A stretch of 64,000 bases of DNA. Source: Naegleria gruberi. Taxonomy: Eukaryota. The stretch lies in NCBI GenBank assembly GCA_000004985.1, contig GG738908.1; one strand, given 5' to 3'. The notes below the pieces were generated by a model. It saw only the letters and a program-made list of their open reading frames with translations, was not told where the DNA came from and did not search any database. Made by a program: the position numbers and the translations under genes. This document shows, in pieces, positions 1 through 64,000 of the stretch; positions within the stretch are counted from its first letter, which is position 1, and each line of letters begins with the position of its first letter.

Positions 1-699
1 ACAGGAAGTGTTCATATCAATATTCCAATTCCATCCTATATTGCACCAATCAGTTCAAGAACCAATCAAACATTCAGATGCAGTTTGACTCTTGATTTTA
101 CAAATTTTGAAACTGAATCAAGTTGTAAATTTATCAAGACATCTTTCCAATTATTGACAGATATCAAAGCAAGTGAACAAACTCTTATTGTCCATTGTTT
201 GTGTGATTTATCCTCTCTTTCCAACCTCATGAACAATTCAATGGTTGGAATAACTGCTGATTACCTTGAACAAACTCTTCCTCTTCCTGAAAAGTCAACC
301 ACTCAAAACAGTGACAATAACAATAATGGTAATAACGATAATAATAACAATAACAGTAATGGAAATAGTAATGATAGTTCTGCAGCTGCAGCTGTGGTGA
401 TTCTCATCCCAGTTCTCTTGTGTTGTGTCTGCTTTATCACAATTCCAATTGTTGTTGGTTTCATTATCGTGAGAGAGAAGAGAAAGCAACAGCAAAACAC
501 TCCAAATGTTGCACCACCAATGCCTGCCAACACTCGACCACAATATGATAGAGTAATGACTAATTCAACCAATAGCTCAGGTTCTCCATTTGATCAATTT
601 GGAAGAGTCAATTCGAATTTCAATCAACCATCTAGTAATAATATTGCAATGACAACATATTCTGAAACTAATTTGGGTCACAAACCTACAACTATATAA
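1..699 (+). CDS. 5'-partial single-pass membrane protein with an Asn-rich ectodomain and a basic cytoplasmic tail
   Basis: The frame is open from window position 1 and the listed M at 85 is a TTG. A hydrophobic 25-30 aa helix (AAAAVVILIPVLLCCVCFITIPIVVGFIIV) is followed by REKRKQQQ. No recognisable catalytic domain. Confidence 0.4.
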   Translation, partial: TGSVHINIPIPSYIAPISSRTNQTFRCSLTLDFTNFETESSCKFIKTSFQLLTDIKASEQTLIVHCLCDLSSLSNLMNNSMVGITADYLEQTLPLPEKSTTQNSDNNNNGNNDNNNNNSNGNSNDSSAAAAVVILIPVLLCCVCFITIPIVVGFIIVREKRKQQQNTPNVAPPMPANTRPQYDRVMTNSTNSSGSPFDQFGRVNSNFNQPSSNNIAMTTYSETNLGHKPTTI

Positions 700-849
700 A
701 TAAATTGACCTCGTTTGTCGAATTATTTATATCTTGTTCGTGATTACCATCTAAAGTAACGAATTTTGTAAATTTCACGTTTGAAGAAATCACGTTATTT
801 TCACGTTTAATAGGAATGGATACACATTCTTCGTAACAAACAAACAAAA

Positions 850-1575
850 ATGAATCCAAACCCACAGCTACCCAATCAAATTGAGCCAATGGTCCATTCT
901 ACAAACCCCCAGTTATCAAACTCGAATCAATCGTTAGAAATGAATGAAATGTTAAATCTTTTCGAAGAACCTAACCCCATTCCAATAATTACAGTTGAAC
1001 AAGTTGATCCAAAAAGCAAGGTTACATCTCACAACTTTAGAACTCTGTTGAGAATAAGTGTACAGGTAAATGGAAAATACGTTCCCTTCAAGCCAACACA
1101 TATTGGGCTAATAACAGCAAAAAGGAATCCAACCATTAGTTTTTTTCTTGATGCAGATCTTCCAACTATTGCAACGCTCAAATGGGAAAGATTTGGAGCA
1201 AAGTGTTACAAAAAAAGTTGTAAAGGAAGATATCTAGTTGTTTTAGAGGTTGTCAATGGTTTAGAAGAAACTCAACACTTTGGTTTGATAGTACATGTTG
1301 GAAGAACCAATCAGAAAGGATGCTTCAGTACGAAAGATCTTCCATTCTTCAAATATTCATGGTTTGAAATAAGAGATGTTGCTTCATTTGTTGATGAAAC
1401 AAATCCACAATTGATTTACTTGTGGGATGAGAGTTTTCTATCTCAAAACCAAAGAGTTTCGTATTTTGAAGTTAAGAAGGACAATGTGGTTGACGATGAA
1501 ATGGTGCCACAAATCAAAAGAAAAGAAATGTGTAGTGAAGAAACTATTCCAAAAAGAAAAAAGACAAAAGTTTAA
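850..1575 (+). CDS. hypothetical protein with a basic C-terminal KRKK-type tail (possibly nuclear)
   Basis: ATG at 850 opens a 241-aa ORF of non-repetitive composition with a C-terminal PKRKKTKV. No family recognised. Confidence 0.45.
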   Translation: MNPNPQLPNQIEPMVHSTNPQLSNSNQSLEMNEMLNLFEEPNPIPIITVEQVDPKSKVTSHNFRTLLRISVQVNGKYVPFKPTHIGLITAKRNPTISFFLDADLPTIATLKWERFGAKCYKKSCKGRYLVVLEVVNGLEETQHFGLIVHVGRTNQKGCFSTKDLPFFKYSWFEIRDVASFVDETNPQLIYLWDESFLSQNQRVSYFEVKKDNVVDDEMVPQIKRKEMCSEETIPKRKKTKV

Positions 1576-2516
1576 TCTTCATTCTCATCATCCTCTTCTT
1601 CTTCTTCTTCTTCATTATTATCGGATGAACAAAGTTTGAACGAATTTGATATCCAATTATCAACCCCAAGTTTTTCAATAAATTTCTCAATCCATTCTCC
1701 TGGTGTTTTATCAGCTTCCAATAAGGTACTGTTGAGTAGTTTTGTTACTGCATCAATATTGGCACTGTTGGTTGAAACTATTTCATCAATTATATCACCC
1801 TTAGATGTTATCCAATACACATCTATTAATGTACTATCAACATATTCACTCTCTCCGCGTTTTGACTCATATTCACTCTTGATTGAAAAGTAAAACTTTG
1901 TTGGTTTGTCCATCGAATAATAAACTCCAATAACTTCTGTTGGAGCATCTGTAACCGTTTCACATTCTTGTGCATTATATCCTTCATAGGATTTCACTTT
2001 AATTGGAATTTCAATTGGCCATTCAATGTAGTAAATCTGTTTTTTAAAACTCAACTCATACTCTTGTCTAGAAATATCAATTTCACTTCCTCCTCCAGTG
2101 CCAACTTCAATCATCACTGGCTTAATTCCACAATATTTCTCAAAATCTCTAATTCTTCCCAATAAATATGCATTATGTAAATTGAAATCATAAACAACTT
2201 GTGGAAACAACTCTCCAAACAATGCACGCCAATACTCATCATGATGAAAAATAAATTTCGACCACTTTTTAAAGAATAACAAATTTCCGAGAGACAAAAT
2301 TTCAAAACGATCCAAGAAGGATAGTATCATGCCAATCATTTCATCTGGTAAATTATTCAACTTGTAAAGCATTCGGGTCGAATATTCGTGTTTGAGATGG
2401 GAAATTAGATCTACAAGTTCATCGTTGGTGAGTGAAGATAATTTCTCCTTCTTGCATAAATTTTCAGTAAAATCTGCGGTAGTGCTATCGTGTTTTCGTT
2501 TCATTTTTTTTGTCAA
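1572..2516 (-). CDS. F-box domain protein with an acidic C-terminal tail
   Basis: ATG at 2516. The N-terminus has the F-box signature LPDEMIGMILSFLDRFEILSLGNLLFFKKW and the C-terminus is poly-Glu/Asp. Confidence 0.55.
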   Translation of the reverse strand: MTKKMKRKHDSTTADFTENLCKKEKLSSLTNDELVDLISHLKHEYSTRMLYKLNNLPDEMIGMILSFLDRFEILSLGNLLFFKKWSKFIFHHDEYWRALFGELFPQVVYDFNLHNAYLLGRIRDFEKYCGIKPVMIEVGTGGGSEIDISRQEYELSFKKQIYYIEWPIEIPIKVKSYEGYNAQECETVTDAPTEVIGVYYSMDKPTKFYFSIKSEYESKRGESEYVDSTLIDVYWITSKGDIIDEIVSTNSANIDAVTKLLNSTLLEADKTPGEWIEKFIEKLGVDNWISNSFKLCSSDNNEEEEEEEDDENED

Positions 2517-3034
2517 TCTAGATTTTGCTGTATTTTAAATCTTGTAAACTGAAGAATATTAATAAGGCAAATAAAGCCTTTTATAAATTGTGTGTCTTTA
2601 ATTGGACAAATTGCCGGCTAGTAGAATTGAAATTTTGTCAGTGCTCTCTTCCGAAAAGCCATCATTATTATGTTTTTAAATGTCTTGTTTAATTTTCTGA
2701 TATCCGATATGAATAATGTATTCATTGATGAAGGATTTTGTATTATTTGTTATCCATAGTTCAATTTCATCATGTTTAACAAATGATGTAATAACAACCA
2801 GAGTTTCAAAATCTTCAAGTGTTGTTGAGTTTGTGAGAAGAGAATCCGAACCAGCAAGAACTTTTGACGAGTTTTAATAAGTCAACAGCCATCATACACC
2901 CAAGTGCGTCATCTGTGATTGGACCTTTATCAATTCCATGTCTGTGCAACGAATTCCGGTTTCAAAAAAAAATTAAATTTCCACGTCCTCGAGAATTCGT
3001 CATCACGAACAAGTAGCAAAAATAATAATATAAC

Positions 3035-4843
3035 ATGGCTCCATCATCACCTTCTAATTCCTCTTCATCATCATCAGAAAATTCCTCCTCTCTATTTCTC
3101 TCTCTAAAAGCCAAACCAGAACCGAATTCACCATCAGTAAGTGAAGAATCATCACCTCTAGAACAAAGTACCAATTCTCAAGTATCAACCATCATACCTC
3201 CACAAAATAATAATAACAACACCAATTCGCAACAGCATAATACTTTACCATCGGCCACTACCACTAGTACGAGTGGTAGCAGCAGCAACAAATCATCGCC
3301 ATCACATGATGAAGCCACCTCTTCTTCACCTTCATCAACGAACACCAAACCTGGAAACTCGACCGTAAAGAAAGCGGTTGGTGTGAATTCTAATGCACAA
3401 GCTTCCTCCGGTTCTTCTTCAACAACAGTAATTCCTCAGCAGGTGTCGTCTTTAAACACAAGCACAACAAATACCTCAACTAGTGGTGTCCCAAACAAGC
3501 CAGTATTGATGCAATCAAAAAAGGCTATAAATCCACACCAGCCTATGAATGCTTATTTGCCACCTCAATTAATTCACCATCCACCTCAATTATTTGATCC
3601 AAACGGTGCAATGCCTTATCAACAACCTCCAGTGAGAGTTGCCAATGGCAGTGGCAAACAGCAAGTATATCCAGCAGGGATTCCTCAAGGAACAGTTCCT
3701 AATCCTCTCCATTATTCTTATACTTATCCAGGTGCTCATCCATCTATTATGCAATCACAACCTCCTACTGCCTTCTATCCTCCACCTCCTCCACATGGAT
3801 CTTCAATGGTTCATGATACAAATTCATTGTATGTGCCAATGATGCAACCTCATCCTACCCTTCCAAATTCCGAAGCTGAATCATCCGATGACAGTGAATA
3901 TTCCGAAAGTGACGATGAAGACCAATATACCATCGTAACAATGCAAAAACCAAGTCCCTATACAGAAATTAAGAAAAAGTATGAGGATCTCATGAAGTTA
4001 TACACTAAGGCATGTAAGGAATTGACAGTTGCACAAGCAGAAATATCAGAGCTAAAAAGAAAGAGAGATACGCCTGGTAGTAGAGGTGTTTTCAATCCAC
4101 CCACAAACACTGCCAGCACCAGTAGTGCACACACTGCTCTTTCGCCAGTAGCGAAAAAGAAGAAGACTGAGAGTCCAATTTTCGAACCTATCAGACGAAC
4201 TGAATTGATTCCATTGGGTGTTGATAAGACTGGTAATTCCCAAAGAAGCACCTCCTATCAACAATTGGAAACAAGCATAACTTCCCTTCCTCCACAAAAC
4301 ATGGTAATTGCACCAGTATCGCCATCTTCTGATTCTTCCTCCTCTGTTAGCTTGAATACTCTCGTTTACATTTACTATTATGATGGTGGATGTGATGGTC
4401 ATGGTTCAAGACAATTGAAAGCCAATGGTAAACGTATTTTTATCGACATTAACTGGGACGAGATTTTCAAATTCAGACAAGATGATTGCCTTCATATGTG
4501 CATCTTTGTTAATACTTCCACTGTTGATAAGGTTAAGGATTCTGACTTGATTGCCACTTTTAAGATTCTCAGATCAGATGGTGATAAAGTTAAAATCTCA
4601 AAGATTAGAGAAAACCTCAGAAGACTCAATCTCCAAAATCAATTCTCCCACATTGGTCATATCAAGTTCTTCATTCAAATCAGAGGAAATGATCAACTAT
4701 TTGATTATACTGACAAGATTTTGTTATACTCCAAAACCCAACACAATATTGCCAGTTTTGAACCATCCAATCAAAAGGAGTATAACGAGTTGTCCAAACT
4801 CTTCTATCAACCTGAGAGATTTACTGTTTTCAAGAAGGTATAA
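3035..4843 (+). CDS. Ser/Thr/Pro/Gln-rich protein with a short coiled coil and a globular C-terminal domain (hypothetical)
   Basis: ATG at 3035 opens a 602-aa ORF with long low-complexity S/T/N/P tracts. A central KKKYEDLMKLYTKACKELTVAQAEISELKRK coiled coil and a non-repetitive C-terminal ~170 aa follow. Confidence 0.5.
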   Translation: MAPSSPSNSSSSSSENSSSLFLSLKAKPEPNSPSVSEESSPLEQSTNSQVSTIIPPQNNNNNTNSQQHNTLPSATTTSTSGSSSNKSSPSHDEATSSSPSSTNTKPGNSTVKKAVGVNSNAQASSGSSSTTVIPQQVSSLNTSTTNTSTSGVPNKPVLMQSKKAINPHQPMNAYLPPQLIHHPPQLFDPNGAMPYQQPPVRVANGSGKQQVYPAGIPQGTVPNPLHYSYTYPGAHPSIMQSQPPTAFYPPPPPHGSSMVHDTNSLYVPMMQPHPTLPNSEAESSDDSEYSESDDEDQYTIVTMQKPSPYTEIKKKYEDLMKLYTKACKELTVAQAEISELKRKRDTPGSRGVFNPPTNTASTSSAHTALSPVAKKKKTESPIFEPIRRTELIPLGVDKTGNSQRSTSYQQLETSITSLPPQNMVIAPVSPSSDSSSSVSLNTLVYIYYYDGGCDGHGSRQLKANGKRIFIDINWDEIFKFRQDDCLHMCIFVNTSTVDKVKDSDLIATFKILRSDGDKVKISKIRENLRRLNLQNQFSHIGHIKFFIQIRGNDQLFDYTDKILLYSKTQHNIASFEPSNQKEYNELSKLFYQPERFTVFKKV

Positions 4844-5145
4844 ATGTAGTACAATGTGATGAGGATTCCATGTATTGGAGTTCTGAGTGGAGGAAATGTT
4901 CTTTGTAAATTTGAAGAGTTGTATGTTGGCCATATGTAAAAAGTGCAATAGATGATGACAAGTTGTACAAACAAAACAAGTAATTTACCATTTTTAAAAG
5001 TTTACATTTTTATTTTCAAATTCTTCCTAATTTTTCATTAACCAACAATATTAAAAAGAACAAAACAAGAACAAGTATCCATCTGTTCAGTTTCCAAATA
5101 ACTCCCATCCTATCCTTCAAGAATCGATAACAGTCAAAGTATAAC

Positions 5146-7017
5146 ATGTCGTTTCAAAAATTGAAAGGCTTCCTTAAAAAAATGAGGTTTCCAATCTTCA
5201 CCTCAGACTCTCTATCAACCTCAACGCCAACCTCACTCTCGAATCAGGACGGAACAATTGAAGAGGACTTGGAACGTTTCAGACAATTGAATTCAATTGA
5301 TAAACAAACGGGAGTAAATCAAGCAGCAGTAGTAGAAAATTCTCAAACCACTGCACAAGCACAACATCAACAACCTGCTACAGAGAATACATTAGAAAGC
5401 CTCACAGAGAACGTGCATCAACTCATGCAGAGTATCAAATTTCCACTGAAGAAAGTTGTGATAGGCACTCGGAGAACAACTCTAGTAATGTCTGATCCTA
5501 ATTCTGAATCAGATCGGTCGCTAATCCTTTCTATCTGTAGGTTTTCAATTCAATATCCTATTAATCAAATTAATCATATTAACTAAAGTCAATTTAATTA
5601 CTCTCAGAGGTGCTCAAATGGACATTCCGAACAATCAAGAATCTGAAATTACTCTGGAACAATTGTTTCATTGCCTTGAGAAGTCTTTCCTCGAATATAA
5701 TGTAAGTTTTCATATTGTAATACTGATTATTCTAATCATAACATTTTACAGCCAAAATTGAAACCTTGTAAAATAAGATCCCTCCTCCTAAGATTGTACA
5801 ATACTGGTACTGTTGATTTTACTGTTACTGGCTCCATAGATGGAATTGATAACGATTTGATAGATAAACTGCTCAAGTGGGTAAAGATTTACTTTGTACA
5901 TGGAACATTAATATCAGATAGCGATCCAATCTTTGATTCTCTGAAAGGGATGAAGTATTTCGACCTTATTAATCCCTCCAATAGAAACAAACACTCTAAG
6001 AAGGCAAAAGACATCCAGGAATTTCTCGATCGTCATTCAGATTTGAGTACAACTAAAGATGGACTCACTAAGCTTCACAATACAGAATCCATGAGACTGA
6101 AGATACTCCTCCACGAAGACAGATACTCTGTGATTGTGAATTATAAAGGTAGAGTGTATGAACTCATTGATTCTAACTATTTGGATAAGCATCCTACAAT
6201 TAAATCCAAATATGAACAAGTTAATGGATCGATACCTCCATTTGCAATTTGGGCAAAGTGGCCTCTGCATCACCCAACCGATAAAAGAATGTTGTGTGGA
6301 GGTGACTTTTTTGAGATTAGCCATCAATCAATTGAAGAAATAGTTCTGGATGATCCAAACCAATCTCAAATCACAAACACTGAAATTGATCCAACAGTTA
6401 TCACTTGCCCAATTTCCATGTGTTTGTTCTTTGATCCTGTAGTTGCAGCAGACAATGTCACATATGAGAAGGAGGTTTATAAGAAGTGGTGTGTGAAGAA
6501 GAATGAGGTGGTAAGCCCTGTAACTGGTCGAAGAATTACTACCAAGTTCACAAATGATGTGGTTATACGAAATAAGGTCCAGATATATCTTCAAAAGCAC
6601 ATTCATTTGAAGCTGTCAGAAGATTATTACATTCCAAGGTATGCTGTTGAAGCTTTTAGGAAGGCTGTTATTAGTGGAGCCACAGAAGATGCAGCCATTC
6701 TTTGTAAGGAAGATATTCGCTTGATAATTTTTAAACCAGATGAATTGAAGAACATTAATGAGGATATTGAAGTAGAAGACTCACTGTCAGGTTACAATCT
6801 TGCCTTCATGTACAATAATTGTCAATTACTGAACACTATGAAAGACATAATAACAGAGAATATGTATCTAGCTCTTCAACAAAACTCCACATCTACAGTA
6901 GAAATTCTCTCGTATCATCTGGATGCCATTGAAACAAAGATAAGCGACTTTAGGGAATGCAACAAGGTGAAACTGCAGGCAGAGGTCGCTATGGACCATA
7001 CCTTGATAAATGCTTAA
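5146..7017 (+). CDS. U-box domain E3 ubiquitin-ligase-like protein, 3 exons: join(5146..5540,5608..5701,5752..7017)
   Basis: Two short introns (5541-5607 GT..cag; 5702-5751 GTAAGT..cag) join three ORF pieces in phase. U-box motif VITCPISMCLFFDPVVAADNVTYEKEVYKKWCVKKNEVVSPVTGRRITTKFTNDVVIRNKVQIYLQKH. Confidence 0.6.
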
Positions 7018-7052
7018 GCACAGAATTTGATGACCTTCCTAAACTGGTGTAT

Positions 7053-7124
7053 GGGACCATGGTCTAGTGGTATGATTCTCGCTTTGGGTGCGAGAGGCCG
7101 TGGGTTCGATTCCCACTGGTCCCC
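7053..7124 (+). tRNA. tRNA-Pro (anticodon UGG)
   Basis: A 72-nt cloverleaf: acceptor GGGACCA/TGGTCCC, D-loop AGTGGTA, anticodon loop TTTGGGT, T-arm GTGGG-TTCGATT-CCCAC. Matches the eukaryotic tRNA-Pro consensus ...ATGATTCTCGCTTTGGGTGCGAGAGG.... Confidence 0.85.
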
Positions 7125-7323
7125 TTTGATTTTATTTTTGAAATTCAATACATTAAAATGAGAGTTATCGAAATATTTGAATGGATGTTTTGCTTCGAAA
7201 TACTTGCAAAACTATTTCGTTTTTATGATATTTCTACTCTAATAGAAATACCGCTAGTACAATTTTAATAATCTGTGTTGTGAGAATTCAACAAGGATTT
7301 ATAATTTTGTCTATAAATGTAAC

Positions 7324-7396
7324 GGGGTCATGGCGCAGTCGGTAGCGCGTAGGTCTCATAATCCTAAGGTCGTGAGTTCGATCCTCACTGACCCCA
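7324..7396 (+). tRNA. tRNA-Met elongator (anticodon CAU)
   Basis: A 73-nt cloverleaf: GGGGTCA...TGACCCC acceptor, anticodon loop CTCATAA, T-arm GTGAG-TTCGATC-CTCAC. Very close to the eukaryotic elongator tRNA-Met (GCGCAGT.GGTAGCGCGT.GGTCTCATAATC..AAGGTCGTGAGTTCGATCCTCAC). Confidence 0.85.
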
Positions 7397-7589
7397 ACTT
7401 TTGACCAATTTTAGGTTTTTTTCTTGCATTGGTCTAAGAGAGCATTATCTTTTGTTGCAGAAATTGTTCTATTGTCAAAATCGTAGATTTATTTTGGTTC
7501 GTTCTGAGAGATATCTTCTGCACATTATAGAAGAACTCTTTCACATTCGATCTAATTGCCAATTAATGGGTTAAACCCTCAATATACTT

Positions 7590-9050
7590 TTAAACAATTT
7601 CTGAAACCAATCTTGAAGACCTGTTTTGACACTCTGACAAACCTTCAGATAACAATTTGACCGATTTCAGCACAGAATCTATGGTATGACCATCCAGTTT
7701 GGATGGTGTGTATCCATTCATTAATTTTTGTGCTGCTTGTTTCTTCCTTCTTGATGCTTCTTCGTATTTTTTGAGAATTTGATCCTTTTCGTAGAGTTGT
7801 CGTTTCAAATCGTCAAGCTCACTTGTTAACTTTCCCATCTCTCGTTTATGTTGATGCCCGGTTTCTACTGCACCTCTAAGGTGATTGAGATCATTTTCAA
7901 GTTTTTCATTCTCTCGTTTGACTTTCTCTAGTGCTTCTTGAGAGACATGTTTCAATTCGTCAACAATTTTCTCTAGATCCGTCACGTTTTGATTATGCTT
8001 CTTTTCTTTTACTTTTGCATCTTCCTCCAAATGGAACACCTTGTCTTCCAATTCTCCGTTTACAGTTTCCATATCTTTAATCAAGTCGAGTGTTATTTTT
8101 TCCGAATTGTTAGAATCCTTAAGTTCCTCAATTAATTTATCAACTTCTTCTGAATGGTTCACTTCTGATTCTTTGAGTGTTCGCTTGAGTGTATCAACTT
8201 CCTCCCTCAACAGAAGAATTTTAGTATCTTGCTGTTGAACCATCAGCTCATATCGTTCAATTTCAGCATCATATTCTCTTTCCAATTCTTCGCTGCTCTT
8301 TTGGTATTTTACATAATTCTCACTCACAACCTCAAGATCTCTGTATGTTTCTAAATATTTTCTCTTAAAGAAGGAAGCTTCCTCACTTGGTGAATCAAAA
8401 GTTTTAGAGATGGAAAAGGTCAAATCCGACTCTTCATCCTGACTATTCGACCCAGATCCTTCCATTACATCCACATTTTCATTTTCAGAGCTCTCTTCAT
8501 CTGCAGCTTCTGCATATGCTCTTCGAACTGCTGATGAATTTTCTTCCAACAACATGTCATTAAATTCAACGCTATCCTCTTCCTGATTTCTGTTGATTCG
8601 TAATTTTAATTCATTCTCAATATCATCTTCATCCTCAGAAAGAGTTGGGCTATCTGAAAATGTTTTTGATCTTGGTGTCCTATTAACAATTGGTGATCTC
8701 GATATTGAGGGAGTTTGAGGAGTCTTATTGATCAAAATATTAAGTTCATCACAATTTCCAAGGTTTTGTAAAATACGAGGCGTTGATAGATGAGAATAAT
8801 TCGACAAGTTATCGTGATGAATACATGTGGTTGATGTTGTTGCAGTTGTGCTGTTTGTTTTCATCCTCTTGATACTATTATTACTACTGTTACTATTGTA
8901 CACGTCTGGAGAGGTTGAATCAGAGTCATCGTCTGTGTAGGACACTAGAGAGTCATCGTCTTCATTGATACTCGTTCGGATTTTTGATATTGGAGTTGTG
9001 TGATGATGAACCTTAGCGATTGTTGCTGTAGACATTGCTGATGGTGCCAT
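7590..9050 (-). CDS. long coiled-coil protein with a Ser/Thr-rich N-terminus (hypothetical)
   Basis: ATG at 9050 opens a 486-aa ORF. The C-terminal ~280 aa are heptad-rich, charged coiled coil (E/K/L). Confidence 0.5.
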   Translation of the reverse strand: MAPSAMSTATIAKVHHHTTPISKIRTSINEDDDSLVSYTDDDSDSTSPDVYNSNSSNNSIKRMKTNSTTATTSTTCIHHDNLSNYSHLSTPRILQNLGNCDELNILINKTPQTPSISRSPIVNRTPRSKTFSDSPTLSEDEDDIENELKLRINRNQEEDSVEFNDMLLEENSSAVRRAYAEAADEESSENENVDVMEGSGSNSQDEESDLTFSISKTFDSPSEEASFFKRKYLETYRDLEVVSENYVKYQKSSEELEREYDAEIERYELMVQQQDTKILLLREEVDTLKRTLKESEVNHSEEVDKLIEELKDSNNSEKITLDLIKDMETVNGELEDKVFHLEEDAKVKEKKHNQNVTDLEKIVDELKHVSQEALEKVKRENEKLENDLNHLRGAVETGHQHKREMGKLTSELDDLKRQLYEKDQILKKYEEASRRKKQAAQKLMNGYTPSKLDGHTIDSVLKSVKLLSEGLSECQNRSSRLVSEIV

Positions 9051-9340
9051 AAGGTGGTGATGATTAAGAAGTGTGGCGATGAAGATTTTTTACTGAAGAA
9101 TTTGATGAAATAACAATATTTTTCCAAGTATCTTATTATAGTCGTTTTTTTTTGAAAATGGCGCCAATTACTGGTATTGAAAAGTCTTGATTAATAAAGA
9201 GATAAGGCAATTCCAAAAATCATGTTAATAAATTGGGTTCATTTGATTGGAGTTTGAACAAAATTGTTGAATAGAATACTATTTTATACTTTTTATTTAC
9301 ATTATTGTCCTACTCAGTTAGGTTTTAATATTTGCATTAT

Positions 9341-11068
9341 CTAGTTAGAAAAAAAGGTGAGTATTTCTTCGTCATCATTATTTGTTAAAGGCAAGTCAAA
9401 CATTTGGATAGAATCTATAATTTCAGCCATTTCTTGGTGTTGCACTGACATGATATCGTCATCAGTTGGTAAATTAGTAAAATGGTGATGGTGATGCACT
9501 GGGAATTGGTTATTCAAATTGGTTTGGTGTTGTTGGGCTTGAACATGGAAATCTTCACTAAAGATTTCATCCATAGTTCTCTTGATAGCCCTGTTATCAT
9601 TAAATGATTGTTGAGAAGGAGCTTGGAAGTATTGCATGGTTGGCTGGTAGTTTTGTTGAGTTTGTTGTGGTTGGAAGGTTTGTCTAGTAAATTGCTTTTG
9701 ATAGTCATACTCAAACAAACGATTCTTCATGGCAGATCCCAGACTACTAATGCTCATATGGGCAGCTGTATTAGTTTGATTATTGTTTTGGAATTGGTTG
9801 GAGTTCCAAATGTTATTATTGGTATTGGTGTTCGAGAATTGTTGGTTGTTTTGTTGCATCATTACCATCATTGCCAATTGACTTGCTGATGGCTGATTGG
9901 ATGGTTGTTGTTGTTGTTGCTGTTGTTGTTGTTGGGATTGAACATTGGAAACACCAGAGAATGAATGTCTTTGTGGTTGGTTGAAATCGAGGCTTAATGG
10001 AACAGTACCTTGAGAAAGGATTCTAGTTGTACGATTCACATAGTTATTATTGTTTGGTGTTGTTATCGAAGGGATTTGTTGTTGTTGGTTATTTGGCATT
10101 TGGAATATGTTTTGTTTCTGACTTATGGTTTGACTCATCTTATTAGGGGAACCAACAACAGTAAACATATGTTTGGATTCTTCTTGTACACTAGGTCCCA
10201 TTTCTGTAAAAGTCTTTCTCAACTTGGTCTTGGATTCGCTTTGAGTTACATTAGAAGTAGATCTAACTCTCTTCTTCTTAGAGATTTGATCTGCATTTTC
10301 ATTTGATACTCGTCGAATGGTTGGACTTGTAAGAGTTTGTTCAATAACTTCAATATTGCTTTCATTGCTCTTAGTGGTTGGTTGTGTTACAATGGTTGAT
10401 GAATCAAATGCTTGGACACGATCAATAATTTGATCTATCAAATCATTATCAAGGGACTTTTGGAACATGTAGGCGTTTTCAATACCATACTTATTGTTAC
10501 CTTTACCCAATGAATTTCTCTTGGCCTTAATCATTAAAAAGTAGTGTTCTTCATTCTTAGTAACTTCTTCTGTAATAACAAAAGGCATTACAAATAATTT
10601 TACAGTACCGTTGCAGCCCTTACCGTGACTCTTAACTCTGAAAGCAACTTTTGGTGGTTGATTAGAATTGAGATTATTGGTCTTTGTATTTGTTGGATTG
10701 GCACGAGCACCGGTTGATGATATTACAGATACCCTATCATTCTTCTTTACAGAACTAAAAGTAATTGGGAGCATTTTCTTGATGAGGGTTTGAGCGGTAG
10801 CCATTGTACTTGAGAGGCCATCTTCAGCCAAGTACACACTAACACTTCTATCTGTGAGGATATCAAGCGAGTAATGTTCGACAGTCTTACCAAGAAGAGA
10901 AATTTCTACAGAGTTATTATTGATATCGGTACGTTTCTTGGTATAAAGTTGGAATGGTTGAAGAATTTTAGTGAGTTGGATTGATGTCGAATCAGCAGAC
11001 GTATTCTTATCGGTATTCGAAGAATTGATCATATCCTTCAAGAAGATTTCTTGTCTTTGGGAAGTCAT
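9341..11068 (-). CDS. Gln/Asn-rich putative nuclear regulator with a globular N-terminal domain (hypothetical)
   Basis: ATG at 11068 (the listed start at 11098 is a non-ATG codon). Poly-Q (QSQQQQQQQQQ) and N-rich tracts sit beside a compact domain (FRVKSHGKGCNGTVKLFVMPFVITEEV...). Confidence 0.5.
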   Translation of the reverse strand: MTSQRQEIFLKDMINSSNTDKNTSADSTSIQLTKILQPFQLYTKKRTDINNNSVEISLLGKTVEHYSLDILTDRSVSVYLAEDGLSSTMATAQTLIKKMLPITFSSVKKNDRVSVISSTGARANPTNTKTNNLNSNQPPKVAFRVKSHGKGCNGTVKLFVMPFVITEEVTKNEEHYFLMIKAKRNSLGKGNNKYGIENAYMFQKSLDNDLIDQIIDRVQAFDSSTIVTQPTTKSNESNIEVIEQTLTSPTIRRVSNENADQISKKKRVRSTSNVTQSESKTKLRKTFTEMGPSVQEESKHMFTVVGSPNKMSQTISQKQNIFQMPNNQQQQIPSITTPNNNNYVNRTTRILSQGTVPLSLDFNQPQRHSFSGVSNVQSQQQQQQQQQQPSNQPSASQLAMMVMMQQNNQQFSNTNTNNNIWNSNQFQNNNQTNTAAHMSISSLGSAMKNRLFEYDYQKQFTRQTFQPQQTQQNYQPTMQYFQAPSQQSFNDNRAIKRTMDEIFSEDFHVQAQQHQTNLNNQFPVHHHHHFTNLPTDDDIMSVQHQEMAEIIDSIQMFDLPLTNNDDEEILTFFSN

Positions 11069-12953
11069 CTCTAGATCAAAATTTATAATGGTGCGCAAAG
11101 GATTGTGTTGTCGTATTTCTTATAGAAATATTTGTCTTGGTATCTACAGCAATAGTAGAATATTTGAATGTAGAAATTGAGTGGTTATGAAGGCCGTTAT
11201 GCAACGTTTGTTAAAATTCTAAAGAGAAATGACAGCGCGGGATGAATCAAACTACAAGTAATAACGAAATTAACGTTTTGATTAAATCTGAAGGGGAAAT
11301 GATGTTTGATAAATTAGATTTAGTTTAAATTGTATTATTGCTTGTAGACTATAAAATAACAATAATACTATTGATATTATGTACAATTAGTTGTGTGTAG
11401 TGAAAGCGGTTTAAAAAAACTCTCTTCGCTGTGATGATGTTGTCTTGTTATTTTTTGAAAGGTTAATAACACGGCAATGATTAACAAAAGTGGAAGGCTT
11501 GAAGAGCAGAATTGTTTTGGAAACTTTTCGCTTGTCGTAGTTTTCTTATTGGTAAAATTATGCACCACGAAACGTTGTTAAAATCAAGTGTTGTGTTTTT
11601 TTTAAATTGTAGGAGAGCACAATAAGTCCTTAATTACGAGTTCTTATAAACACTTCACACAACCCTTTGTGATTCTCTGGAGTGAAAAACTTGTTTGGCC
11701 CCTTGTTGTTGTGTGAGGAGCGTTTCGCTTCAACGGTAGTCAATTTGATGCAAGTGAAAATATTAATGTTCATTTGAATGATTATATTAAGGCACAAGAC
11801 ATCCGAGTGATTCGCATTTCTTATTAAGGATCGTAATAAAGTTATTTAGAATTTATCTCTCGATAAGTTGAGTAAAATTGGTTGACTAACTAATCAGTTC
11901 ATAATAATATCTTGGAATGTGTTGTTCGTCACTCAACATCTGTTCTTTTATTCTTAGTTTGTAAAATGTGATTCTGCTTCTAGTTTTTGAATTGTGATAT
12001 ATTCATTTAAAATAATGGCTTCAATCATTAGCCATTCATTTTCAACATGTGTCGATTGAGGCCATTCATCATTCAATTATTTGCTATTTAAAAATATTAT
12101 TGTCCAACCTATTAATATTACACGTGGCGTATTTATATAGAAACTGTGTAGTCGTTGAAGGAGTTGTTTACAAGATCTTTTAATTCACTACCTCAATAGT
12201 ATTGTGATTTCCTTAGAGGAGTGAACTGTAAAAAAATCCCAAAATCACCAATATTCATCTGTTTTGCACTTTTTTGGCCTTGTTTGTGATAGATGGATGT
12301 CGAAATATCGTGGCTGTAATCTTGTAGTTAAGGACAATATATCTAATCTTTTTTATTTTTGATGGTGGGAGTAATATGGAGTCAATATTGTTGTGTTACA
12401 TCATTGCTAAAAGAAGCATTGAATAATAGGTTAGAGTGAAATTCCATTAAATTGATTCATAAGTTTTTTTAATGTTTTAAAGACTAGCGATTGCTATCTC
12501 GGATGATTAGGGATGGAGGAAAGAGAGCCAGCTCTCTTTCTTTGAAGAATTGCTTCTTTTGTGGAGAGAGAAGGTTGTTGCTTTTTCTTCTTTGAGTGTT
12601 GTTGATCAACAATAGATGATAATGTGGAATGTGCTTTCTAGTCAACAACTTTGATTTCTATACAATGGGATGACTGAACTTGATATTTGGCTAATTGGAA
12701 TAGTAAATTATTTCAATTTTCTTAATGATACTACTGTCTTCTTCATTCAAACAATGAACTCGATCTTAATGACCTAAGCTCCAGCATGAGTTTTTATAAC
12801 TTAGCAACGAATAGTTTTCATTTTTTGCGGATAATACTTGATCAACATTACAATAATGAGCATTCATCATTCGGACCTCCAAACCTGTAACTTCATGCTC
12901 CCCTGCACGAATCAATTAAAGCAAAGAGTATTTCAAACATCAGATTAAAAAAA

Positions 12954-13538
12954 ATGTTGTTTAATAACGACAACTGTCACCATGATGGCAAACCTTTCAT
13001 CATGCTTGCCATGATTCTTATCATGTTAACGATAACAACAATTGCCAACGCTTCCATGATGACCATCAATAGTGACTATAAATTACCAAATGGTGGTTTT
13101 TCTTTTAAATTTGAATTACAGGAACGATCTGGAAAATTGGAAAAGTACCACGGTACTACTGTAAGATATCAACAAACCAATGGAAATGCTGTAAACTTGT
13201 TATTGGAGAGTGCAACACTGGGTTTTGGAACATTCTTTGATTCGACAATTTTACATACATTTTTAAAGCCAATTTTGGGAGCAGATGGAGAGACAATGAC
13301 TGAATGTCTTCATTTGAATTATGATTCGCCTTGGAATAGTGGAGTTGAGATGAGTAAAATGTTGGACTTGATTGTTTTCAAGAAGGTTTCTCAAATGGAA
13401 GGTATTAGTTATTATGACAAGGAATTGAATGACAAGTGTTTCAAGAGAGGTTTGGAAGTTTATGCCTTCTCTGTAATGAGTGAAACTATGGCATTGTGTG
13501 CTGATGCTGTTACTATGGAACCAAGATATATTGTGTAG
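12954..13538 (+). CDS. N-terminal part of a secreted/membrane lipase-like protein (signal/TM segment plus ~150 aa), ending at an in-frame TAG
   Basis: Hydrophobic N-terminus FIMLAMILIMLTITTIANASMM. The same reading frame continues open after TAG 13536-13538 into the next ORF. Confidence 0.45.
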   Translation: MLFNNDNCHHDGKPFIMLAMILIMLTITTIANASMMTINSDYKLPNGGFSFKFELQERSGKLEKYHGTTVRYQQTNGNAVNLLLESATLGFGTFFDSTILHTFLKPILGADGETMTECLHLNYDSPWNSGVEMSKMLDLIVFKKVSQMEGISYYDKELNDKCFKRGLEVYAFSVMSETMALCADAVTMEPRYIV

Positions 13539-13571
13539 CCAGCCTTTGTTATCTCTATTTCAGAATTCACT

Positions 13572-14795
13572 TTGAGGGATGACAGCAAGAAAGTTACAGA
13601 ACTATCATCTCATGAAAAGTTCTACCTTGATCGTCTTGATGGGTTAATGGCTAACTGTACTTTCTATGACAGAAAGTGGTTGCAAGAAAATATGAGAAAA
13701 GAAACTGGCTCTCAACCAAATACAGCTGTCAGACAATTCATGGAAAAATACATTCAAAAGTACAAATTCAGTGGAAAGATCAATGCTCCAATATTGCAAG
13801 ATAATATTTACAAAACCTCCCACCAATTAAAGCCAATCAACACTCGTATCAGTTTGTGGTTCCAAAATGAGAGAGAAGCATGTGTATTGGCTCATATCAG
13901 AGACGAAAGTGCATGTAAGAGAATGATGAAATCCAATGAAAATAAGCCAACATGCATCTTCCTTCATGGAGCAGGTTACAAGAAAGATCTTCCTCCTCAA
14001 AAAACACTCTCTGATTATTGGGGTAATGTGGCAGATTATGTTCCTCAATGTGGTGATGTTTGGTTTGGAGCAAGAGATACCAAAAACTTTGGTTGGGATG
14101 ATGAAAACTTGCAAAAATACTATTGTGAAACAGCTTTGTTGGGAAGTGGAAACTCTTCCACCATCAAAAATACCATTATTTACTCTCACTCAATGGGTAA
14201 TCTCATTTTGGCTGCTGCTTTCAAGAATGGTATTTGTGATATTGATCTATCAACATCTGAGTGGTATACTATTGGTTCTCCATTCAATGGTTCACTTGTT
14301 TCAAGAACAGCTCAAAGTATTTGTTACGATTATTACTATGACAATTTCAAGCTCAATAAGAAGGGTATTGTTGGTTGGGTAATTACTTTGGCAGGTTATT
14401 GCATTAAGGGTACACCAGATATCTTCCCAAGTTATGCCTCTGTTGAGGAAGGTTACTGCTCTCCAAAAGATGGCACCTGCATTCACGATTTGTATCAATT
14501 TGCTGATCCTTACGATAAGGGAAGAATGTGTGGAGATACTCCAATTGGCTTAATTACTCACTACAGCATTGCTCTCGAACTAGTTCATCTACTTGCTGAT
14601 TTACAATATCAATCCGATGGATTTGTTACTTTCCCAGCATGTCAAATGGATGAAGCAAAGAAATTTACTAGTGAATCACCAAATGATTTATGGTATAAGG
14701 GTGGAATAAATCATGCAGATGCGACTTGTAGAAATGGAAATGGGTGGTTTGGTCTGGGTAGAAAACCATGTTCCTTCTATACTAACAAGCAATAA
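13572..14795 (+). CDS. alpha/beta-hydrolase lipase-like protein (GxSxG nucleophile motif YSHSMGN), Cys-rich
   Basis: Motifs IFLHGAG and IIYSHSMGNLILAAAF (the lipase/esterase serine elbow), with many Cys. No signal peptide of its own. Same frame as 12954..13538, and the frame is open from 13539. Confidence 0.6.
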   Translation: MRDDSKKVTELSSHEKFYLDRLDGLMANCTFYDRKWLQENMRKETGSQPNTAVRQFMEKYIQKYKFSGKINAPILQDNIYKTSHQLKPINTRISLWFQNEREACVLAHIRDESACKRMMKSNENKPTCIFLHGAGYKKDLPPQKTLSDYWGNVADYVPQCGDVWFGARDTKNFGWDDENLQKYYCETALLGSGNSSTIKNTIIYSHSMGNLILAAAFKNGICDIDLSTSEWYTIGSPFNGSLVSRTAQSICYDYYYDNFKLNKKGIVGWVITLAGYCIKGTPDIFPSYASVEEGYCSPKDGTCIHDLYQFADPYDKGRMCGDTPIGLITHYSIALELVHLLADLQYQSDGFVTFPACQMDEAKKFTSESPNDLWYKGGINHADATCRNGNGWFGLGRKPCSFYTNKQ

Positions 14796-15064
14796 ATCAT
14801 CACCACAGAAACAAGAATTTAACTAATTCTTTTCATCATGCTGTGTGTAATTTTTGCTGTAATCAACTTGTGCCATTTTTAAATATTATGATGCACATAC
14901 CTGCAAGTATCTAGTTATATTCATGTTTGATAACTCCTGAATCAACACAAATTCCTTCCGAGAATAACATTCTCTTCATCCTCTTATTCTCTTCTTTCTT
15001 CAATAATAAAAAAAACAAAATCTTTAAAAAATAATTATTGTAAAAAAAAATTGTTTTTGAAAAA

Positions 15065-17557
15065 ATGCGTAATTTCTCTTCTTTGCTGAAGTCTTCCACA
15101 AAGACGAAAGTAATTTCATCAACACCATCATCATCTCTTCTTAGTCAAATTAGAAGTTATTCAATCACTCACACTGTTTTGGAGGAAAATAAGGATGGTA
15201 ATCGTGGTCAAAATAATAGACCACAACAAGGTGGTAAACCATTCGTAAAAAAGACCTACAATAACAATAACTCTCAACAAGGAGGACAACAAGGAGGTGA
15301 GAATAGACCATACTACAAGAAACAATACAATAATAATAACAACGCTAGTGGTCAAGCACAAAGCACACACAACAAGAGACCATACATGAAACCAAAACCA
15401 CAAGGAACAACCCCACAACAAACTTCTACTTCAACTACTAATACTACCACTGCCAACACTACAAACACTTCCGCTGCTCCAAAGAGAATTGTTAAGAAGG
15501 ACGGTGAATTGTTGAAGGAAGCCCAAAAGTTGAAGGAACTTCAAAAGAAAATTAAGAATGAAGACGCAAATACTTCATCCACAGAAGTTGTTGAAGCACC
15601 TTTGGAAGAAGAGGAAGGCGTAATTATTGTCGATGATGCTGCTCAACCAACACAAAAGATTATGCAAAAGAGAGCCTTGAGTGAAGAAATTGAAAAGCAA
15701 GAATATTTAATGAGATTAGAAGGAAAGAAAAAGAAGCCATCTACTTCATTAAAGATTGCTAGTAATAAGAAGAAGGGTGCCAGAAAGCAACAAAGAAAGA
15801 AGGAAGGACAAAGCGAGGAAGGTGAAGAAGGAAAGGAATTCAAGGGTGAATTCAGAAGAAAGAAGAAGGGTGAAGAAGAAGAGGAAGAAGATGTTCTCAA
15901 GACTGATATTGAATTGAATCAAAGCTTTGCTGAAACAATTGATAGAATTTATACTGGTTTTAACCCAGAGTTGGTTCACGAACAACTTAACTCGATATCT
16001 AAGAGAGGTTTCATTCCAGCTATGGCTGAAATCGGAGCTGAAAGTGGTGCTAATTTTGCTCCACTCATGAAGCAAATTTTGACAGGAGTTGCCATTCACG
16101 ATGAAGCCTATCATAATCTTATGAGATTTGTTTCTAATTATCAAGCTCTTGCTCAAAAAGTTTTGGATTCTATGGAAGATAAGGAAAGAGCTGATAGTAT
16201 TAGAGAAATTTATCCATTCTTGGGTGAAGGTGCTACTATTGAAATTGACTCTAACTTTGATGTTAACGAATTTTTGAAACTCAATCCTGATGTTAGAATG
16301 AATCTTGTCCAATTGTTCGATCCTGACTATTTTACAAATTTGGAAGCTGTTGAATCTAAGGCTGCTAAGGACTTGGAAACTTTGGCTAATGAAGGAAAAT
16401 TAACTAGAAAGGAATTGGATTTATACAAGCAAGAAATTTCAACTTCACTTTTGGCTGAAAAATTATTGAACTATTTTAACTCTAAATTATTCTCACTCCA
16501 ACTTGCTGGTGTTAGTGATTTCTTCTTACAACAGGAAACTGTTAAGGAATTGGCTGATCACTGTTTTGATACTATTGTCAGAAAGAGAGGTTCTGCTGTC
16601 GTTCCATTCCTTCCAGAAGCTGAAAGAAACTTTATTGAAGAACGCGAGGCTAATTTGGGCATGAAATATGGCATTACTAGAGAAAATTTACATACATTTG
16701 TTGGAAAGGAATCACTTTTACGTGAAGGTACTTATCAAAGTTTGAATGGAAGAATTGAAGAATTACTTTCAAAGAAACGTGTCAACACAATTGCTATCGA
16801 AAATAGATTGAAGATTGAACAACCAAGTGATGACTTTGATAATGAAGACGAATACTACTATGGTGATGAACAAAATCCAGTTGAAGCTAAGGAAAAGAGA
16901 GCTAATGCTGTCAATTCAATGCTTGCAGACTTTAAATATCTTCCATTGAAGAGTCACGTCAGTGCTATCAGACATAAGATTAAGCAAAGATTATATCACA
17001 TTATGAAATACGTTTATGAACCAAAGCTTGAAACTATCCCATATATAAGAGATATTCCATTTACTAGTGGTCAATATCACCATGCTGGTAAGACTGGATC
17101 TTTTGCCAAGTTTGCTCCAATTGAAAGAAACTTTGATGAAATTATTGAATCAAGTAGTTCACCTGATTCTATTGCTAGAATTGTTCTCATCAATTATTCT
17201 AGAGCTTTGGGTCAAAATGATACAATTGACATGAAGTCTAAGATGAGTTTGATGCACAGATTTGGATCCTTCATCAAGACTCTCGATGAACAAGGAGATT
17301 TGATTGAACCTGTTGCTCTCAATAACGGTAAGAGAACCCACATTCACCCTAACAGAGTTAATCCTCGTGATGCTGAATTGGATCTCAAGTCTATTCACGT
17401 CAATGAACCTGAAGAACACTGGTTCTGGAAGTACATGGAAGAAGCTAGTGATAAGGTTGATGATGTCATTAGTAAGAGACTTGCTAGTGAAACTAAACGT
17501 TCCGATATTGGACGAGGTGGTAAGCCAAAAGTTAAGAAAGTTAGATCAAAGAAGTAA
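15065..17557 (+). CDS. hypothetical Lys/Glu-rich protein with an N-terminal presequence-like segment
   Basis: ATG at 15065 opens an 830-aa ORF. The N-terminus (MRNFSSLLKSSTKTKVISSTPSSSLLSQIRSYS) is followed by N/Q/G repeats, a KE-rich tract and a large non-repetitive C-terminal domain. Confidence 0.5.
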   Translation: MRNFSSLLKSSTKTKVISSTPSSSLLSQIRSYSITHTVLEENKDGNRGQNNRPQQGGKPFVKKTYNNNNSQQGGQQGGENRPYYKKQYNNNNNASGQAQSTHNKRPYMKPKPQGTTPQQTSTSTTNTTTANTTNTSAAPKRIVKKDGELLKEAQKLKELQKKIKNEDANTSSTEVVEAPLEEEEGVIIVDDAAQPTQKIMQKRALSEEIEKQEYLMRLEGKKKKPSTSLKIASNKKKGARKQQRKKEGQSEEGEEGKEFKGEFRRKKKGEEEEEEDVLKTDIELNQSFAETIDRIYTGFNPELVHEQLNSISKRGFIPAMAEIGAESGANFAPLMKQILTGVAIHDEAYHNLMRFVSNYQALAQKVLDSMEDKERADSIREIYPFLGEGATIEIDSNFDVNEFLKLNPDVRMNLVQLFDPDYFTNLEAVESKAAKDLETLANEGKLTRKELDLYKQEISTSLLAEKLLNYFNSKLFSLQLAGVSDFFLQQETVKELADHCFDTIVRKRGSAVVPFLPEAERNFIEEREANLGMKYGITRENLHTFVGKESLLREGTYQSLNGRIEELLSKKRVNTIAIENRLKIEQPSDDFDNEDEYYYGDEQNPVEAKEKRANAVNSMLADFKYLPLKSHVSAIRHKIKQRLYHIMKYVYEPKLETIPYIRDIPFTSGQYHHAGKTGSFAKFAPIERNFDEIIESSSSPDSIARIVLINYSRALGQNDTIDMKSKMSLMHRFGSFIKTLDEQGDLIEPVALNNGKRTHIHPNRVNPRDAELDLKSIHVNEPEEHWFWKYMEEASDKVDDVISKRLASETKRSDIGRGGKPKVKKVRSKK

Positions 17558-17636
17558 ATAGCCTTTGTGATTAGGGATAAATATCACTGTAATAAAAATT
17601 AATATTTAAAAAGTGACAATTAATTTTTATAACACA

Positions 17637-18269
17637 TTAAGAATCAAAATCTACAGTCATTTTGATTTTAACCAGAGTATTGGCAGCTTGAACATCTTCA
17701 TTTTCAATCTCAAACTCTGATTCCGAATATGACATGTCAGATTGTTCATCATTCGTTGTGGAAGTATCCTCATCTACATCCATTTTATATTCGTCTTCAT
17801 CGTCTTCTGTTTCAACTTCATCTTCACTCTCACTGTCAGATTCCACATTAACCTTTCTTGTTTGTCTTGTTCTTCTTGGTCTTGATGATTTTGCAGGAGG
17901 AGATCGACCACCACTGCTACTATTATTTGACATGTCTATTGAGTGTCCGGAAGATGAGACCGATCTAGCCCACGTTCCAAGTTTCCCCTCATCTGACAGT
18001 TCTCTTATTAGATCATTGTCCTTATTACGTGGTGTATTTGGATTTGATTTTTTATAAGCTGCTAATACCTTGTCAAGTAAGGGTCTAACTAATCTTCTTC
18101 TTGCATTGATGAACCAATTGTTAATACTCTTCATCTCTAGGCTTGTTTGATTAGATAACTGGTTCTTTTGTGCATCCGAAGGATAGGGGTGAAATAAATG
18201 ATCGTACAACCATTCTTTTAATTGTTCAACAGCTTCTTTTGGGAGTGTTCTTTTTTGAGCTTCTGACAT
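17637..18269 (-). CDS. TALE-class homeodomain protein
   Basis: The homeodomain has the TALE three-residue insertion and WFINARRR in helix 3: LPKEAVEQLKEWLYDHLFHPYPSDAQKNQLSNQTSLEMKSINNWFINARRRLV. The acidic C-terminus follows. The gene may have further 5' exons. Confidence 0.75.
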   Translation of the reverse strand: MSEAQKRTLPKEAVEQLKEWLYDHLFHPYPSDAQKNQLSNQTSLEMKSINNWFINARRRLVRPLLDKVLAAYKKSNPNTPRNKDNDLIRELSDEGKLGTWARSVSSSGHSIDMSNNSSSGGRSPPAKSSRPRRTRQTRKVNVESDSESEDEVETEDDEDEYKMDVDEDTSTTNDEQSDMSYSESEFEIENEDVQAANTLVKIKMTVDFDS

Positions 18270-19262
18270 TCTTTCTGATATACAATTAATAATTTAGTGT
18301 GATGATAATGTTATTTCTTGTTGATGTGATGATGTTTCTCTCACGGGTGGATTAGTTTTAATGTACAATTCGATATTTTCAAAAATCCTCAATTAGCCTT
18401 ATGACAATAATTATATACAAATATTCAATATCACAATTCTTGCTTGCAGGTTCTACTTAACAATCCCGTAACCTGCCAATCAACGTCAAAACGCTACACA
18501 ATTACTACAGAGTTTCAACTTGTTTCACTGCCACACAGTGTCTTTCCTTAGAGTTTTTGCTATTTTTTTTTTAAGGCTAAAAAACTTGTCATTTTTGTGG
18601 TATTTTTGAATGGAGGAAGAAGTTGCTAGAACTTTGCTGAAAAATTGCTCTTTTTTGCATTCCCAGAATGGCTAGAGATGAAACAATGCACACATGTGAA
18701 GGTCATCCACATTGCAATTCTGCTTATCTTTGCTTGGTGTGATCTTCATCATCATGTTGTTACTGCTTTGATGTTAAAAGAATAAAAGCAACAGAATGTG
18801 CATTAAGGAAGGGTCAAATAGAGAAGACGATTTTTCCAACTATTGTAATAAAGCAGTCTAAAGAAGGAAAATAAAAATCACTCCAAATAAATACATGGTG
18901 TAATGGGTGATGAGATTTTACAACAATAATTGGTGTGTCCATAGTCAAACTCCTCAGAATGTTAAACCTTAATGGAAATCAAATATTTAACTATTCTCAC
19001 AGGACATTAAATTTTACCCCGTTGACATGTTTATGTTGAGCTACAAAAGATTATTAAAAAGATTGCAACGATTAGAGAATTTTATAATCAAACTTGAGTA
19101 ACCTTTCAATTATTATTATTTGTTCCTATCAATGCAATTTTATATGAAGTTACATTTTCCAAGTTGAGTATCCTAGAGCATAATGAACATGCAACACTTG
19201 CCAACTTTTCTTCGTGATGAACTCCTCCTCATCACCACAGAAATCAAAAACCACCCAAAAAA

Positions 19263-21703
19263 ATGTCTTCAATCCGATCTATTTATTTGCTCTCCACAAA
19301 TCCACTCAAATTGCCAGAATATGTTCGTAATTTTGATCGATATGGTGTTAGGGTAGTCATTCGTGATCCGAAGGATTTTGATACTGATCAGAAAAAGTTG
19401 GAGTTTTTACAACAAAATACATCTGCTATTTGTTTTATTTGTGATCAGATGGATTTGTTCAAGAAGGGAACAAGTGAAAGGGCTAAATTGGAACATTTGG
19501 AATTGGTAGAAAGTAGTACAGAGTTGACAGTTTGGCAATTGAATAAGGAAAAGGATGCTCTTGTCAAGAAGGTTTTCAAGAATGTTCAGTATGGATTTAT
19601 TGATTTATCAAGAAAGAAGCCAAACTTGTTGAGAAAGACTGTATTTGGTTGGGATGATGTATTTGTTAATTTATACTCTGGTAAGAGTAATTTGGATCAA
19701 ATTGAATCAGGTGGCTCGAAGATTTCCTCTCGTGATATGGCTATTTCAGAATATATCAAGGAAAGATTCTACTATTCCAAGAGAAAGGATTTGAATTTTA
19801 CTCCACAAAATATTACTGAGAGAACTATTGATTTTAGAAAGAGTGTCTTGACATATTTTGAAGGACATAATTTGTACAATAATGAGTCAACTAGAAAGTA
19901 CAAGATTACCAATGTTTGGAAAACTGTTGTCAATGATGGTTTGGTATTCAAGTCTTCAAAGAATAGAAGAGAAAATAATTACTTTTCAACTCTTCTTAAT
20001 CCAGCACTTCCACTCGTTTCAAAGAGGGATCCAATTCATGAAACTACATTCCAAATGCATGACTGTGGACATTTTTGCATTCTTGAATTGATTTATACTG
20101 GTTATGAATCTACTGAATTGCAAAAGCTTGTATATATTGCTTTCAGAATGATTAGTGAGGCAGTTACCATGATGATGGCAGACGTTTTATTTATTCATGC
20201 ATTGAAAATGCAAGGTATTGAGTATGACTTTGATTCCAGAAAGATTTATCCTCTCTATTCCAGTTCTAATTTGGATTTTGATAGGGATGGTATTGTTCCA
20301 ACTTTGGAAAAATTGATTAGAGCCAATGTTGATCTTGCCCTCAAGGGAAATGACACCAAATTCAAAGCTATAGCCTCTACAGAAGCTTTAAAGACATTCA
20401 AGGACAAGTAAGTATTGAACGATTTGATATTTTATTGAAAATTTTCATTAGATTTGTACCATTCTTTGTTGAAGATTACAAGTGGAATGCAAACAATTAT
20501 CAAAATATGGAAACTAGAAAGGAGGAGATTAAAAAGTGGTGGGACAGTGTTGAACATGTTCGCCACTATACTCCAGAAATCAGATTCCTTACCATTGATG
20601 AGTTTATTGCACACATGGAAAATTACACTCCATCTGAGCTCACTTCTCTTCACACTGATGAAATTGTAGATATTGTATTTGAAACTGTGTGGCAAGAAAT
20701 GGTCAAGCCAGTATTTGAAAAGGATACAATTGAAGTTTTACCAGAAGAGCGTAGAAATTTCAATACTTTTGTTCGTTACATGTGTGGTCAATTGGCAATC
20801 TTTTCTGCCTTTGAAACTCCAGAATCATCCATCTATCGCGATGGTATTCTCAAGTTTATTAAGGAAAAGGCCAAGACCAAAACAATGACAATTGATGAAA
20901 TTGAGAATGCAGAGACTTTCTTTGGAGCCTATGTTGATTTGTTGGCCCAAAAGAATATGATTACCTATGATGATGCTTCCACCTATAAGGAAATTTATCC
21001 AATGTTTGAACCTTGCTACGTTTTCTATGATGAAAACAAATCCTACTATGATTCTCTTTCGAATGTCTACAAGAGACTCTTCAAGATTCCACACAGAATT
21101 ATTATTATGGGTTTACCAGGTTGCGGAAAGGGCACTCAATCCAAGTTGATTGCTGAAAAGTATGGACTCGTTCATATTTCAACAGGTGATTTGGTTAGAG
21201 AAGTTATCTCTAAACAAACAGAGCTTGGTAAAAAGTGTGAAGCCATCATTAACACTGGTGGTTTGTTGCCTGATGAGTTGATTAATCCAATTTTCTTGGA
21301 TAGAATCCTCAAAGAAGATTGCAAGACTAAGGGTTGGATTCTTGATGGATATCCAAGAACTACTTCAAATCTCGAATTTGTCAGAGCCAATCGTCTTAAT
21401 GTGACAGGTGTCATTTTCCTCACTTTGGACGATGATACAGCCATAGAGAGACAGTGTGGTCGTATTACTGACCCATTGACTGGAGCAATCTATCACAGCA
21501 AGTTCTTACCTCCTACTGAAGAAATCAGAGAACGGTTGGTTAAGCGTGCAACTGATAATGAAGAAAAGGCCAAGATTAGAGTTAAGGTTTATCATGACGA
21601 AATGGATCAAGCATTTGATTGGTTCCCAGAAGAAATCTCTCACAAGATTGATGCCACTCCTTCTCCAGAGGAAGTATTTGAGGCAATTAAAAAGCTCTTG
21701 TAA
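19263..21703 (+). CDS. large protein with a C-terminal adenylate-kinase domain, 2 exons: join(19263..20407,20452..21703)
   Basis: A GTAAGT donor overlaps the stop of ORF1 (20408-20413) and the acceptor is ...cattag (20451). The 44-nt intron joins the two ORFs in frame. The P-loop IIIMGLPGCGKGTQS plus the LID/NMP-binding regions match adenylate kinase. Confidence 0.65.
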
Positions 21704-21747
21704 TCTGAATTTTATTAACATAATACAATAATTCTACAATCAATAAT

Positions 21748-22536
21748 TTAATTAATATTTAATTTGGCTCCGTTATCATCCAATTTTCTATAGAAAGCTG
21801 GCTCTCTAATAATTAATGGATATCTTTGGTGAGCAAGTTCACACATTAATGAGCAAATTTCTTGAACTTCAGTTTCGTTTCCAAAAGATGTCATTCTTCC
21901 AATAAGCAATTTGTGTAAATCTTTGATACTGATAGTGAATGTCAATGCATTGCATTTACAACCCAAATTGAGCATATTAAAGAATTCGGTATTTAACATT
22001 TCATTATTGACACCCTTCTTATCCCAAAATTGCTTATTTTCCTCTCTCAATTTCAAAAAATCTCTAATCATCTTTTTTTGGATTTCCTTGCTTTCTCCTT
22101 GAACACGATAAAAATTCTCACACATGGCCATTGTCTTGGAGGAAGTAAGACGAGCAATGGTTGCCTCCTTATGAGCACACAATTCCAAACAAGTTTCCAC
22201 TGTACAACCAGCAATCAAGAATGTAACATGAGTACCAGCATAGATTGACAAGTGTTTAGCTTCATTGATCATACGATCGTGAAAATTCAAACTCTCCTCT
22301 TGAGTTATTGGTTGATCTTTAAAGCTCAAGTATGTAATTCTACCTTTAAATTCGGCCGATTGCAAATAATCATCACCATGATTACAATGCATTGCTTCAT
22401 ACAATTCTTTTGCTTCTTCGGTATTTTGTGTAACTTCGGTGATCATCACTCCTGGTTTAATGACAAATAAATCATCTTCAACAATTCCTCCACTCTTTGT
22501 GATGAGAGTTCCGAGACGGCTTTTAAATTGAGACAT
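21748..22536 (-). CDS. hypothetical protein (262 aa)
   Basis: ATG at 22536 opens a clean ORF with coding-like composition. No family recognised. Confidence 0.45.
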   Translation of the reverse strand: MSQFKSRLGTLITKSGGIVEDDLFVIKPGVMITEVTQNTEEAKELYEAMHCNHGDDYLQSAEFKGRITYLSFKDQPITQEESLNFHDRMINEAKHLSIYAGTHVTFLIAGCTVETCLELCAHKEATIARLTSSKTMAMCENFYRVQGESKEIQKKMIRDFLKLREENKQFWDKKGVNNEMLNTEFFNMLNLGCKCNALTFTISIKDLHKLLIGRMTSFGNETEVQEICSLMCELAHQRYPLIIREPAFYRKLDDNGAKLNIN

Positions 22537-22959
22537 TTTTTTAATTTGTTTTTTTTTGTAAACTTTGGAAGAGAGAGATTGATGACGTTTGTAATCTTAA
22601 TATCATAACATTCTATATTCCAATTGGATAATCAATATGAATTTTCGAAAGTCCAATATTTCAGTATATTATTAACGTTATTATAGAGTTCAATACAGAC
22701 AAGGTGCTTCATCCACTCTGCCTTTAACAATTGACTGATTAACTTGTTATCCTTCCTAATTTATCAATTAATAACATCAGATACTCAAAATCTTATATCT
22801 GACCCTTCCTTTATTGTCCAATTTCTTCAAAAAGCAAAAATCTTAAAACGAAACCTTGATATCATGGTTATTATTGGCACTGAAAGGTGTGGTTATTACT
22901 TTGAAATCTTTTAAAAAAACCTTCGAGAATTGTACCACACCGTGTTTTCCACTCAAAAC

Positions 22960-23182
22960 CATGAGAAGGCTTACCATTGTTTTGTTAGTATGCATGTTAA
23001 TTTTATTTTTGGTTTGTGTGAATTCTCAACCACCTCCTTATCGAGAAGGAAATAAGGGTGAAACAAGTATCCCACCTCAACCATCTATCCAAACCGAAAA
23101 TTTACAAGCAAATTCAATTGTGTTTCAAGTCAATTCTGTGGTAAAATGGCAAGCCTATTTAAGAGGTAAATGTGATAAATAA
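22960..23182 (+). CDS. possible small secreted protein (signal peptide plus Pro-rich segment)
   Basis: ATG at 22960. MRRLTIVLLVCMLILFLVCVNS looks like a signal peptide. The ORF is short and this is a weak call. Confidence 0.25.
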
Positions 23183-23198
23183 ACATATCGATATTCAT

Positions 23199-23268
23199 TT
23201 CGCGATAGATCAGTTGGTTAGGAAGCCTAACACGCTTAAGGTCGCGGGTTCAAGCCCCGCTCGCTGTA
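23199..23268 (+). tRNA. tRNA-like element with a tRNA-Val(AAC)-type anticodon arm; acceptor and D stems imperfect, so possibly a tRNA pseudogene
   Basis: D-loop AGTTGGTTAG. Anticodon arm GAAGC-CTAACAC-GCTTA (loop CTAACAC as in eukaryotic tRNA-Val-AAC). Variable loop AGGTC and a perfect T-arm GCGGG-TTCAAGC-CCCGC. Only ~4-5 of 7 acceptor pairs form (TTCGCGA/TCGCTGT). Confidence 0.35.
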
Positions 23269-23451
23269 ACCTTTTGCCCATTAGAACAACAATCCTTATC
23301 ATCTTTTTGTCAGCAATTGGAAAAAATTTCCAGAACTGCCTAATTCACTTTCTCAGCCTTTTTCCATTTATTAACATTGCTACATCACAGTCCATATCTT
23401 TAATTCCAAACTGAATGTATTCCACACCAAAAAAATCAAATCCACACAACA

Positions 23452-23706
23452 ATGAAAAAGTCCTGTATTCTCCTCACTTTCCTCATTTTCTTCCTCTTCT
23501 TGGCTCTTCTTGTTGAAAGCCAAAAGCAAAAGCCAACACGTTCTCCAAGACCTGTTCATCCAACTCCGCATGCCTCAGCACGTGTTCATCCAGCACATCC
23601 AGTTAGGCCAACTGCTTCAACTCATCCAGGACAAGGCCACGTTAGACCACTTCGCTCACTTTTGAGACCTCTTCGTTCAAAGCTTCGTCCACAACCTTCT
23701 CAATAA
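23452..23706 (+). CDS. small secreted His/Pro/Arg-rich protein
   Basis: ATG at 23452. Signal peptide MKKSCILLTFLIFFLFLALLVES, then repetitive HP/RP segments. Confidence 0.4.
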   Translation: MKKSCILLTFLIFFLFLALLVESQKQKPTRSPRPVHPTPHASARVHPAHPVRPTASTHPGQGHVRPLRSLLRPLRSKLRPQPSQ

Positions 23707-23757
23707 AACAATTATTAACCAGTATTGTCATATTTTATTAATGGTAAAGCTAACAAT

Positions 23758-24807
23758 CTAGTCAATTCTGATTACAACCTTTCCAAAGTGCTTTCCACTA
23801 GCCAAATACTCAAAAGCTTCTTTTACATTCTCAAAGTCAAACACCCTATCTACAACAGGTTTAATTTCATTAATTTCAATGGACTTGTTCATCCTCTCAA
23901 ACACACCTCTCGATCCAATATAAATTCCCCTCATCTGGACCGAACTATAGAGAACCTTCTCTCCAAATCCACTACAGGTTCCAGCAGACTTGGCCAAAAC
24001 ACCAATAATATGGACATGCCCTCCCAAACGCACAGCATCCAGTGAACGATTCAAAGTGCCCTCTCCACCAACTTCCAACACATGATCGACACCTTTTCCG
24101 TTAGTAATTTCTCTCACCTTAATTTCCCAATCTGGATGTTTCTTATAATTAATTAAAAAAGAAGCACCAAGAGATTGAGCGAGTTTTAACTTTTCATCAC
24201 TGGAGGACAGTACCATAACTTGGCAACCAGCTCTTACTGCAAATTGAAGACCAAACAGAGAGACACCACCAGTTCCAATAATGAGAACAGTTTCGCCTGG
24301 GCCTGCCTTGACACCATTCTCATTGAGAGCACTCCATGCAGTGACTGCAGCACATGGTAAGGTTGAAGCTTGTTCATAACTCAAATGAGAAGGAAACTTG
24401 ATCAAAGCACTCTCTTCAAAGACACGATATTGAGCCAAGACTCCTGGTACAGTAGCACCAAGAGCACGAGAGACATTGTCAGGAGTGATAGGACCATCTT
24501 GCCAAGTTTCAAAGAAGGTTCCACATACACGATCACCAATTTGAAAGGAAGTTACTTCATCTCCCAAGGCAACTACTTGTCCAGCTCCATCTGAGAGTGG
24601 AATTAATCCTGGTGGGAAGGAGAAACTTCCAAATTGACCTCTCGAGATGAGAATGTCTCTAAAGTTGAGACTGGCTGCATGTAAACGAACAAGGACTTGT
24701 TTTCTTTGGGGAGTTTCTACTGGTTCTGAAGGGAAGAGAGTAAGACCATGTGTGCCTTCAAAATGTTGTAGACGATATTGTTTTTGTGTGGTTGGGATTT
24801 CTGCCAT
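23758..24807 (-). CDS. medium-chain dehydrogenase/reductase (zinc-type alcohol dehydrogenase-like / NADPH:quinone oxidoreductase family)
   Basis: ATG at 24807. N-terminal GroES-like region, a Rossmann GxGxxG-type motif (LIIGTGGVSLFGLQFAVRAGCQV) and a C-terminal KHFGKVVI typical of quinone oxidoreductases. Confidence 0.8.
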   Translation of the reverse strand: MAEIPTTQKQYRLQHFEGTHGLTLFPSEPVETPQRKQVLVRLHAASLNFRDILISRGQFGSFSFPPGLIPLSDGAGQVVALGDEVTSFQIGDRVCGTFFETWQDGPITPDNVSRALGATVPGVLAQYRVFEESALIKFPSHLSYEQASTLPCAAVTAWSALNENGVKAGPGETVLIIGTGGVSLFGLQFAVRAGCQVMVLSSSDEKLKLAQSLGASFLINYKKHPDWEIKVREITNGKGVDHVLEVGGEGTLNRSLDAVRLGGHVHIIGVLAKSAGTCSGFGEKVLYSSVQMRGIYIGSRGVFERMNKSIEINEIKPVVDRVFDFENVKEAFEYLASGKHFGKVVIRID

Positions 24808-25269
24808 TTTTTGATTTTGCTATTTTCTATGTTTCTCTTTTACCTTTATTGTAAAATGTTACAACGAGCATAAATATTCCTGCGCCCTATTGAATTATCA
24901 CGCCAAGAATTTCAGTTATTGAGCACGTACTAATTAAGATTTTTACAATAGCAATCATGATGATAATCACAATCAAACTTCAGTTTCATCATGAAAAGAA
25001 GAAGGAACAATTTCTCAATCTGTAAATCCTCGTTTCAGAGCAATTTGGCATCATGTGAGGAACGGTAACCAGCTTAATCAATTGATTTCTACAGTATTCG
25101 ATTATACAAATGGTCAATTTCATATCATAACCAAGACCTCCTACCAATTGAATTGAATATTATTCTTTCCGATGAGGGTTTTCATGTGATTTTCTTGAGC
25201 TTGAAGAAACGTGTGAATTGAATTTACCTTTGTTAAGTAAGGGTTAATAATATTGTTCGAATGATTTAT

Positions 25270-26961
25270 TTAATAGTAAATATCTCTGACACCTTCAGCA
25301 ATTCTTTCAAGGTTCTTCTTGAGTGACTTTCTCTTGGCTTCAGATGGAATGTTCTTTTGTTCTTCTTCAATTCTGTTCCAACCAACAGTTTGAGTTTTTT
25401 CATCGGCATAGTCATGCAAGTATTCAGCAAGTGTCATGATACTGTTAGGATGACACATATTTTGAATGTCACCCTTCTTGGCAATCTTCATAAACTTTTC
25501 ACCAGTACGATTCATTCTGTAACAAGCAGTACAGAAGCTTGGCATGTATCCAGTTTCCAATAATTCACGAATAACTTCACCAGTATTTCTGTGATCACCT
25601 AATGAGAATTGACCCATAGAGTAGTCATCACGCTCGTCTTCCTTCTTTTCATAACCACCAACTGCAGTGTTGGATCCAGCAGACATTTGTGAAATACCAA
25701 GAGAAAGCAATTCTCTTCTCATATCTGGATTTTCTCTTGTGGAGAGAATCATACCAGTGTATGGAACTGAACATCTCAATACAGCAACCAATTTTTTGAA
25801 TTGAGCATCACTGACAAGGTTTGGAACATGAACAGAAACCTCAGAGCCAGATGCTGGTTTCAGTCTTGGAACTGAGATGGTGTGTGGGCCAGCATTCCAA
25901 ACATCACTCAAATGGTTAGCATGTTGCAACATTGCCAACACCTCGAATCTATAGTCATATAAACCAAACAAAGCACCAATACCAACATCATCCAATCCAG
26001 TCACGAAGGCCTTATCCATGGTTTGCAATCTGTCGTAGTATTGTCCTTTAGTACCAAATGGATGCATTTCCTTGTGTGTTTGACGATGATAAGTTTCTTG
26101 GAACAAGATGTATGTTCCGACCTTGTTGGTTGCCTTCAATCTTCTAAAATCAGAAACACTCAATTGAGGAATTTCAACATTGATTCTTCTCACATCACCA
26201 TGAGGTTCAGTCTTGACATCAGCAGCAACTTGCAATTGTCTCATAAAATCTTCAAATGTATACTTTGGACTTTCTCCGCACAACATTAAAATTCTCTTGT
26301 GACCTTGTTTTTGTAAAGCTTCAACTTCTCTAATGACTTCTTCATCAGAGAGGGCTGATCTTGGCATTTCCTTATTAGATCCTCTGTATCCACAATATAA
26401 ACAACTTCCAACACAATAATTACTAGTATACAGTGGTGCAAACAAAACAATTCTGTTTCCGTAAATTAATTCCTTAATATAAAAAGCTGTTGTATATAAA
26501 CTGTTGAGAATATCAGTTTCTTCCTCTGGAATATTCAACAAGGTTGCAGTATCTTCAAGTGACAATCCTTGAATATATTCATCTTTAGGAATGGTTTCAC
26601 AACTTTGTGATTCAACTTCTCCACCATTCTTCTTATTTCGGAGAAGTGGTGATTTGAGCAAGGCTTGATCTCTAGCTCTCTTCAAAATTTGTCGAACGTG
26701 TTCATGATCTTTGGCTTTTTCCTTTGTTTCTTCCATCATTTGATGAATAAGTTTTTCATCAATAATTTTGGTTGGATCTGGAAGTTGTTTCAAGGTTTCT
26801 GGTTCTCTTTCTACGGACCACCTAGCTTGTGATTTAATGGATGTATGGAAATTCTTTGATGCAGATAACAATGAAGCACTACTACCATTAGTAACAGCAC
26901 AACTACTCAAAAGACCTGATCTTCTTCCACCATTAGCAGCCAATCTAGCTAAACTCTTCAT
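25270..26961 (-). CDS. hydG: [FeFe]-hydrogenase maturase HydG (radical-SAM tyrosine lyase) with an N-terminal presequence-like extension
   Basis: Radical-SAM CX3CX2C (CVGSCLYCGYRG) and the HydG-specific C-terminal CX2CX22C (CTACYRMNRTGEKFMKIAKKGDIQNMC). The N-terminus MKSLARLAANGGRRSGLLSS... is Arg/Ser-rich. Confidence 0.85.
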   Translation of the reverse strand: MKSLARLAANGGRRSGLLSSCAVTNGSSASLLSASKNFHTSIKSQARWSVEREPETLKQLPDPTKIIDEKLIHQMMEETKEKAKDHEHVRQILKRARDQALLKSPLLRNKKNGGEVESQSCETIPKDEYIQGLSLEDTATLLNIPEEETDILNSLYTTAFYIKELIYGNRIVLFAPLYTSNYCVGSCLYCGYRGSNKEMPRSALSDEEVIREVEALQKQGHKRILMLCGESPKYTFEDFMRQLQVAADVKTEPHGDVRRINVEIPQLSVSDFRRLKATNKVGTYILFQETYHRQTHKEMHPFGTKGQYYDRLQTMDKAFVTGLDDVGIGALFGLYDYRFEVLAMLQHANHLSDVWNAGPHTISVPRLKPASGSEVSVHVPNLVSDAQFKKLVAVLRCSVPYTGMILSTRENPDMRRELLSLGISQMSAGSNTAVGGYEKKEDERDDYSMGQFSLGDHRNTGEVIRELLETGYMPSFCTACYRMNRTGEKFMKIAKKGDIQNMCHPNSIMTLAEYLHDYADEKTQTVGWNRIEEEQKNIPSEAKRKSLKKNLERIAEGVRDIYY

Positions 26962-27428
26962 CTTTTCTACTCGGATGTTTTTTTTGTATGAAATTGTATG
27001 TACAAGGTGATATTTGTGTTTTTCAAGTTGTTGTGTTGATATTTGGCTAATGAAAAACTCAAATTTGTTTTGAATTGTGTTTTGTTTTAATTTTTTCTAT
27101 TGTTGTCTAATAGATGACAAAGAAGAGTTTTTCGCTTGTGCTGACGAAAAGATTCTCCACCAAATTAGTGCCTGATTCAATACAAAAAAAAAGATGAGGA
27201 ACCAAAAAGGAAATGAGGTAAGAATCATAGAGTTGTGTATTGAGACCTTTTTCAAGTGAGAGAATCAATAGTTGAAAGAATCTCTTAGAGTTTCATCATC
27301 CAATGAATACATCTTTGCTTAAAAGTCATTGTTTTGCATTGAGAACTATTTTGGAAAAAATTAAGAAAAAAAAATAGCAAAAAAAAACAAAAGCGAAAAT
27401 TCAATCTCATCTTTTCGTAAAATAGTTC
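26962..27428. promoter_or_regulatory. shared divergent intergenic/promoter region between hydG (minus) and hydE (plus)
   Basis: A 467-bp AT-rich spacer with poly-A tracts lies between two head-to-head start codons. A regulatory role is inferred from position only. Confidence 0.4.
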
Positions 27429-29003
27429 ATGATGAAGGGATTGAAAAAATCAGCCACGACACTTCTAAGATCGTCCAAGAGTGGTGGTATCAACTTTAAA
27501 GCAGCATCATTGATTTCGGAATTGAAGTTTGTTCCGAATCAATTGTTGATGAGAAATAACTTTTCTACTTCTTTGATACAACAACATGGCGACCACCACC
27601 ATGATCATCATCATCATGATTTGATGGAGGATGAACTGTTACCTACTCCTAAAAAGACAATTATCAATATTAAAGAACCTCCAATACCTACAGAAGTTGA
27701 TTTGGGAGCAATGGGTGAGCAAGTTGCAACAGCATCATCAGCCAATTCTGATCCAAAAGCTGCTGAACGTAAAATGAAAAGAGCAAGAACTGTAAATTAT
27801 CTTCAAAAACCACTCGAACAGAGAATTTTAGTATTGGAAAAGTATTTTGGAGTGAAACCAGAACTTGGAAAACCTGTGGAATTAACAAAGGAACAAATTG
27901 TAAATGTTTTAAATATTGAGGATCATGAGGAACAAAGAGCTCTCTTTGACTATGCCAATTCAATTACTGAATCAATTTATGGCTCAAAGGTTTACTTTAG
28001 AGGTATTATTGAATTTTCAAATGTTTGTCAGAAGGACTGCAATTATTGTGGTATTAGAAAACATATGCAAGTACCAAGATATACAATGCCAAAAGAAGAA
28101 ATAATAGAACAAGCTATTTGGGCCTATGAAAATCATTTTGGATCCATCATGTTACAATCTGGTGAATTGAATACAGAAGGAAGAATCTCAATGTTAGTCG
28201 ATGTCATTCGTGAAATTAAGAAACGTACAGGTGGAGGAGGTCCAGGTGAATGGAATAAGGGACTTGGTATTGCTCTCGGTGTTGGTGAATTGAGTAGAGA
28301 ATCTTATCAGAGATTATATGATGCTGGTGCTCACAGATATCTCCTAAGAATTGAAACATCCAATCCAGAACTCTACTCTAAACTCCATCCTAACGATGAA
28401 AATCACGTATGGGAAGAACGAAAGAAGTGCTTGGAAACTCTAATGGATATTGGATATCAAACTGGTACTGGTGTAATGATTATGATTCCAAATCAAACAG
28501 TTCAAGATTTGGCAGACGATTTACTCTTCTTTAGAAAAATTGGAGCTGATATGATTGGTATGGGACCATACATTGTTCAAGAAGGAACACCAATTGGAAA
28601 GATTTGGATGGAGCAATATGGTCACATGAATGAAGCAGAAAAGAAGGAATATAACAGAGTTCTATTCAGATTGGCTCTGAAGATGACTGCCCTGGCAAGA
28701 ATTTTAATTCCTGAAGCTAATATTTCTGCAACAACAGCTCTTCAAGCCATCAATCCAGCTGGTAGAGAAATAGCTTTAAGTTCTGGTGCCAATATGGTCA
28801 TGCCTATTATTACACCAACCAAGTATCGTGTCAATTATCAACTCTATCAAGGAAAACCTTGTATTGATGATACTAAGGAAGAATGTAAGAGATGTTTAAC
28901 AGATCGTGTTAAATGGTCTAACAAGCAATTGATTTTAGATGAATGGGGTGATCCAATCAGCTACTTTAATAAGAGAAATATGAAAGTACCGAACAAGGAA
29001 TAA
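27429..29003 (+). CDS. hydE: [FeFe]-hydrogenase maturase HydE (radical-SAM, biotin-synthase-like) with an N-terminal extension and a His-rich tract
   Basis: Radical-SAM CX3CX2C (CQKDCNYCGIRKH) and the HydE-type C-terminal CX7CX2C (CIDDTKEECKRC). N-terminus MMKGLKKSATTLLRSSKSGG... followed by HGDHHHDHHHHD. Confidence 0.85.
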   Translation: MMKGLKKSATTLLRSSKSGGINFKAASLISELKFVPNQLLMRNNFSTSLIQQHGDHHHDHHHHDLMEDELLPTPKKTIINIKEPPIPTEVDLGAMGEQVATASSANSDPKAAERKMKRARTVNYLQKPLEQRILVLEKYFGVKPELGKPVELTKEQIVNVLNIEDHEEQRALFDYANSITESIYGSKVYFRGIIEFSNVCQKDCNYCGIRKHMQVPRYTMPKEEIIEQAIWAYENHFGSIMLQSGELNTEGRISMLVDVIREIKKRTGGGGPGEWNKGLGIALGVGELSRESYQRLYDAGAHRYLLRIETSNPELYSKLHPNDENHVWEERKKCLETLMDIGYQTGTGVMIMIPNQTVQDLADDLLFFRKIGADMIGMGPYIVQEGTPIGKIWMEQYGHMNEAEKKEYNRVLFRLALKMTALARILIPEANISATTALQAINPAGREIALSSGANMVMPIITPTKYRVNYQLYQGKPCIDDTKEECKRCLTDRVKWSNKQLILDEWGDPISYFNKRNMKVPNKE

Positions 29004-29102
29004 AGACTCGTTTTGTACTTCCTGGAACCAATCACAAATGATTTGAGAATTATCTGCTTCAGTTCGTCATAAAAATTTTTTTATTTTGAACGTATTGGTC
29101 AA

Positions 29103-30215
29103 TTAATTCAATTTGAACATTCCTTGAACATCCTTTGCAGAGTAGGCTCCTTCCAAACTCTTCTTCTCCTCTTCAGTCAATTGAATTTCCAATGCTTGAA
29201 CATTGAGCTCAACATTAATAGCCTTTGTTGCACCAATTACCGGACTTACAACCCCAGGCTTTGAAAGCAACCAAGCAAGTGCAATTTGAGCTGGAGAAAC
29301 ATTTCTATTCTTGGCAATCTCAGAAACTTTTCTCAAAGTTTCCTTATCACCTTCAGTCAACTTGTCCTTAAATAAGGATTGAACAAAATCGGTGCTTTGT
29401 CTCTTGGATCCGTTTTCAGTAGTTTCAGTTGCCTTCTCCTCAGCATTGACAAATTCATGAGCACGAGCTAACATTCCATTAGAAAGAGGTCCCCAAGGTG
29501 TGAGTGAAACACCTTGATCAACACACAATGGATTCATTTCTCTCTCCTCTTCTCTATAGATGAGATTGTAGAGATTTTGCATGGAAATGAATTTAGTCAA
29601 TCCCTTCTTCTCAGCATAATGTTGAGCTTTAGCAAATTGCCAAGCAAACATAGTAGAAGCACCAATGTATCTGACCTTGCCAGATTTAACCAAATCATGG
29701 AGAGCGTCCATGGTTTCTTCAATTGGTGTTTGTTCATCCCAACGATGGATAATGTACAAATCAATGTCTGTTTGAATTTTTCATTTCGTACGAGTTGAAA
29801 TAAAGTAATACTTACAATCAAGACCCAATCTTTGTAATGAATCCTCAACGGCATGCATAATGTGCTTTCTGGAAAGGCCCATAGTATTCGGCTTGGCTTG
29901 ACTACCAACCATAATGAGCTTTTGTTCACCAGAACGATCCAATGGTGCACAAACTTTGGTAGCTACCACAATTTCCTCTCTCGGAATGTTAAATTCCTTA
30001 ATGAACTTGCCCAAAATTCTTTCACTTTCTCCATTGCTGTAAATATTGGCAGTGTCGAAAAAGTTAATGCCCAAATCCCAGGCCTTCTTCAAAATGGTCA
30101 ATGATTCCTCTTCTTCCAAAACCCATGGAAGCCACTTGGAAGATCCAAAGCTCATGCAACCCAAACAAAGTTGAGAAACCTTCAAACCACTTTCACCCAA
30201 ATTGACGTATTTCAT
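29103..30215 (-). CDS. aldo-keto reductase (Kv-beta/AKR-like), 2 exons: join(29103..29767,29816..30215)
   Basis: A 48-nt intron (GTAAGT...ACAG on the minus strand) rejoins ...RLGLD | YIDLYIIHRWD. AKR motifs LGCMSFG, GINFFDTANIY and DLYIIHRWD are present. Confidence 0.8.
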
Positions 30216-30536
30216 ATTGTATTAAATTGCGATGGAAACTGTTAGTGCAGATAGAATTAAATTCAAAAACTAGTTGTGAATTTGTTTTTTTGTGTTTGGA
30301 ATTAGAGTTTTGTTTCGAGAGCCAAAATTTAAACACAAAATTTATGCTTTTAATTATGCGCGCAGAATCAAATGATTCCAACAGATTTGTGCTCTTATTT
30401 AAACGAGCAGAATTATGATCATTATTGATTGAGGAGGTGGAAATACAACCATTGTCCTGCCAAAACACTGACAACAGCCTAGGTAGCTTGGTGATGCGTT
30501 TCAATTGTTAATAATTCTTATTTTAGGGTAATGAAT

Positions 30537-30655
30537 GGCTACGGCCATATCACGATGAATGCACCTCATCCCGTCCGATTTGAGAAGTTAAGCATCGTCG
30601 AGCCACATCAGTACTGAGGTTGGAGACAACTTGGGAACCTGTGGTGCTGTAGTCT
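30537..30655 (+). rRNA. 5S ribosomal RNA gene followed by a T5 Pol III terminator
   Basis: Approximately 119 nt, GGCTACGGCCATATCACGATGAATGCACCTCATCCCGTCCGATTTGAGAAGTTAAGCATCGTCGAGCC...GGGAACCTGTGGTGCTGTAGTC, then TTTTT. Helix I pairs the 5' and 3' ends. Matches the 5S consensus (box A/C region ...AAGTTAAGC...). Confidence 0.85.
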
Positions 30656-31042
30656 TTTTAATTTTTTATCTTTTTAAATTAGAAAGCATTACCACAAACA
30701 GCTCCTGTGGAAATGTATGCTTGCCAATCATCCAATTGATTGTCTTCCCTTCACCACTGGCAACAATGAATTCATTATTCGACAATAGAAACCAATATAT
30801 TGATTCAATTCTGCCACTACAACAATATTCGTTATCCATGTTCACACTTTCCTCATCAAAAAGCCATGAACACAATCACCATGTTAAAAAAAATTACCAC
30901 ACTAACCATATAAATTAGTTGCAATTAACTATTCTGCAACACGAACATCAACAACACATATACATTTGGCTTTGCAACATTGAAGCTATTACTTCAGCTG
31001 CCAAACGTCATTCCATTAAAAACTTCATCAAAAGTTAAAAAA

Positions 31043-34000
31043 ATGATTCCTTCCTCCTCTGACCCAGTAGCAGCGACAACTACAAAAACTGCTGTTGAAG
31101 GAGGAGTTATCGAACAACATGTGTCATCACCATATGACAGCTGCAGGAATCAACCAAATATTGACATTTCATTATCCACAACTTGTTTGAAAACCTCTGA
31201 ATATTCCAATAATACAATATCTACTCCCACTAGCAGCGCTGCTATTTCCAACAATATTTCCTCCACTACTACTACTCCATTATCCACAAAACTTTCCCTC
31301 CAAAATCTTCATCATCATCATCAGCCAAATAATAATAATAATTTATTTTCATCATTATCGATATCGGAGGGGAATACTTCACCACATGCGAGAAATGAAA
31401 GTAATAATAATAACAATAATGGAGGAAGTTATGCTGGTGGTGCTGTTGGAGGAGGTAATATAATTCTAACACTTTCAATGCCAACACCCAATACACCCAA
31501 TACGCCGAAAGGACAAACAGGTAATAATGCGAATCGACAGGAACATGAAGAGAAGGCTCCTGAAGATGCTGCCAATGATGATAATCTTGTAGGCAATGGA
31601 AGGAAGAGTAGTGGTGTCGATGTTGATCAGCCTCAAGTGCTGCTGAACAAATCCTCCTCTAATAATTCCTCTTCTTTTAATCACAACAATAATGAAATAT
31701 TTGGCGCCAATAATAATAACAAACAAGAAATATCTAAAATAACAACAAATAATCAGCAGCAACAAGAACAATATGTAGGAGGAGGACAAGAACAATATCA
31801 GCAGCAATATCAAATTATTCTAGTGAAGGAAAATCAACAACAACAACAACATGTTTATGAAAAACGAGGAAGTGAAGATCAGAGAGTTTCATTCTCTTCG
31901 GCAACAAGTGATTCTTCATCATCATCAACAATTCAGCCTTTGCACTTGACCAATAATAATAATTCAAATAATAATACTACTACTACTAGTGAATCATCGA
32001 CTAGCAATAACAATCAACGATCAATAGCCAAACCTCGACTTGTACCAATTATTCCCATTCAAAATATACAAAATCATCATCGAGGTTACTCACCATCCTC
32101 CTCCGATTCATCTTCTTCTTCCTCTGAAGAAGATTCAGGCTCCTCTGACTCTCCCAAAGTGAAAACAAGTATAACAACAACACCAACAGGAGACAAGGAA
32201 CCATCCTTCTCTTCATCCTCTTCATCATCAGCATTGACTACTAATCAGTCAAATCTTCACCTGACAGAGTATCACAATCATAATAATCGTTTTCATAATC
32301 GTACGCCTTCTTCACCCACTGCCAGATTAACTGACGATGTTAATACAATTAAATTATCAACCATTTCTCCAACATCACCTTCTTCACCTTCTGTTCTACC
32401 TTGGTCTCCACATACACCACCAGTCAACAAACAACAACAACCACAACAACATGCTCATCTCTTGACTCCCCTTCCAATTCACAAAATTTCTAGTCCTATG
32501 GATTCATCAGATGAGCCAGCAAGATTGACTGCTAGAACACAACAACCACTTTCACAATCATTTTCACAGGATGTTTTACCACTTTTTGATGATAATCATG
32601 TGGATCAATTGGTTACACATCGTACGAGTTCACTTAATTTACAGGCAAGTTATAAAGGTGGTCATATCAATCATGGCCATTCTCACGATCATGCCATACC
32701 TAAAATTCAACAACGTAGAGGTCAATATTTTCCTCACGATCAATTCAAGATTGTAATGACTGATTTCACAATACAAATCACTGAAAAGAACAATGAATCA
32801 ATAATTATTGAAGAGTATACAGAATTGAAATCTCTAGGAACTGGTGGACAAGCTACTGTTTTTTCAGGTCTTGAAAAGACTACTGGTGAAAGAGTGGCTC
32901 TGAAGGTTATTAATGCTGGAGGAAATTCAGCACAATTGTGGAATGAAGTAAGTTTCTTTAGCATCATTGATTCTAATGTAATTTTCAGTTTAATATTTTG
33001 AGAGTTTTAAAGCATTCTTCAATTATACCCGTATGGAAGTTGTACGAAACAAAGAATATTTTCAATTCAATGATTATGATTACAATGCCAGTGTATATTC
33101 ATGGCGACATGACAGCATTTATTACCAAATTTGCTCCTAAATATGACACAAATCCATTTACACCACACGTAAGTAATTAATACTCTTAATAACAATATCT
33201 AACAATATTTTAACAGTGTATTATAGACATGGTTCTTCAAATAACGGATGCAATTCAATATACACACTCTAAAGGCATTATTCACAGAGATTTGAAACCT
33301 GACAATATTTTCATTTCTTCATTGGAACTTGATAAGAAGAATAGAAAATTAATAACATCATGTAAAGTAACTTTGGGAGATTTTGGACTTTCTAAGAATA
33401 TACAACAATCTATGGCAGTTTCTGTTGTTGGTACACTTGGATGGATGAGTCCAGATCATTTGAATGGTAATTTTTCTCTCAAAACAGACATGTGGAGTCT
33501 GGGATGTATTATATATTATTTGATCAGCTTGGATGCTGCTCTTTTAAACACTAACGATATGATTAACGAGAATCATGCTGCACACAAAGTGAAAATGAGA
33601 GAGAATATGTACAAGGTTTGTATTAATAATTTACGAATGTGTTTGTTTTAACATTGCATTTAGAAAATGAATTCAACATTACCTTCAAAATTTGTGGAAT
33701 TAATAGATATTGTTGTTACTAAGTTATTGGAAAAGAATCCAGAGGAGAGATTATCTTCTCATGAATTCTTTTGGGATTATTTGATACCTTGGAGATTTAG
33801 AATTGATGAAACCGAGTTGACAGAAGTAGTCCCTGGAAAAGAAGGTCTTTATTCTTGGAATGGATCTACTGTAACATTAAGAAGGGTCACTAAAGATCAA
33901 TTTAAAACACTTATTCAACTCCGAGATATTCAATACATTACTAAAGTTCTAGGATACTTTACAACGTATGATGAATTAACAGATCAAGAGGAGATTTACA

Positions 34001-37000
34001 TCCTCCACAAACCTCAAGGTACCAATTTGAAGGCCTATCTTGTTCCATCGAATCCAAGATATGTCTCCCTTCATGACAAATTGGAAATTTTGCTCAAAAT
34101 TGCAACAGCCATCGAAGAAATTAATAGAACTACAGATATTAGATTTATTATCAAATTGGACGAATCTAAAATATATGTAAGTATTGTGTAAAGATTGCTA
34201 ATTCGAATACTAATTATTTAGATTGATGAACAAGGAGAAGTTACACTCTCAATTTTGGATGCCGTTCAAGTACAACAACAACCTATGGAAAAGGATAACA
34301 TTTATAATTTATATTTCTTTAGTTTGGATTTATTGGATGATTGTAGAGAAATTTATAACTATCCATTTGAGGAATCATATTCTATGGTTAGGAAAAAGAA
34401 TAGTTTGATTGATTTCCCAAGATTACTAGTTTTCGTCTTTAGTAATTCAATAGTAACTCATCCAAGCAAATATTCATCCATTTACGTCTCACAAAAGTTG
34501 TACACTCAACTCTATATGAATCACAAGTTCCCAGGGGATAAATATGCAGCCGAAAGAAAGGAAAGTGTTACCTCATATCCATCTATCCATTCCCCTAATT
34601 CTTTGAGTATGACTCCTCCAACAGAGAATCCACTTGGACAATCACCACCTCCTTCATCAAATATTGCCATCATTACCCAAACAATGGAAGCAGAGAAATT
34701 GACACCAGAAGAGCAGTTCCATTGTTCACACAAGAGAATTAAGGAAATGATTAGAGCCAACTCAATCAGGCACATTCTCAAATCTTATCATATTGGAAGA
34801 GATGGAAATGATAAAAAGTGGAGTAAAATAATTATTGAAGAAGAAGAGGAGGGTGAAGTTCAAGCTTATGAAGAATACAGTCACCTACAAAACTATCATC
34901 TCACCTCTAACGCTCATGGTACTGATTCTCCTGTGGAAATTTCAGGAAAAGCAAAGAAAAACCCTGAGCTAGTTCATGTTTCTATTGAATGTTTGAACTT
35001 CCAACCAATTCTATTCCGTGATTATTTCAATGGAAAACAACTAGAACCATTGTATTTATATTGGTACTTGATCGATATCAAACAAAAGAGAAGAATTTCA
35101 GAGACCTTCAGTTGTGATATCAACTCTAGAGAAATGAGAATCTTCCTGGGTGAAGACAATGAGGATGATGATCCACTTTCAGTCAAAAAGAGCAGATGTG
35201 CTGGCTATGAAGTTGATTCTAGTAACTCTGACATCATGGTTTTGTTTGTTGTGACAAAGACTCTACAAGGTTCTGACAGCATGGACGCCTACATTAAACC
35301 TGGTAAATCCAAGTTGTCAGAGGAAAAGTTCACCAAATCTGTCAATACTCTTTTCCCTACCTTAAAGAATTATCAACAAGTTGTTTCATGGGCTTGTGAA
35401 CCTCTCTTTGATTTTGAAGGAAATTTGATTTTACCTAAAGAAATTGAAACATTCTATTATATGGATGAGGTCAGAAATGAACATTCCTTCTATGAATTCT
35501 TTGAAAAGAGAGATGTCAAGAAAGAAAAGTTAGTTCCAATGACACTCAAACTTCACTGTGAGCTTACCAGAGCCTACGAAGCAACAACTGTCTCAAGCAA
35601 AGCAGCCGAAAGCCTTACCGATTTGAATGACCAATTTGCCACTTTGGATTTGAAATCTACTTCGTTTTACTTGAAGCAAACTAATGGCAATAACAATGGT
35701 TCCTACATGTGTAAAATGTTCACATTCGCTCCTAACTTTAGAAGCTCACTTACAGACAGTAACAATTTGTATATCTATCCACTTTCTACTGCTTTCAAAC
35801 GTCGTTTATTCTTGAAAGATATGAATGTTGGTATTATTGTGAAATTTAAGAGGAACGATAGAGATATTAGTGATGAAGGAGAACAAGTTTTCATCAAGAA
35901 GAATAACAAGACCTTCAAGGAAGGATTCAGCTCTGTTTCTTATCAATCTACCTCACCCCAATTCAATGATGAGCTCAAATTGCAACTACCAGAACAATTG
36001 GGCTCTGGTGACCATTTACTCTTTACTTTTGTCAATGTGGATTGTGCTGGAGACGAGAAGAATGTACAAGTTGTTGGTCACTCATACTACATGTTGTTGG
36101 GAAAGCATGGTCTGCTTGCCACCCATGGAAATCTTATTTTACCAATCTATAAGAGACTTACCCCAAAGAGCTACTTGCAGGCTAACGAAGATACAAAGAA
36201 GAATGGAGAGTTCAAGGTTGAATTCCAACCAATTTCAACACTTTACACCACTGATATTAACCTGTACGAATTCTTCTCTGCCAACGAAGTAGTCAAAGTC
36301 ATGAAAAGTATTTATGGAGAAAATTTGGCTGAAATTCAAAATAACATTTCTAAAAAGTTGAAGAATTTGGAAAAGGTTGTTGATTTTAGAAATCTCATCC
36401 AATACATGCCCCAAATTGTGGATGAATTGCTGTTAATGATCACACTAAAGCAATTCCCAAATGTTCAATCAGGAGCTTTTGGTCTACTCAACTCATATCT
36501 AGATAAGCTCAAAAAGACTGAAAGAAATACCAAACAATATATTGAAAGATATATCAAGGAAGCTTTTGTTAATCATCCAGATTCTACAGGTCTTCTTTTT
36601 GAACAACTGTTGAAGAGATATGTCAGAAATCTTGATGAGGAACAAAAGATGCGAGCTGAAAAAAAGGGTGAAAATTTCAATTTTTCAGTGTACAATTTTA
36701 TATCAGGTGGAGGATCACATGACGGATTCTTGATCAACATGCCAAATGATAGCATTACCATTGAAAATAGTTCTATCTACTTCCAACTTATTGAAAAGTC
36801 TTTAATTCTTTACATGAATAATCAAAAGTTACTCAATCAACAATATGGTGCTTATAGCCCTTTGAGGCATTTAAGTAAGAAGAAAGATGATGTTCCTGCA
36901 CCATTCTCTCAACTTTTGGATCTTCTTTCAGAGTTGAGAACACTAGTTGTGAAAGAATGCAAGTTTAGATATTCTACCTCCATGTCAGTTGCCAAGCTCC

Positions 37001-38841
37001 TTGTCTCATCTTATGCACAATTCTTGTGTGGATTGATGAATTTGATAGATAGAGGATTTATCATTACAGAAATTGAAATGTTCTTGGATGAATTCCTCCC
37101 ATCAAAAGATCAACAATTTGAACTCTTACAAGAACTGAAGAATATCTTCTTGAAACAAATTTCTTGCTATGACCACTTCCTGTCCATGTGTCTTGCATAC
37201 AGCACCTCAAGCTGCTTGCAATATGTGAAAAAGAATGGTAATTATATTGTTTATCACATGTGTGACACTCACTACTTGTCTGGCATTTTCATCAAGAGAT
37301 TCCTCCTCGACACTCTCCACAAACAACGCAAGGTCAGAGAGAAGGCAGCCATCACATTTAACTTTTTACTCTCCCGACACGAATACGATGCTCGATTCCA
37401 AAGTAAGGAAGAAAGACAAAAGATTGCTTCACTCTACTTCCCTTTCATTATTATAATTTGTGACTTGTGGAAAACTTATGAGGAGCTCACTAAAGCAGAT
37501 TCCAAATCACTGAAGGATACACCAGACAAACGTCCAGAAGCACAAACCATGCTCATCAACTTTTTACACATATTAATCAATACGAGAAAGAAGGTATTCA
37601 GACAGTGGTGGACTCAAGAAGCTGTGGAGAGAAAGAAGCAATTCATCAAGATTCTCTCATCAGTTCCAAAACTATTCAAATATGCCCACTCGAGAAATTC
37701 CAGTGCTGATGAAGATGAAGATCCCTATCATCAACATCAACATCCAATGGCAACTCCAAGAAGTAGCAGTCTCAAACCAGTATCCTCCAGAGAACAATCC
37801 GATGGTGCTCTCTCTCCAAGAGGTAAAAAGTCTGGCACTATGAAAGAAACAACTGGAAGAAAGAGTTTCATTTTCCCATTCGCTTCAAAGGACGATTCAT
37901 TCGATCCAAGGAAGGTTCCTCTTTCTAGATTTTCCTCACCAACTGTTAACAAGCTCTCTCACAGAACTTCTGTCAGCATCTTGAGAAGTCAACAATCCAG
38001 CTATTCTCAACTTTTCAGAGGTGATTCTAAGAAAAAGGCCAAAGAACAACAAAACAGATGGAGAAGAATTCTCTCAATTCAAGCCAGTATTGCTACTATG
38101 AGAATCATGTCTTGGATTTTCGAAGAGGAACTCTATCAACAACAGCAAAATGCAAGACCAAGTAGTCCTGATGATCTCACTTCGGATTTGTCCTATCTGA
38201 AAATCGTTTTGGAATTCTTCTTTTCACATTTGGAAGTTGAGCAATCCGAAACAACTTATCAATTGGTATTCCAATTACTTGCTCTCTTTGTGAAGAATTA
38301 CAAGATATACAGTTACTATTATTCACGTGAAGATTTAATTAGAAAGGTTAATGAATTTGCAACAAGATCAACCGTTGAATCTACCAAACTTACTGCACTT
38401 GCTTTCACAAAATGGGTCAAATTACAGCAGCAATTATTTGCATCCTTGTCTTTCTCTGCAAATTCTGTCAATAGACAATCCTCTTACAATATCAAACCAA
38501 TAGACAGAACCAAGTCATCAGGTGCTTCCAAATTTGATGGAATATTAAACATTTCTGACTTGTTGTGGAATATTAAAGTCAGATACAAGGAGAGACAATA
38601 CGTAGAACAGTTGAAGGGATGGCTCAACAGTCAACAACCAGATGTGATCACTGCTGTCGAATATTTGGAAAAGGAATTTGTCAAGTACATGTATCCAGAT
38701 GATTTCACACCAACTACAAATGTAAACAGTAAGGCAATGAGAGTTTCTGATAATGACAATGACGAAGAGGATCTTGAAAGTGTTCCTTCTGAAGAGGAAG
38801 GTGAAGAACTCTCGCTCTTCCAAGCACTACGACTAATGTAA
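31043..38841 (+). CDS. giant multidomain protein: low-complexity N-terminus, active protein kinase, pseudokinase, then DOCK-family (DHR-1 C2-like) GEF-like region. 5 exons: join(31043..32947,32989..33168,33217..33615,33664..34176,34222..38841)
   Basis: Four 41-48-nt GT..AG introns keep the frame across the kinase subdomains (GTGGQATVFSG...VALKV, HRDLKPDNIF, DFGLSK, SPD). The last intron falls inside a degenerate kinase-like domain (IRFIIKLDESKIY|IDEQGEVTLSILD). Downstream, LYIYPLS...HLLFTFVNV...GHSYYMLL...LPIYKRL matches the DOCK DHR-1. Confidence 0.55.
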
Positions 38842-39046
38842 AGAATTTAAATAGCTATATAAATTTGAAAAATTTCCTTATTAGAGAATGAGATTAATTA
38901 ATGCTAAATATGTACTTGTAGATCAACCCAATTAGACAAACTTCCAAGTTTGAAAAGATTCCTGATTTTGCAGTGTTGTCCACCCTATAAATTGGACACG
39001 TTAAAAAACTATTTGCATTTCCAACACAAGAAAAACAAGAAGAAAA

Positions 39047-39523
39047 ATGTTAAGCCGTTGGATGGGAGATATTTTCGATGAACCATTTGGAATTACTACT
39101 TGGGATCCATTTCTCAGTAGTGGTGGTGGCACTAGCGATCGTAACAGAGGTGGCGTAGATTTCTATAGAAATCAACTTGGCTCCTTCACTCCTTCAACTG
39201 ATGTCTCTGAAACTGACAAGTGCATTTGTGTTAAATCCAATTTGCCAGGTTTGAAGAAGGAAGATGTCAGAATTGATGTTGATGATGAAAAGAGACTCTT
39301 AACCTTCTCAGGTGAAACCAAATCTGAAAAGACTGATGAGAATGAAATCTATCACAGATCTGAAAGATATTATGGTAAATTCAGTAGATCTATGAGATTG
39401 CCACAAAATGTTGACTTGAATGGAATTAAGGCAAATATGAATGAAGGAGTTTTGAATATTTCAATTCCAAAAGTTGAACAAAAGGAAAAACAAGTCAAGA
39501 CTCGTTCCATTGGAGTTGATTAA
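39047..39523 (+). CDS. small heat-shock protein (Hsp20/alpha-crystallin domain)
   Basis: ATG at 39047 opens a 158-aa ORF. The alpha-crystallin domain (...DVRIDVDDEKRLLTFSGE...YHRSERYYGKFSRSMRLPQNVDLNGIKANMNEGVLNISIPK) is present. Confidence 0.8.
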   Translation: MLSRWMGDIFDEPFGITTWDPFLSSGGGTSDRNRGGVDFYRNQLGSFTPSTDVSETDKCICVKSNLPGLKKEDVRIDVDDEKRLLTFSGETKSEKTDENEIYHRSERYYGKFSRSMRLPQNVDLNGIKANMNEGVLNISIPKVEQKEKQVKTRSIGVD

Positions 39524-39581
39524 ACTTCGCAATAAAGTTGTGATTTGTGAGCAGATGATTTTGTATTAGAAACTTTAAAAA

Positions 39582-42290
39582 ATGAAACGAAACCATTCTT
39601 CCTTGTCGAGTGGTGAAACAGTGATACAACAAAATGAAGAATTGGAAAGGAAGAAAAAGAAAACACCATCTGCGTTTCTGGATTCCCTATTGGAAAGATA
39701 TGAAAAAGTCTTGTATTCCATTAAATCGGAACTTTCGAATAATACAACAACCATCAATTCCGATTTGAGAAAAGAACTCGACCATTGTCACTTTAGTCTG
39801 ATCAATCTAATGGATAATCCTATTTCAAATCAACCGAAAGAAGACTATTCATCCTACACTGAATATGTCGAACAAAGTATTAATGACGTTTTACCAGATC
39901 ATATTCTCTCACAAATATTCTCCTATTTGAGTTTTCATGATTTCCGAGAGGTTACTAGGACTTGTATGATGTGGAGGAGGATTTGCTTTACAATTCAGAG
40001 TGCTTTGAGCGCATTTGAGATTTCTGATGAGATGCCAGTCGAGTGTGCAATGAGTTTATTCACCAGATTTGTGGAATGGAGAATTGGAAGTATTAGAAAA
40101 GTGAATATTCATTCAATCAATGTGTTTACGAATTGTGGACACAAATTTACTGGTGTCAAGTTTCTGGAAGAAGCAAGTAGTATGGCATTGACTGGATTTC
40201 CAAATATTGAAAGGGTTAAAGAATTGGAAATTACATCAACCTTCTTTGGAGATATGTACAAATATCCTGGATTGGAATCAATCAAATTTTTGAAATTTAA
40301 GGATGCTGTAATTGATTTCTTTCATTGCTCATTGTTTGGATTGACTTTGGTAGAATCGCTTCTTCCATTAATTGATTTTGAAAAGGTTGACTCACTCAAA
40401 TTGGTAACTAATTCAAAATTACTGAATTCCTTAGCTTGTTATGCCAAAGAAAATATCCAATCAAAAGCAAATCTACTCTTTCAGAATATCAACTCTAAGA
40501 TTAAATATTTGAGAATCACTCTAGCTGAAGAATCAACTGAAGATGACGATTTTGAAGGAGAAGTTGACATTCCACTTTCCAATTTAGAGGAATTATATGT
40601 TGAATTCGCAACCGTACGAACGGTGAATATGCTCCATTTTGATCCAGAGAAATTGAAAAGATTACAGATTGGATCTTGGCACGGCAAACACACAATTGAA
40701 AATCCACTACAGCCAAGAGTTAGTTTTGAGTTGTTTCTCGTTTCAGAATTTCACCAATTGCTAAACAGATCGGCAAAAATTCAAACTCTAGTTTTGGATA
40801 ATGTCAAGCCATTATTTTACAGAACCTTTGCGTTTTCACAATTTAAAAACTTGACACATCTCCATGTTGCAGAAATGAGTAATTCTAATCTAACCCAACT
40901 TGCACCAAAGCTTCAAGTTCTCAAAGTTGGCACAATTACTGAATTTAATCCAGAGATTTTCAAATTATTTGGATCATTGAAGGAACTTGAAATGGATCCT
41001 AAATATGCTTCAAAGATTGACTTTAAAGACCTACCGAAACTTTCAAATATTACTTTACAATCATTTTCAGCTCATTACTCGATGGATATTAATTCAGATT
41101 CTTTGAAGAGTATTCGGGTTATGTCCCGAATAAGAACTCTCACCATCAATGCAATCAATCTTGAAACATTCGATTTGAAGGGAAATATTGACAAACTCTC
41201 TATCCGATCGAACCAATTAGAAGCATTAGGTGTGATGTCTTATAATCAAATAGGGGATTTGTCAATTCTTTCATTCCAAATTCCAAACCATGGATGTGAA
41301 AATGTGTCCCCTCTAAAGGAGTTAAATTTGGCTAATGTCTCAACTGTAAGACAATTGCATTGTCCTTATTTGAAAACAATTAAGGTTCAATCTATGGCAT
41401 CTATTTGCCAACTTGTAGATTTGGATCAAACTCCTCTTATTGAAATGATAATATTTGAAAAGGCGTTTATTGAACCAGATGCTTTCAAGACATGTTTGGA
41501 TTATTTTGAAAATCTCAAAACGATTGAATTTTTTGATTGTAATCTTGGATCCTCAGCAAATGAAATCATTGAATTCTCATCCACAATTGAAGTTATTGAA
41601 ATTTATGAGGGAAGTCCAGAATTGATCAGATTTTTAACTAGCTTATTCTCAGAATCACCAAGTATGAAAGCTATCTATTTAATGGACACGGAGGTTGAAG
41701 AAACCTTTATTGAATCCATTTCACAACCAAAAGCAGATCAGTGGAAGAATCTCGAATTAATATCCCTCCAGAATTGTGTCAACATTTCAGGAAAGGCAAT
41801 TTCAGACTTTTATTCAAATATCAAACATTATGCATCCCTCAAATCTCTCACTCTGGTCCTTTCACCAGGAAATGAAATTGTCTACGATGCAAGAATTCCA
41901 CAAACTTTGGAATCCTTTACTGGAATTTTCAATTCTGTGGAAATTATTCCAACCAGCACGGCAAGAAGCAATATGGTGAATTTAAAGACAATTACATTGG
42001 ATGGAAGAAATTCTACATTTTCAAATTTTGAGATTAATACATTTTTACAATCGATATTCGATTTGTTTGTGGATGATAAGGAAGAAATGGCTCCATTCAG
42101 GACAGAGTTATATTCGCTGTTAGCTTGTGAAAGGTTGATTGCAGATTCTGAAAGTGATCCTCCAGATTTCAAACTAATCAATAAGGTAGTTGCTGGAATT
42201 CCTTCTATTCGAATCGTTTCGAAACAGTTATTTACAGATGATCCAGTTTTATTGCTCAGTCAGCGGCCACATCTCAAATTGTGTGATTAA
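39582..42290 (+). CDS. F-box / leucine-rich-repeat protein
   Basis: ATG at 39582. F-box LPDHILSQIFSYLSFHDFREVTRTCMMWRRICF, then ~750 aa of irregular LRR-like Leu/Ile/Asn-rich repeats. Confidence 0.6.
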   Translation: MKRNHSSLSSGETVIQQNEELERKKKKTPSAFLDSLLERYEKVLYSIKSELSNNTTTINSDLRKELDHCHFSLINLMDNPISNQPKEDYSSYTEYVEQSINDVLPDHILSQIFSYLSFHDFREVTRTCMMWRRICFTIQSALSAFEISDEMPVECAMSLFTRFVEWRIGSIRKVNIHSINVFTNCGHKFTGVKFLEEASSMALTGFPNIERVKELEITSTFFGDMYKYPGLESIKFLKFKDAVIDFFHCSLFGLTLVESLLPLIDFEKVDSLKLVTNSKLLNSLACYAKENIQSKANLLFQNINSKIKYLRITLAEESTEDDDFEGEVDIPLSNLEELYVEFATVRTVNMLHFDPEKLKRLQIGSWHGKHTIENPLQPRVSFELFLVSEFHQLLNRSAKIQTLVLDNVKPLFYRTFAFSQFKNLTHLHVAEMSNSNLTQLAPKLQVLKVGTITEFNPEIFKLFGSLKELEMDPKYASKIDFKDLPKLSNITLQSFSAHYSMDINSDSLKSIRVMSRIRTLTINAINLETFDLKGNIDKLSIRSNQLEALGVMSYNQIGDLSILSFQIPNHGCENVSPLKELNLANVSTVRQLHCPYLKTIKVQSMASICQLVDLDQTPLIEMIIFEKAFIEPDAFKTCLDYFENLKTIEFFDCNLGSSANEIIEFSSTIEVIEIYEGSPELIRFLTSLFSESPSMKAIYLMDTEVEETFIESISQPKADQWKNLELISLQNCVNISGKAISDFYSNIKHYASLKSLTLVLSPGNEIVYDARIPQTLESFTGIFNSVEIIPTSTARSNMVNLKTITLDGRNSTFSNFEINTFLQSIFDLFVDDKEEMAPFRTELYSLLACERLIADSESDPPDFKLINKVVAGIPSIRIVSKQLFTDDPVLLLSQRPHLKLCD

Positions 42291-42300
42291 TAAAAGTGGT

Positions 42301-43636
42301 TTATTTTCTTAAAATTCGGCCTCTGAACAAATCACTATCCAAGAATCGAACATAAATATCCTGAAGTGAATCAGATTCGATATTCTTGATTAATTCAGTA
42401 AAGAGATGAGGGACAGATCCTTCATTCTTGTATCGTTGCATGATGGCTTCTCTCACATTGGAGGCTACATTGAGTTCAGTTGGTGAGTTTGAATTTAAAT
42501 AGGAATCTATAATCTTCTTTGCTAATGCCTTTCGTTTGGTTTCGTTTTGAACTTTCTGATAACAGTGAGCTTCTTCCCAAAACATTAAACTTTCAGCAGC
42601 GTAAATCTTTGTAGAAAATAACTTTAAAACCTTTCTATAATTCTTATCTGCCAAAATCTTTTGAAGTGGAAATTGCTGAGTTAAATCTTGATTTGAAATT
42701 TCTTCAATTTGAGCAGAAAAACAAGAATTTGATTTCTTCTTTGCAGTTTTGAGAATTGGTTCATAAATTGGCTTTACCTCTACAGCAATCTTTTGAAATT
42801 CTGAAATTGTCGTTTCAATATTTTCAGTTCTTGACATTTGACTTGACATTTCGGCAGAAGAATTTACATATTCTGATTGATCTTTCAATAAATCAAACAA
42901 ATCATCACTTCCTTTTCCTTCCAAGTCAAGTAAAACTTCCATAAAATCTGGAACTACATAAACCTTATCATTCAAATGTCTATTTACAATCTTTCCATTT
43001 GCAATTACGAAAGTTGCCGAAAGCTGACTTCTAGATGCTCGCTCAGCTACATAATTAGTCAATTTGTAACCTTGAGAAAGTGCCACTTTCACAGTTTCGA
43101 TGACAACTTTCAGATTATTTGACATGTCAGATGCATTACTGGTCTTGACACCAAATTGTTGGTAATAGTAATTTCCTTCAGGATCTGCAACTCGTAGGAA
43201 TTTACTCATCAATTCTCCTCGTTGGTTCACTTGATTCTTTGTTGAGTTCAGAGTTGGACGAATCTTGTGAAGTTTCGAATTGTTTGTTCGAAAGTGGTTT
43301 TGGCATTCCAGCCCGTGAAAAGAATTCATCTGCCTCTTGCTCACTTTCCTGATGTACAAAAACAGGTATACAGTTTAGTTTAATCAAGCTGGATAAACTA
43401 TTTACAATATCCACAATACTTCTCTGACAGAAAACACATCCAAAATATCGAAGAAACACCAACAAAACAACATGCTTCTTGGAAAGATCAGCAACACTAA
43501 CTCCAATGTTAGTTATCATGGTTTCTAATAAATGATGTGGAAGGCCATTAAGACCAGAAATGTTATTCGAAACTAAATGTTGGTTCTCCGAAGAATCTAT
43601 TGGAGTTGTGAAGGTTTGGATGTTATCTTGTGACAT
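42301..43636 (-). CDS. PRXL2/PAMM-like thioredoxin-fold domain fused to a C-terminal RGS domain; the reading frame is interrupted (a +1 shift near 43205-43300)
   Basis: The upstream ORF (43636..43202) carries a VVLLVFLRYFGCVFCQR CxxC motif like PRXL2A. The overlapping ORF in the +1 frame (43359..42301) continues the same fold (GELMSKF...SATFVIANGKIVNRHLND) and ends with an RGS domain (ESLMFWEEAHCYQ...IIDSYL...IYVRFLDSDLF). I can find no GT..AG intron that reconciles the frames. Confidence 0.5.
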
Positions 43637-43825
43637 TGTGTGTGGTTGTTTTTTTGTGTATGTTGTTGTTCTGAAAATAAGAACGGAGACAGATCGGTAA
43701 AAGTTATTCGAAAGTTCAAGCTGGATTTAATCCACACGTAGAAAAATAATATTTGCCTTAACTCCATACTTGAAGAATGTTTGCTTCAAATTGATGTAGT
43801 AGTATGAGCCAAATTCATAAGTGAA

Positions 43826-44095
43826 ATGAATCAATTAACATCACTTGATGTATACGATAATCAAATTGGTATAGAAGGATCCCAATTCATAAGTGAAATG
43901 ACACAATTAACATCACTTAATATATGTTACAATCAACTAGGTGATGAGGGAGCCAAAATCATAAGTAAAATGACACAACTAACATCACTTGATATATTTA
44001 GCAATGAAATTGGTGATGAGGGAGCCAAATCAATAAGTGAAATGAAACAATTAACATCACTTAATATTGCTGACAATCAGGTTGTTTTCTATTAG
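43826..44095 (+). CDS. RNI-like leucine-rich-repeat fragment (probably an exon of a larger gene, or a gene remnant)
   Basis: Three or four tandem ~28-aa repeats, MTQLTSLNICYNQLGDEGAKIIS. The repeat continues in frame upstream of the first M but is cut by a stop. Confidence 0.35.
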   Translation: MNQLTSLDVYDNQIGIEGSQFISEMTQLTSLNICYNQLGDEGAKIISKMTQLTSLDIFSNEIGDEGAKSISEMKQLTSLNIADNQVVFY

Positions 44096-44282
44096 CGTTG
44101 AATAAAACATGAAAGTTTATTAATGTCTTTCTAAAATGAATTCTTGAGCTCGTGGCACAAACTCTTCTTCTGATCTTGTGTTCTGAGTGTTTAGTTACTC
44201 TTATTATCATTAAAAATTAACAAATTAAAAAAAATATTAAAAAAAAAATTCAATCAATTACACTTGAAACTCTTCCATCATC

Positions 44283-45005
44283 ATGAGTACCAACAACACA
44301 GCTGCAGCATCATCAAATCCAATCGGTAGTGATGAGGATTTATATCTCCGATCATTATTTGCTCACAATTCACCAGAGGCTTGTTCATCATTATTCCGAG
44401 CAGCCAATGAAGAGAAGAAATTAAAAGGAATTGAAGGAGGATTTCATACACTCTATGTTGGATGTTTATTAAAAGTATTGACAAAGGCTAAGGAACCACT
44501 TAATTATTGTTTACCTTCGTTTATTAAAAATCCAGGAACAACAGAAGATGATGAAGAAGCAACCTCTGTTATCAAAATGAAAAAGGTTAATGAATGTATC
44601 GGAATGGATGTAGAAACAACTACACATATTTTGGGAGAATTAGATAGAGTGGTTTCTAGAAAACCAGCTGAAGTTTTGGGACATTTAAATTCTATTAGTA
44701 GTAACTTGAATAGTAATGGCTTGCAAATTAATTCATCAGACTCTGTGGATATGATTAGAAATAAGGTCAAGAGTGCTGTTGAATCTAATTGTATGGATTG
44801 CTTTTCGGAAATTGATGGTTCTCAATCGATAGATTCACAAGCTTACTCCATGTTCAAGTCTCATTTGTGCTTGTTTGCATCTGTTTGTAAGAAACAATTT
44901 CAATCTTGTTTGACAAGCCATACTACACATAGAGGATTTTCAAAATGCTTAGAGGAAAGTGCACAAATGGAATGTTTTAAATTATACAAGGATGTTGAAT
45001 TTTAA
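44283..45005 (+). CDS. hypothetical Cys-containing protein (240 aa)
   Basis: ATG at 44283 opens a clean ORF. No family recognised. Confidence 0.4.
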   Translation: MSTNNTAAASSNPIGSDEDLYLRSLFAHNSPEACSSLFRAANEEKKLKGIEGGFHTLYVGCLLKVLTKAKEPLNYCLPSFIKNPGTTEDDEEATSVIKMKKVNECIGMDVETTTHILGELDRVVSRKPAEVLGHLNSISSNLNSNGLQINSSDSVDMIRNKVKSAVESNCMDCFSEIDGSQSIDSQAYSMFKSHLCLFASVCKKQFQSCLTSHTTHRGFSKCLEESAQMECFKLYKDVEF

Positions 45006-45192
45006 AATTCATATCTAAAATTTTTTAAAGGATTATTTTACAATGAACTACTCAATTTTCTATTTTGGTAAATCATTTTACCAAAAGTAAATTCCGTCTT
45101 AATTAAGAATTAGAGATGCAATATGAATCAAATGTCAGCGCTGAACCGAGCATATTATTCGAATCTTGACCTAATTGTATTTTTTTACAACT

Positions 45193-46341
45193 TTAATGGT
45201 TTGGTTTGGCAGTGTTTGTGGATTGCTCGCTACTGGCATCACTGCACGACGCTGATTCGTTATCTGATGAAGTTGAATCATCTTGTTGCTTCTTTTCATC
45301 TGTTGTAGGCACAGGTTTCTTTCTTCCTCTTGGAATTGATCCAGGTTTTCTAGGTCTACCTCTAGGTCTCTTTGGCAAACTTTGTATTCTCAATTGTTCA
45401 GTTTTAAACGATTCCAAAGTATGCATAGAAAAGTTGCATGTCAATGCTGATTCTGGAGATGGTCTATGCCTTTCATGTTTCGAGCTCTTCTTAACGCCTC
45501 CTGATAATACAGGGATTGGAATTTCCTCTCGTTTTGAACTCGATGAAGATGCCCTGGATTGATGTTTTGAAATAACTGTAGAGGATTGGTTCACATGGTG
45601 GGACGAAACCAAATCAATTGCGTTGGATGCATGTTGTTGATTCATGGAAGGGAATGCTTCTTGATGAGATGTGAGAGCATTTAAATTATTCGAAAGGTTT
45701 AAACTGGTGGAAGCGTGTGTAGCTGAGAATAGAACATTACTACCTGCACTACTTTCATGTTGTTGCTGTTGATTATGTAAAGCATTTTGTAAGAGCTGCG
45801 ATACACTTTCATGAGAAAAATCATCTTCAATAGAGGATTTGTGTCCAATCGAAATTGTTTGCTTTAGTGGGTTGACCACCACATGTGTTGACTCATTGTT
45901 GATGTTCAGCTGTACAGAGGGTTGTTGATGATGTGAAGAAGGTATTGGTAACTTTTCCAAAACCATGTATAATTGAAATAATTGCTCTGGAGAAAGCTCT
46001 TTGAGTAACTTTTCTTGAATGTACTGTAAATTGTTATGTGTTGGAATTTGTTGTTGATGTATATTTGGGGAAGCAGATAATGAAGTGGAAAAGGAAACAT
46101 TGGAATAGGTATTATGGAGATAGTTCTCGGCTAAATGACTTGTAGGTTGTGAAAATTGGTGACTTGGTATAGTAACAGTGTTTTGTTGACTAATAGAAAG
46201 GTGTTGTTGCTGTAAGTTTAAATTAGGTGTTGTTGACTGTGTATTGTTGGCATTGAAGGTGTTAGTATTATTATTACTTGAAATTGGAAAGAGAGAATTA
46301 TTATGCTGAAGTTGATTATTGATGTTATCTCTGGGAATCAT
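45193..46341 (-). CDS. AT-hook-containing Gln/Asn/Ser-rich nuclear protein
   Basis: ATG at 46341. C-terminal KRPRGRPRKPGSIPRGRKKP AT-hook motifs; Q/N/S-rich elsewhere. A paralogous copy lies at 48659..49047. Confidence 0.55.
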   Translation of the reverse strand: MIPRDNINNQLQHNNSLFPISSNNNTNTFNANNTQSTTPNLNLQQQHLSISQQNTVTIPSHQFSQPTSHLAENYLHNTYSNVSFSTSLSASPNIHQQQIPTHNNLQYIQEKLLKELSPEQLFQLYMVLEKLPIPSSHHQQPSVQLNINNESTHVVVNPLKQTISIGHKSSIEDDFSHESVSQLLQNALHNQQQQHESSAGSNVLFSATHASTSLNLSNNLNALTSHQEAFPSMNQQHASNAIDLVSSHHVNQSSTVISKHQSRASSSSSKREEIPIPVLSGGVKKSSKHERHRPSPESALTCNFSMHTLESFKTEQLRIQSLPKRPRGRPRKPGSIPRGRKKPVPTTDEKKQQDDSTSSDNESASCSDASSEQSTNTAKPNH

Positions 46342-47543
46342 GTTTGATGAGATTAGTATTTTGAGAGAAAGAATAGTAATTATTAGACAACCTCTTTGAC
46401 GAACGAAACTAGAAGACTACTTGGGTAGTAGAAAGTTCAGTGCACTGCTTGATGTTGTTTCTCTTTTTTAAATTTTTGCAACACAAACAGATTGCAAAGG
46501 CAATATTGAGAGTGGTGATTAAATCCAGAAAAATACAAAGCGATGTTGGCTTTCTTGTCATAATACGACAAAGAAATCTGCAACCATGTCAGAACGCACT
46601 CCACACAGTTACCTCGATTGTCAGTCTCAATTTTCCTACTCATAAACCACATTGCCAAACAACAAGTTGTAGACTACCAATTACCAATACAGGTGTGGAA
46701 GTTACTCTTCAATCTTCTCATGCAAACAACCAAGAAGAAAAATACCTTTAATTCTTAACAATGCTAACATGGTGTCTATCTTCATTTTGTAAATTGTGGG
46801 CCAACCAGATCTTTTGATAACTATTGGAAGCTGGTAGACACTTAATTACGTGTGGGTTGCAATATAGCCAATTGGTTTTGGGGAGGGATTCTTTCATTGC
46901 CACACTTTAGTGTTACGGTTACTGGACTCAATAAATACATATATGTAAATATGTAGGAGGTCCATATTTACTGTTTAAGTTGGCAACACGTCAAGATATG
47001 TCACCGAAGCCCAATACCGCTTACCTGTTAGTATTTTCCAATCCAAGTTGTAGGATGTAAAACAAGTATGACTAAGGTTGACAGGAATCTCCTGCTCCTA
47101 CTACCGAGCTCATTTCGCATTTGCATTAACTTTAAACATCATCTAAGGCAACCTTCATTTCTAACGGCTGTATTCGAAAGCGATTCATTTCTCCCACTGA
47201 ACTTGCTCCCTTCCTTAAACTTCAACTACTTCTAATAATCGATTCAAATTACATCCAAATATGACTATGAAAGTTGGTTCAAGAATAATTTACTAGTTGA
47301 GTTTCCTTTTCAAACTTCTTTTCTCTTGTCTAAATTCTCAATATGGAGAAATTACTCATCAATTTTTATTCCCTACCTCAGGTATTATTAAGAATGTTGT
47401 AACATCAAAATGGCTTCATATGTTTAGAGTTTGGTTCAACAATATCTGAAGATGACCAAAAATTATCCATTAAACAACTCAAAGTTCCTAGCTCTGCAAT
47501 TTGAATATATAAGAAGAGATGCATCATAATTATATTGAGGAAT
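46342..47543. repeat. copy 1 (more diverged) of a ~1 kb conserved non-coding element upstream of the AT-hook gene
   Basis: Conserved blocks (gtgggccaaccag, ggggagggattctttcattg, ttggcaacacgtcaagatatgtcac, cgcttacctgtt, catctaaggcaacc, aacatccaaatatgactatgaaagttggttc) are shared with 49048-50358 and 50409-51333. It ends in agaagagatgcatcataattatattgaggaat just before the N gap. Confidence 0.6.
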
Positions 47544-48658
47544 NNNNNNNNNNNNNNNNNNNNNNNNNNNNNNNNNNNNNNNNNNNNNNNNNNNNNNNNN
47601 NNNNNNNNNNNNNNNNNNNNNNNNNNNNNNNNNNNNNNNNNNNNNNNNNNNNNNNNNNNNNNNNNNNNNNNNNNNNNNNNNNNNNNNNNNNNNNNNNNNN
47701 NNNNNNNNNNNNNNNNNNNNNNNNNNNNNNNNNNNNNNNNNNNNNNNNNNNNNNNNNNNNNNNNNNNNNNNNNNNNNNNNNNNNNNNNNNNNNNNNNNNN
47801 NNNNNNNNNNNNNNNNNNNNNNNNNNNNNNNNNNNNNNNNNNNNNNNNNNNNNNNNNNNNNNNNNNNNNNNNNNNNNNNNNNNNNNNNNNNNNNNNNNNN
47901 NNNNNNNNNNNNNNNNNNNNNNNNNNNNNNNNNNNNNNNNNNNNNNNNNNNNNNNNNNNNNNNNNNNNNNNNNNNNNNNNNNNNNNNNNNNNNNNNNNNN
48001 NNNNNNNNNNNNNNNNNNNNNNNNNNNNNNNNNNNNNNNNNNNNNNNNNNNNNNNNNNNNNNNNNNNNNNNNNNNNNNNNNNNNNNNNNNNNNNNNNNNN
48101 NNNNNNNNNNNNNNNNNNNNNNNNNNNNNNNNNNNNNNNNNNNNNNNNNNNNNNNNNNNNNNNNNNNNNNNNNNNNNNNNNNNNNNNNNNNNNNNNNNNN
48201 NNNNNNNNNNNNNNNNNNNNNNNNNNNNNNNNNNNNNNNNNNNNNNNNNNNNNNNNNNNNNNNNNNNNNNNNNNNNNNNNNNNNNNNNNNNNNNNNNNNN
48301 NNNNNNNNNNNNNNNNNNNNNNNNNNNNNNNNNNNNNNNNNNNNNNNNNNNNNNNNNNNNNNNNNNNNNNNNNNNNNNNNNNNNNNNNNNNNNNNNNNNN
48401 NNNNNNNNNNNNNNNNNNNNNNNNNNNNNNNNNNNNNNNNNNNNNNNNNNNNNNNNNNNNNNNNNNNNNNNNNNNNNNNNNNNNNNNNNNNNNNNNNNNN
48501 NNNNNNNNNNNNNNNNNNNNNNNNNNNNNNNNNNNNNNNNNNNNNNNNNNNNNNNNNNNNNNNNNNNNNNNNNNNNNNNNNNNNNNNNNNNNNNNNNNNN
48601 NNNNNNNNNNNNNNNNNNNNNNNNNNNNNNNNNNNNNNNNNNNNNNNNNNNNNNNNNN
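47544..48658. other. assembly gap (1115 N)
   Basis: Run of N. ORFs predicted inside it are artefacts. Confidence 0.95.
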
Positions 48659-49047
48659 GCTTGATGTTGTAGTAGGTTGTGTGCGCGATTTTGTGTAGTA
48701 ACAACGTTTTGTTGATTAATCGAAAGGTGTTGTTGCTGTAAGTTGTCTATAGTTGAGAACATGTTGCTATTCAACATGTGATGGAGAGGATTCTGTGAGG
48801 ATTGCATGAAACTGGACGAATCACTATTACTCGTTGAAGAACTATTTACACTATTTGTCAACTCTGACCGAATGTCAAATAAGGAGTTTAAACCTTGTGA
48901 TTGTATAAATGTTAAATTAGATGTTATTGACTGTGTATTATTGGCATTGAAGGAGTTTGGATTATTACTGCTTGAAATTGGAAAGAGAGAATTATTCTGC
49001 TGCTTATGTTGATTATTACTATTGATGTTGTTATCTCTGGGAAACAT
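48659..49047 (-). CDS. 5' portion of a second AT-hook-family paralog; the rest lies in the gap
   Basis: ATG at 49047. The N-terminus MFPRDNNINSNNQHKQQNNSLFPISS... parallels MIPRDNINNQLQHNNSLFPISS... of the 46341 gene. Confidence 0.5.
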
Positions 49048-50358
49048 GTTTGATGAGATTACAGAAAGGTAGTAGGAAATCTGCTTTAAAAACTAAATTA
49101 CCTTCTCTCAACCTCTTGGAAGAACGAAACTAGAAGAAACACTCGAGTAGTAGAAAGAGTTCAGTGTTTGATGTTGTTTCTTTTTAATATTTTTGCACCA
49201 CAAACAAGATTGCAAAGGCAATCTGAGCGACGTCTTTTGATGAAATCCAGAAATATACAAAGCGATGGTGGCTTTAATTCCAAAGTAATCTCAACTTCCA
49301 ACCCTGTCATTACGCACTCCACATAGTTACCCCAATGGTCAGTCTCAATTTTCCAACTCAGAAACAAAAAATATAGCCAGAACAAGTTTAAGACAGGTTG
49401 ATGTTACTCGTCGATCTTTTCTCAAGCAAAACAACCGAGAAATAACTTTAATTCTTAACAATGCTGGTCTGTGCGAACATGATTTCTGTTTTATCCAAAT
49501 GAAAGAGATTGTGGGCCAACCAGCTCTCTCTATAACTATTGGAAGCAGTTAGAGTAAATTCAATTGGATTGGCAAGCTTTCATCTTTCATTAAAAATCTT
49601 AAGAGTCCGAGTTTCGTACATGTAAAATCAATGATGAACCTTTCTTAATTGTTCAGAGCAATCGTGGCTACGTAGTCACTGGGTTTTGGGGAGGGATTCT
49701 TTCATTGTCACATATAGTGCTACTGAAATATAGGAAAGTGGTCCTTATTTACTAATAAGTTGGCAATACGTCAGGACATGTCACAGAATCCTAATAACGC
49801 TTACCTGTTGGAATTTCCAGAAACTGTAGGGCGTAAAAAAGCATGACAATGGTTGACAAGGATTCTCCTCCTATTACTGAGCTTTCGTTTCGCAACACGA
49901 ATCAATAGCATTGACTTTAAACATCATCTAAGGCAACCCGCATATCTAACAGCTGAATTGGAATGTATTCCCTCCCACCACAGAACATACTACCTTCCTT
50001 AAACCTCAACTACTTCTAATAATCAAATAACATCCAAATATGACTATGAAAGTTGGTTCTGAATTGTTCAAGGAGAATCCAAGTTGAGTTACCTTTTTAA
50101 ACTTCTTTTCCTTCATTTTCATTCAGCAAATTGGGTATCACTGGAGAAAAGTTGTTTTGGTCTTGTCTCAATAATGGAGAAATTACTTTATTATTCCCAA
50201 ACTTCAGTTATTACCAAGATTGTTTAACGTCCTTATTACTTCAATTGTAATTCTTCGTTGGCTTGTCTAGCTTCCATCAATTGTTGTTTAACCATCATTA
50301 ATTGGATTTTGAACGGGAAATGGTGTCTCTTACGATTCTTTAATAGCCATCTCTTCTT
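49048..50358. repeat. copy 2 of the conserved non-coding element (upstream region of the second AT-hook paralog)
   Basis: Long near-identical stretches with copy 3 and blockwise ~80% identity with copy 1. Confidence 0.6.
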
Positions 50359-50408
50359 NNNNNNNNNNNNNNNNNNNNNNNNNNNNNNNNNNNNNNNNNN
50401 NNNNNNNN
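50359..50408. other. assembly gap (50 N) between two tandem element copies
   Basis: Run of N. Confidence 0.95.
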
Positions 50409-51333
50409 CAAGCAAAACAACTGAGAAATAACTTTATTCTTAACAATGCTGGTCTGTGCGAACATGATTTCTGTTTTATCCAAATGAAAGAGATTGTGGG
50501 CCAACCAGCTATCTCTATAACCTCATCATGATAACTATTGGAAGCAGTTAGAGTAAATTCAATTGGATTGGCAAGCTTTCACGTAGTCACTGGGTTTTGG
50601 GGAGGGATTCTTTCATTGTCACATATAGTGCTACTGAAATATAGGAAAGTGGTCCTTATTTACTAATAAGTTGGCAATACGTCAGGATATGTCACAGAAT
50701 CCTAATATCGCTTACCTGTTGGAATTTCCAGAAACTGTAGGACGTAAAAAAGCATGACAATGGTTGACAAGGATCCTCCTCCTATTACTGAGCTTTCGTT
50801 TCGCAACACGAATCAATAGCATTGACTTTAAACATCATCTAAGGCAACCTTCATATCTAACAGCTGAATTGGAATGTATTCCCTCCCACCACAGAACATG
50901 CTACCTTCCTTAAACCTCAACTACTTCTAATAATCAAATAACATCCAAATATGACTATGAAAGTTGGTTCTGAATTGTTCAAGGAGAATCCAAGTTGAGT
51001 TACCTTTTTAAACTTCTTTTCCTTCATTTTCATTCAGCAAATTGGGTATCACTGGAGAAAAGTTGTTTTGGTCTTGTCTCAATAATGGAGAAATTACTTT
51101 ATTACCAATTTTATTCCCAAACTTCAGTTATTACCAAGATTGTTTAACGTCCTTATTACTTCAATTGTAATTCTTCGTTGGCTTGTCTAGCTTCCATCAA
51201 TTGTTGTTTAACCATCATTAATTGGATTTTGAACGGGAAATGGTGTCTCTTACGATTCTTTAATAGCCATCTCTTCTTGTAATTCCTTGTATAAAACAAA
51301 AATTAAACAAACAGATTGTCCTAGAATTGCAAT
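50409..51333. repeat. copy 3 of the conserved non-coding element, in tandem with copy 2
   Basis: Nearly identical to 49424-50358 apart from a ~100-bp deletion and a small insertion. Continues into the 3' flank of the 7TM gene. Confidence 0.6.
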
Positions 51334-51357
51334 TTGATTAGAAGAGATGCATCATAA

Positions 51358-52678
51358 TTATATTGAGGAATTGATAGAATCATTGTGGTTGCTTAGTAGT
51401 GATGGAGAGGAGAGACCAAGATCATCTGCTGAGGGAGAAGTTGGTGAAACACAAACAATGGCATCTTGTCCATTAATTGGGCCATTAATCATTAATTCCT
51501 GTGGCTCGTCATGAGGTGAAGTGTCTGCGAACGAGGAAGCCAATGTGTTGCTATTTGCAATTTCCCTAGCTGTTTTTAAGGTTGTGGTCTTGTTATTATA
51601 GAAGGTCATTGTTTTGATTGCCTCTTCTGCATGGATAAACATTGGATAAAACATGGACATGCTCAGGGAGGAGCAGACGAGCACTGAAAAACTTGTTGAA
51701 ACTTGCCAAACAATTTTCACAACAGTATTTTCTGATCCACCAACAAGTGTGGCCACTCCTCCAGCAACTATATGGAGAAATACGCTCAATACCATGGCAC
51801 TAATCAGTAGAATAGTGATAAGAAATGGATTGACCTGTCTTTTTACAAATCCTTTCTGTTGTAAAGGTTCTATGTGTGCAATGGAGAGTCTGTGAGTATT
51901 TCTCTTAATTGCCTTAATGACGACAATACCAGACCAAAGGGTGAAAACAGCTTTGAATACTAACATGCAAGATACCACAGCGAATATAACACTATTCGAA
52001 ATTGTAATTGGTGTCTGAGGCAAAATGTCCATCAAGTGAAGGAAATGAAATAGAGAAACAACTGAAACAATAATGAACATGGAGAAGGAAAATAGCCCAG
52101 TGATCACGTACAATCCCTTCTTTAAATTATTGGCCAACTTGGCTGAAAGAGCTTTCGCCCGATATGAAGAATTCAAACTATTTCAATAATAAAATTGGAA
52201 ATGATTAGATGTTGTTAATAAATTACCTTCTCCTTACTTACAATATAGTCTGTACATAACTAATAATCACAAACAAGGTTACAAAACTCAACAACAAAAC
52301 ATAATCAGATGCAGTTGACAACAAGGCATAAACCACATACAGAGCTTTCGTAATATGAAACCCTTCCTCCATTTTCATTCTCAATTCAATCACTACAAAA
52401 TCTGAAACAATCCTCACCACAATATTCACCATCTGAATGCTCATAAATACCGAATTCAGAATGAAGAATTTCTTGGCATTCGTTGACAATCGAATCTTTT
52501 TTAAATGATTCAAGAGAGAAACCAATGCCACACAACAAGCAATGAAACTTGCCAGGAAACCAAATTCAATTCCAATGGAAATACCACTCACTCCAATCGG
52601 AGCAAAATGATCTAAAGAAGTTATATTGACAAAATTTCTTCCGAATTCATCTTTATAAAAGTTAATGTGCTCCGCCAT
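51358..52678 (-). CDS. seven-transmembrane (GPCR-like) membrane protein, 2 exons: join(51358..52177,52242..52678)
   Basis: A 64-nt intron (GTAAGT...AATAG on the minus strand, plus coordinates 52178-52241) joins the two ORFs in frame (...VQTI|F|LNSSYRA...). Seven hydrophobic helices with a Ser/Thr-rich cytoplasmic tail. Confidence 0.5.
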
Positions 52679-53035
52679 TATTATTTGATAATGATGGCTG
52701 TTCAGGTCTTTTTTGTTTTGTTCAGAGATGCAGAAATTACATGATTACCTTCTTGTTTACAATTTTACTTAATAATTGTTGTTGATTGGGAGAGAAAAGA
52801 AGAAGTTTGCTGGGTGTAATCGTTTTGCGCGCTTAAACCTGCCGTTAATCTTTTATTTCAAAAATAAAATTGATAAATAAAAAATATATTTATAAATCAA
52901 TCCCAAAGAAAACCTTCTTTCATGATGATGAGAGAAATATTTTCTCAAGACTGCTTTTTCTCTCCGAGAAAATTATCTTTCGCTCCAGCATGGAAAGTAG
53001 AAAGCCTTCAATCTCCAGGTTGAATTTCTTCCTTT

Positions 53036-54712
53036 ATGCTAACAATTGAATCAAAACTCAACAAAACAAAATACACAACAATATCATCCCTTTCAATGTC
53101 CTTTAATTCATCTTCATCATCAACATCATCATCATCATTGCAAAATAATTCCACAATTGTGTACACGAACATGAATCAATTAAATATTGATATTCTCGAG
53201 TATGTGTTTGAATTTATTCCGAGAGGAATGGACAGGAGGAGAATAACACTGGTCAACAAGGCTTTTCACGATTCCAGATACTTGCTGGAGAAACATGAAA
53301 TGGCTCGGATGTGGCACGATGAGAATACTTGTCTTTTAAATCCTCTCGTGGAAGAAGTGGTGAGTGAAGAAGAATTGGAGACGAAACAGGAAGAATTACA
53401 AATTGCCATACCTTTCCATTTGAAATGGTTTGTAACTGGCTTTACGAATGGTAGAAAGGCATGGTCTAATTCTGTTGTGCATGTTAGTAATTTGTTGGGA
53501 CCTGTCAAATCTTGGAAAATGGACACACAGAATGGTTATGTAGTGTTGGGAGTTGATACTCAATTCTCGAACATGTTAACATTGAGTAGGGATGGAAGGA
53601 TTAGAGTGAATAGAGACACGGTTGACTTTTTTGATTTTGTAACGATGGTAAATCGTCCATTGAATCCAGAATTTTACAATTTTGAAAAGTTTAAAGAAAG
53701 AGTGTACTTCCCCTTCTCAATGACTAAGGGATTTTATAGTATTTTGCCAGACAAGTACAAGTTTGTGGACAGGTTGACCATGCATGCTATTGAATTGGAT
53801 CCAAAATGTTATACTTATGTTCCAGATTATATCAAGAGGATGAAACATATTGCCAAGAAGGTGTTTATTAGAAATCCATCCTTGGGCAGATTAATTCCAA
53901 AAGAAATTTTGGAAGATACAGATTTTGTTATGGATATTTACAAATCATCACAATCAATTCTGTTTTATGCTTCTCCTAAAGGAAAATGGTGGAGTGATAG
54001 GGGTTTTATGATTGAGGCATTGAAGCGTGATGTATGTTTAATAAGAAACTGTTCTGAGGAAATACGGACTGATAGAGAAATTATTGACATGATTATTGAC
54101 ATTGATGCAGCAAGTTCTTTTCAATATATTGGAAAATTCAAGGAAGACGAAGATATTGTGAAAACGGCACTATTTAAATCAAACTTCAAGATTCTGCATT
54201 ATATCAATAGTGATTTTCTACTTAATAATAGAGAACTAGTTCTCACAATACTGAAAAGTAATGGAAAGTATATTAACGAAATGCCAGAGTCAATCAAAAA
54301 GGATAGAGAATGCTTTTTCCTAGCTGCAAGAACGCCTTATTTCACATACAAAGTTCAATCTCTTTACAAAATAATAGAGAGTGACAGAGAGGATTTCAAA
54401 TCAATTCTGCAATTTAATCCGGACCTTTTGGAGAAGACCATTTTCAAACACGACAGAGAGCTCCTTAAAGAGGCTCTTTCACACAGTGGATATTGTCTCA
54501 GATTTGCAAGTGAAGAATTCAAGGCAGATAAGGAACTTGTTTTGACAGCCGTAACAAACAATGGATCTGCCCTAATGTATGCTTCTCCAAAACTCAAAGA
54601 TTGTGAAGAGGTTGTCTTGGCAGCTGTAATGAATAATGGAAAAGCAATTCGCTTTGCTTCAAAGAGATTATCATCCAATCAGAAAATTATCAAATCAAGA
54701 AAGTTAAAGTAA
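53036..54712 (+). CDS. DUF4116-type repeat protein with an F-box-like N-terminal motif
   Basis: ATG at 53036. LNIDILEYVFEFIPRGMDRRRITLVNKAF resembles an F-box. C-terminal tandem ~38-aa repeats ...DKELVLTAVTNNGSALMYASPKLKDCEEVVLAAVMNNGKAIRFASKRL fit the DUF4116 pattern. Confidence 0.55.
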   Translation: MLTIESKLNKTKYTTISSLSMSFNSSSSSTSSSSLQNNSTIVYTNMNQLNIDILEYVFEFIPRGMDRRRITLVNKAFHDSRYLLEKHEMARMWHDENTCLLNPLVEEVVSEEELETKQEELQIAIPFHLKWFVTGFTNGRKAWSNSVVHVSNLLGPVKSWKMDTQNGYVVLGVDTQFSNMLTLSRDGRIRVNRDTVDFFDFVTMVNRPLNPEFYNFEKFKERVYFPFSMTKGFYSILPDKYKFVDRLTMHAIELDPKCYTYVPDYIKRMKHIAKKVFIRNPSLGRLIPKEILEDTDFVMDIYKSSQSILFYASPKGKWWSDRGFMIEALKRDVCLIRNCSEEIRTDREIIDMIIDIDAASSFQYIGKFKEDEDIVKTALFKSNFKILHYINSDFLLNNRELVLTILKSNGKYINEMPESIKKDRECFFLAARTPYFTYKVQSLYKIIESDREDFKSILQFNPDLLEKTIFKHDRELLKEALSHSGYCLRFASEEFKADKELVLTAVTNNGSALMYASPKLKDCEEVVLAAVMNNGKAIRFASKRLSSNQKIIKSRKLK

Positions 54713-54768
54713 CTTATTCGGTTATGCGCATATTAACATTTATCTGGATTTCTGTCAATACCCATCTC

Positions 54769-57700
54769 NNNNNNNNNNNNNNNNNNNNNNNNNNNNNNNN
54801 NNNNNNNNNNNNNNNNNNNNNNNNNNNNNNNNNNNNNNNNNNNNNNNNNNNNNNNNNNNNNNNNNNNNNNNNNNNNNNNNNNNNNNNNNNNNNNNNNNNN
54901 NNNNNNNNNNNNNNNNNNNNNNNNNNNNNNNNNNNNNNNNNNNNNNNNNNNNNNNNNNNNNNNNNNNNNNNNNNNNNNNNNNNNNNNNNNNNNNNNNNNN
55001 NNNNNNNNNNNNNNNNNNNNNNNNNNNNNNNNNNNNNNNNNNNNNNNNNNNNNNNNNNNNNNNNNNNNNNNNNNNNNNNNNNNNNNNNNNNNNNNNNNNN
55101 NNNNNNNNNNNNNNNNNNNNNNNNNNNNNNNNNNNNNNNNNNNNNNNNNNNNNNNNNNNNNNNNNNNNNNNNNNNNNNNNNNNNNNNNNNNNNNNNNNNN
55201 NNNNNNNNNNNNNNNNNNNNNNNNNNNNNNNNNNNNNNNNNNNNNNNNNNNNNNNNNNNNNNNNNNNNNNNNNNNNNNNNNNNNNNNNNNNNNNNNNNNN
55301 NNNNNNNNNNNNNNNNNNNNNNNNNNNNNNNNNNNNNNNNNNNNNNNNNNNNNNNNNNNNNNNNNNNNNNNNNNNNNNNNNNNNNNNNNNNNNNNNNNNN
55401 NNNNNNNNNNNNNNNNNNNNNNNNNNNNNNNNNNNNNNNNNNNNNNNNNNNNNNNNNNNNNNNNNNNNNNNNNNNNNNNNNNNNNNNNNNNNNNNNNNNN
55501 NNNNNNNNNNNNNNNNNNNNNNNNNNNNNNNNNNNNNNNNNNNNNNNNNNNNNNNNNNNNNNNNNNNNNNNNNNNNNNNNNNNNNNNNNNNNNNNNNNNN
55601 NNNNNNNNNNNNNNNNNNNNNNNNNNNNNNNNNNNNNNNNNNNNNNNNNNNNNNNNNNNNNNNNNNNNNNNNNNNNNNNNNNNNNNNNNNNNNNNNNNNN
55701 NNNNNNNNNNNNNNNNNNNNNNNNNNNNNNNNNNNNNNNNNNNNNNNNNNNNNNNNNNNNNNNNNNNNNNNNNNNNNNNNNNNNNNNNNNNNNNNNNNNN
55801 NNNNNNNNNNNNNNNNNNNNNNNNNNNNNNNNNNNNNNNNNNNNNNNNNNNNNNNNNNNNNNNNNNNNNNNNNNNNNNNNNNNNNNNNNNNNNNNNNNNN
55901 NNNNNNNNNNNNNNNNNNNNNNNNNNNNNNNNNNNNNNNNNNNNNNNNNNNNNNNNNNNNNNNNNNNNNNNNNNNNNNNNNNNNNNNNNNNNNNNNNNNN
56001 NNNNNNNNNNNNNNNNNNNNNNNNNNNNNNNNNNNNNNNNNNNNNNNNNNNNNNNNNNNNNNNNNNNNNNNNNNNNNNNNNNNNNNNNNNNNNNNNNNNN
56101 NNNNNNNNNNNNNNNNNNNNNNNNNNNNNNNNNNNNNNNNNNNNNNNNNNNNNNNNNNNNNNNNNNNNNNNNNNNNNNNNNNNNNNNNNNNNNNNNNNNN
56201 NNNNNNNNNNNNNNNNNNNNNNNNNNNNNNNNNNNNNNNNNNNNNNNNNNNNNNNNNNNNNNNNNNNNNNNNNNNNNNNNNNNNNNNNNNNNNNNNNNNN
56301 NNNNNNNNNNNNNNNNNNNNNNNNNNNNNNNNNNNNNNNNNNNNNNNNNNNNNNNNNNNNNNNNNNNNNNNNNNNNNNNNNNNNNNNNNNNNNNNNNNNN
56401 NNNNNNNNNNNNNNNNNNNNNNNNNNNNNNNNNNNNNNNNNNNNNNNNNNNNNNNNNNNNNNNNNNNNNNNNNNNNNNNNNNNNNNNNNNNNNNNNNNNN
56501 NNNNNNNNNNNNNNNNNNNNNNNNNNNNNNNNNNNNNNNNNNNNNNNNNNNNNNNNNNNNNNNNNNNNNNNNNNNNNNNNNNNNNNNNNNNNNNNNNNNN
56601 NNNNNNNNNNNNNNNNNNNNNNNNNNNNNNNNNNNNNNNNNNNNNNNNNNNNNNNNNNNNNNNNNNNNNNNNNNNNNNNNNNNNNNNNNNNNNNNNNNNN
56701 NNNNNNNNNNNNNNNNNNNNNNNNNNNNNNNNNNNNNNNNNNNNNNNNNNNNNNNNNNNNNNNNNNNNNNNNNNNNNNNNNNNNNNNNNNNNNNNNNNNN
56801 NNNNNNNNNNNNNNNNNNNNNNNNNNNNNNNNNNNNNNNNNNNNNNNNNNNNNNNNNNNNNNNNNNNNNNNNNNNNNNNNNNNNNNNNNNNNNNNNNNNN
56901 NNNNNNNNNNNNNNNNNNNNNNNNNNNNNNNNNNNNNNNNNNNNNNNNNNNNNNNNNNNNNNNNNNNNNNNNNNNNNNNNNNNNNNNNNNNNNNNNNNNN
57001 NNNNNNNNNNNNNNNNNNNNNNNNNNNNNNNNNNNNNNNNNNNNNNNNNNNNNNNNNNNNNNNNNNNNNNNNNNNNNNNNNNNNNNNNNNNNNNNNNNNN
57101 NNNNNNNNNNNNNNNNNNNNNNNNNNNNNNNNNNNNNNNNNNNNNNNNNNNNNNNNNNNNNNNNNNNNNNNNNNNNNNNNNNNNNNNNNNNNNNNNNNNN
57201 NNNNNNNNNNNNNNNNNNNNNNNNNNNNNNNNNNNNNNNNNNNNNNNNNNNNNNNNNNNNNNNNNNNNNNNNNNNNNNNNNNNNNNNNNNNNNNNNNNNN
57301 NNNNNNNNNNNNNNNNNNNNNNNNNNNNNNNNNNNNNNNNNNNNNNNNNNNNNNNNNNNNNNNNNNNNNNNNNNNNNNNNNNNNNNNNNNNNNNNNNNNN
57401 NNNNNNNNNNNNNNNNNNNNNNNNNNNNNNNNNNNNNNNNNNNNNNNNNNNNNNNNNNNNNNNNNNNNNNNNNNNNNNNNNNNNNNNNNNNNNNNNNNNN
57501 NNNNNNNNNNNNNNNNNNNNNNNNNNNNNNNNNNNNNNNNNNNNNNNNNNNNNNNNNNNNNNNNNNNNNNNNNNNNNNNNNNNNNNNNNNNNNNNNNNNN
57601 NNNNNNNNNNNNNNNNNNNNNNNNNNNNNNNNNNNNNNNNNNNNNNNNNNNNNNNNNNNNNNNNNNNNNNNNNNNNNNNNNNNNNNNNNNNNNNNNNNNN

Positions 57701-57800
57701 NNNNNNNNNNNNNNNNNNNNNNNNNNNNNNNNNNNNNNNNNNNNNNNNNNNNNNNNNNNNNNNNNNNNNNNNNNNNNNNNNNNNNNNNNNNNNNNNNNNN
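54769..57800. other. assembly gap (3032 N)
   Basis: Run of N. The flanking ORFs of X are artefacts. Confidence 0.95.
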
Positions 57801-58445
57801 GCTGAAGAATTATTAAGCCAAGAGTTTACTCCTCGTCTTTTTACAAAATTAAGCACGAAATATGATGTTGGTGTTGTGCCAAGTATGTGTACAGCATGTC
57901 GAGATGACAGAATCAACTGCTTTAAAGAAAGACCAATTTGTTCACATTGTCTTGAGAAAGGAATTCCTTGCATTTATCCCAAATTTCTTAGGTTAGCTCG
58001 TAAGTATTCCTATTACAAATGTATGTAATTTATTATTTGCAAAGCATGTGTTCCTTGTACGCAACACAGAAGCAAAGTCTGCAATAGACAAAAACCATCT
58101 TGTAACCGTTGTGCAAAAGGTGAATGTTTTTATTTCACTTCAGATACAGGTCTAATAATTGGTGATATGAAAATACGGGCAGCCAAAGAGCTCTATGCCA
58201 ATTTGGATGCAAAAGAACTAGAAGAGCCAAAAGAGAATGAACAAATGTCTGTTTCTCAGACTTTTGAAGGTTCAGATAGTGAGGATAACGATGAATCATC
58301 AATGTTGGAAATTGAGGAAAACAAAAAGAATGCATTAAAGCTTAAGGAGCAAATTCACAAGTGGAAAAAAATAGTGCAGGAAGAAAAGGAATTGAATAAC
58401 AAGAAATTGAACCAGTTGAATTATATTATTTCCGAGTTTAAATGA
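57801..58445 (+). CDS. 3' part of a gene encoding two tandem Zn2Cys6 (GAL4-type) binuclear-cluster motifs and a coiled-coil tail: join(57801..57999,58045..58445); the 5' end lies in the gap
   Basis: The frame runs out of the gap. CTACRDDRINCFKERPICSHCLEKGIPC fits CX2CX6CX6CX2CX6C. A 45-nt GTAAGT..aaag intron follows, then CVPCTQHRSKVCNRQKPSCNRCAKGEC and an E/K-rich coiled coil. Confidence 0.55.
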
Positions 58446-58449
58446 ATTA

Positions 58450-59610
58450 TGATCATTTATTACCAATAGAAAGTATATTATTGACAAGGAAATAATATTC
58501 GAAGCGCTTCCTGATACAACCCTGATATCATTGGATTTGTGTGGTGATGGTACTAAGCTAGGTTGTGGTTTAACACTATAATACTGTGGAGTTGGGGAGT
58601 AGTAAGGTTTTGGAGATGGTTGTGGATTAATAGATGGCTGAGGAGTTGGGGGCTTTATGGAAGGTGGAGCTGGTGGATTGGTATCATTTGATGGGTTAGT
58701 ATCATTTAATATCATTTGCATTTGGTGGCAACAATCCAATTTCATCAAATGGAATTAATGTAAAATTAACACCATAGCTTGAGCTTACAATTGTAAAGCT
58801 CAAAGCAGTGATGTTGGCATAAATTGTTTTTGGAACATTGAAAGTATTGTTCGTGTAGGTACTGTACTGATAGACAGAAGAATCAATGGATGTTTATGCC
58901 TTTCCACTAATCAAATTGAATCTGATATCATTTCCCTTTGGAGCTCTTAAAGATTTCAAAAAGATTTAGTTGAAAAATATACAAGAAGTGCCACCAGCTC
59001 CTGGACCTTTAATTCTATAAACCAAGTTGTGCTTATCTTGTTGAGTGAAATAACATGATTAGCATTTGCCACTCCACAAGATAGCTACATGGTCAGCATT
59101 GTAGAGATAGTTTTGAGTGACAAGACCACCAACACCTTGTAAGTGAATGCCAGCTCTGTATGCTTTCCGATTCTTGAAAAAAAGACATTATTGTTAGAAA
59201 CATCAATAAAACTTGGAAGGAGAGTTCTTCTAACACCTCCATTAATACACCTTGTCCATTCTCATAAATGACATTATTGACAATTTTACTTCCACCATGA
59301 CATGCAGTAATCCAAATTGCATTGCTACCAGTATTTGATTTGATTGCTGTACCAGTTGTCATTTCCAATTCTATTCCTTACGTAGCAACTTTTGGTTTCA
59401 GTAGAACATTTGATTGAATGCTAACAATGTCTTCCACTGCCTCAGCCCAATCCCAATACAAATGTCCAGCAAGGAATGGCCACTTTTCTCTATTTTCACA
59501 TTTTGGATGAAGCATGTTGAAACCATTTGGATTATTCATGGATGTAACATTTTGCACACAAAGGAAGAGGAAAACCTCCTGTCACTTTCAATGACGGTCT
59601 CCAAATAGTT
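58450..59610 (-). pseudogene. decayed or fragmented gene for a secreted Pro/Thr-linker protein with pectin-lyase-like beta-helix segments
   Basis: The minus strand has coding-like stretches in three frames broken by stops and shifts: ...EKWPFLAGHLYWDWAEAVEDIVSIQSNVLLKPKVAT*, TGTAIKSNTGSNAIWITACHGGSKIVNNVIYENGQGV, NNTFNVPKTIYANITALSFTIVSSSYGVNFTLIPFDE..., and a PSPKPYYSPTPQYY linker. It could instead be a multi-intron gene. Confidence 0.3.
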
Positions 59611-59757
59611 GGCGAATTGGTTTTTTTATGATTGTTTTATGTGAATTGTTACCTAATTAATGATTTTCGTTCTACGTTTGTTGAAAAACAAAATGAACAG
59701 TCAAACTTAACTGTAGATTTGGAACTAATTCAGAGCAATCAATGATATGATAGTATT

Positions 59758-60651
59758 TTACAAAGATTGGTGTCTTACTTCTTGAATGAAACTGCACTTG
59801 TCATAGGAACAGATTTCAAAGCATTTCATTTTCATTCTTCTATTATCGTACAGGATACTGACACAGGGTAAAATTGACTGGTTTTCATGTAATTTTTCAG
59901 CAATATTCGGAGCTACCACGTTCAAATAAATCTTTTCGAAAGTAATATCTGTGACATACTCCAAAGTTAAATTGTCAGTATCAATCAACAACCCAAGTAC
60001 CAATTGTTTGTACATTTTAATACCATACCCTGATTTCACACTCTTTCCTCCATAATAAATTGCTCCATCACTAAAGTAATAACCCACTGAATTCTTATCA
60101 GATCCAATATAACCTTCATTAGATTGATTTTCCAATACAATTCCAAAAAGAACGTTATCAGTCGAATCAATTTTATCCATAAACACACATTCGAAATAGT
60201 AACATCCAGTATTGATCTTGAGTGGTCTATTGATCGAGGCAATAGAGCTACCGACTGACTTTTTAAAAACAATCACATTATTTTTCAATAGTGATCGATC
60301 TTGAACAACTCTATAACTTTCCTTTCCTGCAATAACATTACAATTTCTGTAAAAGTTAATTTCCCACTTCAATTGATCAAACCAGAAATTATTCGATCCA
60401 TCTTCCTTCAATCCCTTGTTATTCCTCCACATAAACATCTTTTCATACATGAATTTGTAAAAGAAATTACCCTGTTCCGACATTCTCAACACGTGATAAA
60501 ACCTTTTGCAAACCATCGGCAAGTTAATCATAAAGAATAACCACTCTTCATTATTAGGAGGCTTGATCCATCGAAAAATCTCAACCCACAACTCATCAGG
60601 AATTTCCAAAATATGAGGATAAGTATTATTTGTTATTATTATTGATTGCAT
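59758..60651 (-). CDS. F-box-like / SPRY (B30.2) domain protein
   Basis: ATG at 60651. N-terminal LEIPDELWVEIFRWI...VCKRFYHVL (F-box-like). C-terminal SPRY-like GCYYFECVFMD...GYIGSDKNSVGYYFSDGAIYYGG...LVLGLLIDTDNLTLEY. Confidence 0.6.
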   Translation of the reverse strand: MQSIIITNNTYPHILEIPDELWVEIFRWIKPPNNEEWLFFMINLPMVCKRFYHVLRMSEQGNFFYKFMYEKMFMWRNNKGLKEDGSNNFWFDQLKWEINFYRNCNVIAGKESYRVVQDRSLLKNNVIVFKKSVGSSIASINRPLKINTGCYYFECVFMDKIDSTDNVLFGIVLENQSNEGYIGSDKNSVGYYFSDGAIYYGGKSVKSGYGIKMYKQLVLGLLIDTDNLTLEYVTDITFEKIYLNVVAPNIAEKLHENQSILPCVSILYDNRRMKMKCFEICSYDKCSFIQEVRHQSL

Positions 60652-60923
60652 TTATTTCGTGTTATTCTTCACTACGATGGATAATTAGCAACCAACACTT
60701 GAAGGCTTTTTTTTGATTTTTTTGTAATGGGTTCAATCTGCCGCGCTTAAATTAAGGCTTTTTTTAATTATTAAAAAAAAATTTAGCGCCACGACTTGCC
60801 GTGCTTTTTTAGTATGAAGTTTAAAAGTCTCCGAACTGGAAAATATCTTTTGTTGAGACCTTTCGAAATTATAATGAAAGATGGAATGGTGGTAACCTAT
60901 GTGGGTGTTATCATTTCTAAAAA

Positions 60924-63900
60924 ATGGATTCCAATAACCAGCACCATCAGATTCTAATAATTTGGTTATTGTTGTTGGCAATTTTATTATTATTAACAAG
61001 TTTGCCTACTGTTGACTGCACAACATCAACTGCAAATTCATCATCATCACAAAATATTAATTATAATGAATTGGAAAACTCTCCCTCTTTTTCACTGTAT
61101 CAATTCGAACAATCACCTCCTGTAAATATTCAAGAACTTTCCGGAAAGAGAGAAATTCAAAACAACTTTATGAGTATTGCTACCATGCAAAACAAATTCT
61201 ACAGCTCTGCTTCACAGATAATTGTCCGTTTGATGATGAAAAACACATCAAATACAGAAGCAATTTGTTCGGAGAATGATCCTTGTTATAGTTTTAGTCA
61301 ACTGTTTGACAGTATGAAATTATTGATGGATAGAAATATTCAAGCGATGACTGCCAAAAATGTTACTGTTAATATTCTGTTTCTTGTAAATATTGATAGT
61401 GACCTATTGTTAAATACCTATGGGGATGTTAATTTACCATCAAATCCATTGATTTCTTACTTTTTCATGTTCCAAAGTTCTGACAAGAGAGTTTTGAATT
61501 TTCAAATTGAACCTACAATATATTTGGATTTGAAAAATAGATCTGATATTTCTTGGATGTTATTTAATAATCTTGAAATGGTAAACTTTGGCATTATGAC
61601 AACCTTTATCAATCTTGATATTGGATATGTGAATTGCAAATTGAAAACGTGTCAAATACAGCATATTTTCCAAGGTGATTACCAGGAAATGTCCACAACA
61701 ACAAATTTCCTAGTAGAGAGTACTGAAATATTCGATTCTTACATTGCTGTTGCCTCTTCCTTCCTAACCTTATTCAAAGATTGTAAATTTATTGGAAATG
61801 ATAACCTTGGGACCAATTTACTACTGAAATTATCCAATCAACTTGTTTTTGATAATATTGTGATGAGTAATGCTTATTTGTTGATATCAATTGATGAAAC
61901 CAATATTGTCATATTTAAGCAGGGACAATTTACAACTTCTCGATTAATTGTTTCTACTATTAATGTGAAGAAAGTCCACATTAGCTATGTGAATGCTATT
62001 GACTGTTCCAAAGATAATATTTTCTTTGCAATATTATTTTCTGATTCGTGCACAATAGTGAATTCATTCTTCCAGAGATCAGGTTCAATTCTGAATATAA
62101 GAGGTGTAAAGAACCTTAATATTGCAAACGTTGAATTCGATGAAAATGTTCAAACCGAGGCAGTTTCAAATGCTCAAACCTCACCAATTGAACTCAAAAT
62201 CATTGACAACTTGTTAATGATAAATGTCACTGTTCGAAATCAGTACAGCAACTATTTAAATACTGCCTACGCACTATATATTCAGGATGTTATCAGGTTG
62301 AAAATTGATGATTGTTATTTTGTGAATAACAGAATTGGAGCTCTGAGAATTCACAATCCAATTTTTTCTGAATCCTACAAGTATTCGGCTTCCATTACCA
62401 AGACACGTTTTGTTGCCAACAAATGTTCAACTGCTGGATGTGCAATGTCTTTGGAAATGATATTCTACTTGAATATTTCGGAATGCCAATTTAATGATAA
62501 TGATTCACCATCAGATGGAGGTGCGATTGTTGCTACTGCATTACAGAGATCTCTTATTTCTGATTGCACTTTTCAAAATAATATAGCTCAAGGAAATGGT
62601 GGTGCAATTGCTTTTGGAGGTATTATTGTTTATCCAAACGAGGTTTCAGGTTGTGTGTTTATTCGAAATAAGGCAAAAAAGGCAGGAGGTATTTATTTTG
62701 AGAAAAATAATTTAAAATCAATCAAAAATTCCAAATTTTTCGAGAATAGTGCTGATTATGCTGGTGCCATCTACTCATTAGGTAGCTTACCTCAATCATT
62801 TGTGAATTCATGTTCGTTCTCTAACAATCAAGCTTTCAAGTTTGGTGATAATTTTTTGGCACTAGCTGAAAGAGTTGCTCCCACACAAATATTGGAAGGA
62901 ATGAAACTTCTCAAGCCAGGACAAACCGTAAGCATCAATGTAACTGCATATTCATACGATGGCGAACCAATTCCTCTAGACTCAATGCCTTTCATATGGC
63001 CTAAACGATTTTTTGGTAAGAGACTTTTTGTTGATGTTGTGCAAGAAGCTTTCAAAATGAGCTTCACACCATATGTTGTGAACTATCCAGAGTTGGACGA
63101 AGAGTACTCAGTGATCATTTCTGTTGCGAATATTACCGCTGTATCAATAGTTGTTAGTAACTGTTCAGAAGGAGAACAACTGAAACCTTTTGCATTGGCC
63201 TCGGTAGCCAATATCTATTCTTGTGAACAGATTTCACAACTTTCATTCACACTATTTCTTGCTATTTTACTCCCTGTTTCACTTATTGTATTTGGTCTCG
63301 GTATTATTGTGACAATTTGTATAATGAAAGGGATAGTTCATATTCGAAAGAGACTTGTTTTATTAAGAGAGAAGGAACATGCTGAGAGATCAGTAGAAAA
63401 GAGAATAATAGATAAGAAAATTATTTTTGGAGATTCATATCAGCCATTAATTGATGAGAGTGAGAATAGTCTTGATAGCATGCGTTATGGACAGGAATTG
63501 AAAGCACGATCATTCATCATACCAATTTCTGAACTTACAATTGAAAGGAAATTAGCTGAGGGTGGTCAAGGAGTTGTATATGTGGGTAATTGGGGTTCTT
63601 CAACTGTTGCAATTAAATCTTTGAAATCAGATCAAAGTGAAGGTTTTGAAACTGAAGTCAGTTTACTAGCATCTCTTAGACATCCATGTATTTTGACATT
63701 CTATGGAATTTCCATAACAAATGACAGCAAATACATGATAACTGAATATTTGTCAGGTGGAAGTTTGGAGAAATTGATTTATTCAAGCAAGACAAAAACA
63801 ATTGCTTTGACATATATGGAAAAGATAAATATCCTTAAAGATATTGCAATAGGAATGAATTATTTGCATACATTGACACCTCCTATAATTCATAGGGATC

Positions 63901-64000
63901 TGGTAAGTTTTAAAATATTCACATTGTATTCATTGAAAATTATTAGAAACCTGGCAATGTATTGCTTGACAACAACAATAGATGTAAAATTGCTGATTTC
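60924..64000 (+). CDS. receptor-type protein kinase, 3'-partial at the window end: signal peptide, beta-helix ectodomain with Pmp-like GGAI/FxxN repeats, TM helix, kinase. join(60924..63902,63948..>64000)
   Basis: ATG at 60924. Signal/TM MDSNNQHHQILIIWLLLLAILLLL. Repeats DGGAIVATA, GNGGAIAFGG, KAGGIYFEKN and YAGAIYSLGS. TM helix LFLAILLPVSLIVFGLGIIVTICI. Kinase GQGVVYVG...VAIKSL...HRDL|KPGNVLLD, split by a 45-nt GTAAGT..ttag intron. Confidence 0.65.
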   Translation, partial: MDSNNQHHQILIIWLLLLAILLLLTSLPTVDCTTSTANSSSSQNINYNELENSPSFSLYQFEQSPPVNIQELSGKREIQNNFMSIATMQNKFYSSASQIIVRLMMKNTSNTEAICSENDPCYSFSQLFDSMKLLMDRNIQAMTAKNVTVNILFLVNIDSDLLLNTYGDVNLPSNPLISYFFMFQSSDKRVLNFQIEPTIYLDLKNRSDISWMLFNNLEMVNFGIMTTFINLDIGYVNCKLKTCQIQHIFQGDYQEMSTTTNFLVESTEIFDSYIAVASSFLTLFKDCKFIGNDNLGTNLLLKLSNQLVFDNIVMSNAYLLISIDETNIVIFKQGQFTTSRLIVSTINVKKVHISYVNAIDCSKDNIFFAILFSDSCTIVNSFFQRSGSILNIRGVKNLNIANVEFDENVQTEAVSNAQTSPIELKIIDNLLMINVTVRNQYSNYLNTAYALYIQDVIRLKIDDCYFVNNRIGALRIHNPIFSESYKYSASITKTRFVANKCSTAGCAMSLEMIFYLNISECQFNDNDSPSDGGAIVATALQRSLISDCTFQNNIAQGNGGAIAFGGIIVYPNEVSGCVFIRNKAKKAGGIYFEKNNLKSIKNSKFFENSADYAGAIYSLGSLPQSFVNSCSFSNNQAFKFGDNFLALAERVAPTQILEGMKLLKPGQTVSINVTAYSYDGEPIPLDSMPFIWPKRFFGKRLFVDVVQEAFKMSFTPYVVNYPELDEEYSVIISVANITAVSIVVSNCSEGEQLKPFALASVANIYSCEQISQLSFTLFLAILLPVSLIVFGLGIIVTICIMKGIVHIRKRLVLLREKEHAERSVEKRIIDKKIIFGDSYQPLIDESENSLDSMRYGQELKARSFIIPISELTIERKLAEGGQGVVYVGNWGSSTVAIKSLKSDQSEGFETEVSLLASLRHPCILTFYGISITNDSKYMITEYLSGGSLEKLIYSSKTKTIALTYMEKINILKDIAIGMNYLHTLTPPIIHRDLVSFKIFTLYSLKIIRNLAMYCLTTTIDVKLLI

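What the first reader, a model, noticed from the sequence alone, without database searches (positions are those of the whole stretch)
25270..29003. Head-to-head [FeFe]-hydrogenase maturase pair HydG / HydE with N-terminal targeting-like extensions
Both radical-SAM maturases of the H-cluster pathway sit here about 470 bp apart, with divergent start codons. HydG carries its diagnostic C-terminal CX2CX22C as well as the CX3CX2C motif, and HydE carries CX3CX2C plus the C-terminal CX7CX2C. A maturase pair implies that a functional [FeFe]-hydrogenase and a HydF GTPase are encoded elsewhere in the genome. In eukaryotes that is restricted to a few anaerobic or facultative lineages. Both proteins have Arg/Ser-rich N-terminal extensions resembling mitochondrial or hydrogenosomal presequences. 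The shared promoter suggests co-regulation, as reported for the algal HYDEF/HYDG pair.
Basis: partly seen in the sequence, partly recalled or inferred. Interest (0 to 1): 0.75.

Follow-up and report, generated by a model that had tools for sequence, protein, structure and literature searches.

The report
Known Naegleria hydrogenase maturase gene pair
These are the HydG and HydE genes of the amoeba Naegleria gruberi, which help build the iron cofactor of its hydrogen-producing enzyme; they were annotated in 2010 and studied experimentally in 2014, so the finding is correct but not new.

Summary
ORF 25270..26961(-) (563 aa) and ORF 27429..29003(+) (524 aa) lie head-to-head, 467 bp apart. Both pass NCBI's curated equivalog cut-offs for HydG (477 bits against 312) and HydE (294.9 against 254.6). 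ThiH, BioB and PylB all fall far below their own cut-offs. All four Cys motifs are present.

The window is Naegleria gruberi NEG-M. The two proteins are identical to XP_002671139.1 ('HydG') and XP_002671091.1 ('[Fe] hydrogenase maturation protein'). HydF (P0284) lies on another scaffold. HydA (XP_002674266) and aerobic H2 production are published.

The leaders do resemble presequences: HydG has no acidic residue in its first 50. But Tsaousis et al. 2014 worked on this very HydE and confirmed its 5' end by RACE. They found it cytosolic, and its N-terminal 230 aa did not import GFP into yeast mitochondria. HydG itself was never localised.

The divergent arrangement is conserved in N. fowleri, N. 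lovaniensis and a metagenomic Naegleria. In N. fowleri both proteins fall together under iron starvation.

By-products:
- Maturase genes are linked in several eukaryotic supergroups.
- HydE carries a His-rich block found only in Naegleria and Willaertia.
- An AGAATCW motif is enriched in the intergenic region.

Verdict: already known, low interest.

The parts
25270..26961 (-). HydG coding sequence: single exon, 563 aa, identical to XP_002671139.1 / EFC38395.1
   Evidence: ORF list. Exact-sequence look-up. TIGR03955 scores 477 bits against a cut-off of 312, while ThiH scores 263.6 against 380. Best PDB hit is 4WCX, the HydG of T. italicus, at 6.6e-144.
26812..26961 (-). HydG leader, residues 1-50: acid-free, rich in S/A/R/K, ending in KNF-H
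   Evidence: Composition: 0 D/E, 7 R+K, 14 S+T. The sequence varies but the character is conserved, as are the MKS[LIV][AT]R start and the [RK]-x-F-[SH] end in Naegleria relatives. Translation checked.
26764..26823 (-). Eukaryote-wide HydG N-terminal block RWSVEREPETLKQLPDPTKI (residues 47-66), which lies before the start of the bacterial proteins
   Evidence: Alignment A1: the block is present in all 14 eukaryotic sequences and absent from the 3 chlamydial ones. Translation checked.
26392..26415 (-). HydG radical-SAM cluster motif CVGSCLYC (C183, C187, C190)
   Evidence: The three Cys are invariant in alignment A1.
25453..25533 (-). HydG C-terminal auxiliary-cluster motif CX2CX22C (C477, C480, C503)
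   Evidence: Invariant in alignment A1. Aligned to 4WCX.
26962..27428 (.). Divergent intergenic region, 467 bp, 29% GC; presumed bidirectional promoter
   Evidence: The same head-to-head layout occurs in N. fowleri, N. lovaniensis and a metagenomic Naegleria contig. Promoter function is inferred, not shown.
27150..27283 (.). Cluster of four AGAATCW motifs (27150-, 27221+, 27261+, 27277+); candidate shared cis-element
   Evidence: 4 observed against 0.38 expected from the density across the window. Each of the three orthologous intergenic regions has 2 copies in the HydE orientation. The k-mer was chosen after seeing the data.
27429..29003 (+). HydE coding sequence: single exon, 524 aa, identical to XP_002671091.1 / EFC38347.1
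   Evidence: TIGR03956 scores 294.9 bits against a cut-off of 254.6; PylB scores 103.9 against 348 and BioB 76.4 against 225. Best PDB hit is 3CIW, the HydE of T. maritima, at 6.6e-73.
27429..27869 (+). HydE N-terminal extension (residues 1-147): a basic leader, a His/Asp-rich block, and a conserved pre-core segment
   Evidence: Alignment A2. No homologue outside its own cluster among 1.84 billion representatives. 5' RACE and the failed yeast import are published (PMC4007538).
27585..27620 (+). HydE His/Asp-rich block HGDHHHDHHHHD (residues 53-64), followed by the conserved EDELLPTPKKTIINIKEPPIP
   Evidence: Conserved in N. fowleri, N. lovaniensis, metagenomic Naegleria and Willaertia. Absent from Acanthamoeba, algal and bacterial HydE.
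28026..28049 (+). HydE radical-SAM motif CQKDCNYC (C200, C204, C207)
   Evidence: Invariant in alignment A2.
28860..28895 (+). HydE C-terminal CX7CX2C motif (C478, C486, C489)
   Evidence: Nearly invariant in alignment A2, lost only in the Mastigamoeba sequence P0155.

Best explanation
This locus holds the nuclear HydG and HydE genes of Naegleria gruberi NEG-M. They are two of the three maturases that build the [2Fe] subcluster of the H-cluster of the organism's [FeFe]-hydrogenase.

Mechanism, from established work on the bacterial enzymes and inferred here from orthology and intact motifs:
- HydG is a radical-SAM tyrosine lyase. Its C-terminal auxiliary cluster assembles an Fe(CO)2(CN)-cysteine synthon.
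- HydE is a radical-SAM enzyme that processes that synthon towards the di-iron precursor.
- HydF, encoded on another scaffold, acts as the GTPase scaffold that delivers the precursor to HydA.

In Naegleria the pathway operates in the cytosol. This has been shown experimentally for HydA and HydE, and is inferred for HydG and HydF. The pathway supports aerobic H2 production.

The two genes are transcribed divergently from a 467-bp AT-rich spacer that probably acts as a shared bidirectional promoter (inferred). The layout is conserved across the genus.

The N-terminal extensions look like presequences in composition. At least for HydE, they do not function as mitochondrial import signals.
For: - Exact identity to GenBank XP_002671139.1 (HydG) and XP_002671091.1 (HydE) of N. 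gruberi.
- Both score above the NCBIfam equivalog cut-offs, and all paralogue models score below theirs.
- Pfam finds Radical_SAM plus BATS in HydG and Radical_SAM in HydE.
- All Cys motifs are present and conserved in the alignments.
- The closest solved structures are HydG 4WCX and HydE 3CIW.
- N. gruberi HydF was found as P0284.
- Published for N. gruberi: HydA, hydrogenase activity and H2 production; cytosolic HydA and HydE; 5' RACE of the maturases; failed yeast import of the HydE N-terminus (PMC4007538).
- The divergent pair is conserved in N. fowleri (559 bp between the annotated starts), N. lovaniensis and metagenomic contig L009 (199 bp).
- The flanks are syntenic: ADK and a Thy1-like gene on one side, kinase-DOCK and RGS on the other.
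- N. fowleri HydE and HydG proteins fall together under iron limitation (PMC7326272).
Against: - No enzymology exists for the Naegleria maturases.
- HydG has never been localised. Its acid-free leader and an RxF|S-like motif are conserved across species, which hints that the leader has some function.
- Cytosolic localisation of HydE rests on heterologous antibodies and a yeast import assay. A 2026 paper calls Naegleria localisation 'not yet rigorously defined' (PMC13632651).
- Promoter sharing is inferred from geometry and conservation only. There are no transcript data for N. gruberi here.
Confidence: 0.93

Rival explanations
1. The leaders are working organelle-targeting signals. HydG, and possibly a fraction of HydE, is imported into mitochondria, so H-cluster maturation is organellar or dual-localised, as in Acanthamoeba.
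For: - The HydG leader is acid-free for 50 residues in N. gruberi, 66 in N. fowleri and 74 in N. lovaniensis. It is basic and rich in Ser/Thr.
- A conserved [RK]-x-F-[SH] motif just before the mature core resembles an MPP R-3 cleavage site.
- Fritz-Laylin 2010 predicted a mitochondrial targeting sequence for all four proteins (cited in PMC4007538).
- Acanthamoeba HydA and HydE-G are mitochondrial by tagging and proteomics (PMC13632651).
- HydG was never localised in Naegleria.
Against: - HydA activity and HydA and HydE protein were found only in the cytosolic fraction, with zero activity in mitochondria.
- The HydE N-terminus fused to GFP was not imported by yeast mitochondria, whereas NgSdhB was (PMC4007538).
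- In N. fowleri the maturases behave like cytosolic iron proteins under iron starvation.
- A maturase separated from its partners and its substrate enzyme would be hard to explain mechanistically.
Confidence: 0.1
2. The ORFs are paralogous radical-SAM enzymes (ThiH, BioB, PylB or NosL-like), not hydrogenase maturases.
For: These families share the fold. ThiH matches at 263.6 bits, and PylB and BioB give significant E-values.
Against: - All paralogue scores lie far below their curated cut-offs, while the HydG and HydE models lie above theirs.
- The HydG-specific CX2CX22C motif and the HydE CX7CX2C motif are present.
- The best solved structures are HydG and HydE, with ThiH about 100 orders of magnitude worse.
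- HydF, HydA and hydrogenase activity are present in the organism.
Confidence: 0.01
3. The adjacency is only an evolutionary leftover of a transferred bacterial hydGEF cluster. The two genes have independent promoters and no regulatory coupling.
For: - Anoxychlamydiales, the reported sister group of eukaryotic HydE/F/G (PMC7449678), carry a co-directional hydG-hydE-hydF operon.
- Maturase genes are also linked in Porphyridium, Chrysophaeum, Acanthamoeba, Pelomyxa and Volvox.
- Willaertia, the closest outgroup, has unlinked genes yet keeps all three.
Against: - The head-to-head geometry with a spacer under 600 bp is kept in four Naegleria genomes, although the spacer sequence has diverged.
- A short motif is enriched in all four spacers.
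- HydE and HydG proteins change together in N. fowleri.
- A relic origin and a shared promoter do not exclude each other.
Confidence: 0.25
4. The pair is bacterial contamination, or a very recent transfer mis-assembled into a eukaryotic scaffold.
For: The proteins are of bacterial type and lack introns.
Against: - The flanking genes are plainly eukaryotic: homeobox, kinase-DOCK, RGS, F-box and 5S rRNA.
- GC content is like the rest of the window.
- The locus and its flanks are syntenic in N. fowleri and N. lovaniensis.
- The nearest relatives are other eukaryotes.
- The cDNAs were cloned from N. gruberi.
Confidence: 0.01

Closest known systems
N. gruberi HydG (XP_002671139.1) and HydE (XP_002671091.1), as annotated by Fritz-Laylin et al. 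2010 and studied by Tsaousis et al. 2014 (PMC4007538)
   Same: Identical sequences. This is the same locus.
   Different: Nothing differs in the genes. This work adds the conservation of the divergent layout within Naegleria, details of the leaders, and a candidate intergenic motif.
Bacterial HydG (T. italicus, PDB 4WCX; TIGR03955) and HydE (T. maritima, PDB 3CIW; TIGR03956)
   Same: Full-length core homology, both Fe-S motifs in each protein, and scores above the equivalog cut-offs.
   Different: The Naegleria proteins carry N-terminal extensions of about 66 aa (HydG) and about 147 aa (HydE) that bacteria lack. HydG also has an internal insertion at about residues 105-125. The genes are divergent rather than in one operon.
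Anoxychlamydiales hydG-hydE-hydF operon (Stairs et al. 2020, PMC7449678)
   Same: These are the closest named prokaryotic HydG relatives in my search, at 53-55% identity. They are reported as the sister group of eukaryotic HydE/F/G. G and E are neighbours.
   Different: The bacterial genes form a co-directional, overlapping operon that includes hydF and have no leaders.
Green-algal HYDEF/HYDG pair (Chlamydomonas: Posewitz et al. 2004, recalled from memory; Volvox: Cornish et al. 2015, PMC4416025)
   Same: Head-to-head maturase genes with a short spacer; 426 bp in Volvox by the published coordinates. They are co-induced with HYDA.
   Different: In the algae HydE is fused to HydF, the proteins are chloroplast-targeted, and induction is by anoxia or CRR1. 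In Naegleria HydE is separate, HydF is unlinked, the proteins are cytosolic, and they are expressed aerobically.
Acanthamoeba castellanii HydE/F/G (PMC13632651)
   Same: An aerobic amoeba with a full maturase set. Its HydE is 53% identical and its maturase genes are also paired head-to-head.
   Different: The pair there is HydF/HydE. The proteins are experimentally mitochondrial and induced by hypoxia. It lacks the His-rich HydE block.

Membership tests
HydG ([FeFe]-hydrogenase maturase, TIGR03955) | Score at or above the curated equivalog cut-off and above the sister family ThiH | tested here: met
   477 bits against a cut-off of 312.15. ThiH scores 263.6 against a cut-off of 380.
HydG ([FeFe]-hydrogenase maturase, TIGR03955) | Radical-SAM CX3CX2C motif | tested here: met
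   C183/C187/C190, invariant in alignment A1.
HydG ([FeFe]-hydrogenase maturase, TIGR03955) | C-terminal CX2CX22C auxiliary-cluster motif, which ThiH lacks | tested here: met
   C477/C480/C503, invariant in alignment A1 and aligned to 4WCX.
HydG ([FeFe]-hydrogenase maturase, TIGR03955) | Tyrosine lyase activity producing CO and CN ligands | not testable with these tools
   Needs biochemistry. Not reported for the Naegleria protein in the papers read.
HydG ([FeFe]-hydrogenase maturase, TIGR03955) | Co-occurrence with hydE, hydF and hydA in the same genome | tested here: met
   HydE is adjacent. HydF is P0284. HydA is XP_002674266, with measured activity (PMC4007538).
HydE ([FeFe]-hydrogenase maturase, TIGR03956) | Score at or above the curated equivalog cut-off and above PylB, BioB and HmdB | tested here: met
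   294.9 bits against a cut-off of 254.6. PylB scores 103.9 against 348, BioB 76.4 against 225, HmdB 43.3 against 321.
HydE ([FeFe]-hydrogenase maturase, TIGR03956) | Radical-SAM CX3CX2C motif | tested here: met
   C200/C204/C207, invariant in alignment A2.
HydE ([FeFe]-hydrogenase maturase, TIGR03956) | C-terminal CX7CX2C second-cluster motif (common in the family, not universal) | tested here: met
   C478/C486/C489. The motif is missing only in one Mastigamoeba paralogue in alignment A2.
HydE ([FeFe]-hydrogenase maturase, TIGR03956) | Catalytic activity on the HydG synthon | not testable with these tools
   Needs biochemistry.
Mitochondrial / hydrogenosomal matrix presequence | N-terminal stretch that is positively charged, hydroxylated and free of acidic residues | tested here: met
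   HydG residues 1-50 have 0 D/E and 7 R+K. HydE residues 1-30 have 0 D/E.
Mitochondrial / hydrogenosomal matrix presequence | Amphipathic helix and a recognisable MPP cleavage motif | tested here: inconclusive
   The maximum 18-residue hydrophobic moment is 0.51 (HydG) and 0.55 (HydE). An [RK]-x-F-[SH] motif is conserved at the end of the HydG leader. No trained predictor was available.
Mitochondrial / hydrogenosomal matrix presequence | Actually directs import into the organelle | not testable with these tools
   Published result for HydE is negative: cytosolic in N. gruberi, and its N-terminus fused to GFP was not imported in yeast (PMC4007538). HydG is untested.
Bidirectional (shared) promoter gene pair | Divergent start codons less than 1 kb apart | tested here: met
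   467 bp.
Bidirectional (shared) promoter gene pair | Arrangement conserved in related species | tested here: met
   N. fowleri, N. lovaniensis and metagenomic Naegleria. Not conserved in Willaertia.
Bidirectional (shared) promoter gene pair | Correlated expression, or shared cis-elements shown to act in both directions | not testable with these tools
   Indirect evidence only: joint down-regulation of the proteins in N. fowleri and an enriched AGAATCW motif.

The most novel reading that the evidence does not exclude
The divergent HydG/HydE pair may be a surviving fragment of a single bacterial hydG-hydE-hydF operon, of the Anoxychlamydiales type, that entered an early eukaryote. The genes would have stayed linked in several supergroups because they were re-wired onto bidirectional promoters.

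The linkages seen are:
- G/E in Naegleria and Porphyridium.
- Probably G/E in Cyanophora, from consecutive gene IDs.
- G/EF in green algae.
- E-G-F in Chrysophaeum.
- F/E in Acanthamoeba.

In Naegleria the spacer would carry a conserved AGAATCW element that couples the two genes, perhaps to iron status.
Probability: 0.3. Interest if true: 0.45.

Novelty: already known. Interest (0 to 1): 0.15.

Why it matters
The pair is part of a well-known puzzle: an obligately aerobic amoeba that makes H2 with a fully matured [FeFe]-hydrogenase in its cytosol. The genes, their names, their 5' ends and the behaviour of the HydE leader are all published, so re-finding them adds nothing to that question.

Three small points could still be useful:
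- HydG has never been localised, and its leader is conserved in character across the genus.
- The HydE extension contains a conserved His/Asp-rich block of unknown role, possibly metal binding, restricted to Naegleria and Willaertia.
- Maturase genes stay physically linked in many unrelated eukaryotes. This bears on whether the pathway arrived once as an operon.

Tried and rejected
- I searched the window for hydF by tblastn with two HydF proteins and found nothing. HydF is on another scaffold.
- I scanned the other large ORFs of the window against Pfam and found no hydrogenase or further maturase.
- The sigma-70 promoter and terminator scan of the spacer is uninformative. It found 1 site against 1.9 expected, and the model is wrong for a eukaryote.
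- The MAFFT alignment of the four intergenic regions was poor because the annotated starts differ between species. I re-derived the starts: the N. fowleri HydG model of 522 aa is probably truncated (a 581-aa version exists), N. lovaniensis HydG extends 37 codons upstream, and N. lovaniensis HydE starts at MKGLKTL. I then used k-mer sharing instead.
- An exhaustive HMMER search with the HydE extension found only its own cluster and one spurious His-rich repeat protein.
- The Tetradesmus HydEF look-up failed because the product is not on record. Carpediemonas HydG has no maturase neighbour.
- I considered and rejected the ThiH/BioB/PylB identities and bacterial contamination (see the rival explanations).
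- No presequence predictor was available, so only composition and hydrophobic moment were computed.


Full report
**1. What is in the sequence**

ORF 25270..26961 lies on the minus strand (563 aa) and ORF 27429..29003 on the plus strand (524 aa). Their start codons face each other across 467 bp of 29% GC DNA. Each ATG is the first one after an in-frame stop, so the N-termini cannot be longer without an intron.

The stated cysteine motifs are all present:
- HydG has C183x3C187x2C190 and C477x2C480x22C503.
- HydE has C200x3C204x2C207 and C478x7C486x2C489.

**2. Identity**

- Against NCBIfam, the first protein scores 477 bits on the HydG equivalog TIGR03955 (cut-off 312). It scores only 263.6 on ThiH (cut-off 380).
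- The second protein scores 294.9 bits on the HydE equivalog TIGR03956 (cut-off 254.6). PylB (103.9), BioB (76.4) and HmdB (43.3) fall far below their cut-offs.
- Pfam sees Radical_SAM plus BATS in the first protein and Radical_SAM in the second.
- The closest solved structures are HydG of Thermoanaerobacter italicus (4WCX, 6.6e-144; ThiH 7PD1 reaches only 1.8e-46) and HydE of Thermotoga maritima (3CIW, 6.6e-73).

The identification stands.

**3. Source and prior knowledge**

An exact-sequence look-up shows both proteins are already in GenBank. XP_002671139.1/EFC38395.1 is '[Fe]-hydrogenase maturation protein HydG [Naegleria gruberi]'. XP_002671091.1/EFC38347.1 is '[Fe] hydrogenase maturation protein [Naegleria gruberi strain NEG-M]'. 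Both sit on a 259-kb scaffold.

The window is eukaryotic throughout. It holds a homeobox gene, adenylate kinase, kinase-DOCK, F-box, RGS and U-box genes, a 5S rRNA gene and two tRNAs. It also contains three assembly gaps of Ns.

Tsaousis et al. 2014 (PMC4007538) worked on exactly this HydE accession. They report the following:
- The N. gruberi genome encodes HydA (XP_002674266) and three maturases.
- 5' RACE confirmed the predicted N-termini of the hydrogenase and the maturases.
- Hydrogenase activity is present, and about 6 nmol H2 per min per 10^7 cells is made under air.
- HydA and HydE are found only in the cytosol, by immunofluorescence and fractionation.
- The first 690 bp of HydE fused to GFP is not imported by yeast mitochondria, whereas NgSdhB is.

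I also confirmed HydF directly. P0284 (543 aa, '[Fe] hydrogenase maturation protein [Naegleria gruberi]') lies on a different 782-kb scaffold. It is not in this window.

**4. The N-terminal extensions**

Alignments with bacterial and other eukaryotic homologues show three things.

(a) HydG leader. HydG has a variable leader of about 46 residues, followed by a block, RWSVEREPETLKQLPDPTKI, that is conserved in all eukaryotic HydG sampled. The block lies upstream of the point where the chlamydial proteins start.
- The leader has no acidic residue in 50 positions (P about 4.5e-4 from core composition), 7 R+K and 14 S+T.
- N. fowleri and N. lovaniensis have leaders that are longer still and also acid-free, once their gene models are extended.
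- All three begin MKS[LIV][AT]R and end with an [RK]-x-F-[SH] motif that resembles an MPP R-3 site.

(b) HydE extension. HydE has an extension of about 147 residues, in four parts:
- a basic leader, whose first acidic residue is E31;
- a His/Asp-rich block, HGDHHHDHHHHD, followed by EDELLPTPKKTIINIKEPPIP, conserved in Naegleria spp. and Willaertia but absent elsewhere;
- a variable linker;
- a pre-core segment shared with other eukaryotes.

An exhaustive HMMER search of 1.84 billion representatives found no relative of this extension outside its own cluster.

(c) HydF. HydF carries an extension of about 85 residues.

So 'presequence-like' is a fair description of the composition. The only experimental tests, on HydA and HydE, say these are not working mitochondrial import signals. 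HydG remains untested. A 2026 study that did show mitochondrial HydA and HydE-G in Acanthamoeba notes that Naegleria localisation is 'not yet rigorously defined'.

**5. The divergent arrangement**

The same head-to-head layout occurs in three other genomes:
- N. fowleri: HydG(-) 7873..9441 and HydE(+) 10001..11656 in L001.
- N. lovaniensis: L008.
- A metagenomic Naegleria contig: L009, with a 199-bp spacer.

The flanks are syntenic between N. gruberi and N. fowleri. Adenylate kinase and a 262-aa Thy1-like gene (76% identical) lie on the HydG side. Kinase-DOCK and RGS lie on the HydE side. Three features are interposed only in N. gruberi: a zinc-ADH-like gene (23758..24807), a two-exon aldo-keto reductase (29103..30215) and a 5S rRNA gene (30537..30655). 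In Willaertia magna the three maturase genes are on different contigs.

The spacer sequences have diverged. All four nonetheless share the heptamer AGAATCW:
- N. gruberi has four copies at 27150..27283, against 0.38 expected (P about 6e-4).
- Each of the other three has two copies, oriented with HydE.

The k-mer was chosen after seeing the data, so this is a lead and not a result.

Co-regulation is supported indirectly. In N. fowleri, HydE (NF0081220) and HydG (NF0081230) proteins fall 2.8-fold and 2.4-fold, and hydrogenase activity falls 95%, under iron deficiency (PMC7326272).

**6. Wider context**

Maturase genes are linked in several other eukaryotes:
- Porphyridium: HydG/HydE head-to-head.
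- Chrysophaeum: HydE, HydG and HydF within 4.7 kb.
- Acanthamoeba: HydF/HydE head-to-head.
- Pelomyxa: HydG and HydF 6 kb apart.
- Volvox: HYDEF/HYDG head-to-head, 426 bp apart by published coordinates, which the authors discuss as a possible HGT remnant (PMC4416025).
- Tetradesmus, Chrysophaeum and a 'tig00020995' eukprot genome: consecutive locus tags.

Carpediemonas HydG stands alone.

An Anoxychlamydiales MAG has a co-directional hydG-hydE-hydF operon. Stairs et al. 2020 place this group as sister to eukaryotic HydE/F/G. That fits a single operon-type origin with later re-wiring onto bidirectional promoters, but I did not test it phylogenetically.

**7. Verdict**

It is plausible on co-regulation. 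It is misleading on targeting, given the published cytosolic localisation.

The locus is already annotated and experimentally studied, so novelty is 'already known' and interest is low. The by-products are minor leads that deserve a note rather than a high score:
- the conserved features of the HydG leader;
- the His-rich HydE block;
- the AGAATCW motif;
- the cross-supergroup linkage of maturase genes.

Noticed in passing
window 30537..30655 (+): A complete 5S rRNA gene (Rfam RF00001, 105 bits) sits between the aldo-keto reductase gene and the kinase-DOCK gene, 1.5 kb downstream of HydE. The orthologous regions fetched from N. fowleri and N. lovaniensis have no 5S gene.
   Followed up: partly
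window 23758..24807 (-) and 29103..30215 (-): A zinc-ADH/quinone-oxidoreductase-like gene and a two-exon aldo-keto reductase directly flank the HydG/HydE pair in N. gruberi. Neither is at this position in N. fowleri or N. lovaniensis, where the Thy1-like and kinase-DOCK genes abut the pair. They may be lineage-specific insertions of NAD(P)H oxidoreductases; their origin was not examined.
   Followed up: partly
window 27585..27620 (+), HydE residues 53-64: A His/Asp-rich block, HGDHHHDHHHHD, followed by the conserved EDELLPTPKKTIINIKEPPIP. It is conserved in Naegleria spp. and Willaertia HydE only and has no homologue elsewhere. It may be a metal-binding segment.
   Followed up: partly
window 27150..27283; L001 9791 and 9860; L008 5696 and 5764; L009 1687 and 1702: The heptamer AGAATCW is enriched in the HydG/HydE spacer of all four Naegleria genomes: 4 copies in N. 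gruberi and 2 in each of the others, against 0.4 or fewer expected. The copies outside N. gruberi are oriented with HydE. The k-mer was chosen after seeing the data.
   Followed up: partly
L001 9442..9618 (N. fowleri); L008 5890..6000 and 5387..5587 (N. lovaniensis): Three public gene models look truncated at the N-terminus:
- N. fowleri HydG (522 aa) starts at an internal Met-Met, while a 581-aa version with an acid-free leader exists (P0004).
- N. lovaniensis HydG can be extended 37 codons upstream in frame.
- N. lovaniensis HydE (472 aa) lacks the MKGLKTL... leader and the His-rich block, both of which are encoded upstream in frame.
   Followed up: yes
L004 6001..10733; L005 3081..7344; L006 3753..7951; L010 10001..19867: [FeFe]-hydrogenase maturase genes are physically linked in distant eukaryotes: Chrysophaeum (E-G-F), Porphyridium (G/E head-to-head), Acanthamoeba (F/E head-to-head) and Pelomyxa (G and F 6 kb apart). 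An Anoxychlamydiales MAG (L007 8001..11672) has a hydG-hydE-hydF operon.
   Followed up: partly
window 26764..26823 (-), HydG residues 47-66: A block, RWSVEKEP...LPDP, is conserved in all sampled eukaryotic HydG, whether chloroplast, hydrogenosomal or cytosolic. It lies upstream of the start of the chlamydial homologues.
   Followed up: no
window 47544..48658, 50359..50408, 54769..57800: Runs of N (assembly gaps) explain the apparent GC collapse at 46-50 kb and 54-58 kb. They also explain the spurious long ORFs listed across them.
   Followed up: yes
window 7053..7124 and 7324..7396 (+): tRNA-Pro(TGG) and tRNA-Met(CAT) genes lie 200 bp apart, just downstream of a U-box protein ORF.
   Followed up: no
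P0129 (Willaertia magna HydE model, 833 aa): The Willaertia HydE annotation carries an N-terminal enoyl-CoA hydratase (ECH) domain fused to HydE. This is probably a merged gene model rather than a real fusion.
   Followed up: no

What the first reader, a model, noticed from the sequence alone, without database searches (positions are those of the whole stretch)
31043..38841. Single reading frame encoding kinase, pseudokinase and DOCK-family GEF: an unusual domain fusion
Four short introns (41-48 nt) keep one continuous frame from a Ser/Asn-rich N-terminus through a complete kinase with intact catalytic motifs (VALK, HRDLKPDN, DFG). The last intron cuts through the catalytic-loop region of the degenerate kinase-like domain that follows (...IIKLDESKIY|IDEQGEVTLSILD), which argues that the two large ORFs are one gene. 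A ~1500-aa region whose middle matches the DOCK DHR-1 (C2-like) signature comes next. DOCK GEFs for Rac/Cdc42 are not normally fused to kinase domains. Such a tandem kinase-pseudokinase-DOCK protein would couple phospho-signalling directly to Rho-GTPase activation.
Basis: partly seen in the sequence, partly recalled or inferred. Interest (0 to 1): 0.7.

Follow-up and report, generated by a model that had tools for sequence, protein, structure and literature searches.

The report
Kinase fused to GEF-less DOCK scaffold
This is one real, conserved Naegleria gene that joins an active protein kinase and a dead kinase-like domain to the membrane-binding and scaffold parts of a DOCK protein. It lacks the DOCK domain that activates Rho GTPases, so it is probably a membrane-targeted kinase rather than a kinase-GEF.

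Summary
The window is from Naegleria gruberi. The five-exon model (31043-38841, introns of 41/48/48/45 nt) is correct. It reproduces the public protein NAEGRDRAFT_81641 (2538 aa) exactly. All four intron positions are conserved in N. fowleri and N. lovaniensis.

Confirmed parts:
- An intact Ser/Thr kinase (Pfam Pkinase, E=3e-46).
- A DOCK DHR-1 domain (E=6e-28), flanked by DOCK-C-type C2 and ARM regions.

The "pseudokinase" is moderately supported. HMMER finds nothing there. A profile-profile alignment to kinases is collinear and beats 150/150 shuffles, and a low-confidence fold model retrieves only kinases.

The "GEF" part is not supported. Homology to DOCKs ends about 115 aa before the point where DHR-2 starts in N. 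gruberi's own canonical DOCK7-like paralog. Only 134 residues remain after that, and they are predicted helical or disordered. No DHR-2 is encoded anywhere in the window.

No kinase domain occurs in the other 149 closest DOCK relatives. Every domain is under strong purifying selection (dN/dS 0.02-0.08).

Best reading: a Naegleria-lineage DOCK paralog that lost its exchange domain and gained a kinase module. This is a new variant of known parts, of moderate interest.

The parts
31043..38841 (+). Whole gene (NAEGRDRAFT_81641). Exons: 31043-32947, 32989-33168, 33217-33615, 33664-34176, 34222-38841. Product 2538 aa.
31043..32722 (+). Low-complexity N-terminus rich in Ser/Asn/Thr/Gln (aa 1-560), poorly conserved.
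   Evidence: 31% identity to N. fowleri; dN/dS 0.28.
32816..33768 (+). Active-type Ser/Thr protein kinase domain (aa 592-863), interrupted by introns 1-3.
   Evidence: Pfam Pkinase E=2.7e-46. Motifs GTGGQATV, VALK, E635, HRDLKPDN, DFG, SPD and DMWSLG are all present. Best solved relatives are ULK1/2 and CDPK, E~2e-22. dN/dS 0.025.
33787..34524 (+). Degenerate kinase-like (pseudokinase) domain (aa ~870-1100), split by intron 4.
   Evidence: No Pfam or PDB sequence hit. hhalign against a 33-sequence kinase profile scores 27.4 (E=0.0024) and is collinear over 207 columns. 150 column shuffles gave mean 14.3, max 22.4. The AF2 model has pLDDT 45.7, yet all 43 Foldseek PDB hits below 1e-3 are kinases. 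In that alignment the beta3 Lys is Arg and the HRD and DFG Asp are Ile/Leu. dN/dS 0.05.
34177..34221 (+). Intron 4 (45 nt, phase 0), which joins the two large ORFs.
   Evidence: Same position in N. fowleri (69 nt), N. lovaniensis (61 nt) and metagenome locus L001 (~37 nt).
34525..34959 (+). Conserved linker (aa 1101-1245) with no detectable relatives outside the family.
   Evidence: A profile of aa 1020-1260 finds only the Naegleria-type proteins among the DOCK set.
34960..35574 (+). Region homologous to the DOCK-C C2 (DHR-3) domain (aa ~1246-1450).
   Evidence: BLASTP to the N. gruberi DOCK7-like paralog: 1252-1686 <-> 281-764, E=2.7e-35. Weak match to DOCK6 279-359. Domain naming follows PMC13503879.
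35758..36255 (+). DHR-1 (DOCK-C2) domain (aa 1512-1677).
   Evidence: Pfam PF14429 E=6.2e-28. Matches the DHR-1 of DOCK6 and DOCK8 in the PDB.
36256..37689 (+). DOCK ARM/TPR superhelical region (aa 1678-2155).
   Evidence: Precomputed PF28208 TPR_DOCK9. hhalign to the Tieghemostelium DOCK, probability 99.7%. dN/dS 0.025.
37690..38019 (+). Ser/Arg/Lys-rich, probably disordered insert (aa 2156-2265).
   Evidence: Low conservation; dN/dS 0.145.
38020..38436 (+). Last DOCK-homologous helical repeats (aa 2266-2404). These correspond to the segment that precedes DHR-2 in canonical DOCKs.
   Evidence: Profile positions 757-1060 align to 1306-1615 of the paralog P0157, whose DHR-2 starts at 1731. The same holds for the Willaertia, Anaeramoeba and other DOCKs.
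38437..38841 (+). Family-specific tail (aa 2405-2538) in the place of DHR-2. It has a nearly invariant ~58-aa helical piece (2437-2494), an acidic stretch, and a terminal S-L/I-F-Q-A-L-R motif.
   Evidence: The AF2 model shows only short helices and no strands, and Foldseek gives 0 hits below 1e-3.

Best explanation
This is one Naegleria-lineage gene encoding a 2538-aa signalling protein. In order it has a disordered N-terminus, a catalytically competent Ser/Thr kinase, a catalytically dead kinase-like domain, and then the non-catalytic chassis of a DOCK-C-type protein (C2/DHR-3, DHR-1, ARM repeats). It ends in a short family-specific tail where the DHR-2 exchange domain would normally be. It most likely arose by duplication of the heterolobosean DOCK7-like gene, followed by loss of DHR-2 and gain of the kinase module. 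Shown here: the gene structure, the domain content, the absence of DHR-2, and purifying selection on every folded part. Inferred: the protein cannot itself exchange nucleotide on Rho/Rac. Instead the DOCK-derived C2/DHR-1/ARM module probably serves to place or regulate the kinase, through phosphoinositide-rich membrane and/or protein partners, and the pseudokinase probably modulates the adjacent kinase.
For: Gene model and identity to the public protein. Intron positions conserved in three species plus a metagenomic relative, with synteny radical-SAM / this gene / HSP20. Domains. Absence of DHR-2: there is no Pfam hit. Homology ends 70-130 aa before DHR-2 in the Willaertia DOCK, in N. gruberi's own paralog, and in the Anaeramoeba and other DOCKs. 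Among the 153 proteins examined, 119 have DHR-2; the only long ones without it are the four Naegleria-type proteins. The tail is predicted helical or disordered. No DHR-2 coding capacity exists in the window. Paralogy: N. gruberi keeps a canonical 'dedicator of cytokinesis 7' with DHR-2 lobes A-C, and its cluster is the best non-self hit, E=2e-60. Selection: dN/dS is 0.02-0.08 for the kinase, pseudokinase-like, C2, DHR-1 and ARM regions. Lipid-binding plausibility: the L1 loop keeps the Ser and Arg that match DOCK6/7 at DOCK8 positions 570 and 576, and carries extra Lys/Arg.
Against: No transcript, protein or activity data were available. The functional role (membrane targeting or scaffolding of the kinase) is inference from domain content. 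[quoted passage not shown] Support for the pseudokinase is statistical and rests on a low-confidence model. The nearly invariant tail (aa 2437-2494) has no assigned function and could hold an unrecognised activity or partner site.
Confidence: 0.7

Rival explanations
1. One reading: a bona fide kinase-pseudokinase-DOCK GEF that activates Rac/Cdc42-type GTPases in cis with phospho-signalling.
For: A significant DHR-1 and ARM region and clear DOCK-C ancestry.
Against: DHR-2, the only known catalytic element of DOCK GEFs, is absent. There is no Pfam lobe A/B/C hit. Homology stops before DHR-2. Only 134 residues remain, and they are predicted helical or disordered. Lobes B and C bind the GTPase and lobe A dimerises (PMC13503879).
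Confidence: 0.04
2. There are two independent genes or transcripts (a kinase gene and a DHR-2-less DOCK-like gene) that were merged by gene prediction.
For: No transcript evidence was examined. A prokaryote-style gene caller reports the last exon alone as a 1523-aa ORF.
Against: Intron 4 is conserved in position and phase in four organisms, with lengths of 45/69/61/~37 nt. It lies inside a conserved domain that aligns collinearly to kinases across the junction. The sequence is conserved right up to both splice sites. Independent annotations of N. fowleri and N. lovaniensis give the same fusion.
Confidence: 0.05
3. The DOCK-derived half works as a regulator of the canonical DOCK7-like paralog. 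It would hetero-oligomerise with it through ARM/DHR-1 surfaces and bring a kinase to it, rather than acting mainly as a membrane anchor.
For: DOCK6 forms auto-inhibited tetramers through ARM-ARM and DHR-1/DHR-2 contacts, and its oligomeric state responds to phosphorylation (PMC13503879). N. gruberi retains the canonical paralog.
Against: This is pure inference. The paralogs share only ~24-25% identity. The lobe-A dimer interface is missing.
Confidence: 0.15
4. It is a decaying remnant of a DOCK gene (a pseudogene) that happens to stay open.
For: Loss of the catalytic domain.
Against: Intact ORFs of 2400-2540 codons in three species. dN/dS is 0.02-0.08 in all folded regions at dS~0.55-0.6. The C-terminus is conserved.
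Confidence: 0.01

Closest known systems
DOCK-C subfamily (DOCK6/7/8; Zizimin-related), including N. gruberi 'dedicator of cytokinesis 7' XP_002681330.1 and the Willaertia magna protein KAL9650827.1
   Same: A collinear C2(DHR-3)-DHR-1-ARM region. These are the best non-self relatives (E=2e-60). The DHR-1 L1 loop resembles DOCK6/7 at two of the three lipid-contact positions.
   Different: There is no DHR-2 (lobes A-C), so no known GEF or dimerisation element. There is no detectable DOCK_C-D_N domain. There is an extra N-terminal kinase plus kinase-like module and a family-specific tail.
Tandem kinase-pseudokinase proteins (for example the JAK JH1/JH2 arrangement, cited from general knowledge)
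   Same: An active kinase sits next to a degenerate kinase-like domain in one chain, which suggests allosteric control.
   Different: The order is kinase then pseudokinase. No sequence relationship was shown, and the pseudokinase here is far more degenerate and has a shortened C-lobe.
ULK-family and CAMK/CDPK-like Ser/Thr kinases
   Same: They are the best solved-structure matches to the kinase domain (ULK1/2 and CDPK4, E~1e-22 to 1e-20, ~30% identity).
   Different: There is no close ortholog: the best database hit is 31% identical. No ULK C-terminal domain or EF-hands are present. Family assignment is unresolved.

Membership tests
DOCK (CZH) family of Rho GEFs | DHR-1 / DOCK-C2 domain | tested here: met
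   PF14429 E=6.2e-28 at aa 1512-1677. Matches the DHR-1 of DOCK6 and DOCK8.
DOCK (CZH) family of Rho GEFs | DHR-2 catalytic domain (lobes A, B, C) | tested here: not met
   No PF06920, PF20421 or PF20422 hit. Homology ends 115 aa before the paralog's DHR-2. jackhmmer from a DHR-2 seed finds 119/153 DOCK relatives but none of the Naegleria-type proteins. The tail is 134 aa with no predicted strands. tblastn of the window is negative.
DOCK (CZH) family of Rho GEFs | ARM/TPR superhelix between DHR-1 and DHR-2 | tested here: met
   Precomputed PF28208 TPR_DOCK9. hhalign probability 99.7% over 845 columns.
DOCK (CZH) family of Rho GEFs | Nucleotide-exchange activity on Rho-family GTPases | not testable with these tools
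   Needs a biochemical GEF assay. Predicted absent.
DOCK-C/D subfamily | N-terminal DOCK_C-D_N domain (PF11878) | tested here: not met
   No Pfam hit. A profile of aa 1020-1260 finds no DOCK N-terminus.
DOCK-C/D subfamily | Second C2 (DHR-3) upstream of DHR-1 | tested here: met
   BLASTP 1252-1686 <-> paralog 281-764, E=2.7e-35. Weak match to DOCK6 279-359. The fold itself was not modelled.
Eukaryotic protein kinase (active) | Pkinase domain with the Gly-loop, VAIK Lys, alphaC Glu, HRD, DFG and APE-equivalent motifs | tested here: met
   PF00069 E=2.7e-46. Activity itself is not testable here.
Pseudokinase | Protein-kinase fold | tested here: inconclusive
   HMMER/Pfam/PDB searches are negative. 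hhalign to a kinase profile gives E=0.0024, and 0/150 shuffles reach its score. The Foldseek top hits are all kinases, but the model has pLDDT 45.7 and TM ~0.3. On balance the evidence favours a kinase fold.
Pseudokinase | Loss of one or more catalytic residues (beta3 Lys, HRD Asp, DFG Asp) | tested here: met
   In the hhalign register, VTLRRV has Arg for Lys, and IIKLDESK and SILD have no Asp at the HRD and DFG positions. This depends on that alignment.
ULK kinase family | Orthology of the kinase domain plus ULK-type C-terminal domains | tested here: inconclusive
   ULK1/2 are the top PDB hits but at only ~30% identity, on a par with CDPKs. No phylogeny was done.

The most novel reading that the evidence does not exclude
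A previously undescribed class of DOCK-derived 'pseudo-GEF kinases'. In this class the DOCK lipid-binding and ARM chassis has been repurposed to deliver or regulate a kinase-pseudokinase pair. One possibility is action on the canonical DOCK7-like GEF or on Rho-pathway components at the membrane of a fast-crawling amoeba, including the pathogen N. fowleri.
Probability: 0.3. Interest if true: 0.55.

Novelty: new variant of a known kind. Interest (0 to 1): 0.42.

Why it matters
DOCK proteins are defined by their DHR-2 exchange domain. This paralog has discarded that domain, kept DHR-1, C2 and ARM under strong selection, and acquired a kinase. That shows the DOCK chassis can be reused for a non-GEF purpose. 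It also gives a natural test of what the non-catalytic parts do on their own.

The gene is present in the brain-eating amoeba N. fowleri and has no close relative outside Naegleria-type organisms in the searches run here. That makes its divergent kinase a lineage-restricted signalling component.

The result also corrects a tempting mis-annotation. A DOCK-C2 hit does not make a protein a GEF.

Tried and rejected
- An exact-sequence look-up of the neighbouring HSP20 to identify the source found nothing. The organism came from the homology search instead.
- hhalign of the C-terminal 389 aa against a single DOCK sequence was not significant (E=0.57). A full HMMER scan of 1.84 billion representatives, followed by local domain tables, was needed to place the end of homology.
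- hhalign of the kinase-like region against the gene's own 3-sequence kinase alignment was not significant (E=0.28). It became informative only with a 33-sequence kinase profile.
- Both AlphaFold models were low-confidence because only 3-4 close orthologs exist. The C-terminal model gave no meaningful fold matches.
- The third homology search (kinase + kinase-like + linker) was swamped by ordinary kinases and did not even return the query's own cluster. It says little about whether the kinase-like region occurs elsewhere.
- Literature searches for a kinase-DOCK fusion, a DHR-2-less DOCK, or any of the accession numbers found nothing relevant.
- Whether Willaertia magna has an ortholog was not settled. 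Only its canonical DOCK was recovered.
Full report
**Source and gene model.** The window is Naegleria gruberi. Removing four GT..AG introns (32948-32988, 33169-33216, 33616-33663, 34177-34221; 41, 48, 48 and 45 nt; all phase 0) joins five exons into one 7617-nt frame from 31043 to the stop at 38841, giving 2538 aa. The product is identical to the public 'predicted protein' XP_002671092.1 / NAEGRDRAFT_81641 / UniProt D2VXT8. The sequence and model are therefore already in databases, though unnamed. No paper in the searchable library mentions it or its orthologs.

**Is it one gene?**
- Orthologs exist in N. fowleri (FDP41_010484, 2412 aa) and N. lovaniensis (C9374_009197, 2408 aa). A Naegleria-like organism in a JGI metagenome also has one (P0004, locus L001).
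- I mapped each protein back onto its genomic locus. All four N. gruberi introns sit at the same codon boundaries in both other species.
- The intron lengths differ: 82/140/78/69 nt and 52/90/62/61 nt. Several are not multiples of three, so the frame depends on splicing.
- Those two species have one extra 45-nt intron inside HRDL|KPDN. An alternative N. fowleri annotation that reads through it inserts 15 residues into the catalytic loop.
- In L001, introns 1 and 4 are retained and introns 2 and 3 are absent. There the kinase and the start of the next domain lie in a single uninterrupted exon.
- The junction intron lies at KIY|IDE in N. gruberi and the metagenomic relative, and at KIF|ID(E/D) in N. 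fowleri and N. lovaniensis.
- The gene order radical-SAM / this gene / HSP20 is conserved.
- I could not examine transcripts, but a mis-merge of two genes is unlikely.

**Kinase.** Pfam Pkinase covers aa 592-863 (E=2.7e-46). The Gly-loop, K621, E635, HRDLKPDN, DFG, an SPD variant of APE, and DMWSLG are all present. The nearest solved kinases are ULK1/2 and CDPK4 at about 30% identity. The best database relatives are also about 31% identical and match the kinase domain only. It is a divergent, unclassified, probably active Ser/Thr kinase.

**Kinase-like domain (aa ~870-1100).**
- HMMER methods see nothing: no Pfam hit at E<=10 in three orthologs and no kinase among PDB sequences.
- A profile-profile alignment against a 33-sequence kinase-domain alignment, built from the hits, gives a collinear match over 207 columns (query 6-225, kinase 2-257). 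The score is 27.4 and E=0.0024.
- 150 column-shuffled controls scored 14.3 +/- 2.5, with a maximum of 22.4. The reversed sequence scored 13.9.
- An AlphaFold model from three sequences is poor (pLDDT 45.7). Its strand/helix order fits a kinase N-lobe followed by alphaE and the catalytic-loop strands.
- All 43 Foldseek PDB hits below 1e-3 are protein kinases (IRAK4, RNase L, CK2, ABL and others), at TM ~0.3. The equally poor C-terminal model gave no coherent hits, so the kinase result is not simply an artefact of a weak model.
- In the alignment register the beta3 Lys is Arg, and the HRD and DFG aspartates are Ile/Leu.
- I regard a dead kinase-like domain as probable, not proven. It is strongly constrained (dN/dS 0.05).

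**DOCK-derived half.**
- DHR-1 is unambiguous: PF14429, E=6.2e-28, aa 1512-1677.
- phmmer against the PDB gives collinear matches to DOCK6 in its C2/DHR-3, DHR-1 and ARM regions, and to the DOCK8 DHR-1.
- hhalign to a Dictyostelid DOCK covers aa 1223-~2160 at 99.7% probability.
- The precomputed Pfam annotation adds TPR_DOCK9.
- DOCK6 is organised as NTD-C2(DHR-3)-DHR-1-ARM-DHR-2. Lobe A dimerises and lobes B and C bind the GTPase (PMC13503879).

**DHR-2 is missing.**
- Pfam finds none of the three lobes, although it finds all three in the Dictyostelid DOCK.
- A profile of aa 1339-2538 was searched against 1.84 billion representatives and found 599 relatives.
- In local re-analysis of the best 150, the profile aligns up to position ~1060 (residue ~2404). 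In every informative case that match ends 70-130 residues before DHR-2 begins. Examples: Willaertia magna KAL9650827.1 (match to 1607, DHR-2 from 1723); Anaeramoeba (to 1324, DHR-2 from 1397); an unnamed protein (to 1249, DHR-2 from 1375).
- N. gruberi has its own canonical paralog, 'dedicator of cytokinesis 7' (XP_002681330.1, 2284 aa, lobes A-C). There the match ends at 1615 and DHR-2 runs 1731-2266.
- Only 134 residues follow in the Naegleria protein. They are modelled as disordered segments with a few short helices and no strand, and they match nothing.
- tblastn with two DHR-2 queries finds nothing in the whole window. The next gene, HSP20, starts 206 nt after the stop.
- The C-terminus is conserved to the last residues in all four organisms, so the protein is not truncated by assembly.
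- Of the 153 proteins examined, 119 have DHR-2. Those without it are the four Naegleria-type proteins and fragments of 1335 aa or fewer.

**Rarity and origin.** No kinase domain occurs in any of the other 149 closest DOCK relatives. The closest non-self cluster is the Willaertia/Naegleria DOCK7-like protein (E=2e-60). This points to a duplication within Heterolobosea followed by DHR-2 loss and kinase gain. No phylogeny was built, and I could not establish whether Willaertia has an ortholog.

**Selection.** Between N. fowleri and N. lovaniensis (dS ~0.55-0.6), dN/dS values are:

| Region | dN/dS |
|---|---|
| Kinase | 0.025 |
| Kinase-like domain | 0.050 |
| C2 | 0.024 |
| DHR-1 | 0.056 |
| ARM | 0.025 |
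| Last helical repeats | 0.078 |
| Tail | 0.20 |
| Low-complexity N-terminus | 0.28 |

This is a working gene, not a relic.

**Mechanism (inference).** Without lobes B and C the protein cannot be a DOCK-type GEF. Without lobe A it lacks the usual dimer interface. What remains is what targets and organises DOCKs: two C2-type domains and the ARM superhelix. At the three DOCK8 PI(4,5)P2-contact positions (R570, K576, R581; PMC7893821) the Naegleria DHR-1 has Ser, Arg and Met, whereas DOCK6/7 have Ser, Arg and Arg. It also has additional Lys/Arg residues in the same loop. Lipid binding is therefore plausible but not assured. I propose that the DOCK chassis positions or regulates the kinase, and that the dead kinase-like domain modulates it. 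A variant is regulation of the canonical DOCK7-like paralog by hetero-oligomerisation, by analogy with the DOCK6 ARM-mediated auto-inhibited oligomers.

**Verdict.** The fusion is real and unusual, but it is kinase + pseudokinase + GEF-less DOCK scaffold, not kinase + GEF. It is a new variant built from known parts and is restricted, as far as these searches show, to Naegleria-type amoebae. Interest is moderate.

Noticed in passing
window 38437-38841 (aa 2405-2538): The tail that replaces DHR-2 contains a nearly invariant ~58-aa block (FDGxLNISDLLWNIKxRYKExQYVEQLKxWLNSQxPDVITAVExLEKEFVxYMYPDDF). This is followed by an acidic run and an invariant extreme C-terminal S-(L/I)-F-Q-A-L-R. The acidic stretch plus F-x-x-L resembles an LIR-type or other short docking motif, but that is a guess.
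   Followed up: partly
L002 5038-5082 and L003 4961-5005 (N. fowleri / N. lovaniensis): Both species have an extra 45-nt phase-0 intron inside the catalytic loop (HRDL|KPDN) that N. gruberi lacks. It has no in-frame stop. An alternative N. fowleri annotation (CAG4709671.1, 2429 aa) reads it as 15 residues, which would disrupt the catalytic loop.
   Followed up: yes
L001 1210-2022: The metagenomic Naegleria-like relative (JGI sample 3300002220) has lost introns 2 and 3 but keeps introns 1 and 4. This is an example of intron turnover within the genus-level group. The contig also has a run of N inside the kinase-like domain.
   Followed up: partly
window 27429-29003, 39047-39523, 39582-42290: The neighbours are a radical-SAM protein, an HSP20 small heat-shock protein and an F-box/LRR protein, all on the + strand. 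Radical-SAM and HSP20 flank the gene in all three Naegleria species. The next gene downstream differs: F-box/LRR here, an RGS protein in N. fowleri and N. lovaniensis.
   Followed up: partly
window 7053-7124 and 7324-7396: Two tRNA genes, tRNA-Pro(TGG) and tRNA-Met(CAT), lie 200 nt apart on the + strand.
   Followed up: no
window 47544-48658, 50359-50408, 54769-57800: Three runs of N (1115, 50 and 3032 nt) are assembly gaps. They explain the apparent very low GC in the composition profile.
   Followed up: yes
window 32942-33000: Intron 1 splits the kinase exactly after the alphaC glutamate (…LWNE|FNIL…). All four introns of the gene are phase 0 and all lie in the kinase / kinase-like part. The 4.6-kb DOCK-derived part has no intron in any species.
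   Followed up: partly

What the first reader, a model, noticed from the sequence alone, without database searches (positions are those of the whole stretch)
42301..43636. PRXL2/PAMM-like thioredoxin-fold domain fused to an RGS domain, with an unresolved +1 frameshift
A CxxC thioredoxin-like domain (VVLLVFLRYFGCVFCQR...GELMSKF...ATFVIANG) followed by a regulator-of-G-protein-signalling domain (SLMFWEEAHCYQ...) is an unusual redox-plus-G-protein combination. The two halves are in different frames and overlap by ~150 nt. I find no canonical intron that reconciles them. The explanations are a single-base assembly indel, a recent pseudogenisation, or a programmed frameshift.
Basis: partly seen in the sequence, partly recalled or inferred. 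Interest (0 to 1): 0.55.

Follow-up and report, generated by a model that had tools for sequence, protein, structure and literature searches.

The report
Frameshifted redox-domain RGS gene in Naegleria
This is the Naegleria gruberi copy of a conserved amoeba gene that joins a thiol-redox (PRXL2-like) domain to a G-protein "off-switch" (RGS) domain, and in this reference genome it is broken by one extra base, so the frameshift is ordinary while the domain combination is mildly interesting.

Summary
On the minus strand, ORF A (43636-43202, 144 aa, CxxC) and ORF B (43359-42301, 352 aa, RGS E=1e-17) overlap by 158 nt and are offset by +1.

The window is Naegleria gruberi NEG-M. ORF A is exactly XP_002671141.1, annotated as a "predicted protein".

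Orthologues in N. lovaniensis, N. fowleri and a metagenome encode one protein, and the two whose DNA I read are intronless. An intact N. gruberi paralogue (XP_002674500.1) also exists.

A metagenome contig with dS 0.044 reads GAAC-CAAC where the window reads GAACTCAAC. The shift is therefore a single extra T on the coding strand at 43245. Removing it gives a 444-aa protein. This rules out an intron and a programmed frameshift.

That relative has its own nonsense codon in this copy, while its paralogue is intact. I therefore favour a real, recent lesion (about 0.6) over a Sanger consensus error (about 0.37). Only reads can decide.

The N-domain is a thioredoxin/peroxiredoxin-like fold. Its closest solved structure is human PRXL2B, although Pfam scores fall below threshold.

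The fusion is a large family. All named members are heteroloboseans (Naegleria, Acrasis). I found no paper describing it.

The parts
43202..43636 (-). ORF A, 144 aa. It holds the N-terminal half of the thioredoxin-like domain. It is identical to the reference model XP_002671141.1 / NAEGRDRAFT_73873, 'predicted protein'. The TAA at 43204-43202 is reached only because of the frameshift.
42301..43359 (-). ORF B, 352 codons in the +1 frame. From 43244 downstream it carries the real coding sequence: the second half of the thioredoxin-like domain, the interdomain linker and the RGS domain. The stop codon is at 42303-42301.
43245..43245 (-). The lesion. It is one extra T on the coding strand (A on the + strand) in GAAC[T]CAAC. 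It is absent from the closely related contigs L073 and L074. Deleting it joins frame A to frame B as ...QDSSNSEPTKNQVNQRGELMSKFLRVADPEG...
42883..43555 (-). PRXL2 / AhpC-TSA_2-like thioredoxin-fold domain, from GLNGLPHHLL to LLDLEGKGSDDLFDLL. The frameshift splits it.
43427..43438 (-). CxxC motif (Cys67-Val-Phe-Cys70 in FLRYFGCVFCQ). Both Cys are invariant in a 29-sequence family alignment. They align to C44/C47 of human prostamide/PGF synthase.
43222..43300 (-). Variable, low-complexity loop inserted in the thioredoxin-like domain, between GMP and RGELM. Its length and sequence differ in every orthologue. It is absent from the roughly 175-aa bacterial relatives and has low model confidence. 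It contains the extra base.
42322..42666 (-). RGS domain (PF00615), ORF B residues 232-346.

Best explanation
The locus is the Naegleria gruberi NEG-M orthologue of a conserved, intronless gene whose named relatives are all heteroloboseans. The gene encodes one protein of about 444 aa. The N-terminal part is a PRXL2-like thioredoxin-fold domain with a CxxC motif, interrupted by a variable loop. A disordered linker and a C-terminal RGS domain follow. In the reference sequence, one extra T on the coding strand at 43245, inside the variable loop, shifts the frame by +1. Translation from the ATG at 43636 would then stop at 43204 after 144 aa, giving half a thioredoxin fold and no RGS domain. I judge it most likely that the extra base is really in the NEG-M genome, on at least one haplotype. 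On that reading this copy is a very recent null allele or young pseudogene, tolerated because an intact paralogue (XP_002674500.1) exists. For the intact family I infer, but have not shown, this function: the RGS domain acts as a GTPase-activating protein for G-alpha subunits, and the CxxC domain makes that activity or its targeting respond to thiol or peroxide redox state.
For: SHOWN.
- Identity. ORF A is identical to N. gruberi XP_002671141.1.
- Orthologues. N. lovaniensis, N. fowleri, a metagenome protein and the N. gruberi paralogue are single proteins covering both halves. The N. lovaniensis and metagenome genes are single uninterrupted ORFs.
- Synteny. HSP20 and the kinase/DOCK gene lie alongside, as in N. 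lovaniensis, at about 70% identity.
- Position of the shift. Conserved residues bound it to 43295-43221. The alignment to L073/L074 shows exactly one extra T at 43245, and removing it gives one open 444-codon frame.
- Introns. Real introns in this window are 45-65 nt and run GTAAGT...YAG. None fits here.
- The relative has its own damage in this copy: TTA to TAA at codon 81, and His35 to Gln at an otherwise invariant LPHHLL.
- In the same sample the paralogue is intact and 474/477 identical to NEG-M's. That is about 3 changes per 477 aa. This copy has 7.5 nonsynonymous differences, three in-frame indels and one disabling lesion in each lineage over 362 codons.
- The extra base is not in a homopolymer run, where consensus indel errors usually occur.

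Function.
- RGS scores 65 bits.
- It aligns to RGS10, RGS17 and RGS4. Reading that alignment, the equivalents of RGS4 E87, N128, D163 and R167 are kept.
- The best PDB match of the N-domain model is PRXL2B.
- The CxxC cysteines and one His are invariant.
Against: - Apart from the one base, the gene looks healthy.
- Frame B has no stop over 352 codons.
- The copy deviates at 23 of 150 otherwise invariant columns. The intact relatives deviate at 22/149 and 26/153, so there is no excess.
- dN/dS against the near-identical relative is 0.20, significantly below neutral (p=0.003).
- Any real lesion is therefore very recent. That pattern is equally what a consensus error in an 8x-era Sanger assembly would give (technology per PMC9928731 Table 1).
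- No reads, transcripts or second NEG-M assembly could be reached.
- The relative's nonsense codon shows that this copy can be lost in a sister lineage. It does not show that NEG-M lost it.
- The redox-gated GAP mechanism rests entirely on domain content.
Confidence: 0.6

Rival explanations
1. Consensus or base-calling error in the Sanger draft assembly. On this reading the NEG-M genome reads GAACCAAC, the gene is an intact 444-aa PRXL2-like-RGS protein, and the 144-aa reference model is an annotation artefact of one spurious base.
For: Removing a single base restores a full-length ORF with every family-invariant residue. dN/dS is 0.20 against a close relative. There is no second defect in 1.3 kb. 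The genome is a scaffolded Sanger draft with gaps in this window. The closest available sequence lacks the base.
Against: The site is not a homopolymer or an obvious compression context. The rest of the window shows long intact ORFs (902, 1528 and 830 aa) and clean intron boundaries, so the local error rate is low. The same gene copy carries an independent nonsense mutation in the sister lineage, while its paralogue is untouched there. This suggests that the copy is dispensable.
Confidence: 0.37
2. Programmed +1 ribosomal frameshifting, or another recoding event such as transcript slippage or editing, produces the full-length protein from the sequence as assembled.
For: Both frames are open across a 158-nt overlap. 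Frame A ends at GAG TAA A, which superficially resembles the stop-codon +1 sites of Euplotes.
Against: A contig at dS 0.044 needs no shift at this site, and neither does any orthologue. The residues GELM(S), which match the orthologues, are encoded in frame B upstream of the frame A stop. A shift at the TAA would therefore lose them, and it scores lower. Reading CTC-AAC at 43246, I see no known slippery or hungry-codon motif. From general knowledge, no nuclear recoding of this kind is known in Heterolobosea.
Confidence: 0.02
3. An unrecognised intron removes the shift.
For: A 67-nt GTAAAT...CCAG segment (43205-43139) has the right phase and a typical length.
Against: It would delete FLRVADPEGNYYYQQFG, the most conserved motif of the domain. 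The orthologues and L073 keep that stretch as coding sequence. Its donor and composition do not match the GTAAGT, AT-rich introns of this window.
Confidence: 0.01

Closest known systems
Naegleria lovaniensis C9374_009195 (P0001, 509 aa) and its N. fowleri orthologue (P0002)
   Same: They have the same architecture: thioredoxin-like CxxC domain, variable loop, linker, RGS. N. lovaniensis shares the neighbours HSP20 and kinase/DOCK. Identity is 54% overall and 69% in the N-domain.
   Different: They are uninterrupted, and the N. lovaniensis gene is a single exon. The loop sequence and length are unrelated. In N. gruberi an F-box/LRR gene lies between this gene and HSP20.
N. gruberi paralogue XP_002674500.1 / D2VNL1, 'G protein signaling regulator' (P0004, 477 aa)
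   Same: It belongs to the same family, has the same architecture and comes from the same genome.
   Different: It shares only 45% identity and sits on another scaffold. It is intact, and it is 99.4% conserved in the metagenome relative, whereas the window-type copy carries lesions in both lineages.
Human PRXL2B (prostamide/prostaglandin F synthase, PDB 9us9/9usa) and the PRXL2/PAMM, AhpC-TSA_2 (PF13911) family
   Same: It is the best structural match of the N-domain model: E=7e-6, target-normalised TM 0.69. The F-G-C-x-x-C motif aligns to C44/C47. Stand-alone bacterial relatives of the N-domain pass the PF13911 threshold.
   Different: Sequence identity is about 17%. The Naegleria domains fall below all Pfam thresholds. 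They carry a 25-60 aa loop insertion and are fused to RGS. No enzymatic activity is known.
Small animal RGS proteins: RGS10, RGS17 and RGS4
   Same: The RGS domain aligns end to end (E=3.5e-8 to RGS10). The model of the N. lovaniensis orthologue matches RGS4 bound to G-alpha-i1. The equivalents of RGS4 E87, N128, D163 and R167 are kept.
   Different: The SEEN motif reads AAES, so S85 becomes A and N88 becomes S. There is an N-terminal redox-type domain instead of short amphipathic or cysteine-string segments. GAP activity is untested.
Other multidomain RGS architectures, such as 7TM-RGS and RGS-RhoGEF in N. fowleri (PMC9283941) and the domain-shuffled RGS proteins surveyed in PMC3971589
   Same: The principle is the same: an RGS domain is joined to a sensor or targeting module. 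Naegleria has a very large RGS repertoire, with 79 additional RGS proteins reported in N. fowleri.
   Different: The passages and term searches I ran in those papers turned up no thioredoxin- or peroxiredoxin-like partner domain.

Membership tests
RGS domain (Pfam PF00615) | Profile score above the curated threshold | tested here: met
   64-65 bits against a cut-off of 23.9, covering profile positions 2-115 of 117.
RGS domain (Pfam PF00615) | All-helical RGS fold | tested here: met
   In the AlphaFold model of orthologue P0001 the RGS region has pLDDT 77-92. The top Foldseek hits are RGS4, RGS16 and RGS8, with target TM 0.6-0.69. This was tested on the orthologue, not on the window protein itself.
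RGS domain (Pfam PF00615) | G-alpha contact residues (RGS4 S85, E87, N88, N128, D163, R167) | tested here: inconclusive
   I read the RGS10 alignment using RGS4 numbering from memory. E87, N128, D163 and R167 are kept. S85 becomes A and N88 becomes S. The AES/ESL form is shared by all orthologues.
RGS domain (Pfam PF00615) | GTPase-accelerating activity on a G-alpha subunit | not testable with these tools
   This needs a biochemical assay.
PRXL2 / AhpC-TSA_2 (Pfam PF13911) | Profile score above the curated threshold | tested here: not met
   The repaired window protein scores 15.1 bits against 27. The best of six family members reaches E=4.5e-4, still below threshold.
PRXL2 / AhpC-TSA_2 (Pfam PF13911) | CxxC motif at the position of the PRXL2 active-site cysteines | tested here: met
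   FLRYFGCVFCQ aligns to LRRFGCVVCR, which contains C44/C47 of human PGFS. The PDB entry 9usa is titled as the C44S/C47S mutant. Both Cys are invariant in 29 sequences.
PRXL2 / AhpC-TSA_2 (Pfam PF13911) | Thioredoxin/peroxiredoxin-like fold that is closest to PRXL2 | tested here: met
   The model of P0005 has pLDDT 84.6 and pTM 0.79. The top PDB matches are 9usa and 9us9, followed by Prx6 and BCP. This was tested on a paralogue-lineage protein.
PRXL2 / AhpC-TSA_2 (Pfam PF13911) | Homology to bona fide members | tested here: met
   The N-domain profile hits the Saprospiraceae 'redoxin family protein' P0007 at E=5e-17. P0007, P0089 and P0095 pass the PF13911 threshold. They also pass Redoxin or AhpC-TSA, so the evidence places the domain in the clan, not firmly in PF13911.
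Peroxiredoxin proper (AhpC/TSA, PF00578) | Profile score above threshold, plus the PxxxT/SxxC peroxidatic motif | tested here: not met
   Scores are 16.8-18.5 bits against 26. The motif reads LVFLRYFGCVFC, with no Pro or Thr at the peroxiredoxin positions (read from the sequence).
Programmed +1 ribosomal frameshift site | The shift is conserved in relatives, and there is a recognisable slippery or pause motif | tested here: not met
   The contig at dS 0.044 has no shift at this site and no orthologue has one. The N. lovaniensis and P0003 genes are single ORFs. A shift at the stop scores worse. I saw no known motif at 43246-43241.
Pseudogene | A disabling lesion in a formerly coding sequence | tested here: inconclusive
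   The lesion is in the assembled sequence. Whether it is in the organism cannot be tested without reads.
Pseudogene | Loss of selective constraint | tested here: not met
   dN/dS is 0.20 (p=0.003 against neutral) relative to L073. There is no excess change at invariant columns. If this is a pseudogene, it is very young.

The most novel reading that the evidence does not exclude
The PRXL2-like-RGS proteins of Naegleria, Acrasis and related metagenome sequences are redox-gated GTPase-activating proteins. On this reading the CxxC domain senses peroxide or thiol redox state and switches the adjacent RGS domain on or off. That would be a direct, single-polypeptide link between oxidative signals and heterotrimeric G-protein signalling, and I found no description of it. 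The family has at least 91 members, and 67 of them keep the CxxC.
Probability: 0.25. Interest if true: 0.6.

Novelty: new variant of a known kind. Interest (0 to 1): 0.33.

Why it matters
The practical outcome is a correction to the reference. NAEGRDRAFT_73873 (144 aa, "predicted protein") is the front half of a 444-aa PRXL2-like-RGS gene, split by one base at window position 43245. No model was found for the RGS half.

Biologically, the locus points to an unannotated domain. Database entries for this family carry only "RGS", because the redox-type domain scores below Pfam thresholds. Yet the fusion is conserved and expanded in Naegleria and Acrasis.

If the CxxC domain controls the RGS domain, these amoebae would have a one-protein route from redox state to G-protein signalling. 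Naegleria includes the pathogen N. fowleri, whose orthologue is intact.

The frameshift itself is either a trivial assembly error or an ordinary young pseudogene next to a working paralogue.

Tried and rejected
1. I enumerated every GT/GC...AG intron of length 3n+1 that would join the frames. None is acceptable. The best-looking one (43205-43139, 67 nt) deletes the invariant FLRVADPEGNYYYQQFG motif.
2. I tested a +1 shift at the TAA stop. It loses the conserved GELM residues and scores lower.
3. A delete-one-base scan against the orthologues bounded the site to 43295-43221 but could not pinpoint it, because the loop is unalignable. The near-identical contig L073 resolved it.
4. Exact look-ups found nothing for ORF A, for ORF B with TTG or ATG starts, or for five shorter Met-start versions. 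The repaired protein was not accepted for look-up. I therefore found no independent NEG-M data.
5. Homology searches did not return a reference model for the RGS half. That tool's recall was uneven: it missed the identical P0006 and missed P0002 and P0004. Absence there is weak evidence.
6. The metagenome locus scan returned only distant bacterial redoxins at 22-39% identity.
7. A PDB sequence search with the N-domain profile gave only a marginal PRXL2B hit (E=0.49). Fold comparison was needed.
8. The afdb50 fold library was unavailable.
9. Literature searches for RGS with thioredoxin or peroxiredoxin-like domains in Naegleria or Acrasis found nothing. Anantharaman et al. 2011 (Gene 475:63), the paper most likely to list such an architecture, is not held.
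10. My first guess that the window was not N. gruberi was wrong. It rested on the 45% identity to P0004, which is a paralogue.

Full report
**What is in the sequence.** Two ORFs lie on the minus strand.
- ORF A runs 43636..43202. It is 144 aa and contains VVLLVFLRYFGCVFCQR.
- ORF B runs 43359..42301. It is 352 codons and contains GELMSKF, ATFVIANG and SLMFWEEAHCYQ.
- They overlap by 158 nt, and ORF B is +1 relative to ORF A.
- Pfam gives a strong RGS match in ORF B (65 bits against a cut-off of 23.9, E=1e-17). It gives only a sub-threshold AhpC-TSA match in ORF A.

**Whose genome this is.**
- ORF A is 100% identical over its whole length to N. gruberi XP_002671141.1 / EFC38397.1 / NAEGRDRAFT_73873 (UniProt D2VXU1). 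That entry is a 144-aa "predicted protein" on a 259-kb scaffold.
- The window is therefore N. gruberi NEG-M. This genome is a Sanger assembly of 40.9 Mb with 35% GC (PMC9928731 Table 1).
- That fits the window's composition and its N-gaps at 47544-48658, 50359-50408 and 54769-57800.
- I found no reference model for the RGS half. The search tool's recall was uneven, so this is weak evidence.

**It is one gene.**
- A protein made by joining the two frames matches single, continuous proteins at E=1e-108 to 1e-132. These come from N. lovaniensis (P0001, 509 aa, 54% identity), N. fowleri (P0002), an ENA metagenome (P0003) and N. gruberi itself (P0004, XP_002674500.1, "G protein signaling regulator", 45% identity).
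- The N. lovaniensis and ENA genes are uninterrupted single ORFs.
- The window copy is the syntenic orthologue of the N. lovaniensis gene. HSP20 (70% identity) and the kinase/DOCK gene (70.5% over 1363 aa) follow in the same order and orientation. An extra F-box/LRR gene (39582-42290) is inserted in N. gruberi.
- P0004 lies on another scaffold and groups with Logan protein P0005 (61-67% identity). It is a paralogue.

**Where the frame changes.**
- Frame A is conserved through GMPKPL, to about 43296. Frame B is conserved from RGELMSKFLRVADPEGNYYY, starting at 43221. Between them lies a loop that differs in length and sequence in every orthologue.
- I deleted each base in turn and scored the result against four orthologues. 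The scores form a plateau across 43295-43221 and drop outside it. A shift at the TAA stop scores lower.
- Real introns in this window are 45-65 nt and run GTAAGT...YAG. No candidate of the right phase is credible. The only well-sized one would remove the domain's most conserved motif.

**The exact lesion.**
- The exhaustive representative search returned a 79-aa fragment, P0040, that is 94% identical to ORF A.
- Its contigs are L073 (ENA ERZ929261, run ERR1078381) and L074 (a Logan assembly of the same run). They align to the window's minus strand with dS 0.044.
- In the loop they read TCTGAAC-CAACAAAG where the window reads TCTGAACTCAACAAAG. The window therefore has one extra T on the coding strand at 43245.
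- The orthologues keep both flanks in one frame, so the state without the T is ancestral.
- Removing the T gives a single 444-codon ORF that reads ...QDSSNSEPTKNQVNQRGELMSKFLRVADPEG....
- This excludes an intron. It also excludes a conserved programmed frameshift, because a near-identical gene needs no shift at this site.

**Is the extra base real or an error?** This cannot be settled without reads.

Evidence for an error:
- The gene is otherwise clean. Its deviation at invariant columns is normal: 23/150, against 22/149 and 26/153 for intact relatives.
- dN/dS against L073 is 0.20 (9.5 synonymous and 7.5 nonsynonymous differences, p=0.003 against neutrality).

Evidence for a real lesion:
- The site is not a homopolymer.
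- The rest of the window has long intact ORFs and clean introns.
- The relative carries its own independent damage in this same copy. TTA becomes TAA at codon 81, and His35 becomes Gln in the otherwise invariant LPHHLL.
- In the same sample the paralogue (P0008, contig L075) is intact and 474/477 identical to NEG-M's.
- One copy is damaged independently in two sister lineages, while its paralogue is nearly frozen. That suggests the window-type copy is dispensable in the N. gruberi clade.
- A heterozygous null allele in a diploid would fit both the low dN/dS and the lesions. PMC9928731 describes Naegleria as "mainly a heterozygous diploid".

I put a real lesion at about 0.6, an assembly error at about 0.37, and recoding or an intron at about 0.03 together.

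**The N-terminal domain.**
- By Pfam alone it fails. AhpC-TSA hits 6 of 6 family members and AhpC-TSA_2 hits 5 of 6, but all are below threshold.
- A profile of the six Naegleria-type N-domains hits a 175-aa Saprospiraceae "redoxin family protein" (P0007) at E=5e-17.
- P0007 and similar stand-alone proteins of about 175 aa pass the thresholds for AhpC-TSA_2, Redoxin and AhpC-TSA. They lack the loop.
- An AlphaFold model of P0005 built with a 29-sequence alignment has pLDDT 84.6 and pTM 0.79.
- Its best PDB matches are human prostamide/PGF synthase (PRXL2B; 9usa and 9us9, E=7e-6, target TM 0.69). Prx6 and BCP peroxiredoxins come next.
- The CxxC aligns to C44/C47 of that enzyme.
- Both Cys, a Phe and the His of VHxE are invariant across 29 sequences.
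- The peroxiredoxin PxxxTxxC motif is absent.
- "PRXL2-like thioredoxin-fold domain" is therefore a fair description. Strict Pfam membership is not met.
- The frameshift lies inside this domain. ORF A alone would be half a fold.

**The RGS domain.**
- It aligns end to end with RGS10, RGS17, RGS1 and RGS4.
- The model of the N. lovaniensis orthologue matches RGS4 in its G-alpha-i1 complex.
- I read the alignment using RGS4 numbering from memory. The equivalents of E87, N128, D163 and R167 are kept. S85 and N88 are Ala and Ser.
- GAP competence is plausible but untested.

**How widespread the fusion is.**
- An exhaustive profile search of 1.84 billion representatives found 23 clusters at E<=1e-30 and 214 at E<=1e-10.
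The redox domain always comes first. 67 of the 91 keep a CxxC.
- Every named member is a heterolobosean: N. gruberi, N. fowleri, N. lovaniensis, and many Acrasis kona paralogues. They are annotated only as RGS proteins or as hypothetical proteins.
- I found no paper describing this architecture. One relevant survey, Anantharaman et al. 2011, was not available.

**Likely mechanism (inferred).**
- In the intact family, the RGS domain accelerates GTP hydrolysis on G-alpha subunits.
- The CxxC domain, by cycling between dithiol and disulfide, makes this activity or its partners depend on redox state.
- In the NEG-M sequence as assembled, translation ends after 144 aa, so this copy would be null. 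A truncated RGS product from an internal Met is conceivable but unsupported.

**Verdict.** The frameshift is a single-base matter, either an error or a young pseudogene, and is of little interest in itself. The domain combination is real, conserved, seen so far only in heteroloboseans among named members, and unannotated. It is a new variant within the well-known, heavily domain-shuffled RGS proteins.

Noticed in passing
L073:256-1356 (ENA ERZ929261, run ERR1078381); corresponds to window 43636-42540, minus strand: A metagenome relative of N. gruberi (dS 0.044) carries the same gene with an independent nonsense codon: TTA to TAA at codon 81, equivalent to window 43396-43394. It also has His35 to Gln at an invariant site. 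Its paralogue, on L075 from the same sample, is intact and 99.4% identical to NEG-M's.
   Followed up: yes
window 39582-42290 (+): A 902-aa F-box-like protein gene lies between HSP20 and the RGS gene. The syntenic interval of N. lovaniensis (L001) has nothing there. Its stop codon is only 10 nt from the stop codon of the convergent RGS gene (42290 against 42301).
   Followed up: partly
window 43826-44095 (+), and the region upstream of 43770: A short 89-aa leucine-rich-repeat ORF (LRR_6, E=3e-18) sits about 190 nt upstream of the gene's ATG. It looks like a gene fragment. The alignment with L073 breaks down about 130 nt upstream of the ATG, so this flank is arranged differently in the close relative.
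   Followed up: partly
L003:2797-3585 and L003:3489-3932 (Logan SRR15442814): P0005, the closest relative of the N. gruberi paralogue, is a 262-aa protein with only the redox-type domain. It ends in the interdomain linker, and a convergent ORF follows directly. This is either a natural stand-alone form or a chimeric or short contig.
   Followed up: partly
window 25270-26961 (-) and 27429-29003 (+): Two divergently oriented radical-SAM genes lie here, and one has a BATS domain. The pair resembles the HydG/HydE hydrogenase maturases (my recollection, not tested).
   Followed up: no
window 47544-48658, 50359-50408, 54769-57800: These are runs of N (scaffold gaps). They create spurious long ORFs in the ORF list, for example 54724-57816, and the very low GC values in the composition profile.
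   Followed up: yes
window 53036-54712 (+): A 558-aa ORF with five DUF4116 repeats (E=6.5e-50) ends about 57 nt before a scaffold gap.
   Followed up: no
window 43250-43241 (minus strand): The extra T creates a second copy of AACTC seven bases after the first (CCAACTCTGAACTCAAC). This is possibly a templated insertion and possibly coincidence.
   Followed up: no
tool behaviour: The word-indexed protein search missed sequences it should have found: the identical P0006, P0001-P0004, and P0002 and P0004. Negative results from it are weak evidence.
   Followed up: partly

What the first reader, a model, noticed from the sequence alone, without database searches (positions are those of the whole stretch)
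45193..52678. Tandem segmental duplication: paralogous AT-hook genes separated by three copies of a ~1 kb element, broken by assembly gaps
The unit is [AT-hook gene on minus][~1 kb upstream element][7TM gene 3' end]. It recurs: 45193-47543 ends in agaagagatgcatcataattatattgaggaat exactly as 51334-51365 does beside the 7TM gene, and a second AT-hook paralog starts at 49047. The element is present three times: copy 1 at 46342-47543, then copies 2 and 3 in direct tandem at 49048-50358 and 50409-51333. The gaps fall exactly at repeat boundaries. That suggests collapsed or unresolved repeats, and further copies may exist.
Basis: seen in the sequence. Interest (0 to 1): 0.6.

Follow-up and report, generated by a model that had tools for sequence, protein, structure and literature searches.

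The report
Old gene duplication plus assembly artefact
In this draft Naegleria gruberi scaffold an AT-hook gene and its upstream region exist in two old, diverged versions, while the supposed third "element" copy is most likely the same DNA assembled twice from the two parental chromosomes on either side of a gap, so the finding is ordinary.

Summary
The window is a gapped Sanger-era scaffold of Naegleria gruberi NEG-M. The self-similarity is real but falls into two classes. (1) Copy 1 (46342-47543) and the 5' end of AT-hook gene A match copy 2/3 and the 5' end of AT-hook gene B at only ~72-75% with many indels, so this is an old duplication. (2) "Copy 3" (50409-51278) matches the end of "copy 2" (49423-50358) with 9 SNPs and 4 indels. 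The match starts at the first base after the 50-N gap and ends at the last base before it. This is the signature of two overlapping contig ends carrying different alleles ("duplicated overlapping contigs"), not a tandem copy. So there are two element lineages, not three. The "element" is plain intergenic DNA: no ORF, RNA family, terminal repeats or other copies. The missing 3' half of gene B, including its AT-hook, probably sits on an unplaced 1,567-bp scaffold (XP_002668056). An independent metagenome contig shows element 1 running directly into an intact 7TM gene. That gene differs from the window's 7TM at synonymous sites about 9-fold more than the neighbouring genes do. This favours a two-gene tandem duplication with one 7TM copy lost in gap 1. 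Divergent haplotypes stacked in the scaffold cannot be excluded. Interest is low.

The parts
44283..45005 (+). Gene X, the conserved single-copy left flank of the duplicated block
   Evidence: 240-aa ORF, identical to a NEG-M predicted protein. Orthologues in N. lovaniensis, N. fowleri and Willaertia, and no second NEG-M copy. L001 is identical over its 3' 291 nt.
45193..46341 (-). AT-hook gene A (XP_002671142, NAEGRDRAFT_73875), intronless, 382 aa, Q/N/S-rich
   Evidence: ORF; 100% match; motif KRPRGRPRKPGS at residues 324-335; no Pfam family reaches threshold.
46342..47511 (.). 'Element copy 1': intergenic DNA between AT-hook A (its 5' side) and the 3' end of a 7TM gene
   Evidence: ~75% identical to 49048-50358/51279-51339 with 368 gap columns. 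99% SNP identity to independent contig L001. No Rfam family or tRNA, no terminal repeats.
47512..47543 (-). Last 32 nt of the A contig: 3' UTR, stop codon and last codons of a 7TM gene; identical to 51340-51371
   Evidence: Exact 32/32 match. In L001 the same sequence continues into an intact 7TM gene.
47544..48658 (.). Gap 1 (1115 N): hides the 3' ~2/3 of AT-hook B and, if the unit is fully duplicated, a second 7TM gene
   Evidence: P0003 (XP_002668056, 266 aa, on a 1,567-bp unplaced scaffold) is a B-type C-terminal half, 77-83% identical to A.
48659..49047 (-). AT-hook gene B, 5' 129 codons (open to the gap edge), with a ~55-codon insertion relative to A
   Evidence: DNA 82% / 72% identical to 46142-46341.
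49048..50358 (.). 'Element copy 2': B-type intergenic region, allele 1. Its last 936 nt (49423-50358) overlap the next contig.
50359..50408 (.). Gap 2: a 50-N placeholder between two overlapping contig ends
   Evidence: It is the only round-number gap of the three in the window.
50409..51357 (.). 'Element copy 3': the same B-type intergenic region, allele 2 (50409-51278 overlaps 49423-50358), continuing to the 7TM stop codon
   Evidence: 9 SNPs in 847 aligned bases plus indels of 1, 14, 88 and 9 nt, all in the interior of the overlap.
51358..52678 (-). 7TM-like membrane protein gene (XP_002671143, NAEGRDRAFT_73876): exon 1 52678-52242, intron 52241-52178, exon 2 52177-51358
   Evidence: The spliced product is 100% identical to P0001. 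Six strong and one weaker hydrophobic segments. Seven long helices in a low-confidence model. No Pfam family.
53036..54712 (+). DUF4116-repeat gene, the right flank (not duplicated)
   Evidence: Pfam PF13475, E 6.5e-50.

Best explanation
This is a lineage-specific, old tandem duplication in Naegleria gruberi, overlaid by two assembly problems. The duplicated unit is [AT-hook gene + its ~1.2 kb upstream intergenic region + the adjacent 7TM gene, or at least its 3' end], all on the minus strand. There are two diverged versions, A and B.

Problem 1: the B-type intergenic region is heterozygous (about 1% SNPs plus indels up to 88 bp). The assembler built the two alleles as separate contig ends, and the scaffolder laid them side by side across a 50-N placeholder. 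That creates a false 'third copy'. The real sequence has one B-type element.

Problem 2: where the A and B units become nearly identical, starting ~20 nt 3' of the 7TM stop codon, the A contig stops. The remainder fell into gap 1: a second 7TM copy (or a remnant of one) and the 3' two-thirds of AT-hook B. Part of it was left as an unplaced 1,567-bp scaffold.

Shown: the identity classes, the exact gap-edge overlap, the B-type C-terminal half on an orphan scaffold, and the el1-7TM adjacency in an independent contig. Inferred: that the A and B units lie on the same chromosome; that a 7TM-A copy exists in NEG-M; and that gene conversion keeps the 7TM copies 93-100% identical while their neighbours are ~72-75%.
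For: (a) Organism and assembly: proteins are 100% identical to N. gruberi NEG-M predicted proteins on a 259-kb scaffold. Naegleria is described as mainly a heterozygous diploid (PMC9928731).

(b) Copy 2 vs copy 3: the alignment runs from the first base after the 50-N gap to the last base before it, with 9 SNPs in 847 bases and 4 indels, all interior, and an identical 168-nt tail. This fits the DOC artefact definition, and 80-97% of DOCs were errors in three WGS assemblies (PMC2864568). The divergence equals the strain-level divergence seen for the A unit (24 mismatches in 2837).

(c) A vs B: 72-82% DNA identity over coding and non-coding sequence alike. B's ORF is open for 129 codons. P0003 supplies an intact B-type C-terminus with the AT-hook.

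(d) L001, an independent ENA metagenome contig, is collinear with X, AT-hook A and el1, and continues into an intact 7TM gene.

(e) That 7TM differs from the window's 7TM with dS 0.076 over the 3' 735 nt, against dS 0.008 in AT-hook A and 0 in X, falling to 0 beyond ~52100. So two 7TM lineages exist, one linked to el1 and one linked to el3.

(f) If B has two alleles (el2 and el3), then in a diploid A cannot also be an allele of B, which favours paralogy.

(g) No X' copy exists in the proteome.

(h) The block is absent next to X in N. lovaniensis, N. fowleri and a third Naegleria, and neither protein has homologues outside N. gruberi, so it is a young, lineage-specific region.
Against: The estimated size of gap 1 (1115) is 1.5-2 kb too small to hold a full 7TM gene plus the rest of gene B.

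No second 7TM protein is annotated anywhere in NEG-M. That search also missed L001's 7TM fragment, so its recall is imperfect.

The jump from ~75% to 100% identity within a few bases at 47512/51340 needs gene conversion or a recombination boundary to explain it. It is equally what a heterozygous bubble would give.

L001 comes from another strain, so its el1-7TM adjacency need not hold in NEG-M.

No read-level data (depth, mate pairs) could be examined, and the DNA of the 1,567-bp scaffold could not be retrieved.
Confidence: 0.58

Rival explanations
1. Stacked hyperdivergent haplotypes. A and B are not paralogues but two extremely divergent alleles (~72-75% identity) of one locus, each flanked by the same X gene and the same 7TM gene. 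The scaffolder linearised both arms of the heterozygous bubble in tandem, so the 'segmental duplication' is entirely an assembly artefact.
For: Both el1 (in L001 and at the A contig tip) and el3 abut a 7TM gene, yet only one 7TM gene is assembled or annotated. The A contig ends 32 nt after A and B become identical, as at a graph fork. Divergence between the el1-linked and el3-linked 7TM decays with distance from the core (dS 0.076 to 0), as expected beside a recombination-suppressed allele pair. The size of gap 1 does not fit a full second unit. NEG-M is heterozygous.
Against: It needs three distinct haplotypes (el1, el2, el3) if el2 and el3 are alleles, which is incompatible with simple diploidy. 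Otherwise it needs a real el2-el3 tandem in addition. Allelic divergence of ~25% plus indels over >3 kb is about 25 times the allelic level seen here (~1%). No divergent X' fragment is annotated on the orphan scaffold. The left-hand convergence was never observed.
Confidence: 0.15
2. One reading: three genuine copies of the ~1 kb element, with copies 2 and 3 a real, very recent tandem duplication (or part of a larger, nearly identical repeat unit hidden in the 50-N gap), and possibly more collapsed copies.
For: Contigs also break at the boundaries of real high-identity tandem repeats. There is weak T/C-rich microhomology between the sequence preceding 49423 (..gatcttttct) and the end of the unit (..catctcttctt). 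Sequence alone cannot exclude extra material in the gap.
Against: The assembler did separate the two versions, so reads spanning a real copy 2 / copy 3 junction should have joined the contigs without a gap. The gap is a 50-N placeholder, whereas the other gaps carry estimated sizes. The differences are confined to the interior, with identical ends. The base rate of DOCs being errors is 80-97%. No extra AT-hook or 7TM proteins exist in the proteome.
Confidence: 0.1
3. Mis-scaffolding of a dispersed paralogue. The B contig(s) (48659-50358, and perhaps 50409 onward) belong to a paralogous locus elsewhere in the genome and were pulled into this scaffold by similarity or ambiguous mate pairs. The true local order is X - A - el1 - 7TM, as in L001.
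For: L001 shows X - A - el1 - 7TM with nothing in between. Gap sizes are inconsistent. The region is at a synteny breakpoint.
Against: el3 is contiguous with the 7TM gene and the DUF4116 gene within one contig (50409-54768). The B 5' contig overlaps el3 at allele-level identity, so B is physically linked to this 7TM. Only the link between the A contig and the rest would then be in doubt, and that link is supported by the 32-nt identity and by L001.
Confidence: 0.1
4. The ~1 kb element is a mobile element or a non-coding RNA gene that has inserted three times.
For: Three exact 25-30-mers are conserved among all copies against a ~75% background.
Against: There are no terminal inverted or direct repeats, no conserved ORF, and no Rfam or tRNA hit. 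There are no copies elsewhere in the 64-kb window and none in JGI metagenomes. The homology continues seamlessly into the flanking AT-hook coding sequence, so the element has no boundaries of its own.
Confidence: 0.02

Closest known systems
Duplicated overlapping contigs (DOCs): false segmental duplications caused by haplotype divergence in diploid WGS assemblies (Kelley & Salzberg 2010, PMC2864568; also Ko et al. 2022, PMC9516828)
   Same: Two neighbouring contigs of one scaffold, separated by a gap, align only at their facing ends, in the same orientation, at allele-level identity with SNPs and indels. The organism is a heterozygous diploid assembled from Sanger shotgun reads. An unplaced small scaffold holds related sequence.
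   Different: The mate-pair and read-depth evidence that formally defines a mis-assembled DOC could not be examined here. The artefact sits inside a genuine older duplication, which is probably why the region assembled badly.
Lineage-specific tandem gene duplication with partial homogenisation by gene conversion
   Same: Two direct-orientation units of the same gene order. Coding and non-coding sequence are about equally diverged (~72-82%). Mosaic blocks of very high identity occur: 7TM 93-100%, and a 53-aa block of the AT-hook protein with 1 difference. Both AT-hook copies keep open reading frames.
   Different: Linkage of A and B on one chromosome, and the existence of the second 7TM copy in NEG-M, are inferred rather than seen. 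The genes are orphans with no family outside N. gruberi.
AT-hook DNA-binding proteins (HMGA-type motif)
   Same: AT-hook A and P0003 carry KRPRGRPRKPGS, the canonical R-G-R-P core flanked by basic residues, followed by a second RGRKK stretch and an acidic, serine-rich tail.
   Different: There is a single motif in a long Q/N/S-rich, low-complexity protein. No Pfam profile reaches threshold, and no homology to HMGA or other AT-hook families. DNA binding is untested.
Idiomorph-like / hyperdivergent haplotype loci (e.g. fungal mating-type idiomorphs)
   Same: Two very dissimilar sequences, each encoding a putative DNA-binding protein, both abut the same flanking gene, with a sharp boundary between dissimilar and near-identical sequence. 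The organism is heterozygous and has a meiotic toolkit (PMC9928731).
   Different: A and B are clearly homologous (true idiomorphs usually are not). Three sequence versions are present, not two. The left boundary is unseen, and there is no evidence of one version per haplotype.

Membership tests
Haplotype-induced false duplication (duplicated overlapping contigs) | Two adjacent contigs of the same scaffold, separated by a gap, whose facing ends align to each other in the same orientation | tested here: met
   49423-50358 (ending at the gap) aligns to 50409-51278 (starting at the gap).
Haplotype-induced false duplication (duplicated overlapping contigs) | Allele-level divergence (high identity, SNPs plus indels), with homozygous sequence at the opposite ends | tested here: met
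   9 SNPs in 847 bases (1.06%) and 4 indels. The first difference is at offset +13 and the last at 50190, followed by 168 identical bases. This is comparable to the 0.85% between NEG-M and L001.
Haplotype-induced false duplication (duplicated overlapping contigs) | Heterozygous diploid source genome | not testable with these tools
   [quoted passage not shown] No reads are available.
Haplotype-induced false duplication (duplicated overlapping contigs) | Mate-pair distances and read depth are more consistent when the contigs are merged | not testable with these tools
   No read data. The 50-N round-number gap, against 1115 and 3032 elsewhere, is only suggestive.
True tandem segmental duplication (A and B units) | Two homologous units in direct orientation, adjacent in the sequence | tested here: met
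   Self-BLAST, all on the same strand; both AT-hook ORFs are on the minus strand.
True tandem segmental duplication (A and B units) | Both units on the same DNA molecule (not alleles, not mis-scaffolded) | not testable with these tools
   The units are joined only across the 1115-N gap. L001 ends inside the 7TM gene.
True tandem segmental duplication (A and B units) | The unit includes the 7TM gene, i.e. two 7TM copies exist | tested here: inconclusive
   Only 32 nt of a 7TM 3' end is visible after el1. L001 shows a full 7TM there in a related strain, with dS 0.076 against the window's 7TM. No second 7TM protein is in the proteome, and the gap size is too small.
Transposable / mobile element (for the ~1 kb 'element') | Own termini (TIR/LTR) or target-site duplications, coding capacity, and copies at unrelated loci | tested here: not met
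   Only weak 20-25-nt, 74-85% inverted matches. No conserved ORF. No other copies in the window. The homology continues into the AT-hook coding sequence.
AT-hook protein | R-G-R-P core flanked by K/R residues | tested here: met
   KRPRGRPRKPGS at residues 324-335 of A and in P0003. It is not visible in the window part of B.
AT-hook protein | Match to a curated profile | tested here: not met
   No AT_hook hit in Pfam even at E<=10. Short motif models rarely pass HMMER's filters.
Seven-transmembrane receptor (GPCR-like) | Seven membrane-spanning helices | tested here: inconclusive
   Six Kyte-Doolittle segments at or above 1.6, plus a weaker seventh. Seven long helices in an AF2 model of pLDDT 45.
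Seven-transmembrane receptor (GPCR-like) | Homology to a known 7TM/GPCR family | tested here: not met
   No Pfam family. The only database hit is the protein itself.

The most novel reading that the evidence does not exclude
A and B are not paralogues but two ancient, hyperdivergent alleles (~25% nucleotide divergence, large indels) of a single locus. Each encodes an AT-hook DNA-binding protein with its own promoter region, and they are kept apart by suppressed recombination between sharply bounded shared flanks. This would be an idiomorph-like, possibly mating-type-related locus in a heterozygous amoeba whose sex has never been observed.
Probability: 0.1. Interest if true: 0.6.

Novelty: new member of a known kind. 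Interest (0 to 1): 0.14.

Why it matters
Mostly as a caution. In this reference scaffold one apparent repeat copy is probably haplotype redundancy. One gene (AT-hook B) is split between the scaffold and an orphan 1.5-kb scaffold and is annotated only as a truncated protein. A second 7TM gene may be missing altogether. Anyone counting gene families, repeats or segmental duplications in N. gruberi NEG-M would mis-score this locus.

Biologically it is an ordinary lineage-specific duplication of two orphan genes at a synteny breakpoint. Only if A and B turned out to be allelic would it be of wider interest, as a candidate hyperdivergent or mating-type-like locus in Naegleria.

Tried and rejected
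1. Retrieving the NEG-M record and the 1,567-bp orphan scaffold by exact-protein look-up failed: N. gruberi is not in that index.

2. JGI metagenome scans for further Naegleria loci found nothing. One used a protein alignment, for which the tool chose low-complexity patterns; the other used a conserved 23-mer of the element.

3. Rfam (E<=1) and ARAGORN over 44000-53500 found nothing, so the ncRNA idea was rejected.

4. The inverted-repeat scan for transposon termini found only weak chance-level matches, so the mobile-element idea was rejected.

5. Pfam at E<=10 gave no credible family for the 7TM or AT-hook proteins. The RAP hit (16 bits against a cut-off of 24) is noise in a low-complexity region.

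6. The AlphaFold single-sequence model of the 7TM protein had pLDDT 45, too poor for a fold search, so none was run.

7. Synteny in N. lovaniensis, N. fowleri and L004 was examined to find an ancestral single-copy state. The block is simply absent there, so it dates nothing beyond 'N. gruberi lineage'.

8. The Fritz-Laylin 2010 genome paper is not held, so the assembler's gap conventions and NEG-M heterozygosity figures could not be quoted directly.

9. I first treated 'the alignment ends exactly at the gap edges' as proof of overlap, then downgraded it. An alignment cannot extend past a contig end, so this is necessary but not sufficient. The interior-only distribution of differences, the placeholder gap and the published base rate carry the argument.

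Full report
**What the window is.** The sequence is a eukaryotic draft scaffold with 35% G+C and three runs of N, at 47544-48658 (1115), 50359-50408 (50) and 54769-57800 (3032). The spliced product of the minus-strand membrane-protein gene (exon 1 52678-52242, a 64-nt GTAAGT..AG intron, exon 2 52177-51358) is 100% identical to Naegleria gruberi XP_002671143. The ORF 45193-46341(-) is 100% identical to XP_002671142. Both lie on a 259,034-bp NEG-M scaffold. Neither protein has any relative outside N. gruberi in a 5.8-billion-protein search.

**Checking the observation.** They fall into two very different classes.

- Copy 1 and the 5' end of AT-hook gene A (46142-47323, 47469-47543) match copies 2/3 and the 5' end of a second ORF (48672-49553, 49673-50110, 50423-51021, 51302-51371) at 71-82% identity. 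A four-way alignment gives 75% identity in aligned columns with 368 gap columns, spread evenly along the element.
- Copy 2 (49423-50358) matches copy 3 (50409-51278) with only 9 SNPs in 847 aligned bases, plus indels of 1, 14, 88 and 9 nt.

Small corrections follow. The part of gene B present in the window (129 codons, 48659-49047) has no AT-hook. Only the left edge of gap 1 is at a similarity boundary.

**Copy 3 is most likely not a copy.** The copy 2 / copy 3 alignment begins at the first base after the 50-N gap and ends at the last base before it. That alone is necessary rather than sufficient, because an alignment cannot run past a contig end. Four further points carry the argument.

- All differences lie in the interior, from 13 nt after the right contig's start to position 50190, followed by 168 identical bases up to the left contig's end. 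This is the geometry of a heterozygous bubble: each contig carries one arm plus a little shared sequence.
- The SNP divergence (1.06%) equals the allele or strain-level divergence measured independently for the A unit against contig L001 (24 mismatches in 2837 bases, 0.85%).
- The gap is a round 50, whereas the other two gaps carry estimated sizes.
- The assembler did tell the two versions apart, so reads crossing a real copy 2 / copy 3 junction should have joined the contigs.

The pattern is what Kelley & Salzberg call duplicated overlapping contigs. In their three shotgun assemblies 80-97% of such pairs were mis-assemblies caused by haplotype differences (PMC2864568). Naegleria is described as mainly a heterozygous diploid, with heterozygosity reported for N. 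gruberi itself (PMC9928731). I put this part at about 0.85.

**The 'element' is intergenic DNA, not a discrete element.**

- Homology between A and B runs without a break from the AT-hook coding sequence through the whole upstream region.
- There is no conserved ORF, no Rfam family at E<=1 and no tRNA.
- There are no terminal repeats and no copy elsewhere in the 64 kb at DNA or protein level.
- A conserved 23-mer has no match in JGI metagenomes.
- Three exact 25-30-mers survive in all versions and may be regulatory blocks. I did not follow them up.

**Where the rest of gene B is.** The search with AT-hook A returned one further NEG-M protein, P0003 (XP_002668056, 266 aa), on an unplaced 1,567-bp scaffold. 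It starts at the residue aligning to M126 of A and runs to the same C-terminus, including KRPRGRPRKPGS. It is 77-83% identical to A, in a mosaic pattern: one difference in the first 53 residues, about 60% identity in the middle, and about 89% over the last 90. This is the expected 3' part of gene B, truncated by the gene modeller at the first Met. So both AT-hook genes appear intact, but B is split between the scaffold and an orphan contig.

**Independent evidence across gap 1.** The 90% cluster of AT-hook A contains a second member from an ENA metagenome assembly. Its 3,860-bp contig, L001, could be fetched. L001 is collinear with the window from inside gene X through AT-hook A and element 1 (98.06% including indels). 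It then continues, where the window has Ns, straight into an intact 7TM gene that aligns to the window's only 7TM gene at 94.4%.

A Nei-Gojobori analysis shows that this 7TM is not simply the orthologue of the window's 7TM. Synonymous divergence is 0.076 (dN 0.045) over the 3' 735 nt, against 0.008 in AT-hook A and 0 in X. It falls to 0 from ~52100 into exon 1. Two 7TM lineages therefore exist, one attached to el1 and one to el3. They are nearly identical at their 5' ends, 4-7% apart at their 3' ends, and abut intergenic DNA that is ~25% diverged. The switch occurs within a few bases, ~20 nt 3' of the stop codon, and 32 nt later the A contig ends.

**Interpretation.** Two models explain this.

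Model T (favoured, about 0.58 for the whole statement) is an old tandem duplication of [AT-hook + upstream region + 7TM]. The 7TM copies are partly homogenised by gene conversion. The near-identity made the assembler stop the A contig, so the second 7TM (or a remnant of it) and the rest of B fell into gap 1.

Model H (about 0.15) holds that A and B are hyperdivergent alleles of one locus sharing one 7TM, with both bubble arms laid in tandem by the scaffolder.

For T:
- If el2 and el3 are alleles, B already has two haplotypes, and a diploid has no room for A as a third.
- A ~25% allelic divergence would be about 25 times the allelic level seen here.
- No divergent copy of the left-flank gene X exists in the proteome.

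Against T:
- Gap 1 is estimated at 1115 bp, whereas a full 7TM plus the rest of B needs about 2.5-3 kb.
- No second 7TM protein is annotated. That search also failed to return L001's 7TM fragment, which is in the collection, so this negative is soft.

A mobile element gets about 0.02.

**Context.** Gene X is conserved and single-copy in N. lovaniensis, N. fowleri, Willaertia and an uncultured Naegleria. In those genomes X is followed directly by an HSP70/HYOU1 gene, with no trace of the AT-hook gene, the 7TM gene or the element. In the window the neighbouring RGS gene is inverted relative to N. lovaniensis. The duplicated block therefore sits at a lineage-specific synteny breakpoint and consists of orphan genes.

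**What the genes are.** AT-hook A is a 382-aa Q/N/S-rich protein whose only recognisable feature is one canonical AT-hook core, with a second RGRKK and an acidic tail. No Pfam model reaches threshold. The membrane protein has six strong and one weaker hydrophobic segments. A low-confidence AlphaFold model (pLDDT 45) shows seven long helices. It has no family assignment. '7TM' is plausible but 'GPCR' is untested.

**Verdict.** This is an ordinary feature of a heterozygous Sanger-era draft. Its main value is as an annotation warning. A Nanopore assembly of N. gruberi exists (PMC12695648) and would settle copy number and linkage at once. The only reading of wider interest is an idiomorph-like hyperdivergent locus encoding a DNA-binding protein in a cryptically sexual amoeba. 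It is not excluded, but it is unlikely (about 0.1).

Noticed in passing
window 46874-46899, 47129-47153, 47251-47280 (and 49682/50593, 49914/50825, 50030/50941): Three exact 25-30-nt blocks are conserved in el1, L001, el2 and el3 against a ~75% identity background. They are candidate cis-regulatory motifs upstream of the AT-hook genes.
   Followed up: partly
window 45193-45512; L001 3060-3381: 7 of the 8 coding differences between NEG-M AT-hook A and the L001 copy cluster in the 3' 320 nt. At 4 of the 6 amino-acid differences L001 carries the residue of the B-type protein P0003. This may be an A/B gene-conversion tract.
   Followed up: partly
window 42301-45005 vs L002/L003/L004: Synteny breakpoint at gene X. 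In N. lovaniensis, N. fowleri and an uncultured Naegleria, X is followed by HSP70/HYOU1. In N. gruberi it is followed by orphan genes, and the RGS gene is on the other side and inverted.
   Followed up: partly
window 43806-44079: A 72-bp (24-aa) tandem array, 3.6 copies at 82% identity, encoding RNase-inhibitor-type leucine-rich repeats (..MTQLTSLDI..NQIGDEGAK..).
   Followed up: no
window 30537-30655; 7053-7124; 7324-7396: A 5S rRNA gene (105 bits) and two tRNA genes 200 nt apart, all on the plus strand.
   Followed up: no
window 53036-54712 and gap 54769-57800: A 558-aa protein with five DUF4116 repeats (E 6.5e-50) lies next to a 3,032-N gap. The gap flanks show no similarity to each other, so this gap is not an overlap artefact.
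   Followed up: partly
L001 394-1062 (P0010): The word-indexed protein search with the NEG-M 7TM protein did not return this ~91%-identical 222-aa fragment, although it is in the collection. Negative results from that tool should be treated as soft.
   Followed up: yes
window 48745-48911: AT-hook B carries a ~165-nt (55-codon) serine/asparagine-rich insertion relative to A, near the N-terminus. The paralogues are diverging by low-complexity expansion.
   Followed up: no
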